DNA of 63,316 nt, filler included, from Collodictyon triciliatum (Eukaryota), in the NCBI GenBank assembly GCA_043381765.1. It is 8 parts of 8 records of this genome, joined end to end, with 100 filler letters (N's around TTAATTAATTAA, not from the genome) between each part and the next. Parts side by side here need not be neighbours in the genome. Positions count along the whole stretch, not along the records: positions 40,140 to 48,215 come from JBHJMP010003601.1; 7 more parts are not named here. One strand, 5' to 3'. Of the stretch, positions 1 through 63,316 are shown piece after piece. A model generated the notes under the pieces. The model searched no databases. It saw only the letters and a program-made list of their open reading frames with translations, and was not told the DNA's origin. Position 1 is the first letter of the stretch. Every line of letters starts with the position of its first letter. The translations under genes were made by a program, and so were the position numbers.

Positions 1-1399
1 TTTTGTTTTTTTGTTTTTTTGTTTTTTTGTTTTTTTGTTTTGTTTTTTTTTGTTTGTGTTGTTTTTTTGTTGTTCTTTTTTGCTGCGCGATGGGTTTGGG
101 CACCTTTTCCCTTTGATCACTTGCGGAGAGATCAGTTTCCGTGGCGTTTGTTTGAAAGGTAGATTTGTGGGTGAGTGTGTTTCTGGTGATTTTGATATTT
201 CAGTGATTATATCCATAAGAGATATAATTCCTTGTATGAATGATGCTCTATACAAATCTGGAATCATCATCGCAAATGGAATTGGGCAGGGCGGGATAGG
301 ATGTGGTCTTTCGGCGAACTCACTGTTTGGTTGATGGGCGATTTTCTATCACGGCCGCCTGCAAAGATATGGCAGAACTTTTTGGAAGCAGGCACTTCAG
401 CGCCCCTTAAATCTGCGATGCTTCGACTTTCCAGTTAAGTTTTCGTTTCATGGTGCAGCGCCTTGATTTTTCCTTTTCAATAGTCGACATATATCACATT
501 GTATTTAAACTGCCTACATATCAAGAACACAATATGAACTGTGGAAGAGATGGTGGAAACTCCTGGGATGTGCGGCCGGAAGTATTATGCTTTGGGCGGC
601 TAGGAAAGAGGTGAGAGAGATAGCGTTCTCACATGCATACAATAAAACACAAGGTTGTTCAACTCCAAGGCGGTTACTGGCTTTGTTAGAGACTGACAGG
701 TGAGCGGACAGTGGTTGCTAGGTTGGTGATAGTACGCACATGGCAGTTACTTCGAAAATAGATTCTCTCGAGTCCTTTCCACTACGCCACGGAAAATTGG
801 TTGCGCCTATTGTACTACATACACGAACAGCCTTTAATATGAACGAATTGCGGTACAACTCCAGAGTCACAAAGTCTGAACATATAACCCCGTGTAGTTC
901 AGTCCACAAGCTGTAGACATGAGAAATATACATATGAATTTTCGCATGCTGGTGGAGATTGACACGAGCACACTTTGATTATTTTTGAAATATTTTGGAA
1001 GAATTGAGAGGAGGGGGAGATGGGTGCCATTCAAAACTCTGAATATCGATGCAAGCCTAAGTGCGAAATAATATCTTATTATGTCTTAAAATAAAATCGA
1101 AAGATGGGACTAAGGATTGCTTGTATATTTGTGTGCATAATTATCAGAACCGAAATAAAATTGCATGTTTTCTATATTACACTTCGTCGAAAAACTTTTA
1201 CTTAAAAATTTTCGTAGAATTTATTTTATACTCCCTTTGTACGCTTTTTTTTTACTACACCTGTTGGGTTAAATAAGATAAGCTTCACCTCTCTTTCCTT
1301 TTTTTTGTATGGATGTGTGGGTGATAGTCAGTCCAATGTATAATTAAGAAATAAATCTTAATAAAATCTTACATCTGGATAAAAAAATTCGCATCCTAG

Positions 1400-2882
1400 C
1401 TAATTTTCATCATGATTGCTTGAGTTCCACAGAGAAAATCTGTCAGATTCATAATCCTTTGGATGAGCTGCCAACATTCGCGCAGCGTCTTTCTCGTTTT
1501 TCGCTTGTTGGTTCAACTGCTTAATCAAATCTCCAACCTGTCGTTGCCTTTGCGCTTCACATTCGGCTAACTCCCGTGTCTTGTGTGCCATCTCGGAACG
1601 ATAGTTATTTTGCATTGATGTTATTTGGCCATTTTGCTGCTCCACCAAAGCTTGCAATCGCTCAATTTCACCTTTCGTAGATACAGTAGATTCTCGCAGT
1701 TTTTCGTTTGTTTGGCTCAACTCTGTAATACGTAGTTGGTATTGCTTGTTTAAGAGAGAAAGGGTAGTATATGGGCTACACATAGAACGAGCTCCAGACT
1801 CCAGGCGCCGAGACCATTCAGCGCACACTGGTAAATAATGGCGGATATTCGGGTCTTTGCAAAAATTGCATGATGCACCCTCTACGGGATCAAACAGGAC
1901 CGTGGGTGCATCCACAGCATCTGAATCAGCGTAGTAGAAATGGTCATCATGTTCATTATGTGCCTCTCCTTGGGCACTTAAATGGTTTTGACTGTGATTG
2001 TGATGAACAAGATTCGATGGTGTCTGTATAATGATGGCACTCTCATGCAACGCATTCCCAGATGGCCGCCGGTCTGGAAAGGAGACGACCACCTTCTCAA
2101 GAACTGGGTGCGCCTTCATGTCCTGATAAGCCTTTGGATACATTCGCACAAGCCTCTTGACGAAGTGAATAAGCTCAGTCCACACATAAAGCATTCCACC
2201 ACACAAACCTAGCACCATCACACCCATCACAGCCAACATCATAAACCCAAAAGCGTGAGACACATAGGTAATCCAGTCGTCTGGTGTGCCAGTAAAATGA
2301 CCCAACAGCAAAAAGACGATACCACCAGCGGCAGATATTGGAATCCATCGAGTTTGTTGGGTGACAATCAACAAGAAGATCGACAATCCTATGCAGTGCG
2401 TAAAGACAGTCCATGCAGTGTGACCTGAGGGAAAATAAAAACCACATATGAGAATGAAAATGTGGCAGAAAGGGGAAACATGGGAATAAATACATGGGTG
2501 ATGCCATAATAGAAAAAGGAGAAAGAAAAGAATAAACCGAGGAATCATGTATAAACAAGTAAACTCTTTCGTCGGATGCACGGGGTTATGATATCTGTCT
2601 TTCGTGTGTGTGTGTGTCATTACCTGGTACAAGCTGCAGCCAACTCGGCAGCGATATCCAACCAGCAAGAGTGAAGACCACCCACGTGATTATGGCCTTT
2701 ACAGCACGCTTTCGATCATGGCTGAGTGCCTGGAACGAAAAGGAGGAATGTGTATTCTGCGCAGCTGGTTGGGTGTTGCCATGGGCTACGCCTTGCAGCA
2801 TCTCGGTCGAGTATGGTGCTGACTGGATCGGCGGCCGCGGGCGAAGGCGCATCGGGCGTGAAGATCCGTCCCGGAGAGTCAT
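1400..2882 (-). CDS. Uncharacterised membrane protein with C-terminal coiled coil (2 exons: 2882-2624, 2424-1400)
   Basis: ORFs 2586..2882 and 1400..2668 join in frame through a GTAATG...CCTCAG intron at 2623-2425 (LQLVPG|HTAWTV). The product has several hydrophobic helices, a His/Asp-rich linker with CNFC, and a Q/E/K-rich heptad region. Confidence 0.7.
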
Positions 2883-2919
2883 TTTGTGTTACGTTGCTGT
2901 TGCTTTTTTTTTTTTTTTC

Positions 2920-2958
<39 letters not shown>

Positions 2959-3561
2959 TGGGGCCAGTACAAACCCAAGTCCTGCGCTTTTTACTCTTCT
3001 ATGGATTCCTCTGATGACAACTCGTCTGTTTGATAAGTATGTCTGATATGTTGTTTTTTTGTTCCTCCGTAATTCAAGTGTCGGGTTGCCTGTTCAGAGC
3101 CTCGAAGCCCCGGTGGGACTGAGAAAACTGATGCGTCGCTGAAAATGCCCACCGATAGTTGTATACATAAATACCACTTCAACCATCGGTCGATTTATTG
3201 TGTTTTTTTTTTTCTTTCTATTTTGTTTTCTGTTTTTTTGTAAATTGAGCTGCATAGCGTTGGGTAACTATTATTTCTTGGGATTGAAAAGACAGAGACT
3301 CAAGTGAACGGCCGTGGTTTGGAGTTCACACTTTCTTTGTTCTTTTGAGTCTCTTTATAGAATAGAATATTCATAATGGCCATGAAACGGAAAGCCGGCG
3401 GGTTCGAAGAGAAGCAGTGCGTGAGCCGATTGCATAAGTCTTGTTATTTGTTGGTTTTTTTTTTTTTGTCAAACTTTTGTTCTTTTTGTGTATTACATTC
3501 CCGTGCGTCTGGACGAGTATTTCCCCGTGTCCGAAAGAGCCGCCAAGCGAGAAGCTGTCAT

Positions 3562-6338
3562 CTAGGGAGGAGAGAACTTGTCCAAAAGACGCATTGCTGT
3601 TTCGTATCCGACAAAGCAGGCGGCATTGGCTGGGAAAGCACGCGCCATGATGGGACCGAAGCCGCGGAAGAGTCCAGCAAAGCCGTCGGTGCGAATCAAG
3701 TGTCTGTGTTGGGAGTTGGTTGGGGCTCGATAAGCAAATTCATTTACATTCTTTTGTCTTTTCTCTCTCATCTCTGTCTTGTCTAACTGGTCGGTGTCCT
3801 GGCGGGGAGGTTTGGATGTCGGGAGAATAAGAGGGAAGCTAATAAAGGTGGACGAATATAAAATATGTACTTGTAGCAATCGATGACTCCGCTGTAAGTG
3901 CCGGGAGCAGCAGTTTGGAAGCGAGACTTGAGGGTGTCTGGAGGAAGGGCGACGAGCCAGTTGAACACACCTATTGCATAGTTAGAGTAGAGTGCATTAA
4001 GTGATTAAAAAAAAAAATTGGGACAAGGATTCGCTTAGGATGATTTCAGCAGGTAAATAAACGCTGATAATCAATCAACCTCGAATGTGTTACAGTATGG
4101 GGAAGAAGGAAAAAGAATTGACAAAGGTGGTAAGAGATTTAAACGGGTCGAGCAGTTAAAGAAGGAGAAGGGGAAGGGGAAGGGAAATAGATATTTTTTT
4201 CTTTATTTAATTCAAAGAAAGGAAATTTTAAGCGACTCAAGGGACTGAAAGAAGCTTCATCACACCTGCCATGCCTCCAGCAACAAGAGTCTGCCAGACA
4301 CTGAGCTTGCTGGTATCACCATCAGGAGCCAAATATCGTTTTGTTCCTTCGTACCCAGCGAAGTAAGCTCCGGATCTATGCACAGATATTTAGTGAGGGT
4401 GTCACCTGAGAGGAGGAACTTGGTATCATTTCATGGAATATTCATTATGGATTGAAGGAAAGACTATTTCATAGCGGATAAGAGACGGGGGAATCTGACA
4501 GGGAAAGTAATTTCTATCCATGTATTGTGCGATTGTATTACCCCGGTAGGTCGCGCATCAAAGTGAGAAGGGTTCCACGGTAAAGCGAACGGACTCCTCC
4601 TTCCTTTTGTCGAGTTAAATTAGTTCTCATAAAAATGCATAAAGGCTTCAGGAATAGAGAACGTAATATTGTGTGCGCCATAAGTTTTTCTCCAAAAAAA
4701 AACTATGGGGATACCTGGTACGTCTTAACAAAGCAGTCGACCATCCCGTTGTATTTCTTGGCATGTCCTGCTTGGCCATCGACCTATATATCACACAAAT
4801 TAGTGGACATTTGATGCAGTATAGTCTAAATCGTGAGCTATTGAGTATTTGTAGCAATTCAATCCAGATTATGGATTGTGTAGAGGAATTCGTCAGATAT
4901 TGTCAAAATAGTGAGATGTTGAAGTTTTAATGCGAGAGGCATATTTCACCTGGAGTCGAACCTTCACTTGCTCCATAGGCACCATTACAGCCTGTTTTAT
5001 GTTAGTTTTGTTCAGTATGTATTTGTGGTTATATGTGGTTTTTATTGGAATCAAACAAATTCCAGATTGTCATCATATATGTGAGAATGAAGCTTGAAAA
5101 TCCCTTGTGAAAGAACATCTTCGAATAGAATACATACCGTAGTGTAAATACCAGATATCATGCCAGCATTCCAGAATTGAAGGAGTGAAAGATCATTATC
5201 CGACTGGCCTTCGCGCTATGATAGACACTATCATGAATACACAAAACCATACTACAAACTGATATAATTGTACATATATAGTAATGTGTGCTAACAACGA
5301 AGGGGGATTTCTTACGCGAACGAAGTTCTTTCCTTGGTTGTACCCGTAGAAGCAAATGGCATACATAAAGCCGACACCACCAAGAGGAGCAACAACTCCC
5401 TTGTAGAGACCAAGCGGCTACGAAAAACACGAAAGTATATCAGTCCGGCTATGTGACCAAAGTTGAGCAGGAGCGTAGTATAATTATTGATATTTCCGTA
5501 GCTGTTCATGGGGCTCAAGTTTGTCATTACTCACACCATACACTCAAGAAAGCCGCAACAACATTTCACGTATTTAAAGATAATATGTTTGATTGAAGAG
5601 TAGATAAATGTATTTCTCGTCAGGAGAACGTACGCCTTCTCTACGGATGGTCTGCATTGCGCAGTCCAAAGCACCGGCATAAGGAGCGGGTTGGCCAGGG
5701 ACGATTGTCATCGTTTGAAGGCGCACTTTGATGGTGTCGAGTGGGTGACCAGCAAGGACCAGGCACATTCCTTTGGATAAGTGCAAGAAAATGTAAATGG
5801 AATATATCGAGAGTTAGGCCCAAATGGTTTTGAAGTCGTGAAGAGAGTCTCTTCAACATGAGTGAGCCAGACAGAACGGTTCGGAGCAGGGTAAGTCAGC
5901 TTGAATGATATTTGGCCTTCGTGGAATAAGATTGAAGGATTCCACAAGTTATGAAAAGTAAAGAAGGCATACCTCCTGCTGAGCCGGCAAGGAAGCTCTT
6001 CCACATGGGCACGGCTGTTTTCAAGTAATCAAATTGAGTTTCTTTCGTTCCGTGCCGTTTAAGTAAAGGATATAATCTTTTGAACAGCTTAAAAATAAAA
6101 GTATAAATGAGGTTCATGTTTGAGAAGGGTTGCTGAGTTCAAACAACTGAAAGGAGGTTGCTCCTTGATTCGCAGACAAGGTGAGATGGATTTGAAGGGT
6201 TTGTTTTTTCCTTTATTCGAAGAGATGGATTTGAAGGTGAACTAGAACAGCGCTACTGAGGCGTTCTTGAGTGAAATAGGAGTCGAAAGTAGCCAGGTTC
6301 TTACATTTGGGTTTGGCAGCAACTTCGGCGTCAGACAT
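3562..6338 (-). CDS. Mitochondrial carnitine/acylcarnitine carrier (SLC25A20/CRC1-like), multi-exon
   Basis: Spliced translation [44 protein letters not shown]...[10 protein letters not shown]...RDLPGSGAYF...[12 protein letters not shown]...[14 protein letters not shown]. It has three Px[DE]xx[KR] carrier motifs and the RAFPANAA signature. All introns are GT-AG. Confidence 0.92.
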
Positions 6339-6840
6339 CGTTCCTTCTGCAGTGGGAGGCTGATCAGGACTTCTAGAAGGTTGGAGTTTATCGAAGGTAT
6401 TTTGCTATTCCAGCAAAAAAAAAAAAAAGTGGCTTTGGGCTCGTTTTAAGGAAAATGATCGAATGGACAACATCAGTTCTCTTCTAAAGTGCATATCGCT
6501 GACTATATATCACTATCACTTGGGAGGGTCTATTATATGATCGCAACCACTGTGACCGACAAAAGAAAGAGACTTATCGGCCAGGTTCAAGCCGAAGGTC
6601 CGCGTGATTTTTTGTGTTTTTTCTTTTCCTTTTTTTTTATATATATCTTTTGGCGAGAAAGTAGAAATATTGCAACTCTCAACTCTTCTGGTTTGTCCCC
6701 GGGTCTTGACACAGGAGAATATTGTTCACCTTGCCCCACAGGTCTGTTGTGCCTCCTCTAGATGATATACGCCTCATTGCCGCTTTTTGTTTGTTGGACA
6801 AAGTCCAGGGTTACCAGCTGAGAAGGCGCTTGGTTTCATA

Positions 6841-6884
6841 TACGTCATGTGTGATATCACGGGGTGACGTCACAGGTTGACGCA
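6841..6884. promoter_or_regulatory. Cluster of CRE/ATF-like palindromes in a divergent intergenic region
   Basis: GTGACGTCAC (6864-6873), GTGATATCAC (6851-6860), and half sites ACGTCA (6842-6847) and TGACGC (6878-6883), all within 45 bp. Function is inferred. Confidence 0.35.
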
Positions 6885-7279
6885 CGCTTATTTTACATGC
6901 GCAAACAGATTTTGTGCGATAATTGTGTTGGATAATACCTCAAGATACCCTCTCACTATGTGCATGCGCGTGTACTCAAGATTATTATGCGATTTAATTG
7001 CAGTTTAGTACTGCATTTTTGAAAAGTTTTTATAAAAGAGTTATTTTCCAAAAGTAAATAGATGTCAACAAACTTGCTAGTGAATACCAAAATTGGACGA
7101 TAGCGATTGCACCCATATTTAAATCTCAATGAAATGACTATTTCCCGGGAAATATATATCGTACATTTATCACGGTGTGAATTAGCGTCTTCGTTATTTG
7201 CTTTCGCTGCATCCACCAAACTTGACTTCATTCGCGCACCGTTTCATGGCTTTCTGTCCGCCAATCTTGCTGCGTAACA

Positions 7280-7461
7280 CAAAACAAAACAAAACAAAAC
7301 AAAACAAAACAAAACAAAACAAAACAAAACAAAACAAAACAAAACAAAACAAAACAAAACAAAACAAAACAAANNNNNNNNNNNNNNNNNNNNNNNNNNN
7401 NNNNNNNNNNNNNAAAACAAAACAAAACAAAACAAAACAAAACAAAACAAAACAAAACAAA

Positions 7462-7492
<31 letters not shown>

Positions 7493-7509
7493 CAAAACAA
7501 AACAAAACA
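7280..7509. repeat. (AAAAC)n microsatellite interrupted by a 40-N gap
   Basis: Tandem pentamer visible on both sides of the N run at 7374-7413. Confidence 0.95.
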
Positions 7510-7584
7510 ATAAAAGACAACACCCTTTGAATCAAATTAAGGGAAAAACTTTAAAATACAACACAGTCGAAGAAACTGCAAAGA

Positions 7585-11387
<3,803 letters not shown>

Positions 11388-11721
11388 TTGAGTCCATCAA
11401 AAAGGAAAATACCGAAGTAATTGAACGAAACAAATTCCAATTCGCACCAAAAACAAAAACAAAAACAAAAACAAAAACAATAATAAAACAAAAACGTAAA
11501 CATAAACAAGAATATGCGAAAGTGAACGGTTGAAATAATTCGATTGATGTCGTAGTTCTAACACTGTTATTCGGTTTGAATTTATCGGGGGTCATGTGAT
11601 TTATTTGTTAGATTTATTCAGTAGTTTCAATCGATTTGCTTGTGGATGAGAATGTGTAAGTTGGTCGCAGAAAGACATTAGGCTACTGAATAATAAGGTC
11701 ACTTGGGAAAGCAAGGCTTTC

Positions 11722-13028
11722 TCATATCAACATGCAAACCTGGGAAGATTACGCAATAATGTAAAGGAAAAGAAGAGGGACCAAGCAAAGTCTTATTCCT
11801 TGTCAACAAAAGATTTGACTATGTTGCGAACTACCTTAACCAACCCTCTGAACCAGTATAGATTCATTCCGATGATTAGTGCGTAGTTGGCAAAGAGAAA
11901 AATAATGAGCCCCCAACTGATGAAGGAAAACTCATGGCGAAGATTAAACAAGACATAGGCAACATAGGCGTGACCACAGATACGGACAGTAAAGAAGGTG
12001 ACCAGCTATGAAAAAAGAGATTAGGATATCAATATATCGCTGATAACCCGATAAAAAAGCAGGAAAGAAGCATGTACAGACCGCAACTATGTTGTTGACA
12101 ACATTGAAGAGCGACTTTCTGAGTCCGAGATTCGTAATTATCCAATTCATGTTCGTGAACGGATTAGACAATTCCGTAAGGAGATACAAGGTGACTATCA
12201 GGACATATGTCTTGTAATACTATAATAAGAATGTTTTTATCTTGTAAAGAAAAGATTCAGAAAACGCAAACATATTGGTAGATATTGGCGGCAAATCTTA
12301 CCATGCAAACAAGCGGAACAGAAATCGCCATAAAGTGATGGACCACATAGAGCCAGCCCCCTTTCATGTCGTTCAGAACAGAAACGACAGCATACAAGTC
12401 GATTGCGATGTACCCAATGAAGATGGAAAAGATCACGTTTGAAGCACGGCTCGTGGCAAAGAGCGATGTCCACAAATCAGGTTCATTGGTAAGAATCGCA
12501 GTGGGCACAATTACGGTAAAGAGCACATTAATGACCGAGTTGATTCTGTATTTTGATTAAGTCAGTGCTTGACAGAGCCGCCCGCCTCTCACTTTCGGGT
12601 GCGGGGATTATAAAAGCAAGCTATCGTGATGACTGCCTACCGGGTTAGCCATTCCACCTTGTCGACCTTGCTGCACTTTTGGAAGTGGGGCCATGTTCGG
12701 TTCAACAAATACATGTTGAAAAAGTAGAGAGAGGCGTACGAGAAAGTTGCTGTGAGTGTGATCAACACGACGTTTGGTTCGATGCCAAACTGGTCCTCTT
12801 TGGGCGTTGGGCTCGTGTTTACATCTAGCTGTGGTTTGTTGTATATCAGGGGCGAAGAAAAGAAGTATTCATTTCAGGCGATGAAGAAAAGAAGAAAAGA
12901 AGTGCTAGCTTGTTGAAAGATATGAGAAAAGATTGGTGTCTTACTTGAAGCGCATATTCATATGCCGGACGGAAGAGGTTGCGAATATACGGGGAGGTGA
13001 AAAACACTGTGTGTTTGGTTTGGGTCAT
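11722..13028 (-). CDS. TLC-domain (TMEM56/TLCD4-like) membrane protein
   Basis: Spliced translation includes EWLTRINSVIN, GYIAIDL, YVVHHF, LLTELSNPFTNMNW, TFFTVRI and MNLYWF, which are typical TLC motifs. The last exon and stop are uncertain. Confidence 0.82.
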
Positions 13029-13789
13029 TAAGACTTCTTCAAGAGCTAGGTGATTTTTGGGACAAAGGGATAGGCCAAGAAAAAGCGAAAAGAAAAGGGG
13101 AATAGCGACAAGATTATCGTAACCATATCATAGCTTCCTTCTGATAATGAATAGCGAACGAAGAGCTAGACTCACTTGACAAGAAGGCGCAGAAACCCGA
13201 ACTGAGTCAATACCTGCAAAGCGTCCATGAGAAGCAGAAAAAGTTATTGCCAGTTCATTGTTGTATGGAGACAAGGTCGTTCGTAACCGTGCAGGAAACC
13301 AAGCTTTGAGGTTTCGTGGGGTTTTTGGCCCGAGCGTTCGTCCCACTCAAGGTGGCTGCGCAAAGCATGCTTCACATTGGGTGGCCGCCTTAATTGGCTG
13401 TTTTTCTCGCCGGAGTGATTCCTGGATGATATATCCATTCTGTCAGAATTCGCAGGCATGCATTTAGCAAAATGGGCCAGAGGTATGGTCTGTGGCTGGG
13501 AATGTGGGAACGGGCGCGTGGCTTTGGGAATTCCCGGTTCCAACGAGAGTCCGCAACAGGAAACATCGCCCGGTGTAAGGGGTTTTGGTGTGGGTTGTTT
13601 GGGGCTGCAAGGCTTCATGGGGATGAAGATGGCAGGCAAGATGGGATGTGTGGTGAATGGTGGAGTGTATGTGATGGCTATGGCGTCAGTTTTGATTGTT
13701 TTCTGGTTTGTGTGATTATCTTCCTTCCATCTATTAATATAATTATTATTTTTTTTCATTTTTTTATTTGCTAAAAAAATGATCTTACA

Positions 13790-14900
13790 AAATAATTGCT
13801 TCCATTTTTTTTTAATAACGGAAAACATGGCGTTATTGGCCTGCACATCGCTTAATACCGCTCCTTCTGAAAGGGGTGGAGTAGGTTAAACTGAAAAAAA
13901 CGCGGGTGGGTTAGCTGTTTGATTCATCAAAGTCCACTCAGTCGATTTCCTTCGAAGATGGCTCATACATCCCAACGCCAGACTTCACTGCATTCCGCAC
14001 ACAAGACGCACAGCCGACCACAGCCATCCTGAACAACAAAGGAGAGTGACGCTCACTTCATCCCATCTCATACGGAGCGCCGTCGCCATTTTTCTTTCGC
14101 CTGAAGAACCAAAGGCGGCCAAATAACACCTAACTCTCCGCAATTCTCGATGGCCATGGCATATTCCAATCTGTTTCGATATAAAATCATCAGTTCGAAT
14201 CCTTACAAACCGCAGAAAATGAGTCGATGAACCGAAACTATAGGCGTTGTAGACCCGCCGATAGTCAAAAGCTGGAGGCAAGCCCGTATATCTCAGCTAC
14301 TCCCAAAACACCGCGCCGTACTTCTCAATATCTCCAACAGAGAGCTGTGGATAGGTGCTCGTGTAGTCCATGCAGCAACGACCTATCCAGAATGCACCAT
14401 GTGCCGCAGTGGAGATGACTCTATCGAACACACAGTTGTGAACTGCTCTCTGGCTCAAAAAGTGACAGAATCCATTCACAAGATGTTCTCTGAGCTTGAT
14501 TATGCTCCCAACCAACTCAGCGCGTCCGACATCCTGTCTGGCCCACAATACCAAATGACCCACGACTCTAGAATACTCTGGACAGTCACAAGGGGACATA
14601 TGCTGTGGTCCCTTATGGAGTCCGCGCGTTCTCTCGCTCCAATGATTCACCCGAACGAGAAATCAATGTATCGATGCTGGAAAGCCTCGTGCAATACAGC
14701 TTCCTGAACAGCCTGCTGAAACACGCTCGTATTCTTCGCTACTCTGACAGCAAGCGAAGAGAGATGTGGGAATGTGTCGTGCGATATCTCCCGCAGCACA
14801 TCCAACCCCTGCTACCCACGCAGCCAATCAACCAGTTGGGTCGCCCTCCTGACCAACTCGCTATCATTGATTTCTTTCCAGTGATGTCCTCTCCACAGTG
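13790..14900 (+). mobile_element. Decayed non-LTR (L1/Tx1-like) retrotransposon, 3' part of ORF2
   Basis: Across frameshifts: APSERGGVG (GGLG-like), FLRRWL, WRQARISQLLPKHRAVLLNI, and the zf-RVT-type finger ECTMCRSGDDSIEHTVVNC. No introns; contains stops and frameshifts. Confidence 0.75.
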
Positions 14901-15495
14901 ACGTCTTCTCCTTCTTGCGCTTACCCTTTACCATACGCACTTTTTCAGGTCTTACAATGTAGAAGTTTTGAAAATATGATGAAATGCAAAACGTAGCAGG
15001 AGTGATAAATAAATATCATAAAAATACCGAATCTATCATATGAGGCTGTAAATAAGGTAAACAGACGTCCTGCTCAGGACAAGTATGCGTACCAGAGGAC
15101 TGGTGCTTGGCTAACAATCCTACTCAAAATAAAATAAAGAGCCTATACAAAAGTGTGAGTTTATCGGTGGATTATGAAGTATTTTTTTTTTATTCTTAAA
15201 GTCTTAGCTGTTGAGCCCGTCTCAACAATCTTTCATTCAACCATCATGCAGTAGTTCCAAAGTAGGTGGTGATGTGTGGGAGATAGAAAAAAGAAAAACA
15301 GGGATAAAAATAAAAGAAAAAAGGGAAAAGAGAGGTCGTTGAGGCTTGATAAGAGACGCATGGATTTCTTTTGGGGACGCGTGATAGTGTCCCGCGAGCA
15401 TGAGAAAAAAAAAAGGGACGGTTATATTGATTGGATGGAGGAGGGGGAATACTGCTTTGATGGCGCAAGCTGTCGAAAAGGATGGTGAAAAGAGA

Positions 15496-15595
15496 NNNNN
15501 NNNNNNNNNNNNNNNNNNNNNNNNNNNNNNNNNNNNNNNTTAATTAATTAANNNNNNNNNNNNNNNNNNNNNNNNNNNNNNNNNNNNNNNNNNNN
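15496..15595. other. Artificial contig linker N-TTAATTAATTAA-N (the 12-mer also at 23720, 31908, 40084, 48260, 56434, 59007)
   Basis: An identical 12-mer with stops in all six frames sits at the centre of a 100-nt N block seven times. Confidence 0.97.
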
Positions 15596-15712
15596 TTTTA
15601 TGTCTTTTTTTATGTCTTTTTTTATGTCTTTTTTTATGTCTTTTTTTATGTCTTTTTTTATGTCTTTTTTATGTCTTTTTTATGTCTTTTTTATGTCTTT
15701 TTATGTCTTTTT
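15596..15712. repeat. (TTTTTTATGTC)n minisatellite at a contig end
   Basis: Seen directly. Confidence 0.9.
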
Positions 15713-16487
15713 TTGCGTTTTTTGCCTTTTTTGTGTTTTTTATTACTGGCTGGGGAGCACTGGGATCGATTTTTGACAAACCCGTATACCGATGTGGCTT
15801 GGCGTGTGTTCTGTTTGTGGTTGACATATATTTCTAAATCTGGAAAATAAATCGTGTAAATGTGGAAAATATAGATCAGATACACTAAAGTTACGCAAAT
15901 ATGACATTTGATTCACATGTACGATTATGTCAAGTGTATTATTATCAATTTTATATCATTGTGTCATTCAACATTTGAGCACCATTTGTTTTGCGGAAGT
16001 TGATGTTGTGGTCACTAAAATGCACACAGTAGTCCAGTGCATCGCAATGAAAATCAACGCAAATGGAATATTATTTACTTCAACTGCAGAGGAACCGGAA
16101 TCTGAACCAGAAACGCAGGAACATTTTGCCGGGACTCATCACCCAACCCGGCCTTTGTGCAGAAACACGACACACACAACTTTTGCGAGCCACTCAGGCA
16201 GGATCGCGTCAAAGGCCACAGACGAAGCAGGATACACACAGAAAACAGGGGCACGCGCCCCGAAGAACTGCGAAGAGGGCCTTTGCAGATCTGCTTGTTT
16301 GCGCTCAGGCAGGCCAGCTGTTTCGACTTGAACAACGAAAAGAGTATGGAATATTCTTGATACTGAAGAGGTTTGGGTGTGTGTGGCTTATTCGTTGGGT
16401 GGCGTTTGTTCCTCTCTCATTCTTTGTATCGTTTGCTTCGGGTGCCAAGAATGTTCTCGGTCTAACAATGCCCTGTCTCCACTTAAT

Positions 16488-16674
16488 AAAAAAAAACAAA
16501 AAACAAAAAACAAAAAAACAAAAAACAAAAAACAAAAAACAAAAAACAAAAAACAAAAAACAAAAAACAAAAAAAAAAAAAAAAAAAACAAAAAAAAAAA
16601 AACAAAAAACAAAAAACAAAAAACAAAAAACAAAAAACAAAAAACAAAAAACAAAAAACAAAAAACAAAACAAA
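16488..16674. repeat. (AAAAAAC)n-like microsatellite
   Basis: Seen directly. Confidence 0.9.
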
Positions 16675-16986
16675 GGAAAAGGAAAAGATAAATCATCACC
16701 TCGTGCATCTGGAAGACATATAATATACTCAAAGCACACGGACTTTTCAAACTACTGTGGAATCTGTTATTTCCCCTCCTCTTTCAGCTACGATATTCAC
16801 TGCACAGCCCAAAGATACTATTCTAATTAACCCAGGCAAACATAACCAAGTTGATTTTGTTCGGGCTTTTCTTCTGCAATCGCCTTTCCCTTCCTTTCTT
16901 CTCCTCTCCTCTCTCTTTAACAGAAAGATTCCACGTCTCAAGCAAAATAGCGCTCTAATACAGAACATAGAGACAGAACCCATAGC

Positions 16987-19900
16987 ATGGCAGACAGCGC
17001 TGAACCCGTGGAAGTGAAGGAGCCTGTTGTCGTCGAGGAAAACTCTGCCGCAGGCGCCGGTGACGAGCCCAAGGAAAAGAGCAAAGCCCAACTCAAGAAG
17101 GAGGCCAAGTTGCGTGAAATCCAGGCCAAGAAGGAGGCGGCTGCAGCAGAGCAGGCCAAGAAAAGTGAGGAGCAACAACGCAAGAAGCTTGAAGAGGCCG
17201 CTGCTATCACCATCCAGAACAACCCCGATCTTCCCTCTCCGATAAAGGTTATTATTCCAAATGGTTCTTTTTGTCATACACTTGTATTTTCTTCTTTTTC
17301 TTTTTTTTAATATACATGATATGTTTCGCTCTGTTCTCGTTTAAGCTATAGTGAGCCACAGAAAAAAATCATTTAAAAAGCAAGAAATATGCAGATTTGA
17401 TACAAGCAAAGTCATGTTTATTCTATAACCATATCTCTTGTAGATTAAAATCCGTCAAGCTGTGACTGTTGAATTCACAGACAAGCGCGTCAAAGTTTAT
17501 GGGTGGGTGCATCGCCTTCGCCATGACGGAAAGAGCCTTCTCTTCGTTGTACTCCGTGATGGCACTGGATTTCTGCAGGCTGTACTCAGTGGGAACCTGG
17601 TTTGAGCTCCTCTCATGATTTTCTGCTACCACACCAACATCCAATTTGTTTCCCTCTAGTTTTGTGAATACATTCCTCTATATCTCTGCTGGGTCTACTT
17701 TACACAATTGTCATCAATAGGAAACACCACTTCTTATTTTCTTTCCTCTTCCCAAGAAATGACTAGTGCATATATCACTTGCAGCTCGATCTAAATAAAT
17801 TCATAACCTTATCATTCAGGCAAAGACGCTCAACGCCATTCAGCTTCACCGTGAGGCCTCTGTGGCCATTTACGGTAACCTGAAGAAGGATGAAAGAGCC
17901 GAAGGTGGATATGAGATCCAGGCTGACTTCTGGGAGCTTATTGGGAGCTCATCTGAAGAGTTGGAGAACAGACTCAACCAGGTTTGAACGGTCATGTGAT
18001 CTGCCTCCTCCATACTCCATATGAAATATTAAATGTCATCTGAAAGGCCCTCTTTCATCATGCTCATGTTCCTCCTCTCACTTTATCATTCTTAATGCTA
18101 TTGTTGTCATTTGTGTGGTAATTTTAAGCAATAAAACCAATATCGCCGCAATACAAGCAATTGAAAGTATCAAGAAGAAATCACCAGTATTCTGTATTTA
18201 CTCTAACAGGAATCTTGACCTGAGACCATGTTTGATAACAGACATTTGGTCATTCGTGGAACCAAGGCCAGTCAAATCATGCGACTCCGGTAGGCAGCAA
18301 ACCTTTCTCATTTATCACGGGCGACTGAATTCAATATTATCTCTTCTTCTCTCCTCTTTCTGCTAATGCGCTCTGCCCATCAATACCAACCTATCTCCTC
18401 TCATAGTTCCATCGTCACCCAGTGCTTCCGTAAGCACTACTTTTCTTGTGGTTACACGGAAGTGACTACTCTCATCCCTTGTGCAAACCCAGGTCGGTGA
18501 TGGCTCCACTCTATTCAAACTCAAGTACTTCGATGAGGATGCAAGATTTGTAATTTATTGTGAAGCACAGTTATCCAGGTGCATTTTTCTATGCTTTTTG
18601 ATTCGGAATCATATCGGGTTCTATGAAAAAAAGTCATAACCGTGAACCATACAGGCCTATCTTACTCAATCGTCGCAACTCTATCTGGAAACATGCATCC
18701 CCGCTGTTGGTCGGTCTTTTGTCTATATTTCTTGGATTGTGGTACAACCCACGAGCGTACGAGTTTTTTCATTTGCCAATTTTTTTTATTAATAAATTCA
18801 TGATTTAGGTGATTGTTTCTGTATCTGGCCTTCTTTCTGAGCTGAGAAGAGCCGCACACGTCGCCACCTGAGTGAGTACACTCACGTTGAGGCTGAAATG
18901 CCATTCCTTACTTTCGAAGAGCTTCTTGATGGAGTCGAAGATTTGGTATTTAGCTATTGCTCCCTAAGTCATAGAATTATATATATAATAATCAAATTTG
19001 AAAACGAAAAGACATCCATTTCCCTTGTATATTTGTTTCACTTCTCTCGGTCTCTTTTCATAATCTCAAATGTTTAACTACTGTACTAAATAAAATCTTT
19101 TCATTTTCTTTAAGGTTGTTGACATTTTTGAAAGAGCCATCGCCATGGCTGGTGAGCAGATTCGCGCAGTCAACCCTGGATTGGTACGTTTTTCATATAT
19201 CTTATTATTTCTAAACTAATTAAGCGTCATTTCTCCCCTTTTCTCCACGTATGTGCCCTCAATCATCACTGAGTGATGAAAACTCAATCACCAATATCAG
19301 TATCAAAAGATGAGGGTTTCTATTCCTGTAGCTTTTTTTTCTATGGACTTTATATTTTACTCTTACAATTCAGGACTCTATCATCCCGAAACGCCCGTTC
19401 ATGAGAATGAAGTACGGCGATGCCATCAAATACCTTAGAGAACACAACATCTACAAGGATGATGAGACCAAGACATTTTATGAGTTTGGCGACGTACGAA
19501 TTTTTAGCACTTTTAAGTCGATTGTTTTTTTCTGGTTCCTATTCCAGTATTTATTTTTTTTTTTTAAAAAAAAAGAAACATCATCAAATTTTGGTACGCA
19601 GGACATCCCCGAGAAACCCGAACGCCAGATGGCTGATGAAATTGGAAAGCCAATCCTCCTTTACGGGTATTGCCAACTTTCTCCCCAAAAAAGAAAGCTT
19701 AATGATAGTTCAAATATCAATCACGATACTCTCCACATAAAATTGAAAGACTTTTATTTATTGCACCATTATCACCAAAGATTCCCAGCACACTTGAAAT
19801 CTTTTTATATGGAGAGAATCCCCAACGACCCCGAAGATGCCACTGAGAGGTTTTTATATGTATTCGTTACTACTCTATGTAAATGAATATACATAATAAA

Positions 19901-20658
19901 CGCTATCGAGGGCTATTAGACACTGTTTAATTATTCACCAACTCATTATTGGTAACTTAATGCGACCAAATGCCTGTCTGTAGCGTCGATCTTCTGATGC
20001 CCGGTGTCGGTGAAATTCTTGGTGGAAGCATGAGAATGTGGGATTCTGTAAGTGCCAATTAAAAGTTAAATATTGGGGATAAGTCAAAAAAGAAAGAATT
20101 TAATCATCCAGTTGCCAAACGATACGCTATTCCCCTCTTGGAGTCAAAAGAAGAAAAAAAAAGGAAAAGAAAAAGAAAGGGTCTACAATCTCTCTGGGTG
20201 TCTTAATCGAGAGACTTTCTCTTCAAGTCGTGACATCTGACCCTCAACTCACAGGCGAAGATTCTGGAGGCCTACAAGACCGCTGGCATCGACCCGACGC
20301 CTTACTACTGGTACACCGACCAGGTTTTTGTCTTTGTTATTTCACCCACCATGTCGATGTCTCTTTTTATTATTTTGACCAGTGAATTGTGATATTGCGA
20401 GCGGGTTGGATTCTAGGTAACCCGCACACACGGCAATAGCATAGAAAAGGGTCTCCTACACGTTTTCTTTTACGGTGCACTTTTGACCTTCTATGCATTA
20501 ACCATCAAGCTGTCTCCACTCTCTAGCGTAAGTTTGGGTCTGTTCCGCACGGCGGCTATGGCCTTGGTCTGGAGCGATTCCTGACATGGATGCTTGGACA
20601 AGACCACATCCGCAACGTCTGCCTCTATCCGCGCTACCTGGGACGCTGCAAGCCTTAG
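16987..20658 (+). CDS. NARS1: Cytosolic asparaginyl-tRNA synthetase, 14 exons; disrupted as assembled (2 in-frame TGA and 1 frameshift)
   Basis: Spliced motifs [104 protein letters not shown] and [11 protein letters not shown]. Lesions at 18216-18218, about 18468-18474, and 18838-18840. Confidence 0.93.
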
Positions 20659-20947
20659 TGCAAGTCACACCGACACAGGCGCAGATGCACGCAGACCCAC
20701 GGAAACACAGGGAGAAAGAGAGAAGCTGCTTGCAAAGATGCATCGCAATCACATCGCATCCATCCGCGACAACACAGTAGCACATGGCAAGAAAATAGGA
20801 TACTCACACAAATTCACAATAAAATTGCGAGAAAAAGAAAAGAGAATTGTTTAGGTCGATTTATTCATTAATCAGCATATCAAAGTTTGTTGATTTTATC
20901 TGGAGCGGGTCACCGCACCACTTCGTTTCTTGGGCTTTTATATTATT

Positions 20948-23437
20948 CTAATAAGTGCGAGGATATCCCTGCCTTCGCAACCCCAGAATGACATGTGAGT
21001 CTTGCCTTTGCGAATCCGTCGATAATATATTCTGTCGACTCAAAAGTAAAGGATAAATACACACAGATGATGCGTTCTTCTGTCTGCGATTGTGTGCTTG
21101 TAAATTAGGGTATGCAACATGCAAAGGTGTTGATGTGTTTGAATGCTCCATTGCAGGGCCGCTGTTTTGGGCGGGAGCGTGAGAGGATTGTGAAGAGTGC
21201 TTGGCTCACAAACCCTCCCACAGGCAATCACCACGGGTTTTGCTGCAGAGTCGGTTTATTCTTCATGCTTGCAAGAAAGGCTTACATAATTATGGATTAA
21301 TTATTATCATTATTTTTTTTTAAAAAAAGGAATAAGAATCATAATAATAAGAAGAAAAAGGGTAAAAGCGCTGTGGGGAATGGGACCAAATGAATCACGA
21401 AGAGGACAAACTTAATGCATGTTATTATTTGTTTTGGATTATAAAATTAGCGAACCAGGAGACAAAGGGACGGAATACGCAAAGTGCAATTCATATTCCC
21501 TTTGTCGCCCAACTTCTTTCATTTCTCCTTTTTTTTTTCTTCTCACTTTTCTACTTGTTTTTTTTTCTCTCTAAACAGGCTCACATGACGACCGTAAAAT
21601 ATGGAAGCATGTGAGTTTCTCTGTTTGAGTAGAATCAGGCTGTCTGCCAAGTGGAAATAAGTTGTGCACCCAAATGTTAAAAGAAAAAAGAGAAAAAGCA
21701 TAAGGAAAAAAGGAAAGAAGGGAAAAAAGAAGGGAAAAGGAGAAAAAAGGGGGAAAAAGGGGGGAAAAAAGGGGGAAAAAAGGGGGAAAAAAGGGGGAAA
21801 AAAGGGGGAAAAAAGGGGGAAAAAAAGAGGAAAGTAAAGAGGGAGGAAATGATGACTGCGTTGTTGATGGGCTAGATTGACCATCGCAGGAACTGCCTAC
21901 TGCAAACTTTCATGAGGCACGGGTAAATTACGAGGAGACTTTGGTTGCCCATATGTTGGTCTCTGATCCTCAGCATGGACACCTGCATCATCGTCATCAT
22001 CCGACCGAATATCAACCTCATCGTCATCCTCATCATGTGTCTCTGAATGATGGAGGTGTTGATGACTACGGTGAAATGGCGGGTTCTGTGAGGGGTGGTC
22101 TGCAGACACAACACTGCGAAGTCCAAATTCCTCTAGGTTTGCATCTTCCTCCACGATTTCCAGGCCGCTTTCAGCCAATCGACGCCCGCTGGCTGCCTTC
22201 CACGCGGCTGGGTCGGTGTGCACATTGAGAGTCCCAACAACGGGAGACGCATCGAGGATTGTGTGGACAGACGACTGCGACATTCCTCGCTTCCTGTTGG
22301 GGTCGTCAACAGCGTGGCTGGCATGCAGACTCTGCGGCTCCTCGGCTCGAGGCTAATGAATTCCAGAGGAGAGGTTGGGATGAAGCGGTGAAAGAGATGA
22401 AAGAGATAAAAGAGATGAAAGAGATGAAAGAGATGAAAGAGATGAAAGAGATGAAAGAGATGAAAGAGAGGAAAGAGAGGAAAGAGAGGAAAGAGAGGAA
22501 AGAGAGGAAAGAGAGGAAAGAGAGGAAAGAGAGGAAAGAGAGGAAAGAGATGAAAGAGAGGAAAGAGATGAAAGAGAGGAAAGAGAGGAAAGAGATGAAA
22601 GAGAGGAAAGAGAGGAAAGAGAGGGAGGAAAGAAAGAGATGAAAGAGATGAAAGAGATGAAAGAGAGGAAAGAAAGAGAGGAAAGAGAGGAAAGAGAGGA
22701 AAGAGAGGAAAGAGAGGAAAGAGAGGAAAGAGAGGAAAGAGAGGAAAGAGAGGAAAGAGAGGAAAGAGAGGAAAGAGAGGAAAGAGATGAAAGAGATGAA
22801 AGAGATGAAAGAGAGGAAAGAGATGAAAGAGATGAAAGAGGAAGAAATGAAGGGAAAAGAAAAGGAGAAAAGAAGTGACTAGTTCAGTGGCGATTAAATA
22901 GACACATTAAATATATAGTATGCATGATACATATGCGATGATATTAGATGCAAAAAAACAAAAACAAAAACAAAAACAAAAAAGATTTGAAGCAGCCAAG
23001 CGAATGCGCACCGAGTCAGGGATGTCCGGGGCCGCGGTGGCATCGATGTCGAGGGAGCCGTGGGTCACATGGGCGGCGGCGTGGTCGAGCCAGCGCTGGA
23101 CGCGCCTTGTGAGGACAATCTGGGGCGTGGAGTGCTGCAGCAGGGCCTGGATGCAGTCGAGCCAGAGATGCGCGTCGGCGGCAGGCTCGAAGTAGCGGTT
23201 GCTGCTGGTGGGGTGGACGAGGCAGAGGCAGTGCGGGTGCTGGCGGAAGCGCGTGGCCTCCTTGATGACCGCCAGGAAGTCGCGCAGGGCCCAGTGTCCG
23301 CGCGCGTCGCTGTGCTCGTCCTGCGAGAAGACGACCCGGTCGAACGTCAGCCGCGCGTACCGCTTCTTCCAGCCGTGCAGCCGGCTGCCCCGCTTGTCCA
23401 CCCACCCCTCGATCACAAGCTCTGCCTGCTCAGCCAT
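20948..23437 (-). CDS. N-terminal PH-domain protein with an acidic low-complexity tail
   Basis: Exon 1 reads EGWVDKRGSRLHGWKKRYARL...WLDCIQALL, a PH signature. Exon 2 (about 22353-21901) contains ORF 21897..22283. The 3' exons and stop are tentative. Confidence 0.75.
22390..22842. repeat. 9-bp tandem repeat (GAAAGAGAG/GAAAGAGAT)n in a PH-gene intron
   Basis: Seen directly; the two variant units are interspersed. Confidence 0.95.
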
Positions 23438-23460
23438 TCTGCACCGCGTCTCTGTTGGGG

Positions 23461-23675
23461 AGAAGGGAAGAGAGAGAAAAGAGAAAAGAGAGAAAAAAGA
23501 GAGAAAAAAGAGAGAAAAAAGAGAGAAAAAAGAGAGAAAAGAGAGAGAAAAAGAGAGAGAAAAAGAGAGAGAAAAGAAGAGAGAAAAAGAGAGAAAAAAG
23601 AGAGAAAAAAGAGAGAAAAAAGAGAGAAAAAAGAGAGAAAAAAGAGAGAAAAAAGAGAGAAAAAAGAGAGAAAAA
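23461..23675. repeat. Purine-only (AAAAAAGAGAG)n-like repeat at a contig end
   Basis: Seen directly. Confidence 0.9.
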
Positions 23676-23847
23676 NNNNNNNNNNNNNNNNNNNNNNNNN
23701 NNNNNNNNNNNNNNNNNNNTTAATTAATTAANNNNNNNNNNNNNNNNNNNNNNNNNNNNNNNNNNNNNNNNNNNNTTTTTGTTTTTTTTTTTTTGTTTTT
23801 TTTTTATTATTTTCTCAAACATTTAAAAAAAACATAATATATTACAG

Positions 23848-26800
23848 GAACTGGTATCATCGTTGGTTGTTTCGGATATTTTGTCTCTTGTTTTACGGCA
23901 TTACGATGGAGCAAATATGCCAGATGACATTTCATCACAGCTGTCTCAAGTGGCTTTTTCAATTTTTCGGCCGAATCCTTCCAAGTACTCGAATAGTCTA
24001 ACAAACCCTCCTTTTCAAAAGAAAATGCATTTTGGGATGATCACATAAGAAAGTTAGATTCGATGTTTTCATCTAGGTGATTTGGATGGTAATCGAATAT
24101 TTGTGTGAATAGGAAGGTCAACTCTGCCTCCTTGAATAACCTTCGTAACCTTGTTATGGACCAATGGGCAGTTGTTCTCAGCCGAATAGGAAGAAAAAGG
24201 TTGAGAATATTATTCGTATTCATTGAGCGATACATTAATCTTATCGCCCTTGCTAATTAGAAGCTCCGGTGCAAACCCCCATCCTTAGTGCTTTAACTGG
24301 AAACGACTTGTTATCACTAAACTCTATGGTAAATATAGACCCGGTGTTATTCTACCCATATTTCATGAGAACATCGATCCGAAAGGGAAAAAGACTGTAG
24401 AGGACATGGAGAGCATCATTCGGGGGACTCGATTCATATCAATCGATGTATGCAGACTTTTTTTTTATCCTTTTTACTAGGCTATGAAGAATATATATCC
24501 TTACCTTCGCTCTAAAAATTTACATACTTTACATGAACAAAATAAAAAAGAACCCATCACAATGACACCATCATAAAGTCAATTTAATTTATTCATTATA
24601 GATAAATCCTCATGAGAATCTGAGAATACTAGACACTTTGATCAGAACACATCTTGGGTTGTTTGAGTCCCAGAAGAAAACTAGCATCAAGATTGCCCAA
24701 ATAGAATGCATCGAAAATTTATTTTCCAATATAGATTTCTCCCAGAGCTCGACAATCCCCATCCTGGGAGAAATTTGGAATAAGGTATGCTTAGTTGGAC
24801 GATGTCAATTGATCATTTGAATTGTTTGATGAGATACTTTATGATATCCTGTTGTTTTGCTTTAAATGGCTTCACTTGCGAAAAAGATACAGCCAACGTG
24901 CTTGGCTAAAAAAAATTTCTAGGTTCAGATCATATATACGACAATTGTCGGTTGGAGCAAGACTGAGGAAATTAAAAATCCACGAGTTCGGGGACTCGCC
25001 TCTATTCTCGCTGTGGCTCCATCTAATTTTTTTGATGAAAACTTTGGAAAATTCCTCCAGAAATATGTGTTCACACAGGTTTGTTCCTAAAGCAGTTCTT
25101 GTATCCTCTGTCATATCCCATAAGATATCACGATAAGTTGACGCTTTTCGATTCTCTCGTCTGTTGCAGATACACAAGGATAAGAAGAGAGATACTTGTC
25201 TGTGGGCCATATTGAGATTACTCCGAGGCGTCCACTATGGAGAATATGGCTGGACTCCAGAAAGTGATACGTCTCAGGTTAGCTGAATATAATAAATGGT
25301 GTATTCCTGTAAAATTAAACTGATATATTTCATTCCATACCAATTATTTATGATAAAATATCATTTCATAAAGTCGCTATTTAAATCAATTCACCTTGTC
25401 GTAATGTAAGAATGGTAGATTGTTTTCAGCCACGATGAGAGATGCTGACCGACCAAATGTCATTTTCGAGAGGCTCAGAATCATAACTGAAAATTTATTC
25501 GTACCAAAAACACGACTTAGCATACCTCATTTAGTTGACTGCTCTAGTTTGTGTGTGCAAATACTTTTACAACTCTCAGCCCACAGGTATACCTTGCTGA
25601 CGATGAACATTCAAAAAAAAGAAAGGCGAAGGAAACGAGAAAAATACATTGACCAAAAAAAGAAGAAGAAGAAGAATCGAATACATTAGATTATGGGAAG
25701 TGAGAAACAATTCGTATACTCATAGATAAATCCACTCTTGATAGTATTGAGTATTCCTTGAAGCAAGTACTGCCAGCACTATTCATCGATAAAGTGAATT
25801 CTCCTGAATATGCAATTATTGGACTCAGCACTTTGCGAATGATGCTGGATGAGTCTACAGGATTTCGTCGGTTCGCTCAAAACACGCCTTTGAATCGAGC
25901 GAGTTTTGAAAAGCAGGTGGAGGCTTTAGAAATCCAAATACCAAAACATGATAATGATGGAATTTTGAGAACATGTCATGTAATCGTATATGTTAAGGAT
26001 TTTCCTCAAACGCCCTGAATCCAATGGAAAAATCTTACTCTAACAATCTCATATTCAAATTCAGTTCAAGGACATACCAACCCTTTTTTCATCTACTGTG
26101 ATGAATTTTTACAACGCTTGTGAAGAAAGAGTCGGTGCTGTTCTTGGAGTGTCTGATGACCTTTTGACGTTTCAGTTATATTCAGATGTATACTTTACAA
26201 TATCAATTCAATATGAAAGTACAATAATTGGTTCATGGCAGAGTTCAAACATGTCTGTTGCACAATTTTTGTTTGAAACCTATTTATTACATATATTAAT
26301 TTGAATTTTTGTAGAATATTACCAAAGAATTCAAAAAGAAGCCCATCAGAATCGACCGTACTGTGTGGCTTGAATGCTTTAAAGAGATATTTCGAATTTT
26401 ACCTTATGTATGAATATTATATTGCATCTTTTCGCTATTGAACTTTTCGATTTGCATTTCAATATCTACTGCTGATATCTTATCAACCACTTGATATTAG
26501 ATACTTCCAGCCGACTTAACCGAGAAGTATAACGAACCCAGCGCTTTTTTTGGGCAACATGTCATTCATTTTGATGAAGAGCTGGCTTATCTATGTTCCT
26601 ATGCTGTACAGATGATTATGGTTCTTTCTCCCAATCATAGATCTACGATGGTCCAGGTCCATACTTTCATATGAATCTTGAATCTTCATGTGGAATAATG
26701 ATGATGAATCGTCATGGAAAGTCCTCTCTTTTCTTTATGGAACTAAGATATTTTATTCTGCAACCTAGGGTTTTATCACGCAATTGTATGCAAAAAGTGG

Positions 26801-29800
26801 TTCTTTCCGTCCGATTACTTTGCAAACAGTTTTATCACAACTTTGTGGTTTGCTGGATTTCTGGATTGTACTGCTTATGAAGGATCAACATACTTTCAAT
26901 AGTCTTCTTCCTGTAGAATCCTGGATTGTTAAGGCAGGCTATAACCTCATAGACTATTCATTTTTTTATTGTTTCATTTATCTATTTTTATTCATTTTTG
27001 TTGTTGTTGTTTCATTATTCCTTATATTATCTTATCTTTGAATCGAATAAAGGAAAAATTAAAAAAATACACTTAAAATACAGGCTGATTCTCTATCGCT
27101 CTCCCTCCTTACTGACCCGAATCCTCAAATCCGCAACCTTGCTGTTCAAATTCCAAGGCTGTTTAGATTCTTAGAGAATAGTTTCCATCAAGTCAGCAGG
27201 TAATATAGTCATTACGCTTTTCTTCCTCACAATATTCGATGTAATTCATTGATTCATTTATTTATATCATTATTTGGCCTCTTTTTCTCAAAATTACAAA
27301 CCCACTCTTCCTACACCTGAAAGATCCCGCCTTGACCAATCGGGAGACCGAGCCAAACTCAACACTGGCACAAAGTATTTATTTTTTAAAGACACTTTAT
27401 GCTGAAGTATATATGAAAGATGTAGCTATGTTCAGCATATATCTTTTTTAACAAATAAAAATTGTCTGAAGACTGTCGGAGTTCTTCGAAGAAAGTGCAT
27501 CTGAAATTAGTTTAAAAGCTGGAACTCGAATTGGATTGGATGCATTGGAAGGCTTATCACAGCTTTATTCTCAAGTAATGATTACTAGTATCATATAAAT
27601 GGAATTTACATACAATCTAAGAGTTATAAAATGGGCTAACAATGCCATCTCTTTGATTTTGAAACAAAAAATCGACTAGGTTCCACTTCGACCTCAGAAA
27701 ATGAATCTCTTCGAAACCCTGAAAGGAGATGGTGTGGAATCTTGGACATACTGCCTTCAAGAGATTGGAAATATGCTCGTTGAAAAGGTTAAAAAAAAAA
27801 AAGTCCATTTTATTTTTATACTCAAAAATTGAATTCTTATTCAATCCCTGCTTATGATCTTTCAATACAGGGAACATATAATCCGATTTTGGCGCAACTC
27901 CGTACCTTACTACGGCAAAAAATCGAAAGCCTCAATCCCACAATTCACTCAATTTTGATTGAAGAAACATCGGAATATCCACGACAATCTTTTTATGAAC
28001 CTGGTTGGTATCGTTTGCATAATGCACTTCTATCTCACAATCTGTCATATCCTACCCCATCATTTGTATGATTTCTGACAAAAGTCAATTGGATGTATCT
28101 TAACTACTAATTTCATAAAAATAATAATAATTAGTTATTGTTCTCTGGAGAAATTGTAACGTGTTCCTGTTTTCTATATCCGGATACATGACACTTGATA
28201 AGGTTCATCTGCAAGAAAAAAAATGACAATATTGTATAATAAATTCCAACCATGTCACGGATTAAAAAAGTTGCTGAATTATATAGGAAAAAACATCTGT
28301 CAATAGCAATCGACCGAATGCAAGAATAGAAGCAGATGTTGACATCGGAACGATTACATCCCACTCAGAGGCTGCCCTGGGGTATCTTTGGCCAGTGTGT
28401 TTTTATATTTGAAACCTTCCAACAAATATAAAGGCTTCCAATTGCAAATTACTAAATACAATTGGAAAAAAGATTCTTAACCAAGACATATCCTGGGCTC
28501 GTGACTCGATTGTTGTCTGCATGAAAGCCCTTCACTGGAAGAGCATCGGAAACACTTTTGAATCCCTGCAGAAATGGTAAATATTCTTGTTTATTATTTA
28601 CATATTCACAATGAACTATTTCGAAATTTCTTCATTAATCGAAAGAAAAAAGTGTTTAAATTCATTATTGTATCGAAGGGCTTCTACGGCTGATAAACGA
28701 GATAACAAGAAAAAGCAAAAAGCCCGAGCAGATGTTGCAAAGATTGTTCGGTCAGTGCGTTCATTTTATCAACAACAATTAAGTGAATGCATGCTAACAT
28801 TTAAAGCAGCGGAATAGCCTCCAACCCGGGATTCCGGAATGCCATTCGATCGAATGCCAATCTGTTAAAGAACATCATACAGTTTATCGTAGAAACAGAA
28901 AATATGATCGTCATACCTGAGAAGCTCCCTACTCTCTCGACATCAAAATCTGACTCCATGTCACCAAGAGGGACGCTGTCCTTTATGGCCAAGACGTACT
29001 TTTCCACGCCCCAGGCAGAACTGGATCATTTTTTGGATCACGCATGCCTGATACATCACTTGGCTTGTGCCTTGAATCAACCCACACCAAGCTATATCAA
29101 AGGCCACATTCGACGCACCTTGAATCAAAGCATCGACGGAAATATTTGGTCACAAAGTGATCGATTTCGCTCCTATAACATCCTCAAGTCTTGGTCTGGT
29201 CATGGAACGACAGCGTCCACAAGATTGGTTCGATTTACTTTTGAAAATAATACAACTTTAACATTCATTTATTTCTTTGGTTATCATCATGGAGACTCCA
29301 GACATATCGTAACTATTTTGTTCGTTGTAAAGAAAGTGTGATGCTAGCAAGGGATAGGACATAATGTACAATATTTACATTGTTTTGTTGTAGGCTCAAG
29401 ATAAAGCAGAACTAATGAAAATGGAAAGTAAATCTGGAAAGGATTCTCGTCGACAAGAGAAGAAAGAGGACTTTGAAAAGACAATCATGTTAGTAAGGGT
29501 TGCGTCCCATTGCGCGGTAGAGTCTCTCTTCCATTTGGATTTCATATTCTGCCCAAAGAAGACATCACTCGATGACCATGAAATGATTTGGTATTTAACC
29601 GCAGTAAGTATATTTTTCCCTTTCTGAGATGATTCAAAATCAATAGTCATATTTCTTGTTCGGATACCAAGTCATCAAAATTCGATGTTACTTGCAGGAA
29701 AAGTATGGGTATCGCATATTGAGACCCCTTCTGTGCTTCAATTTTGACTCTCTCTTACAAGCCTTTCTGGATTCAACCTATTTGTAATGTTCTAAATATT

Positions 29801-30286
29801 ATTTAAGCTATTCATCCTTTAAAAGAAAAAAAGAATTAGAAATAAATATATACCAAAGTCGTATATTTCGCTATTAATAAAAAGAAAAACCTTACAATAC
29901 CACTGCTCTGTATTCAGGAGAAAGTCAGAAGGGGACTCTATCTTTTTCTTCGATGCGATATGTGACCAATACCTCCCGTTTGCGATGCTATCAGAGGCAC
30001 CCCCATTCGATGATTCCGTTCGACTTTCAAATCATTTGCGTCAACTTTCATTTACTGTGGCCTCTCTGGAAAAGATATCGCGTGAGGAGCCATCGAAGCA
30101 TGACTTGGAGTTTGCCAATAAAACATTCGAATGGGCCGGGCCTCTTTTAAATATGGGTTTGTAATTTGGTGGAGAATTTTGAACACGCATATCTTCAACA
30201 CATACATACATACATACATACATACATACATACATACATACATACATACATACATACATACATACATACATACATACATACATACA

Positions 30287-30318
<32 letters not shown>

Positions 30319-31652
30319 CAAAATAAACAAATAAATAAAAGTAATAGCAATACGATTCAAAAAATACTCATATTGTTGCATGCATTATTTCATAGCGATG
30401 TTCAATTTGAGGCATCGATCGCCTGCTGTACGCTCTCGAGCGTTTCTTCTGATTTACAAAGTAACACCGACCGTATTTGGGAAAGATGCAAATGAGAAAA
30501 AGGGGATTCATTTTCGTGTGAATTTGGATGGCTATAAGGTTCAATTTGTTAACAGAATATGCGTGATACAATCTTGTGATAACCTTGGCACTTTCGGACT
30601 TATTTTGCATAAAATAGGAGTGCTTTTCGTCCAGCCTCAGTACAACCCTGAAAGCAAATGCGTTGAAAATATCAGAACTTTGCACAACCAGATGTGGGAT
30701 TATTACAGAGAGACTTTTCACAGAGGCATTCAAGCGACTGCAGTGGGTTATTTAAAATAATCATTATTGATTAGAAATGAAATCATCATACGGGGCTGAC
30801 TTTGGCCCGTTACTTCAAATATATCAGGAGTGACATCAGCACCCAGGCCAAGAGATGGATACTAGAGTACCTCGTACCATGGTGTGATAATATATCGCTT
30901 GGAAGCGGGCTGATGGTAAGAAAAATATTCGAAACGTCTCCTTGAGTGTGACTCCTTCATAACATGGTTCAATACAAGCTGTGTCATTTTGCAGACATAA
31001 AGTTTTATTCTAAATGCTATGGTTGGCAACCAAAAAGAAATATGCCTTCAACATTTGATACTTGTCTAGGCTGAATACACTCCAGAGCGATTTTTGGGGA
31101 GATTATTCGAACTATCTGTCAGTAATTCAAACTCGGGTCTTATGACCGAACTAATTGCTTTGTGGACTCGCCTTGCAAGACCTCCCAAAATCGTCACGTG
31201 CTATTTTATCTAAACAAAATCGCTTTCTGTATAGAAGAAAAAATGAAATAGCTTAGAGCCATTCTCAGTCTGATTGTATCATCTGCAACGTGACTAACAT
31301 ATTCCATTATTAATAAAGCAACGAACTGGACCAAGTATGGAGCAATCTTCAAATAATAGCAGATTTCCTTGTCAATGAAAGTTTCAAATCCACAATACTG
31401 CTCCCATTCTGTAAATCGGTAAGATTTTATGAATCTGATTTATTAAATAGATATTTACCGCATAAAACTGTTGTTCTATGTGAAAATCATATTCATGCAA
31501 CGGATTTAAAAAAATCATCAAGGTACTTCTATCGATGTACACTATATCATCCGAAGTTGTTCTGCGGTGTATCGTCAAGTACATATCCTTTACCAGCTAT
31601 GGATTTCATCCGCAGATTAACCCCGAAGCTCCTCGTAATCTTGGCTCGGCTG
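23848..31652 (+). CDS. Furry/Mor2/Tao3-like HEAT/ARM scaffold protein, internal fragment (both ends truncated)
   Basis: Many short exons splice to VMDQWAVVLSRIG, PEYAIIGLSTLRMML, HVIHFDEELAYLCSYAVQ, LTDPNPQIRNLAVQ and ILEYLVPWCDNISL, recognised as matching the FRY N-terminal and middle regions. Confidence 0.75.
30199..30316. repeat. (ACAT)n intronic microsatellite
   Basis: Seen directly. Confidence 0.95.
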
Positions 31653-32185
31653 GTATTAAGCCTTCATAATTGATATTTCATTACTCATGTATAATCATGA
31701 TTTCAAACTATTATCGTATGAATTTTAATACAATATTCCGGTATATACTTTTTATTTATTTATTTTTTAGTATTTATTTTTTTAGTATTTATTTTTTTAG
31801 TATTTATTTTTTTAGTATTTATTTTTTTAGTATTTATTTTTTTAGTATTTATTTTTTTAGTATNNNNNNNNNNNNNNNNNNNNNNNNNNNNNNNNNNNNN
31901 NNNNNNNTTAATTAATTAANNNNNNNNNNNNNNNNNNNNNNNNNNNNNNNNNNNNNNNNNNNNCTCTTTTTTTATCTCTCTTTTTTTATCTCTCTTTTTT
32001 TATCTCTCTTTTTTTATCTCTCTTTTTTTATCTCTCTTTTTTTATCTCTCTTTTTTTATCTCTTTTTTATCTCTTTTTTATCTCTTTTTTATCTCTTTTT
32101 TTCCTTCCTTTTCTCCTTCCTTTTCTCTTCCATGCCACTATAACCCATATCCATCGACTGCGATTGCACGACCTTCTGAATGCAG

Positions 32186-32531
32186 GTCACGACGAACTGG
32201 GACGGAGTGCAACTGGGAGATGAGCAGCGCACCGACAAGTTTCTCGCATTGATGGGGATGAAGAAGAAAGCCGCCGAGAACGCAGCCGCCGAATCCCACA
32301 GCACATCCCCGGTGAGTTTCTCGTCCGTATCCCGCCCACTCCCCGTTTCTTGGCGTCCCGGTTTTTCTTCTGCGTTTGGGATATAACCTCACAGAAACGG
32401 CCTCAAACAAGGGTTCTGCGTTGAAGCACGCGATGTCCACGGACGAACAGCAGCGGCTCTTCAAGGAGCAGGAGCAAGTCTACGAGTCGTATGTGAACCG
32501 CTCGTCGAAGGGCATCGGCTTTCGCTCCTGA
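32186..32531 (+). CDS. 3' exons of a small acidic protein (SMAP)-domain gene
   Basis: TNWDGVQLGDEQRTDKFLALMGMKK, then EQQRLFKEQEQVYE...SKGIGFRS*. The 5' end is lost at the contig start. Confidence 0.75.
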
Positions 32532-33544
32532 TTCCCCTTGGGTCGGCCTCTTGACGTCTTGGATTCACGGCCCAACCAAACTAAACTACACGGCACACTT
32601 TTTCTTTTTCTTTTTCCTCTTCTTTTTTTTTAGATGAAGAGTTTAAAAAAAAGTAGTTTAAGGTAAGGGCGATAGTGGAGTGGGATGCTTTTTGTGGTTG
32701 TGGTTGTTGTTGTGATTGAACAAGACGCAGCGACAAAGCAAACACGAGTTTCTAATGGATGATGTCCTGAGTGTTGTGATGTGCAGAACTTAACAAACAG
32801 GACAGAGTGTTTCAAGGCCTATATGTGCAATCGACAAACAACTATCTTGAAGGGAATCGGGAAGCACAAGAAAACTGATGACAGCGCATCTTTCCAACAA
32901 CAATTTCCTGTCAACATAGGCTCGCTTTTGAGACAGTTATAAATGAAATATTTTATTTAAAATCGAGTATGCTCTTGGGTCATTGAAAGAACATAAGGAG
33001 GAAGAAAAAAAAAAAAGAGGAAAAGCCTATGCAGCATGCCATGAAATCATTGGTAGGATTGAGTTGTGATGACGAGGGGATTAATATAAAGATAGCGCGC
33101 ATAAATTATATCCGATTATTGAAAAATAAATCTTTTTTTTTTCGAAAAACAAAAAAACTGAATAATAACTATAGCTTCCTTTGACGAAAGAAACGTGACA
33201 CATCCACCATGTTTACAGAAGATGATGAGAATAGAAAACTTGCATAAGGAGAATGAAAGAAAAAGGTAAAAAAGAAAGAAAAAAAAAGACTACAAAGGAA
33301 TGCAATTTGTTACAATGACGAAATGCTGCAAGCCAACCCCTCAATACAGGGTCATCCTGAAAACACCATGGTATGCTGGGTGCGTGCTTCAAAGGTGGGC
33401 TGACAGCTCCCATCTCAGCACCGCCGCAACGCTCCTTCCACGCGCACGCTCACTGCTCAGACTCAGACTAAGACTCAGAATCAGACTCAGACTCAGACTC
33501 TGGCACCAACAAAGCCTCCGATAAAGATTCATAGCCCAGCTCAT

Positions 33545-36500
33545 CTACTTGCGCAGCTTACTCGGCGGCACGTCAAACTTGGATGGGGCTCGGTTCATGT
33601 TGATTGGAACCACATACGAGTCCCTGCGACCAGAGCTGGAGCTAATGTAGTTGCCGGATCCGCTGCTGTGGCCTGACTGGGAGGACGACGAGTTGGGTCC
33701 GGAGTATCCCGCGTATCTCTGCGAGGTCGGCTGGCGCGCAGGATAGACAGCTGTGGCGGGCGGAGTTGCGCTGCGACTGCTCGGGCCTATGTCAAATGTT
33801 TACTTTATCATTCGGCCGCCATAATCCAAGGAATCATATGTGTCTGCCACACATCCAGCAGGCAGGATGCGGGGCTGACGGCAGAGTAAATGTACGTGGC
33901 ACACATTACCTCGAATGTTGGGCTGAAACATCGGGGCAGGAAACGGCGTTGAAGGCTTCCCACGACTGTGGACTAGCATGTGAAATGGCATGTTCGAGTT
34001 AGAAGATGAGGCCAGCACGGGCGTAAAGAGCAAGAGAGGTGGGATTTGCATGTGAATGAAGGCACAAACAAGACGATGGATATGGCGAGTGAGGTGTGCG
34101 CGAGTAGGAGTTTGAATTCGAGCCTGAACTTGAGTTTGAGGTTGGATTGGCGTTTGAGCTGGAATGCGAGTTGGGCGGTGAAACGTATGAGCCTCGTGTC
34201 GAACTGCTGCTTTGAGGAGACGGCGAGGAGGAATGCAGATGCGCTGGAGAGCTGGGGACCGGGCCAGACCTGTGTGACTCCACAGCAGCTCCGTCGCGGG
34301 ATGACTGGCCACCAGAGCTCACGGGCGAAATGATTCTGGCGTTTGCTGGCTCTGGTGTGTTTTTGGGTGCGCCTGAGGATGACGGAGAACCCGCCGGGGG
34401 CTGCGATGTCTTTTTGTGCTTTGTTCCAGGGGTGGAGTGTGGGTCTTCTTTGGCCTTGTCCGCAGCTTCGCAGGGGTCTTTTGCTGCGATTATGCTTGTG
34501 ACTGCGCTTGAGTTGTCTGTCGTGATTTGGGCGTGCTGAGCAACGACGGTTTGTGAGGGTGATGTGTTTGCAGTGCCTGCCGCACTGGGTGCAGCAGATG
34601 CTGTTTTCGCAGGCACGACTGGGCTGTGATGAAGCATCATTGTGTCTGGCTTGGTTTGTGACTCTGGTGCCTGGTTTGTGCGGGACACAGGGGTGGAATG
34701 CGATGGAGATGGAGATGGAGACTGGGATATTTTTGTGTTTGAGGAATGAATATCGGTGCTTGACTCTGTTCGCATGTCTTTGGCTCTGGACTGAGAGCTT
34801 GGCGTGTGTAAAGTTGAGGATGCATCTTTCCGCTTTGTTCCCTCTGTGCGATGCGAAATGGACGCTCCGTTCTCAGCTACGTGTGCGGAGGGTCAGATTG
34901 GTGCTACAAATGGATAAGATACAAGAGAGGGATACTCTAGAAAATGAATGAATATATATATATATATTGCAGATTCCACGTGGTAATAGTAGCATATGTG
35001 GAATATGAATTTGTAAATACAGCTGCGATTATAGCGGCTGTCATTCTCCGCCCGCTCCGAGATGCCTTTTGAATCGCTTGGGTGCTGGCCTCTAAATAAA
35101 ACAAATGCTTGCTTTAGGAAAGCCAGTGGCATGCATCGCATCAATATATAATACTGATGGTGCGAATAACAATCTAAAAAAAAAAAAGAAAAGGCGATGT
35201 TATGGTGGGTTAAAATAATACATTTTCGAAACCCCTTGGTCTGAAGGAACCGATCTGGATGACGAATGGGACGACCTGGAGGATGACTCATGAGGTACTG
35301 CTGATGGTTTCTGGGTTGAGCCTTCATTCGAACTCAACAGAGTTTTTTCTAAATATTACAATAGTTGTCAAAGAAAAAGAAGAAGGGAAGGGATTTGTTA
35401 AAAGTATTCGATGCGATGTAATCTATGTATCAAGGGGCGAAAGAGGATTTCTCAAAAAGTGAAGATTCAACCATGCAGTATGGCAAGAGTAGAACCTTTG
35501 CTAGAAGAGGACGGGTTTTCCAGGCGGGATACCATAAAGGGTCCATTGTTTTCAGACTTGAAGCTTGAAGAACTGCGGGGTGAGTGTCTATGCTCCTTCG
35601 TTTCTGCGCAATTACTTCTCGAATTTGACTCTTTTGAATCCTTTTGCATTTTCGAATGCATTGCAGCAGGAGAATGAGATAGTTTGCCTTCTGGAATAGT
35701 TTCGACAGTATCTAATGATATTGGAGGCATAATGGAAGTGGAAGGACAGATCGTCTCCTCCCTATGCTCAGTGCTACTTTTAGGGACATCGTCCTGAGTC
35801 CGACGTGATCTGTATTCACTCAGTGACAGTTTCTTTTGGTTAGCAGATGGAGTGCCGGTAAGAGAGGCTGATGAAAGTGTCGGGGATTCGGGGATATTAT
35901 TTGTTAATGCGGGCTTCTCTATGGGCGAGGAGATTAGCGCGTTGGTTGAGGTTGCCCCATCCAAAGACATTTCTGTTTCGTTAGTCAGGAGCTGAGCCGG
36001 TGCTTCTGCTGGACTTGAAGATTTTGGGTGGGATTTTGATGAATCGCTCACAAGTACAGAGGTTTCTTGTTCCAGTTGATGAGAAATATCTTTGCTTGCT
36101 AACAGATTGCTCGCTTCATTTGTACTTGCGTTCGTATCCTTGCCGTTTATTTCCGAGATACTTTCTTTCGGAATAGAAGCCACCGAGTATGCGTGAAGGG
36201 TTACTGCAGGAACATCAGCCAAAAGTACATTCAGACAGGGAACTACATCAGTTGCCGCTATTGTGCTAGGATTGACAGATGAATTACTGGCATTATCGGC
36301 CTTATCTGGATAGCCTTGTACACTTAATTCTGGTTGATTTGATGTTGGTTGCTTGTTCGATGGGACGATGACATCAACGTCCATGACTTGGTTTCTAAGG
36401 TGGTTGCATAAAACTGTCAGTTATTGAAACACATAGCTGATACCATAAAGTGCAAGTTGATGGAGTTTCCACAATCATATCTATTGTATATGAAACTTTT

Positions 36501-37269
36501 ACGCTGACTTTGAAAGGAGATATAAAAAAATTACACTGACATGGGTTTCGTTACATGGCTCAATCTCAGAGTATCCTTGGGTATCGAGTCTAGACAAGAT
36601 GGCGTGCGTTTAATACAGGTAAATAAATGAACGCAAATAGCTTCACGACAAAATATCCCAATTTTATGTGTTAAATTATATAAAAATAGGAGAAAAAGGA
36701 ATGTGGTCACCTTGATGTATAAAGTATTTTTTCATCCCCATCGGTCCGCAATACTCAGCAGACAGTTTATGAATTGATTTACCGTCAACCATCCTATATA
36801 AAGTTGGCATTATTTCAATAATGAAAATAGAAATGAAAATGATAAAAGAAAAATCATTTAATTTTGTTGTATGAACTATTGATTGAGGAAAGAGGCAATA
36901 AATAACCACAAATAGCACTCTTTCATTTCGTGGTGTGGTTTACTTTCTCAACTTACGATGAAAAGAATCTATCTTTTGCCAGAATAAGATACTTCTTGAT
37001 AAATTTTTGCTCGTTGGCTAGTTTTATCCCTGGATTTGAAGGTTCGGCTGGAAGGAAAGGATGCATTATTGAATTTGAGTTGGAGCGGCTTGTTCGAGGT
37101 TCGAGGTCTGCAAAGCTTCTGGAATATCTCTCGACTTTAAAAGTGTCTTCATCTATGACTCCCTGGTGTTCTTTCTCAGCCGGATATTCCATACTCTCTT
37201 CTACGCTTCTAGGAGAGAGTACAACTTCTGCCTCTTTCTCATTTAATTCCTTGCTCTCAAGCTTATCTT
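33545..37269 (-). CDS. Large Ser/Pro/Thr-rich low-complexity protein of unknown function (5' end in gap)
   Basis: Long ORFs at 36953-37269, 35467-36384 and 33999-34775. The 3' exons join by canonical GT-AG introns and end ...SKFDVPPSKLRK*. It contains a KKLSLSEYRSR motif. Confidence 0.65.
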
Positions 37270-37997
37270 NNNNNNNNNNNNNNNNNNNNNNNNNNNNNNN
37301 NNNNNNNNNNNNNNNNNNNNNNNNNNNNNNNNNNNNNNNNNNNNNNNNNNNNNNNNNNNNNNNNNNNNNNNNNNNNNNNNNNNNNNNNNNNNNNNNNNNN
37401 NNNNNNNNNNNNNNNNNNNNNNNNNNNNNNNNNNNNNNNNNNNNNNNNNNNNNNNNNNNNNNNNNNNNNNNNNNNNNNNNNNNNNNNNNNNNNNNNNNNN
37501 NNNNNNNNNNNNNNNNNNNNNNNNNNNNNNNNNNNNNNNNNNNNNNNNNNNNNNNNNNNNNNNNNNNNNNNNNNNNNNNNNNNNNNNNNNNNNNNNNNNN
37601 NNNNNNNNNNNNNNNNNNNNNNNNNNNNNNNNNNNNNNNNNNNNNNNNNNNNNNNNNNNNNNNNNNNNNNNNNNNNNNNNNNNNNNNNNNNNNNNNNNNN
37701 NNNNNNNNNNNNNNNNNNNNNNNNNNNNNNNNNNNNNNNNNNNNNNNNNNNNNNNNNNNNNNNNNNNNNNNNNNNNNNNNNNNNNNNNNNNNNNNNNNNN
37801 NNNNNNNNNNNNNNNNNNNNNNNNNNNNNNNNNNNNNNNNNNNNNNNNNNNNNNNNNNNNNNNNNNNNNNNNNNNNNNNNNNNNNNNNNNNNNNNNNNNN
37901 NNNNNNNNNNNNNNNNNNNNNNNNNNNNNNNNNNNNNNNNNNNNNNNNNNNNNNNNNATTAAAAAAAATCATGTAACATTTACATCACCATCCGCAG

Positions 37998-39850
37998 ACG
38001 CCGTATTGTTTAGGAAAGATCCATACACGATTCTTGGTGTTTCTAGATCCGCCTCCAAAGATGAAATAAAGCAAGCATACTACAAGGTTTTTCTGTCTGT
38101 TTGTTCGTTTTTATCTTGCAAGCATATGAATAATCGTCAGTATTTTTTAAAGACATTTTATTTCACGATATATCTATGGTTTTTTTTTTAAAAAAAAAGA
38201 AACTTAATTTTTCAGCTCGCAAAAAAGTATCACCCAGACTTGAACAAGAATGACTCAGACGCTGCAGAGAAGTTTCGAGAAATAAATGCAGCATATGAAG
38301 TATGCATTTTTGAGGCATCTCCATCTGTTCTTCCTTTTGGTTTTCTTCCCTTTATTTCTCTCCGCTTTTTCCGTTTTCTACTTTATTTAGGGGGTTCAAG
38401 TCATCGAGATTATATATATGTACCTAATGCATACTCTCTTGTTTCTTAGATTCTTAGTGACGACAAAAAGGCATCGTCGTATCAGAACTCGGGGTATTCC
38501 GCCCCTGAATACGATCCATCACGGGCATACCAAGACCCTTTCAGTATATTTGAGGAGTTTATGAGAAACTTTACAGGACAAGGCGATGGCTATTCGGAAC
38601 AAAAGGTAAGCAGTTTGTAACAAATCCCAATAACGTCACTTTGACTATGTGTGGGATGCTACCGCAGAAAGATGCATGTATTTTGAGTGTGAAAACCTAA
38701 ACTTGCAAATAAATATGCAAATCAACATAGGCATATGATATGAATTTGAGCTTTTTGGAGGCTGTGAATGGGTGTGAAAAAGACTTTACATACAACTCAC
38801 TCGCTACATGTGATACTTGCTCTGGGACAAAGAAAGGCCCTAACTCAAGAGTCATCCGATGTACGACATGTGGAGGCTCTGGAGTCGTATGTTTCATTTC
38901 GGATGCATAATATCTATTTTATCTCTTTCAGCTATTATTTTTAAATAGATATATAATTTATAGGTGCAACACAGATTAGGCATCATGGCTATGCAGATGC
39001 CATGTCCAAACTGCCGTGGGTCGGGTTCCTTTATTTCCAATCCGTGTTCCCCATGCAAGGGCAGTGGCTTTGTTGAGAAACAAAGAACAGTTACAGTAAA
39101 CATACCAGCAGGTTTTTTTTTTCCTAACAGTATTACAATTAGTAGTCTCCTTTCGTCTGCACCTCCAAACCTCTGAATATAATAAATAATTTTTATGTTT
39201 GCTTTTTCCCCTTTATTTCTTTGTGATCCAATAGAAAACTAACAGAAAAATTGAATCTTCATGTTAATAGGTGTCAACACCGGTGATGTTATCCACGGAA
39301 AGGCTATGAGGGACTTAGTTCTTCGCATACGAGTAATTCATTTCCTATGGATATTTTTTTTATTCTTATTGTTATTTTTTTATCTTTCCTCTCATCTAAT
39401 TAAATGCTAATTTCTCTTATTGATTCGCTTTTAACTTTATCGAGCCATAAACTGAATGCTCTCCATGAAAGGTTCAACCCCACGAATACTTTAGAAGGGA
39501 AGGCGACGATATTCATGTGAACATTAAATTGAATCTGGCCCAGGCTCTGTTGGGCGGAAAACTTACTGTCCCGACGATTCGCTCTCCTTATGAATTTGAG
39601 GTACGCCTTAACTACTCTATCATGCTAATTCAGCAAGCTCCTATAAACCCTTTTTCTTATCCTTGAATCGCCTCGATAGTTTATCAAATAAGCCTATTCG
39701 TTCACTTATCAATCTAGCATATTCAAATTTTCAGATTCCCAGGGGAGTTCAGCCAAATGACAAGAAAGTTATTCGTAACTTAGGTGTTAAGGACACCCGC
39801 ATCAATCGCTTCGGTGATATGCACATTCATTTTCTCATTGAGCTGCCAAA
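37998..39850 (+). CDS. Type I DnaJ/Hsp40 (DNAJA3/Mdj1-like, probably mitochondrial), partial
   Basis: J domain KDPYTILGV...LAKKYHPD, four CxxCxGxx repeats ([31 protein letters not shown]), and C-terminal FRREGDDIH...QALLGG. Confidence 0.9.
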
Positions 39851-40139
39851 GTATGTTCTTTTTATTCTTCTGCTTTTTCCTGCTTTTTCTTCTGCTTTTT
39901 CTTCTCTTCTTTTTCTTTTTCTTTTTCTTTTTCTTTTTCTTTTTCTTTTTCTTTTTCTTTTTCTTTTTCTTTTTCTTTTTCTTCGTCTTTTTCTTCGACT
40001 TTTTCTTCGTCTTTTTCTTCGTCTTTTTCTTCGTCTTTTNNNNNNNNNNNNNNNNNNNNNNNNNNNNNNNNNNNNNNNNNNNNTTAATTAATTAANNNNN
40101 NNNNNNNNNNNNNNNNNNNNNNNNNNNNNNNNNNNNNNN

Positions 40140-40233
<94 letters not shown>
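40140..40233. repeat. (AAT)n microsatellite at a contig end
   Basis: Seen directly. Confidence 0.95.
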
Positions 40234-40234
<1 letters not shown>

Positions 40235-40290
40235 GTAGGTATCTGGTGATTAGGTCAGCGTTGTATGATGGAAGGGAGAATGAATCTCAC

Positions 40291-43200
40291 GTGTCAGCAT
40301 CACCCGCTTCCATTACTAACTCGCTGAGGGTCTGGGTGAAGTCGTTGGAGTGGAGTTGAACAAATCCACACGCCATGGCTTTGTATGTGTACCTGGCATA
40401 TCACCGCAGGAAAAAAAAAGGGGGCTTCAGGAGAGACAGAAATATATAGACTAATTTCGTAATAATATTCATTTACTCTTGGTAGAGACACGCATCCATA
40501 TCCCATTTTACAGCGAGCAACGAATGAGTCTCGGATATGCATAGATTCTGTTCAGGTATTTACCCTATGGCCGGTGTCGAATGAAGCTCTAGGTCTTGGA
40601 AGGTTCTGGCATTGAAGTATTGTAGAAACTCTTGTCGATATTCTTCATTCTTAACATAGGGAAGGGAGCGGTAAAGTATTTCTTGTTTGAAGGCCGCAAA
40701 CTTAATTTATGGTGTAAAAGTGGTGTTAGTTGTGAATAGATCAAACCCGAAAATGGCATGTCAATGAATCAAGTTTTATTTTCTTTTGATACATTAGTCT
40801 GGACAATTTAACACATAGAAAGAAAAGGGGGTTCAATAATCACCTCATGGGGTTTATACATATCGTACTTTCCTTGAAGTATTAGAGCGATTGCTACTGT
40901 TATAGCCACTGCAGACGCTGTGCATCTTTCATCGAAATGGGTCACCTAATGGAGGAGAGAATATAACTACAGACATTCGTGTAGATTGAATAAAATCCTT
41001 GCTTGTTAATATATTGAGCTTACAGTGGATATTTTTATCGTGTTTTCGACGACTTTATCCAAATTCCAGAAGAAAGGAATCCCGAGAACAGATGTCCTCA
41101 TCACTGATCCGTTTGCTGCCGCCATCGGTTTTCTCTCTTCATTCACTAAATAAGATGCCTGACAAGTGTGTCAGTGTTTTTATAACATAACATAACATAA
41201 CATAACATAACATAACATAACATAACATAACATAACATAACATAACATAACATAACATAACATAACATAACATAACATAACATAACATAGAAAAACGAAG
41301 CGATTATGATAATGAATCCATATAGTCTAATGGTGCCATATTAACACACTAGCAAAGCAAGTATCCGTAATTGAAAAAGACTTCGTATGGATCCTGCAGA
41401 AAACTCTTGTGGTAGACAACAGAACCTAGAGCGATGGTTGCAAATTAGCTACTGAGTGAATAAATATGGAAATATAGCGATACGCAGATTTAATACTTTA
41501 TTTCCCTTACCAACTGTCATCCCTAAACCAAACCCTACATAGTCTCCTATCTCTGGAAATCCTCTTTCGACCCAGTGGCGGAGTCGGTGAGCGAATTGAA
41601 GAGAGTCCACCTAAAAAGCACCAAAATTAAAATATCCATAAGATTAATAAAGGGGAAAAAAAATATCCATAAGATTAAATGAGAGATTAGGATGTACCTT
41701 CCACCTACAAATATAATAATGTATTTTGATATTACCTCCATGTTGTTGTCCAGTAAAGTTTCTAATATCAGTATTGCTTGGTCTATAGATTATGTGAGTA
41801 TTGATGTTTCATGATCCATCGATAAGAAAATGGAAAAGGGATGTAGCTATCAGAGAAATAGGGCATATATAGGCTGGTCCATTCGCACCTGTATCATCCG
41901 TCCAGTCACCTTTTGCCTGTGTGTGAAAAGGGGGCACATAAGAAAGTAGGTGACATTGAAGGGATGATTAGTGATACAAAATATAGTTTAGGCTGGAAAT
42001 ATATTTCTTCATCATTTTCTCATAAACCAATATTTTCATGTGAGGCGAGTAAGAAATAAATCGAGTCTCAGTTTTATGTATACCCAGCGGCTACGATGCC
42101 TGTCTTGAATAATATCAGAGAATTCTATCACACTTTCTTTATAGTGTTGCTGGGCTTGAGTTTTCGTCATAAATTCGGTGGCTTTATGAATAATGCAAAG
42201 AGTGAGTCTATCAAATCGACACGACTATATATTCTACTAATTTGGCTACTTTCTGTAGTTTAAAAAAAAAAAAATGAAAACGTTTCAATGATTTTTGAGA
42301 CCAAATTAAAAATAAGCGAGGAAATAGACGAGTAAAATACTATGACTTTGGCATAGACTCCAGAATAAAGAAATATACATGAAATTCTAATCGTTACTTT
42401 CTGGAAGTGAGTCCAGAAAAATAAGTATAGACTCAAGTTAGAAAAAAAAAATAGAGGAAAGCAAACTTATATACGACCTTACGTGTGTTTTTATATTAAA
42501 AATTATGAGCTTAAACCATATTCAATGCTTAATATTTTTATATTCATGATGGCTCATGATAGAGTTGTTTGCTGTGGTTTACAAAACACTCAAAAAATGT
42601 ATAAATCATACCAAGTCCTATGGCGTCGCCTATAGCATTTCCTATTCACATAATATAGTTTTGTAATTGGTATATGATCAGCAATATTGACCAGAGTTAA
42701 CAACGAAAGTTTCCTTAAGGCAATCAAATAAATCGCCACATTGATTGGTCTCTCTCTCTCTCTCCGTATTTATAATATAAAAATTCTACCAAATATCACT
42801 CCTAATATCTTGTCTCTGAGTTCCTCTTTCGAAAGTCTAGAACAGCTTGTCTCGTAGACACTAGGCATGCCTTGTAAATCTGTATTGAAGGTTGCGATGA
42901 TGTAACTTAGATGCCGCTTTCAAGTAGATTGCAAATTCAAATGATTGCATCAGAAATAAAGGCCAACAACAAGAAAAGAAAAGAAAAAGGCATACCATTC
43001 ACTGTGACAGGAGCGGATTGGTCGAGCATGGAAAGAATAGCCAAGATCTTGGCAGAGTTGTTTGAGCATTCAATAGGGATTTGCTCGAAAATGGGATTGT
43101 CAGCAATCCAAACATCCCGTAGCTTCGGGCAGCGGGACAAACTTGGTGGGAGCTCTTTGAGTAAGTTCTTTGAGACGGAGACTGATATGAGATTTCTCAA

Positions 43201-43632
43201 ATTGCAGATGGTGTCTGGGATTTTTAGGATCCGGTTATTATTGAGACTGATCTCGCAGAGGCTGGGGAAGTAAACAAAAAGCTCTGGGGGCAACGTCACC
43301 AACAGATTGCGATCGAGATTGAGACGTATAACTCTGTGAAATCGATCCGGGACAAGATAGCGCCTGGGAAAGAGCGTGATGCCCTTTTTGATGACAAAGA
43401 GACTCGGGTGGGCGCAAGCAGCATCTTCCACTGATTATTTATACCAGAATAAGTTTCTATTAGCATAGAGGGAGGAAAGGCTGGGTGGGGTTAGGTTGCA
43501 ACAGAAAGCTGTTAGCAGGAGGTTATAGGGAAGCAAGCTTATGCCCTTTGTATATACTGGATCATTATCGTATTGATCGGGAGTGTGTCCGTCGTCGTGG
43601 AGAGGATTCATTTGATAAGTTGTTGGTTCTGC
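40291..43632 (-). CDS. Leucine-rich repeat plus ADP-ribosylglycohydrolase (ARH/DraG family) fusion protein, 3' end truncated
   Basis: The LRR exon 43430-42995 (LNLDRNLLVTLP, ISLNNNRILKIP, VSVSKNLLKELP, VWIADNP) splices in frame to RDKILGVIFGNAIGDAIGLATEF, KGDWTDDTDQ, AANGSVMRT, VTHFDERC, IGYTYKA and EAGDADT. Confidence 0.85.
41183..41289. repeat. (ACATA)n intronic microsatellite
   Basis: Seen directly. Confidence 0.95.
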
Positions 43633-44885
43633 ACGGAAAAATAAGAGAGCAAAGATATATGAAGGTTGAAGAGACAAGCAACAAACCGCCCTGCTCTGGA
43701 TAAAACATGGGCAAGTCACTCCCTTCCATCGACTTTCTTGGCCGTTTTGTGGAGTGGCAGGCGTGTCAATTTGGTTTAGTTATGTTGCCTTGAAAAAAAA
43801 AAATAATGATTGCGGCATCGGGTGGCTGATTGAAGTCAAGTGTTTTGTTTTTTGTTAAAAAAAGGAAAGAAAAGAAAAGAAAAGAAAAGAAAAGAAAAGA
43901 AAAGAAAAGAAAAGAAAAGGAAAGGAAAGGAAAGAAAAGAAAAGAGAAGAAAAGAAAAGAAAAGAAAAGAAAATAAAATAAAATAAAATAAAGGGCATAA
44001 CGAGGTGGCCTCGTTGGCGTGAATGAAGAGCAGCACTCTCCGATGTCGTGCGGTGACAAGAAAACGCAATAAGACAAAAGAAAGTCCGGTGGATGTTTAT
44101 TATCTATATGTGGGAAATATGATGTAAACCTATTTCCCACATCATGAGTGTACAAAATACTGCAATGCAGTCTGAAAGAAGTGAGTGTTTTAACCACACG
44201 AAGAAGTCATCATTCTATTCGAACGCGCTTGATAGAGGGAGAGAACCAGACTTCTTCAACCCACTATAATCCCAAATGGAAACTGCAGCGTAATCAAGTC
44301 AGCATATTCTCAATCCGCCATGTAGTTTCGTCACTCGCTGACGCAGTAAGCAAAAGCGGATACCTACTAATTGATGGCCGCAAAGGGGCGGGCGCGTATT
44401 CGCCTTCAAATTGCAAGCACACGTCAAAAAACAAAACGCAAAAGCAATAAGAAACAAGAAGCAACAACAACAAGAAGCAACAACAACAAGAAGCAACAAC
44501 AACAAGAAGCAACAACAACAAGAAGCAACAACAACAAGAAACAACAACAACAACAACAAAAAAAAAAAAAACATAAGGAACTATAAGAAACCATAAGAAA
44601 CCATGAGAAACCACAAGAAACCATAAGAAACAAAAAGAAACAAAATAAAACAGACAGATATAGGAGGAAACAGAAGAAACCTTTGAAGTCAAGAGATCGA
44701 GATATATGTGTGTGTGTGGTTGTGAATGACATGGCACTCGGGCACCGCAGCACGGGCGAAGCACTTGAGCCCGGAGCTGCTTCTCTGGCGACTAACTGCA
44801 TCAGACACATAGGATGGGTGCACCCAGGAACGTCGCAAAACAAGCGCACCCAAGCAACTCATCCCTGCGCTGGCTACCCAGCTGG

Positions 44886-45898
44886 ATGGCTCACTTTTTT
44901 CAAAAGTGTTTCTTGATTTGCAAGGCCTTTGTGGACTTCTTCTTCCAACCTGGTGGCAAGTCAAAGGGTCCCTTTCTCTATTTTCATTCTTTCCTTTCCT
45001 TTCCTCTCGTTTTGTTTTGTTTTGTTCTGTTTTGTTCTGTTTTGTTCTGTTCTGTTCTGTTCTGTTTTGTTTTGTTTTGTTTTGTTTTGTTTTGGTTTGG
45101 TTTGGTTCGATTTGTTTTGATTTGTTTGCTCGCCTACATTCTTTTCTTTTCTATTTTTTTTCTCGTGCACATGAGTGTGGCTATTCACCATATAAACCCA
45201 CCAGAATAAATCCGTGGAAAAAAAGGAGGAAACTTTTTCCACAGAGATGTACTGATTTTATTAAACAGTCGTGAAGGAAGTGCCTCCGCACTGGGCCCCG
45301 CTTATTGAGCACAAAGATTTGGTTACCAAGGACGGTGTGCAGATTCGATACCACTACATGGATCAAAGACTGCCAGAACACAAGCAGCAACATAAGGTGC
45401 GTTTCATCCCTGACCAGAATCCACTACCAACCCAATGAATGCTTTACTCGCTCTCTGCTCTTAATCCTTATTTTTGACTTCCACTAACACCATTTGCTTT
45501 TGGCATCATTATTTTGCTTTGTTGTTCTCTCTTCTCACCATACCTCCTTATGTTATTGGGATTGTATGATTTGTATTGGGTTCATACCTTCCTCCCCATG
45601 TGTGTTCAAATATGGGATGTAGTATTGAATGAGGCGTTAACATGATACGGGTGGCGATTCTATAGGTGCTTGTGCTGGCTTTGGGCCTGGGCAGCCGTAT
45701 GCGCCACTTCGACGTGATTGTACCGCATCTGAGCAAGGAGTACATCATTGTCACATGGGACTATCGTGGGCAGTTTGGTTCGGTGAATCCTCTCATGCAT
45801 TTTGACGAGATTCCTCTAGAGACACATGCGCGAGACTTTGATGCCATAATGACGAAGGAAGGATGGGACGAAGCATACATCATCGCGTGGAGCATGGT

Positions 45899-45937
<39 letters not shown>

Positions 45938-47125
45938 GTTGTTAGATTTATCGACCCAGCTGAAAGCAAGCTAGTGATGACTCATCAATATTTACCTTAG
46001 GGAGTCCAAGTAACTCTTAAGATTGNNNNNNNNNNNNNNNNNNNNNNNNNNNNNNNNNNNNNNNNNNNNNNNNNNNNNNNNNNNNNNNNNNNNNNNNNNN
46101 NNNNNNNNNNNNNNNNNNNNNNNNNNNNNNNNNNNNNNNNNNNNNNNNNNNNNNNNNNNNNNNNNNNNNNNNNNNNNNNNNNNNNNNNNNNNNNNNNNNN
46201 NNNNNNNNNNNNNNNNNNNNNNNNNNNNNNNNNNNNNNNNNNNNNNNNNNNNNNNNNNNNNNNNNNNNNNNNNNNNNNNNNNNNNNNNNNNNNNNNNNNN
46301 NNNNNNNNNNNNNNNNNNNNNNNNNNNNNNNNNNNNNNNNNNNNNNNNNNNNNNNNNNNNNNNNNNNNAAAAAAAAGACAGAAAAAAGACAAAAAAAGAT
46401 AGAAAAACCTTGTCAATTTTATAACTCTTATATTAAGTATATGTCAGCGTTGATTTTTTATATGTACATGTGTGAGCTAATATTACCACACAGTTTTGAA
46501 TATTTATTATAAAAATCGTTCTATTGCCGTTAGGTTTTTATTATTATTGCTAATATTTTTTAAAAAAACAATAATAATCATAGGTATCTCTTAGACTTGA
46601 TACAAAGTCGCGAACATTTCCAAAACTATGTAAAACTGTCGCTAGCACTTAACGAAAAGCCATTCTTGGATCAAATCTCGAAAGAATTAAAAGAGGACCC
46701 GCTCAAGACGATGGTTGTGAGTGGATGGCTGGACTTCTTTGTGAGTACCTCGCTCTTATTTTTTTTTCACGCATAAATCCGGAAAGATAATTCGTTGACT
46801 CCAGCAGTCTCATTTATTTTCGCTAATTATGAAGAAAGCAATAGAGAAACCAAACGTTCGTAGCAAACTCATGTTAATCCTTGGCTTTTCCGTGCCCTTC
46901 TAATCAAAGTACATAATTTCGGTTCTATACGGAATCTAGACTCCACATAGACTGTCAGTCCGTATCAAGAATCACTTCCCAAATGCCCCGCACGTCGCTT
47001 ATCGCCTTGGGTCTCACTTTATCCTCATGGAGTGGCCGCATGAGTTACTGGAGGACATAGTATTTTTTTTGGATGGTAATCCTCACTTGCTTCAAGAAAG
47101 ATGGCACAAGACTGTCACTTATTAA
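44886..47125 (+). CDS. Alpha/beta-fold hydrolase (interrupted by an assembly gap)
   Basis: TKDGVQIRY, LALGLG, WDYRGQFGS, nucleophile elbow AWSM|G, acid motif SGWLDFF|TP, His motif GSHFILMEWP, and stop at 47123-47125. The start codon is tentative. Confidence 0.82.
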
Positions 47126-48315
47126 GATACATGTTGCTCGGTCAAATTGATCCAAGGGTTTATTTCATGCATAAGTATGCAGTCGTTGCGCCCTCTCCTT
47201 CTCCCTCCCGCTCCAGACTCAAAAGATGCACTCAAAATGAATAAAATGGCGTAACCACCTCAAAGCATAATTGGCTAATTTCACATTTGGCAGAGTGATG
47301 CGCTTTGGTTATCTCACTTTCTGACAGCTGCTTGCCAGAACACATTACTCGAAATCATTAAGCGTTTGCTGGGGTGGGTTGTATTGTGTTTATAAAGGAG
47401 CGCTCATTATCATTACTTATCATCCATTCAGTGCTTGTTATCCAATCCCCATGTTTATGAGAGGATTTACATATGTCTATTAATCCATACATTTCTTACC
47501 TTTTTAGATGTCGCATGTATTCAGTTTTACAAAAGCCCTTTAATCTTGCGTCTATTGCCAATTATATTGTTGCATGCTCCTAATCTACTTGGCTCGCTGT
47601 AAGATAATTTTTTTTTCCCTGTATTTTATGGGACTTTGCGTGCAGGTATCACTTTTGAGCGTCTAGTCGCTAACTGCGAAAGGGAGGAACTAATCTCCAA
47701 CGTTTTGCTTGTTTGGCTCCATGTTTATTGTTTGATGAGCGGTTTATCCAAAATATATAAAAACGAACTTGATTCAACACATGACAGTCCTATGGTAAAA
47801 AAAAATAATCAAAAGATGAAATACTTCACAACATCATATCATTCGATGTAGGGTTTCACAAATGTCAAAGCAGCTTTGACAATTTGTGCCTTTTGGCAGA
47901 GAAAAATGAAAAAAGCTTCGAAAATTGGAGGTTTGCGCGCGATGATTCTAGTCCCTTTTTTCTCTCGTCTTAGTGACTTAAAGCGAATATATTTGTCAAC
48001 TCAACACAGACACGAATTTCAGAGATAGGGACATCTAGACGATTGCAGACTCACATACAATAGAAGAAAAAAAAGGAAAGGGAATAGTGAATCCGTATGC
48101 TCGGGAGCTGATAACCACGACTGTGTTTGATGTACTCAACCAGAACTAATAAAATCCTTAAAAGGAACAATACTTGTCACATAAAAGCAGTGCCATGCCG
48201 TGGTCTTGCTGAAACNNNNNNNNNNNNNNNNNNNNNNNNNNNNNNNNNNNNNNNNNNNNTTAATTAATTAANNNNNNNNNNNNNNNNNNNNNNNNNNNNN
48301 NNNNNNNNNNNNNNN

Positions 48316-48450
48316 GTAATAGTAATAGTAATAGTAATAGTAATAGTAATAGTAATAGTAATAGTAATAGTAATAGTAATAGTAATAGTAATAGTAATAG
48401 TAATAGTAATAGTAATAGTAATAGTAATAGTAATGGTAATAGTAATAGTA
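48316..48450. repeat. (AGTAAT)n microsatellite at a contig end
   Basis: Seen directly. Confidence 0.95.
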
Positions 48451-48460
48451 AATGGCGAAC

Positions 48461-51400
48461 TTCATATTTAGGATTATAGGCATCGCTGTCAACGTTGATA
48501 TGAGATATGGGTTGACTCTGAATCCCATTTGTGTCGATGGGACTCATCACTTTATCGACCGAATCAACCATCGACATTTCCACCTTTAAAGTATGGAATC
48601 GACTTAAATCGAGATGTGCATATACCGCATATTTTTTTCAGATATTTCATCGGTATTTGATATTGAAAATAATTTAAATTAACAAATGTTCCTCATAGAT
48701 TTAGCAAAGCGAAGCTTTCTGATAGAATATTATATTTGAAGCACCTTCGAGATTGTAACGTTGCTGGGAAAATTTACACCGCCATCCACGAAAAACTTGA
48801 TGGGTGCGCTGATGGGAACTACAATAAGAAGAAAACAAAATACGAAGTTGGAGCTGTGGACGTTAAGAAGGAGAGGCACAAGGTAATATAAATGTGCTGT
48901 AAAAAAATAGGAATCAATAGGAACTGCGCGGAATCAAGACCGAGTGAAAGCATGAATAGAAAAAAATCTAAAAGATATTGTACATGAAACTGAAAGGTCT
49001 TTCCTGGTTGCTTGAGACTTCAAACTGGACGCTTTCCTCTGCAATTACGATATACAATGTTAATCGTCAAAGGCAAGTCATGTCATAAATCCATGTAAGT
49101 ATGTGCTCTTTTCTTTTCGATTACAATATCAAAATTACGACCGATGAAGGATTTGTTAATATTTTGATTCTTGTTTCCACAGGCGCTCTCGATGTAAAGC
49201 CCAAAATTCCTTTCTTTGGAACTGTAATTGTGATTTCTGTCTCAGCCACGAAGCCTTTTCCTATTTCACCGATGAAACTCATAAACCATCTTAATACTCG
49301 ACATAGACATATATAAAAGTAAAATTACAATTCAAAATTGAGGACCAATTATGAGGCACGCAAACGTTTGACGAACTCACCCGATTTTTCGTAAATTAAA
49401 GCCTGCTTTTCCCATATAAGCGCGTCTTTTTCCTGTAAGATAGAAATGTATTAAACAGTGTGAATAAAATATTGCAAAGTAAAGAAGTACATCACATCAT
49501 AATAATTAGACATTAGAGGACGAGTTTGGCTTTCGTATTTACATATAGAGACACAATCGCATATATGTCCCCAGTCCAGCCAGCCAGAGTCACGGTCTCC
49601 CTTTGGCTTCGTCCCTCCTGCAACAGCCGGGCAAGCAATCAATACAAAATATTATCGCACTTTTGCATATTGAAGTCATATCCAAAAACTATATTTCGGG
49701 CATTGCTTCATCCTTGGTTACGAAAAGCGGTACTTTACCGTGATTTTTGCAAACATCGTTTTTGTCGGAGACTTGGATTTTTCAGGATCAGGGTCGTCAG
49801 AAAACTCCAACCAAAGGTCTTGGCCTTTCGCAAAAGCTGGTGCGTTGGACAATTGAATCTGAAAACTGAATTTTGGGTTGAGTGTTGGATAATGTCGAGT
49901 GTGACAGTCATCCTCAATTCAAAGATTAAGCGGCATTTGTGGTGTGTTTTTCTCTTTGGAAGTTATTTTACTCGATGTTGCTGATAAACTTCCAGCCATA
50001 TAAGTGATGGATAATGTATGAAAATGCAAACGTGAGGTCCTCTGGCTTCGGCACCTCAGGCCCAGTCTCAGGTTCCGGCCCAGCTTCGGGAGTTGGCTTC
50101 CTATCAACCTCAGGTCTTGGGGTGACAGAGCGCGAACGAATCACTTCAGACCCCGCTTAAATAATTGTTTGTTAGTATTTGTCATGAAAAGGTGGAGAAA
50201 AAAGGCGATAGTGGTAGATGGACCGTCCAAAAAACAAAGAAAGGTGACGACGACGACGATGATGATAATGATGGTTATGATGATAATTATGATGATAATT
50301 ATGACTATGATGATGAAGATGAAGATGAAGATGATGATAATGATAATGATAATGATAATGATAATGATAATGATAATGATAATGATAATGATAATGATAA
50401 TGATAATGATAATGATAATGATAATGATAATGATAATGATAATGATGATACACTGCAGATTTCATTATACGCACACAAATAATTATTCGCATAGAAGGGA
50501 ATTTTCAACAGCATATGAAAAAAAAATTAACAGATGTTTTAAAAACAGCACGATGCATGCTAAAGCTAGGAAACTTACCGCTTTTTGGACTGGTGGATAC
50601 TCGCCCGGTCGGTGCAGGCTTCAAACTATCTTGGACACTCATGACAGACGGAGTTGGATTTAACGTTGTTCTGACTGTTTTCGTAGAGTTTGATGTCTTC
50701 AACGCATTCTTCAGTTTAATATTGGCCATTACCACGGGAAAAATGCCGGGGTGGGGACATTTCTTTGGTCATATAACAAGGAATCGTTTATGATTCAGTT
50801 CGGAAAATAACTAACTGCATGAATAATGAATAAAATTTGAACCGAATAAAACAAATAGCAAGGAAGTTTTGAGACCAACCAAAGCAAATTCAGGCATCGG
50901 ATTGAACTGTGCAATTTGGTTTTGAAGATTCATGGATGTGAATCCCGTTGGCTTGGTCCCATTTGTGATCTCAAAGAAAAGTAAATCAAATGAAACCTCC
51001 TTGATTTTACCGACTGATTCCCTAATGGTTTTGTATTTTTTTTTAATACATGTATTGTAAATTTGAGGCGCGCGGAATATTGAAGAACTTTATGAAAAAA
51101 AAAAAAAAAAAGACAAGCGTATTGCCAAAACAAAGCATCATTTTCTAGAAAATATAACATGACTCAAAAATTCATTCCCAACCGAATCGTGATTATGTTT
51201 GAGAAGTTAATGTCTCGGAGCTGGTCATCGGTGAATATTGGGACTCTCCATCGCCCTATGCGTTCGTGACCACTCTCGTAGATAGGTATGATGGCAACTT
51301 TCAGTATTGAACCATCAGCTGTTTCAGGAATATGCACTTGGATTCCAAAGAACTTGGCCTCAACAATCTGCGCGGGATACCGTTTAAAATTAAGCGATTT

Positions 51401-54400
51401 ATTTCATCAAGAGATTGATGGGCAAAAAGTTACATAGGGGATTGGGAGGAGAAAAGGCAGGAGAGAAACGCATTAATTGCATAAACAAGTAATTGTGTGA
51501 TTTTTGCGATTTTATGAGTAAAACCTTTTGACTATAGTTCACTTCCGAGTACACAATGGGACCCTGCTCTAGTATGTCTGACGAGAGCCAGCCATCATGC
51601 TGGATTTGTGTGAGAGATTCTGCTGTTTTCTGATTGATTGACGACAAAGGTACGATGCGACATAGACAACGATTGCTTATTTTCTCTGTAAACATGATGA
51701 AATTTCTGCAATCGTTTCAATTTTGCGATTATTACCAATGAGAAGTTGTGTACTAGTTTGACTGTTTCGTAAAAAGGACGAATTTATATCCGACAAGAGC
51801 ATATATTGCTTTATCATTATTCATCATACTTTTTATATGGATTTTGATAATAACCGCATGAATGCCTGAAAAGCTACGTACATCACGAGAAGGGGATGCT
51901 GCTCAGTTGGTGACTTTGTTGGTCTGCCCGGCGCATATTTGGGATTGTCAGACTCTTTTCCCTAGGATGCAACCCACAGATTTAGATATTTTAAACCTGA
52001 ATCCAGTTTCGCACTGGTTTTTACAATAGATAAAGGAAACCTTTCTCTTTTTCTTCTTTTTTGATAGGGTCTCAGATATTGGTTATGACGTGGAAGTGCG
52101 TGTACTGTGTTTGTACCTTTCGTGGCGCATATTTGGATGCAGACGTAGCACGAGATGAAGAGTCGCTCTGATAGGAGCCCCTTCGCGAATCTGTGGGGCT
52201 TCGCGAATGATTCTCATCGGATTCGAAGTCGCTTTCGTCGTCACGGGCACGATTTCGTCTATAACCACTTGAATTAAGAATATCTGAAGGCTGATGAAAC
52301 ATAACGATATCAATTTGGCTCCCTGAATGATTCTCCTCAACTGGAGTAATGCGCATGAATGGAGCCAATAAAGTATTTATAGAAATTTACCTTGGCGATC
52401 GATGTTTTCGTTCTCTGACATTTCTTGCCTTGAATATTAAATTATTTGAAAAAAATTAACATAATCCGTGCCAATTTTGATTGTGGTGACTCATCTGTGA
52501 TGAAGATTTTGATGTGGTTTCGAATTGAATATTATCTCACAAAGTAACCCACTCTGTTCCTTCCGCGACCCTTGTATTTCTCCAATTCCTCCAGTTTTTG
52601 CTCTATCTCTGCAATTGTTTTCTTATTAGCCTCAGCTGCCTGCGCCATCGAGCTTCCAACGAGCGCACCCATTGGGTCTGCTCCCATCATGTATGGATTC
52701 ATCCCCGGAAACATGGATTGCGGCATCATCGGAAATCCACCTCCAAACATTCCATACGGCATCATCGGAGGCATTTGTGGTATTTGTGGAGGATAGCCGT
52801 ATGGCATTTGTGGTGGGTATGGCATTTGTGGTGGATACGGCATTTGATGATATGGCACCTGGGGATATGTCATTTGGGGTTGATACATGTTTTGGTTTGG
52901 TACCATTTGCTGAGTTGGAGGAAGATTTCCTTGATTCATTTGGCTCTGCTGCGGCGCAGTGCTTGGAACTGGGTTTGCATTCATCGTTTCATTTTCATTC
53001 TTTGCCGCAGCTGTTTTGATATATCTTGCTGTAATTGGCTAAATTGTGTAGTAGAGAAAGATGGCTGTAAATAATGTGAATGTGCATAGTAAAATGGTCT
53101 GAGGCAACTCGAATTGGGTTGAAGATAAATGAATTTATTTACATTGGATATATTTGCTAATGTAGGTCTTCGAGCAGTTTTTAAGGGCACTGAGGGAGTC
53201 TCTTCTACCGGGTCGGGCAGTGGGATGGGTAAGGTAGGAACCTAAAGGGATTTAGGAGTAAACTTTGGGATTGTTGCTTTCCTACTATAGCTGAAAGCGA
53301 GAAAATCAGAATATGAAAGAAGAAACAGACGATATATGATATTTAAACCGCTAGAAGAGGTGTTAAACAAAATGCACATTAAAATAAGTTGAGAGTACAT
53401 CGATTTTGAATTCATTTCATGTAAAGCTATAACTTTGAGGGATGTTTCTGATATTTGCATGAATTACCTTTGCTGTCACTTTCTTACTCAGCCTAATTTT
53501 TTTTGTAGGATTTATAATTATTTGAGATATGGTAATATAATGAAGTGTCAAAAAAATGTAGTTAAGAACCATGAAATGTAAAATGCTGCTTTACGCTTTG
53601 TAGGCCGGTTCGTTCTGGTCGAAGTCAGTATTATCCTTAGAAATAAATGATCAGAAAGCAAGGAGTAATTGACATTAAAAAACCTCCTACATTTGATGGA
53701 CAAATTTCAAAAAAAAACAAACAAAAAAACAAATATTGTTTCTTTCCTCGCCATTGAGCTTTAGATTTACCTGAGCTTTCTTTCCAATAGAGTAAAAATT
53801 CAGCATTTCAGCCCTCTTCTGGTCTATCTGAGCCTGTTCTTTTCGCAGTCTTTTTAAGTTTGCAACGTCATAGGCCTTCTTCGGTTCAATATACCCATCA
53901 CTTTGCGACCTGTTCAGCCTCTTGTCTGAGTAGGATGTATGTTTTAAACCACAGCTTGAAATATTGTGCTTTTGTTTTGAAAAAAATTAAAAAAAAATAT
54001 CGCAGATAATGCGAAAGTTAAAGACGCAACGCCAAGGTTCACCCTACAAAGGTTCGGAAGATCATGAATAGTTATTTTGATTTGGCTTCATATAAAAATT
54101 GGAAGTTGAGAGATTGGAAACAAGATAAAAATGATTCATAAGGACTCTTGGATGGCTTCTACGCACTGTTTCTAACATGCTGGATTCTTTCGGATTCGCA
54201 GTTTTCGATTCTTTTTCTCTCACTCTATCCATGAATTTTGCCAGCTCTCGACGATGCTATTTTATTTAGAATTTGAGCAATATATGAACATATGGCTATT
54301 ATTTTGAAGAAAAAATCATTTAATATGAAGAAAGTGATTTCAAGGCGTTGAAATGGCATTCATTAAAATCATTAAATACATAAAACACTAAATACATAAA

Positions 54401-55619
54401 ACATTACATAATTAACTCATTTTATTTTCATTTTTATTTGCCTAGAACTTGCCTCTGGGATAGAGACAGGAAGCTCATCGACCCCAGGGAGTTGTGATTT
54501 TCTTTGGCGATAAAAACAAAAGTTAAAGATAAATGAGATGTTTGTACGAATAATACAACAGATAAAAAAGACTTCAAAAGACCTTCCAGCCTGTCCATAT
54601 CCTTGGTCTAACAGAAGTTTGCGTGTTTCATTGGCTATTTCTTGCTTTTTTCTTAGTAATAAAAATAACTAAAGTTAATTACGAGAAGAAGAAAGAAACA
54701 TGCTTTAAAAAAAATATAAAGTTCGATTATTGGTCATCGTGATTATTACTGGAATTCGTGTTGGTTTCTCAGGATGGATTCCTTTATCTCGGATATTTCC
54801 TTGCGAATATTCTGCTCATCCCTTTAATCATGGATTTTTTTGATATTCACACGAAAGGTAATGGTATGCTAATGACTTGGAATCATAGGAGTAAATCGAT
54901 AATGATATGGCCTCACATTTCCAGGTTTTCCCTCTGAGTCTTGAGCTTTTGTAATAGCTCCAATTTTTCACCCTCAAGGGATTCAATGTCTGCGGCAGTC
55001 ATTTTCTAAATATTGAATTTTAAATCTGTATCTGATGTATAAAGGCTTTTCGCCCCAAAAATAATTTACATTTTGTTGCCGCGAGATTAGAATGAGGCAT
55101 CATCAAGATATGTGAGGATAATGATTGTTTTGATTCATAGATAATTTGGATGAAAACACAGGTATTGCAGATGTAATCTAAATGTGAAGAAAAGAGCAGA
55201 AACTTGTACCTCAGTTATTTCACGCGCCTCCATCTGGCTCAATCTCAACCTCATTTTTCTTCTGCGCAACTCCTCAAGTTCTGCTGCATTCTTGTTTATC
55301 AAAGCTCCCATCTAAGATAGTACTTATTAGCCGAATGAAACATACGTGTAATTGAAATGTCTAAAATGGAGGGTTGCAGGCATCTTGGGATATGCTTTAT
55401 GGTTACACTGTCGATGTTGGACTTGTGCTCTTCCTGTTTGCCTTGCAGAAAGTCAAGATTCTTGCGATATTCGCTGTCTTTTAAGTTGTGCAAGTCCTTC
55501 TCCATATCAAAGTTGGGGTCATCGAAGGGCGTCGATTCCTTGGCCAGTTTTGAAAGCGCCGGATTTATCTCAGCCTTTGCTATGTGCGCGAGTTTTCCTC
55601 CCTCGCAAAACTGGGTTGG

Positions 55620-55650
<31 letters not shown>

Positions 55651-56041
55651 AAGGATTGTTCACGTGTGACTGTGTTTGCGACAAGATATATATAAAAACA
55701 TGAATTCTTGTAGATCCAAATCGTCGTTTCTTTAAGTTTTTCTGTTGAAAGATCGAGTTTCTTAAAAAAAAAAAAAAAAGCCGCCTACGTATTCCTTGTG
55801 GATGTGGAACTCTGCTGTTGTGTCGAAGAGGAGCCCGCATTTCCTGTGGGACGAAACAAACCGGGGTTGAAGTGAGCGCTGGGGCGAGAAGAAGATACAA
55901 ATGGTGTGGCGCACTTACTGGCACTCCGCTCGGCTCATATCCGTCGTCTCACTGGCCTGCTGCTGCGTTTCGCTCCCTGATTTTGCCGCGGGTTTCTTTG
56001 ATGCGTTTGGCGGAGGCGATCGATCGCCTCTCGTTGCCTTC
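48461..56041 (-). CDS. CCDC17-like large protein (C2HC zinc finger, coiled coil, Pro/Met-rich segment, C2-like domains), partial
   Basis: Three exons splice to CQKCGLLFDTTAEFHIHKEYFC. Downstream are a coiled coil, a PYPPQM repeat, IGRWRVPIF and FFVDGGVNFPSNVTISKV. The family call comes from recalled similarity to CCDC17. Confidence 0.55.
50245..50449. repeat. (GATAAT)n compound intronic microsatellite
   Basis: Seen directly. Confidence 0.9.
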
Positions 56042-56489
56042 TGAATAATTGTTTTCCACATTCATGTTAACGGACATGGGTACGGTATGATTGCTTTCTT
56101 TGTCGGACTTATTGCTATATATCTAAGCAATTTCATGCTTACTATATATATATATATTTGCTTGTTATATGACACTCTGTCCCATATAACAAAATTCTTG
56201 AGGGTGTGCACGGTATTTTCCACAAATATTGAACCCATTCCGTTCATTCACACTTAATCTGATTGGCCGATCTCTTTTTCACGAAAAAAACACATAAAAA
56301 ACACATAAAAAACACATAAAAAACACATAAAAAACACATAAAAAACACATAAAAAACACATAAAAAACACACATAAAAAACACACATAANNNNNNNNNNN
56401 NNNNNNNNNNNNNNNNNNNNNNNNNNNNNNNNNTTAATTAATTAANNNNNNNNNNNNNNNNNNNNNNNNNNNNNNNNNNNNNNNNNNNN

Positions 56490-56990
56490 GCCACACTCGC
56501 CAACAAATGCGTGTAAGAATACACACGAGCTGTCGGCGGGAAAATCAACTACGACAAGACAGATGGAATTCTTTTTGGGTTTCAGGATGGACTTATGTTT
56601 CCAGGAAGATTGTGTGGAAGTCACCGTCACATCCACTCAAGTATCTTGGCATCATATTCGGTCCACAATCGGATAATAAATGGACAAGCCTGGTTGAGGA
56701 CATCAAGTCGAAAATATCAGTGTGGAGCAACTTTCATCTCTCGGATGTGGGTAAAGTAAGGTTGTGGAACCAAGTGATGGTGTCGACCCTTATCTATAAC
56801 ATTATAGGCACTTTGCTGAATATCAAGAGGGCTGAAGGAGCTGGAAGACATCTTTCGCAACTTCATCACTACGAATAATCAAAAATATAAAATCAAGACG
56901 CTCTCTAAGCCGCCTACAGAGGGAGGGCTGGGACACCGCCACTAGCAACCTTCTATCTCAGATGTGGTGCTTGTTTCCTACGCTATGAAC
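56490..56990 (+). mobile_element. Decayed non-LTR (L1/Tx1-like) retrotransposon fragment, RT thumb region
   Basis: EYTRAVGGKINYDKT, PLKYLGIIFG, KISVWSNFHLSDVGKVRLWNQVMVSTLIY and LSKPPTEGGLG, with a stop and frameshifts. Confidence 0.85.
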
Positions 56991-57301
56991 GAACCAGTAT
57001 GCTTGGCCCCCTGAGCAACTCACAGCCACTGCTACAACCCCATTCAATCGTAAATATGTCATTCTAAAGCGCCACACACGTTCAATTTATTTTGGTGATT
57101 TGTTAGGCTATTAAAAATTGCAAAATTTGAAAATAAAAACCATGTCCTTGTGTGCTGCACTCATTTTGAAATATTTTCATTTATTTATTTATGACTCCTC
57201 TTCCCAAGCTGCGGCTGAACGGCTCGGTGATATAAAGAAAAGTTCAGTGTTTTTATATTTGTAGCTAAGGAGAAAATATTGAACCTCCTTCCATATTTTA
57301 T

Positions 57302-58786
57302 TCAGCTTCTCTTGGAAAAACTTATTATCATCTCACGTAGAGTATCCACCTTTGCATCTGGTATTGAAAACTTTGGTGTAGTGTTTTCTTGAATGGCTCT
57401 TGAATTACCCTGTATTGCACATACAGCGATTTTGATTTCTTCACTCGATACAGAATATTTTGATCGAATACCTGGTTGGTGAAGACCAGATATCCCTGCC
57501 CCTGTTAAACCGAGCGATTTGACCAAACGATACAGCGAAAACAGGGCATTCCCCTTTTTGTTTAGGTATTCGCGTAGTTCGAATGGACTCAGCTCTTTCA
57601 CTAAGCGTGATGATCTTGGATTCTGGGGTGATGAATCAGTAGACTCTTGAGAGATTTCAACAAATTTCAAGGCTTGTTCCAGCGCGATATGATATCTTTT
57701 TGTAAGTCCGTCTTCGGTTAAAACATCAGGAATATCTTCCACCCTTTCCCAGTCTTCCCCTCCCATCTTGTCGCTGAGTGACCTACATCCATTCAAAAAT
57801 AAAAATTCCACAAACTCCCCTCGGTACATATCTTCTACAGGGGTCATATTCTCAACAGGTAATAATTCGTTCATAACATCTTCACAAAGGCAGAATTCAT
57901 GACCTTGAAACTCACGCAGATAATTTGAAACAAGAGGCAAAGAGGGTCGCAGTTTGTAATTTTGTCTCCAGCAGCACCTGATTAAGCATTCCATCTCTGG
58001 AGGTACATTTGTCGGCATTTTGGGTCTTAGACCGCCAATCACAAATCGCTGTGGTTCTCTCTCAGCAAGGTAAGGCTCGACCCCCGAAAACATGTACCAA
58101 ACAAGAAGAGCAAATGCGTACACATTACTGGGTTCTCCTCGATGACCTATGTTCACTCCGTCGTCTCCATATTCACATTCATCATCGTAATAAGGTTTGG
58201 AGACAACTTCGTGTATTTCTGGTGCTTGCCAATTAAGGGTTCCATATCTTTTCAACTCACCAAACCTAGTAGGAAGGTGTGAGCCTATTTTTTCATTTTC
58301 TCTTCGACTAACTATTCCGAAATCAACAATTCTAACTGTGTTGTCGACGACCATGATATTCTCGTGCTTCAAATCTTCATGGAACATATCCTTTGAGTGC
58401 ATAAATATAAGTCCACAACAAATCTGCTCAGAAAATTGAACAATTTGTACGGTTGAGGGTCTTTTATCTCTTTTAGATTCCATGAGCTTTTTGAGAGAAA
58501 TACCAGCGTTCTCCATTACCATGTAAAAGTCATTTTCCAGTCTGTGCACACTCATTAATTCTACGATATATTTGCACTCGCGGCATTCTTTCAAAAGCAA
58601 ACTTTCTGTAATCATGGAGTTTATTACTTTGTTCATCGAATTTCCAATTTGGACGGTTTGAACCTTTATCACGGCATTTTTTCCAGATATTTTATCTCTT
58701 GTTTGGTACACTCTACCAAAGGCACCTCTTCCCAAAAAATTTCCAAGAGTAATTTTCTCCTTCGTCCAAGAATCCTTCAATTTCAT
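57302..58786 (-). CDS. Intronless TKL-like non-RD protein kinase with two C-terminal SAM-like repeats
   Basis: Single 494-aa ORF: LGRGAFGRV, AVIK, HEDLKHENI, DFG, GTLNWQAPE and CWRQNYKLRPS. The SAM-like pattern is judged by eye. TATAAAAA lies about 35-40 bp upstream of the ATG. Confidence 0.88.
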   Translation of the reverse strand: MKLKDSWTKEKITLGNFLGRGAFGRVYQTRDKISGKNAVIKVQTVQIGNSMNKVINSMITESLLLKECRECKYIVELMSVHRLENDFYMVMENAGISLKKLMESKRDKRPSTVQIVQFSEQICCGLIFMHSKDMFHEDLKHENIMVVDNTVRIVDFGIVSRRENEKIGSHLPTRFGELKRYGTLNWQAPEIHEVVSKPYYDDECEYGDDGVNIGHRGEPSNVYAFALLVWYMFSGVEPYLAEREPQRFVIGGLRPKMPTNVPPEMECLIRCCWRQNYKLRPSLPLVSNYLREFQGHEFCLCEDVMNELLPVENMTPVEDMYRGEFVEFLFLNGCRSLSDKMGGEDWERVEDIPDVLTEDGLTKRYHIALEQALKFVEISQESTDSSPQNPRSSRLVKELSPFELREYLNKKGNALFSLYRLVKSLGLTGAGISGLHQPGIRSKYSVSSEEIKIAVCAIQGNSRAIQENTTPKFSIPDAKVDTLREMIISFSKRS

Positions 58787-59062
58787 ATCTATGTCTCGAA
58801 GAGCTGCGGCTAAGAATAGTTTTTATAGAATTTTTTAAATGAAGAATTAAGCGGATGGAACATAATCTAAATTGATTTATTGATGTATGAAAATGGCTTC
58901 TTTTTTTTTTTTTTTTTTTTTTTGGTTATTTTTGGTTTTTTTGTATTTTATTTATTTCTTTTNNNNNNNNNNNNNNNNNNNNNNNNNNNNNNNNNNNNNN
59001 NNNNNNTTAATTAATTAANNNNNNNNNNNNNNNNNNNNNNNNNNNNNNNNNNNNNNNNNNNN

Positions 59063-59161
59063 TATATTTATATTTATATTTATATTTATATTTATATTTA
59101 TATTTATATTTATATTTATATTTATATTTATATTTATATTTATATTTATATTTATATTTAT
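59063..59161. repeat. (TATATT)n microsatellite at a contig end
   Basis: Seen directly. Confidence 0.95.
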
Positions 59162-59261
59162 TTGCCCATAGTTCAGTTGATGCAAACTTTTAATTATTTC
59201 GAGAGTGGCACATAGTTGTCATGTGAATATGAAAGGGTTAAAAGATCAAATCCTTGCAGAC

Positions 59262-59417
59262 TTCTGACTTCCCATGCGAGTCTGGAGCGTGAAACGAAAT
59301 CAACGTCGCCCCAAGATTAAGAAAAGAGGCCGTGAATAGCCCGTCCTCTGTCTTGAGATCGATGCGGTCCACGGCTTTGCCTTGGAAGGCCCCGAATCCA
59401 GACACAGCCGACTTCAT
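59262..59417 (-). CDS. Aldose 1-epimerase (galactose mutarotase) first exon; remainder lost at the contig end
   Basis: 52 codons, MKSAVSGFGAFQGKAVDRIDLKTEDGLFTASFLNLGATLISFHAPDSHGKSE, followed by a GT donor. It matches the GalM N-terminal pattern (FG..G..V, GATL.S..PD..G). This exon is absent from the supplied ORF track. Confidence 0.75.
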
Positions 59418-60072
59418 CCAAACAATCTGTCTACTTTGCTATCTGGCAGCGGCTTTTTAGTATATACTGCAACAGAGGCTTCCCCGAAACAGAGACGCAA
59501 GTCAAGTGGCAAGGATTCTCGTTCGGAAGGAGATCGCGCTCGACTGCTGCCAAACATCAGTCGCCCAAACATCAAGCGGGATTGGCTGCCGATTCGATGA
59601 CAGGTGACGTTTTGAATTTTGGTTCTTAATTAAAGCCACTTTATATTCCCTTTGTTTGCTTTTGTATTCCCTTTTTCTTTTCCTCTTTCCTTTTGAAACA
59701 ATAATAAACATATTCAATGCGTGTATCATATAGAATTTGCTGGTCTGTGATATCGAAGCGATGATTGGTCGGGATGTTTTCTTTTTCTTTTTCTTTTTCT
59801 TTTATATATTTTGAAGCATCGTGGTGGGTTGTATATAATCTCGGTTCTGGGATCGAATGAAAGTGAGATAGTAGAGGCAGAAAACCAAATGATAACCTGA
59901 CAACATTGTCCCATCAACATGGTTATAGTATCGATTATAACATCTTTTTCTTTGTCTAAAATAAAGATTTAGTTCGTTAGCCCTTTATCATCAACCGACT
60001 TTGGCCAATTCTACGGGCCTGGATTAAAGAAAGAAGCATGGTGCGATGGTTGCGGTGCGGCGCTCATTTTGC

Positions 60073-63000
60073 CTATTGAGACGGGTCACTTCCCTTGATT
60101 CCATCGGTAAAGGAACGCGGCTCTGATAGAAAGGTATCAGACTGAGTAGAATTCACCAGAACAACCACGTCTGGCAATGAAGAGGGACCGCTTGGGGTTG
60201 GTGGCGGGCGCTCTTTCACTTTTTTCTTCCGTGGGGTTGAAGACTTGACAGGATCTAACAGGTCTAAAACAGATTGGGTGAACGGTGCCTGCGGAGAAGA
60301 AAAAAAAAAAAAAGAAGAAAAGACGATAAAAAAAAAATTAAAATATTCTTCTGACATATTACGGGGTCTCTTTCGCGGTCCCACATCCATTCTAAATGGA
60401 TAGTAATGAGAAATGATATATGGCTTTACAAGAAATAATCAAGGATGTAGTAAATTCACAACATGAGCCAATATTATAAAGTTCTTTTTTAAAAAAATGG
60501 AAAGAAGAAAAAAAAGCCTGACTGAGTTATCTATGGGCGTGACGGTTTGTTTTGCGAAGGCAAAGTAAGGCATGGATGCTACGTCTTGTAGAGAGCGTAA
60601 CCGATTTGATTTTTTCGGCAGAAGGATATTTTCTATGATCTATTGTTCAATGCACATGCTCATAAGTAATCAGCGGCTTGGCCATCTCCTGTATGTGCCA
60701 CAGTATATTTGTTTGGCTTAAGTTTCATTCATGGTTGTTTCAAGACACTTTTTTTATACCTCGATAGCATTTGTATTCTTGCACTCAGGAAAATATATTT
60801 GATTCTTTTTAACATACTGGAGGGGGAGTGCCACAACCATCTCATATAAAACATATGCGAATGATATCACTGTTATATCTGTTTCAGGGCCTTTACGAGA
60901 ATAGTGCTTGTTTAAGTGATGCGAAAGTATGATGTAATACACAAGTCCAACATATATGTATAGAATAAATGGAGGTTACATGAAAATGCAATATAGGTAA
61001 ACCTAAATTTCTAGACGCTTCCAATATATCTGAACTTGGTGTGTATCCAATAACATCAAGTTCATAATCAGTTATTCTACCCAGCGCATATAAAGTGTGA
61101 ACAAAACGCATTTAATATACAAGCATATTCAGAGCATAGATTATAATGATATTTTTAAATGAGTGAAAACCTAATGTGGTATTCATCGACAAGCACATTT
61201 CCTGAGTGTAAGGAGGCAAAAGAAATTCCTTTCGATTTTAAAAAAACCATAGCCTTCGGGTACAAAATTTAAGTTAGCGTTCGAATTGTCAAGAAAATAT
61301 GGCTATATATTGGCGCGAGTAACTTAAGAAAAAATCAGTCTTCATAAATTGTTTGAAATGCATTTTACATCCAAAATTTGCCGCCCCCATGTCGATACCA
61401 ATTCGATTGGCAAGGGTCTTCCATTTCGATATTTCTTTGATGAAGGCTCCAAAGGGTTGGCCTGTTATGTTTAGAATACAGAGTTAAAATGGTTTTCCCC
61501 GTTATTCGACTCAAAGAAATATACCGTTAAATACTTTTAGTACTAATAAATCAATTGTTCTAAATAGAAGCCCTTTTTTTCCAGTTATAAATCTGATAGC
61601 TGAAATTCTTATCCGATTTGCTTAAAAGTTATATTTTTCTGTGATTTTCCAAAATAGAAGAAAAGGATAATGGCATTGAAATATATAATTAAATAGAATA
61701 TGCTGAATACCTGATAAATAACGTCTCGGACACTTCCATGTTTGATGAATGGTCGAAATGCAACTACTACGTTTCTCTCTCGAATATAATCAAACTCGAT
61801 TGCAGGGCACAAATATGTGTGCTAATATATAAAATAAAATAATAATTTTTGTAATAACTTTCTTTGAATCGAATAAAGAGGAAAAAAATTTGTAATAACT
61901 TTGATCGCGGAAATATAGGACATGCACAGATGTAAGAAAAAATTAAATTATTTCTTTGATACATTATATATCAAAATGGCATTAAGAAAATACTTTAATT
62001 CCTTCAAATAGTGAACATAGACTTTTCCTGACAGATTCATTACTTAACGGCAAATTACAATTGGTACCTTTTGGTGTCTTTACGGGGAAAATATTCATTT
62101 TTTAATAAACAATAAGAAAAATCGTAGTAAATTATCATTTTGAGCGTGTTGAATATTCATTTAAAAAATTTTATGAAAAGATTTTCTTATTATTTAGTAC
62201 CATAATCATTAAGTGATAGGCATTGGTGCGATCTTCTTTCACAGAGTAGTATGTTTTATTCGAGCGAGTTCCTATTCATTTATCAGTCAACTAACCGTTT
62301 AAAGGGAAGAGTCTAACTTGGATAGGTCACCCAGAAAATCTTCTGTATTTAACACGTAGGATCAGAGAGAATATGTAATAGATGAAGAGGTTGACGATAT
62401 GTATCACCTATTTCATTATGGAGCTTGTGTAATTGGATGGACACCCTCGAGCGTAGATAAAGTCGAGCTTTGGCGAGAAGTTGCCCTACACAACACACGA
62501 AACAAGAAAAGAACATGAAAATGAAAATGAACAATATGGATAAAAGAGCAAAAGAAGCAAAAAAAAAAAAAGAAGTAACAATAACAGTATTAAACAGAAA
62601 GTCATGTCATAAATCAATAGCATGATACAATCTCAAAATCTCTGTAATTAATCATTACGCCAAGAAAATCATCACTTGTGTAACAGAATAAAAATTACTT
62701 TCGTCAGGTATGTCTTGCTCTGTAGGAGGCTTCACGTTAGCACTCAAAATAAGCTGCTCATCCGACGCAATTGATACGTAAAGAGTTGCACTATGCAATA
62801 ATTAATTTTCTTTATTATTCATTTCAGGTCGTGTATAATTGTGGATTTTCAAGATTATTGCATAGCTGGGTACAAAAGCAATAAAAACCATAGAAATAAT
62901 AGAAATAACGATAATCATAATAGTGGAAACATTAGATCATATTAATTAAATAAAATTCCTGAAGAGAAGAAGAGTGCTTCATGAGGTTATACATTTTTTT

Positions 63001-63202
63001 TAAAAAAAAAAAAGGAGAAGAAATGGTCAATACTGAGAAAAAGCCTATTTTTTTTCTCTTAACATGTTAAATGCATTCAACCGGAGAAATTAAGTATATG
63101 CCACATAGCTGACCTTGACCTTTGTTGACCCCTCCGGCGCAAACAATAAATACATATCAGAGCAGATGCCAAGGCACCTCCCCCAACCACTGGACCAAGG
63201 AA
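60073..63202 (-). CDS. SLOB/PXK-like pseudokinase preceded by a transmembrane segment (5' end outside window)
   Basis: Spliced: FLGPVVGGGALASALICIYCLRRR...ARLYLRS...HTYLCP...RPFIKHGSVRDVIYQANP...GRQILDAMVFL...LHSGNVL...RITDYE...VISFAYVLYEM, then a Pro-rich tail. Confidence 0.8.
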
Positions 63203-63280
63203 CTAGCACAGGTAAGTTAGTAAGAAAGTAAATTGATAGTTGATAATTGATAATATCAAAAGTAAAGAAATAATGAGGTG

Positions 63281-63314
<34 letters not shown>

Positions 63315-63316
63315 AA

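Follow-up and report, generated by a model that had tools for sequence, protein, structure and literature searches.

The LRR and ARH exons that follow one another at this locus of Collodictyon triciliatum raise two questions: whether they belong to one gene, and what an ADP-ribosylglycohydrolase (ARH) domain joined to an LRR block would do. The locus lies on scaffold JBHJMP010003601.1 of assembly GCA_043381765.1 and was analysed within a stretch of 63,316 nucleotides, here called the window.

The LRR and ARH parts are one gene

The LRR and ARH parts are one real gene, which encodes a two-module protein. The gene runs along the minus strand from 43790 to 40291 in 13 exons, with 12 canonical GT-AG introns and a frame that stays open throughout at least 463 coding amino acids (Table 1). 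As the preliminary description had read it, the LRR exon continues in frame through GT-AG introns into ARH exons on one contig; 11 further exons follow it, and no N's occur between 40291 and 43790.

Intron-less contigs of a public run (X1) were compared with the region 41300-43860, and all eight introns tested there were found to be removed, each reading CT..AC on the plus strand. One X1 contig runs from the LRR exon straight into the ARH exons, its joint (42996|42879) falling on the very splice site predicted, with 91 letters on the shorter side, and carries on through six more splice sites. X1 contigs skip 42880-42995 exactly, at the LRR-to-ARH junction where spanning reads had been proposed as a check. 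A ninth junction (41382|41158) has the support of loose ends both of X1 and of X2, a run coded as another organism; introns 41023-40946, 40843-40701 and 40563-40393, which lie beyond an (ATAAC)n repeat at 41182-41289, are predicted from the in-frame GT-AG model. A third run, X3, gave no match in the region compared. The label 'RNA' for these runs is a guess, no run is on record as RNA, and an intron-less DNA copy is formally possible. X1 differs from the assembly at four exonic positions, of which two are synonymous and two give V271I and T33S.

That the fusion is only apparent, from two distinct genes or from a chimeric assembly, is by now very improbable, and this account is already largely refuted. 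It could draw on the scaffold, which is small (8,076 bp) and unplaced and has gaps, and on the guessed run type; against this, an independent data set supplied the contig in which the junction is spanned and the intron exactly taken out, with at least 91 letters on either side and six more splice sites, and the frame is kept across 12 introns. An ARH-only product may also be made, starting at Met165 just after the LRR-ARH junction.

The exon boundaries differ in places from those first drawn. The introns placed at 42994-42866 and 42790-42643 fall within a few bases of 42995-42880 and 42789-42642, one acceptor excepted. The 5' limit, with a start ATG near 43611, proved to lie inside intron 1 (43431-43686); from the sequence and the ORF reading, the true start ATG is at 43729-43727 and a TGA in the same frame lies at 43768-43766, and the acceptor AG of exon 1, at 43790-43789, follows a T-run. 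The ORF read earlier at 43435-43611 gave no Pfam match and ends in a TAA (43437-43435). Neither a 14-nt 'intron' nor a stop-codon reassignment across this TAA is needed, since the transcript skips the region.

Table 1 Features of the LRR-ARH gene and of its 3' surroundings
Feature	Position	Strand	Content	Evidence
Exon 1	43687..43790	-	5' UTR, codons 1-14 (MEGSDLPMFYPEQG) and one further base	X1 contig covers 43790-43687, joins 43430
Intron 1	43431..43686	-	256 nt, GT..AG	Contig joint 43430->43687 skips 256, CT..AC on + strand
Exon 2	42996..43430	-	Single 435-nt exon, whole LRR block, aa 15-160	Pfam LRR_8
Intron 2	42880..42995	-	116 nt, phase 1, LRR-to-ARH junction	Joint 42879->42996 in X1, CT..AC
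Exon 3	42790..42879	-	Linker and ARH domain start (…EELRDKILGVIF)	GT-AG model, X1 contigs; local ARH HMM from node 4
Intron 3	42642..42789	-		X1 contig joint 42640/42789
Exon 4	42612..42641	-	GNAIGDAIGL, first family motif, G190/G194/D195/G198	Model, contig joints 42640/42789 and 42181/42612
Exon 5	42084..42181	-	ATEFMTK…; Glu202, aligned to the conserved Glu that follows GDAxG in the family	Model, contigs, HMM alignment
Exon 6	41889..41916	-	AKGDWTDDT; T238 D239 D240 T241	Model, contigs, conserved columns
Exon 7	41736..41782	-	DQAILILETLLDNNME	Model, contigs
Exon 8	41511..41610	-	Holds G287	Model, contigs, conserved columns
Exon 9	41382..41425	-	Weak donor GTCTTT	Model; X1 and X2 both have loose ends at 41381 that run into the next exon's start
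Exon 10	41024..41158	-	…AAANGSVMRTSVLG…; N321 G322 M325 R326	Pfam PF03747 positions 118-152, ESM Atlas
Exon 11	40844..40945	-	VTHFDERC…; T352 H353 A362	Pfam PF03747 positions 153-180
Exon 12	40564..40700	-	Variable region of ARH domain	In-frame GT-AG model; alone, no family match
Exon 13, last visible	40291..40392	-	…MEAGDAD and AC, split Thr codon	Pfam PF03747 231-266 of 287
Unfinished intron start	40140..40290	-	(ATT)n microsatellite 40140-40233 running into scaffold end	3' exon(s) absent
Artificial scaffold joiner	40040..40139	.	44 N + TTAATTAATTAA + 44 N	

At its 3' end the gene is incomplete. The ARH domain had been called intact, a description that goes beyond what the assembly shows: the scaffold stops 151 bp past exon 13, which carries GDADT and ends at a donor GTGAGA starting at 40290, and the Pfam match reaches 266 of 287 positions. 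By comparison with the consensus of bacterial ARH seeds, the missing C-terminus would be roughly 40-60 aa, including about the last 21 of the 287 Pfam positions and a tail. A complete, active ARH domain can only be presumed, because the 3' end is absent from the assembly. No further ARH fragment or second copy was found anywhere in the 63-kb window. The window strings together separate scaffolds of ~8.08 kb by means of seven joiners of the kind listed in Table 1, against 0.03 expected by chance, so a DnaJ gene below 40040, on the other side of a joiner, was rejected as a neighbour. No Rfam family was found across the whole window.

The two modules of the protein

The 463 aa are fully assigned, to the LRR block (15-160), a linker of ~25 aa and the ARH domain (about 179 onward). 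No NB-ARC/NACHT, TIR, death or signal/TM element was found in them. The N-terminus is not hydrophobic, and the highest Kyte-Doolittle 19-mer (1.63) lies within the ARH core; a cytosolic location is predicted.

Exon 2 matched LRR_8 with an E-value of 1.8e-12 (47.2 bits, cut-off 27), and also scored above the Pfam cut-offs for LRR_4 (30.6 bits against 27) and LRR_1 (24.9 against 20.6); no other Pfam family was found on it. LxxLxLxxNxL units begin at aa 48, 72, 95 and 118, spaced 23-24 aa apart, with one degenerate unit ahead of them and a C-terminal cap (IADNPIFEQIP...) after them, which agrees with the earlier count of about 4-5 repeats. In the PDB the block matched SHOC2 best, over its final repeats and cap (E 1.3e-32), and the nearest ESM Atlas clusters were SOC-2, LRRC20, RSU1, LRRC40 and LRRC57. 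In a representative protein library the exon matched 35,845 proteins at E<=0.001; those returned, ordered by the sum of their repeats, were all giant multi-repeat LRR proteins (885-7,992 aa) and of no use for tracing orthologs. AlphaFold2, run on the LRR exon as a single sequence without an alignment, gave a mean pLDDT of 29.8, too low for the model to bear on a curved solenoid fold. In its repeats the LRR block resembles the cytoplasmic adaptor type, SHOC2/RSU1-like.

For the second module, three single exons matched PF03747 in collinear order, at positions 118-152 (E 6e-4), 153-180 (E 0.004) and 231-266 of 287 (E 0.096), each under the 26.2-bit cut-off. In a separate single-exon Pfam test two of seven exons matched PF03747 and the other five had no match, and 28 of the 30 ESM Atlas matches of exon 10 were PF03747 clusters. 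A local HMM was built from 47 prokaryotic ARH ORFs. They were chosen among 113 ORFs that bear the motif, collected at 120 prokaryotic loci; the other 66 were left out for a length <240 or >480 aa or for having no [ST]DD[TS]. All 12 seeds tested were verified as PF03747 (E 1e-31 to 1e-67), and four long motif-bearing ORFs were dismissed by the Pfam check as chance motif matches with no ARH. Against this HMM the spliced domain scored 109.9 bits (E 1.6e-33), the best of 200 shuffles reaching 7.0 bits. By sequence, the domain is a member of the ADP-ribosylglycohydrolase family (PF03747).

The metal-binding motifs named in the preliminary description are all present in the exons that follow the LRR exon: GDAIG (aa 194-198), WTDDT (237-241), NGSVMR (321-326) and GDAD+T (460-464). 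Sixteen columns are near-invariant in the seeds (>=85%, outside the selecting motif), and the model is identical at all 16 (G190, G194, D195, G198, T238, D239, D240, T241, G287, N321, G322, M325, R326, T352, H353 and A362). D195, E202, D239, D240, D461, D463 and T464 (ACN codon) align with invariant seed columns, and all 47 seeds have the two Asps of TDDT; the GGDTDT with which the seeds end their motif series is AGDADT here. In characterised ARHs the metal centre is binuclear and includes a bridging Asp and a Glu flap (PMC7050489). Catalytic roles were taken from section 22 of that source, for residues aligned to the bacterial seeds. On this alignment the residues of the two-metal catalytic centre are kept, as far as the assembly reaches. 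The domain shares 19-34% identity with the seeds, and PDB searches with single ARH exons returned chance matches at most and no solved ARH; for these two reasons the assignment stops at the family, above the level of subclass (ARH1-, ARH3- or DraG-like) and substrate.

Candidate function and its rivals

The product is probably a cytosolic two-module protein whose LRR docks a specific partner and whose ARH domain is a targeted ADP-ribose eraser. The N-terminal SHOC2/RSU1-type LRR block would bind a specific partner protein or complex, and this presumed docking would set the metal-dependent hydrolase beside its substrate. There the ARH domain, presumably active and acting on a protein rather than on a small molecule, would cleave an alpha-ADP-ribosyl linkage. 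The logic would be that of other short-LRR proteins with a hydrolase, and of SHOC2 guiding the phosphatase PP1.

In the CCR4/CNOT6 deadenylase a short N-terminal LRR, which docks the enzyme to CAF1, precedes a C-terminal Mg-dependent EEP hydrolase, and PHLPP and the yeast adenylate cyclase Cyr1 also combine an LRR with a catalytic domain. The design of a few LRRs ahead of a metal-dependent hydrolase is the same as here, whereas the catalytic folds and substrates are unrelated. SHOC2 acts in its complex as an LRR scaffold that brings an 'eraser' enzyme to the substrate. The likeness to the SHOC2-MRAS-PP1C holophosphatase (PDB 7upi, 7tvf, 7sd0 and others) lies in the last SHOC2 repeats and cap; with about 20 repeats, SHOC2 holds its enzyme by non-covalent contacts, whereas the enzyme here is fused to 4-5 repeats and would remove a different mark. 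A SHOC2 ortholog was rejected: only 4-5 repeats are present, a 14-aa N-terminus stands in place of the N-terminal MRAS/PP1-binding region, and the likeness is in repeat type only.

Among ARHs, the domain belongs to the same PF03747 family as ARH3 (ADPRS), ARH1 (ADPRH) and DraG and keeps GDAxG…E, TDDT, NGxxMR, TH and GDxDT. Those characterised enzymes are the catalytic domain alone, whereas an N-terminal LRR block is present here and the C-terminus is unseen. Long bacterial ARH proteins are modular too. Most of the 120 listed, of 532 matches at 738-2105 aa, carry further Pfam families; phosphatase-like, NUDIX and VWA domains were seen fused to ARH, and one protein (L011) is ARH plus VWA. These are prokaryotic, with no LRR family among the 120 listed, which is weak evidence as the range would miss an LRR-ARH protein of ~520 aa. 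The statement that ARHs are stand-alone stands for the characterised enzymes, for which section 22 and other passages of PMC7050489 mention no accessory domain, and fails for the family, given these fusions.

Searches for longer homologous proteins gave 435 candidates with the LRR exon, none at E<=0.001, and five with the NGSVMR exon, none confirmed. None of 544 pattern matches in metagenome loci was confirmed either, and limited database searches returned no LRR+ARH ortholog. Full-text searches of the literature brought up no LRR+ARH protein; the papers that matched (e.g. PMC3482391, PMC1314882, PMC3417536) name the two terms separately. The architecture may already be present, unremarked, in domain databases.

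Two other catalytic roles were weighed against the partner-docked eraser. The ARH domain could have a free metabolite with a ribosyl or ADP-ribosyl group as its substrate (for instance O-acetyl-ADP-ribose, a signal derived from ADP-ribose, or some other riboside), the LRR only localising or regulating it. This is unlikely but deserves some weight: the 19-34% identity to the seeds means that a substrate class is not transferable, and ARH3 also hydrolyses O-acetyl-ADP-ribose and PAR (PMC7050489). LRRs of the SHOC2/RSU1 kind, however, are protein-protein adaptors, which a protein-bound substrate or complex fits better, and a lone eukaryotic gene on a scaffold of 8 kb offers no metabolic gene context. 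A smaller chance is given to an immune-type role, in which the LRR would bind a bacterial ADP-ribosyltransferase effector or a modified host target and the ARH domain would strip off the toxin's mark. ARH-family proteins do act as antidotes to bacterial ART toxins, as Imm-ARG does (PMC3482391), and LRRs are common receptors in eukaryotic immunity (PMC3417536). The Imm-ARG/Tri1-type proteins are likewise ARH-fold enzymes that undo a toxin's ADP-ribosylation (PMC3482391), but they are bacterial, lack an LRR and adjoin the toxin gene, a context not seen at the LRR-ARH gene. Against an immune role stand the lack of any NB-ARC/NACHT, TIR, death or signal/TM element, the presence of just 4-5 repeats of cytoplasmic adaptor type, and the fact that no lineage-specific expansion was seen, with no second copy in the 63-kb window and no close database relatives. 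An NLR/STAND immune receptor was rejected outright, there being no central NTPase and no room for another domain; the order of effector, NB-ARC/NACHT and LRR in those receptors is reversed here, with the LRR N-terminal. A partner-docked eraser is preferred to a pathogen sensor because the LRR is of the cytoplasmic adaptor type and NB-ARC and NACHT are absent, and the sensor-linked eraser in defence put forward in the preliminary description found no support, with TIR and signal peptide lacking as well.

ARH2 and crystallin J1 are ARH folds that bind ADP-ribose or are structural, without catalysis, and a pseudoenzyme or scaffold of that sort is thought slightly less probable here than the immune role. 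Its case rests on the unseen C-terminal part, on the last motif, which departs from the seeds at two positions, and on the existence of inactive ARHs, since of three vertebrate ARHs only ARH1 and ARH3 are confirmed hydrolases (PMC7050489). Against it, the two deviating positions are not the acidic ligands, and all 16 near-invariant columns are kept along with the TDDT Asps, the GDxDT Asps and Thr, and the Glu after GDAxG.

Meaning for ADP-ribose erasers

Three things limit the value of the finding for now: part of the gene is missing from the assembly, the searches yielded no orthologs, and the architecture possibly stands unremarked in databases. Little is understood of the way in which ARH erasers reach their substrates, since the proteins studied (ARH1, ARH3 and DraG) are bare catalytic domains. 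A natural fusion of an adaptor-type LRR with a seemingly competent ARH domain gives a way into this question. If the immune role were true, a single protein would serve as a cell-autonomous antidote, with a function like that of bacterial Imm-ARG/Tri1 and a eukaryotic receptor domain in its build. The weaker form, if true, would make this the first natural ARH whose choice of substrate is set by a fused adaptor domain. The binding partner of the LRR should indicate the ADP-ribosylated substrate or pathway in this organism, and if docking holds, a dedicated docking module would be able to target ADP-ribose removal, in the way that SHOC2 targets PP1.

Gene structure and transcript-like evidence

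The LRR-ARH gene model was built from minus-strand in-frame ORF pieces and GT/AG sites and then extended with transcript-like contigs, giving 13 exons in which 12 of 12 introns (78–430 nt) are GT..AG. The open frame comprises 463 codons and a split codon beginning AC, which encodes Thr regardless of the next base. Its start codon is ATG 43729-43727, and upstream of it exon 1 also contains an in-frame TGA (43768-43766). A start ATG had been proposed near 43611 in the preliminary description; this ATG and its ORF, which has no Pfam match, belong to intron 1. No special explanation is required for the in-frame TAA at 43437-43435. Exon 13 ends at a good donor (GTGAGA); the intron then runs for 57 nt before an (ATT)31 array takes over and reaches the scaffold end, and 3' exon(s) are therefore absent from the assembly. 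No further piece and no second copy were found in the whole window by a six-frame ARH-profile scan and tblastn with the model.

Contigs from three small public sequencing runs of one study (X1–X3, of which X2 is coded as another organism) were compared with 41300-43860 only, a limit set by a repeat at 41182-41289; the runs' 'RNA?' label is a guess, none being on record as RNA. X1 yielded two contigs on this region. All eight model introns inside it, each CT..AC on the plus strand, were skipped exactly in X1 (256, 116, 148, 430, 167, 106, 125 and 85 nt). The LRR-to-ARH junction corresponds to the 116-nt skip, whose shorter flank spans 91 letters, supporting a fusion of LRR and ARH in one gene. 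The preliminary description had placed the two junction introns correctly to within a few bases, except for one acceptor, which lies at 42880 and not 42866. A ninth junction (41382/41158) is supported, despite a weak GTCTTT donor, by loose ends at 41381 that continue into the start of exon 10 and are 9 letters long in X1 and 190 letters (30 shown) in X2. Because introns are missing at precise splice sites, the X1 contigs are most simply derived from mRNA; a processed DNA copy, the only alternative, is unlikely. Four exonic positions of X1 depart from the assembly; two of these changes are synonymous and the others are V271I and T33S. On the 5' side of the AG acceptor at 43790-43789, which lies behind a T-run, the 341-nt contig has 22 extra letters, and it begins exactly with them. 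These letters do not occur in the window even at 3 mismatches (43791-46025 is gap-free); they may come from a remote 5' exon or represent a trans-spliced leader of ~22–24 nt.

The window consists of several scaffolds, not a single chromosome piece, with seven identical joiners (chance expectation for such 12-mers 0.03). Scaffold size is ~8.08 kb, five consecutive pieces measuring 8,074–8,088 bp, as if unplaced scaffolds had been ordered by length; most of the piece ends listed fall within simple repeats, microsatellites included. Gene order across a joiner carries no meaning, and the DnaJ exon is not a neighbour of the LRR-ARH gene because it lies on another scaffold, below 40040. Around the gene the DNA is eukaryotic in style, with ~34–37% G+C, many microsatellites and short spliced exons. 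Upstream, in the opposite orientation, ORF pieces resemble exons of another gene; three pieces of this region gave no Pfam match at E<=0.01. A different scaffold carries an uninterrupted 506-aa ORF in which a protein kinase domain (Pkinase, E 1.1e-33) precedes ~200 aa that match no Pfam family.

Table. Coordinates of features in the window
Feature	Position	Strand	Remark
Exon 1	43790-43687	-	
Exon 2	43430-42996	-	aa 15-160, LRR
Exon 3	42879-42790	-	
Exon 4	42641-42612	-	
Exon 5	42181-42084	-	
Exon 6	41916-41889	-	
Exon 7	41782-41736	-	
Exon 8	41610-41511	-	
Exon 9	41425-41382	-	
Exon 10	41158-41024	-	NGSVMR exon
Exon 11	40945-40844	-	
Exon 12	40700-40564	-	
Exon 13	40392-40291	-	last visible
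X1 contig, 670 nt	43218-42996, 42879-42789, 42181-42083, 41782-41734, 41608-41509, 41423-41381		also joins through tiny exons 42640-42612 and 41915-41889
X1 contig, 341 nt	43790-43687 joined to 43430-43216		
Scaffold piece with LRR-ARH gene	40140-48215		8,076 bp; internal gap 46026-46368
Exon-like ORF region	45666-47125	+	e.g. 45666-45890, 46940-47125; interrupted by 343-N gap
DnaJ C-terminal exon	39469-39666		separate scaffold
Kinase ORF	57302-58822	-	506 aa
Joiners	15496-15595, 23676-23775, 31864-31963, 40040-40139, 48216-48315, 56390-56489, 58963-59062		44 N, TTAATTAATTAA, 44 N

The LRR and ARH modules

Exon 2 matched LRR_8 (E 1.8e-12, 47.2 bits, cut-off 27), with LRR_4 and LRR_1 likewise above cut-off. 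Canonical units begin at aa 48, 72, 95 and 118, preceded by one degenerate unit and followed by a cap-like segment, IADNPIFEQIP. In the Protein Data Bank the LRR exon matched SHOC2 best, over its final repeats and cap (E 1.3e-32), with LRRD1 and plant receptor kinases next; the closest ESM Atlas clusters were SOC-2-like, LRRC20, RSU1, LRRC40 and LRRC57 (scores 0.96–0.97). These clusters represent small LRR adaptors of the cytoplasm and not LRR proteins of extracellular or NLR type. The N-terminus (MEGSDLPMFYPEQG…) lacks hydrophobic character, and the 463-aa model has nothing membrane-like outside its ARH core.

Single ARH exons are too short for curated Pfam thresholds. Three matched PF03747 collinearly, at 118-152 (E 6e-4), 153-180 (E 0.004) and 231-266 (E 0.096) of 287; a second run on single exons found it in two of seven and not in the other five. 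In the ESM Atlas, 28 of 30 matches of the NGSVMR exon were PF03747 clusters (top score 0.95). A local ARH set was assembled by scanning prokaryotic genomes with a degenerate motif (120 loci; 113 ORFs with the motif), from which 47 ORFs of suitable length also bearing [ST]DD[TS] served as seeds. All 12 seeds submitted to Pfam were PF03747 (E 1e-31 to 1e-67). Among seven long motif-bearing ORFs, four were chance matches, none of them seeds. Against the seed HMM the spliced protein reached 109.9 bits (E 1.6e-33; best of 200 shuffles 7.0 bits), with aa 179-377 aligned and an envelope to 461. The alignment paired GNAIGDAIGLATE with GlavGDalGmptE, WTDDTDQA with iTDDTeqa, NGSVMR with nGaaMR and STVTH with sepTH.

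The four ARH motifs quoted in the preliminary description were all present. Its 'intact' domain was borne out for the conserved residues as far as the assembly reaches, 16 of 16 MAFFT columns at least 85% conserved among the seeds (selecting motif excluded) being identical in the model; the 3' end of the gene is missing from the assembly. At the selecting motif the model has A-G-D-A-D-(T) where seeds have G-G-D-T-D-T, both Asp and the Thr being retained. According to a review (PMC7050489), characterised ARHs all rely on two metal ions at the active centre, bridged by an Asp, and on a flap that carries the catalytic Glu. The model residues appear to fit such a centre and flap. Identity to the bacterial seeds is only 19–34%, and a single-exon search of solved structures found no solved ARH.

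Candidate function and occurrence of the combination

The protein consists of the LRR first, a ~25-aa linker and the ARH domain, with no space for an NTPase, TIR or death domain. The LRR-ARH protein shares this design with enzymes such as CCR4/CNOT6, PHLPP and yeast adenylate cyclase, whose few LRRs attach the catalytic domain to a partner. The design is also functionally close to that of SHOC2, which presents PP1 to its substrate. On this layout and these analogies we favour an ADP-ribosyl hydrolase whose catalytic domain the LRR block would dock onto a partner, a reading that, taken whole, is reasonably probable; the gene and fusion alone are very probable. A hydrolase of small ribosyl metabolites, with the LRR as regulator, is rather unlikely. 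The defence sensor-eraser proposed in the preliminary description is unsupported speculation and doubtful: LRRs come first, the domains named are lacking, and the nearest LRR relatives are cytoplasmic adaptors. A catalytically silent scaffold is slightly less probable again, the conserved ARH columns being retained, and an artefact is very improbable. The gene itself is real and expressed, a fusion of two familiar modules whose 3' end the assembly lacks.

Neither the LRR exon nor the best ARH exon retrieved a relative in word-indexed searches of 5.8 billion proteins; close orthologs are therefore not in that collection. An ARH profile search among proteins of 738–2105 aa, a range outside which the ~520-aa LRR-ARH protein falls, returned 532 ARH proteins. 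Most of the 120 listed (P0151–P0270) contained additional domains, phosphatase-like families and in one case NUDIX, and none had an LRR family; they include a large set of ~830–970-aa prokaryotic proteins with phosphatase-like Pfam families. Among prokaryotic loci, L011 is an ARH+VWA fusion and L080 a fusion with DUF6508, with L034 named alongside; fusion of ARH to further modules is common in prokaryotes. Full-text searches of the literature found no description of an LRR+ARH protein. An LRR partner was thus not seen in the databases and literature searched, which does not prove absence. Across natural proteins ARH clearly behaves as a module, and the present gene joins known modules in a combination that would be new among the material searched.
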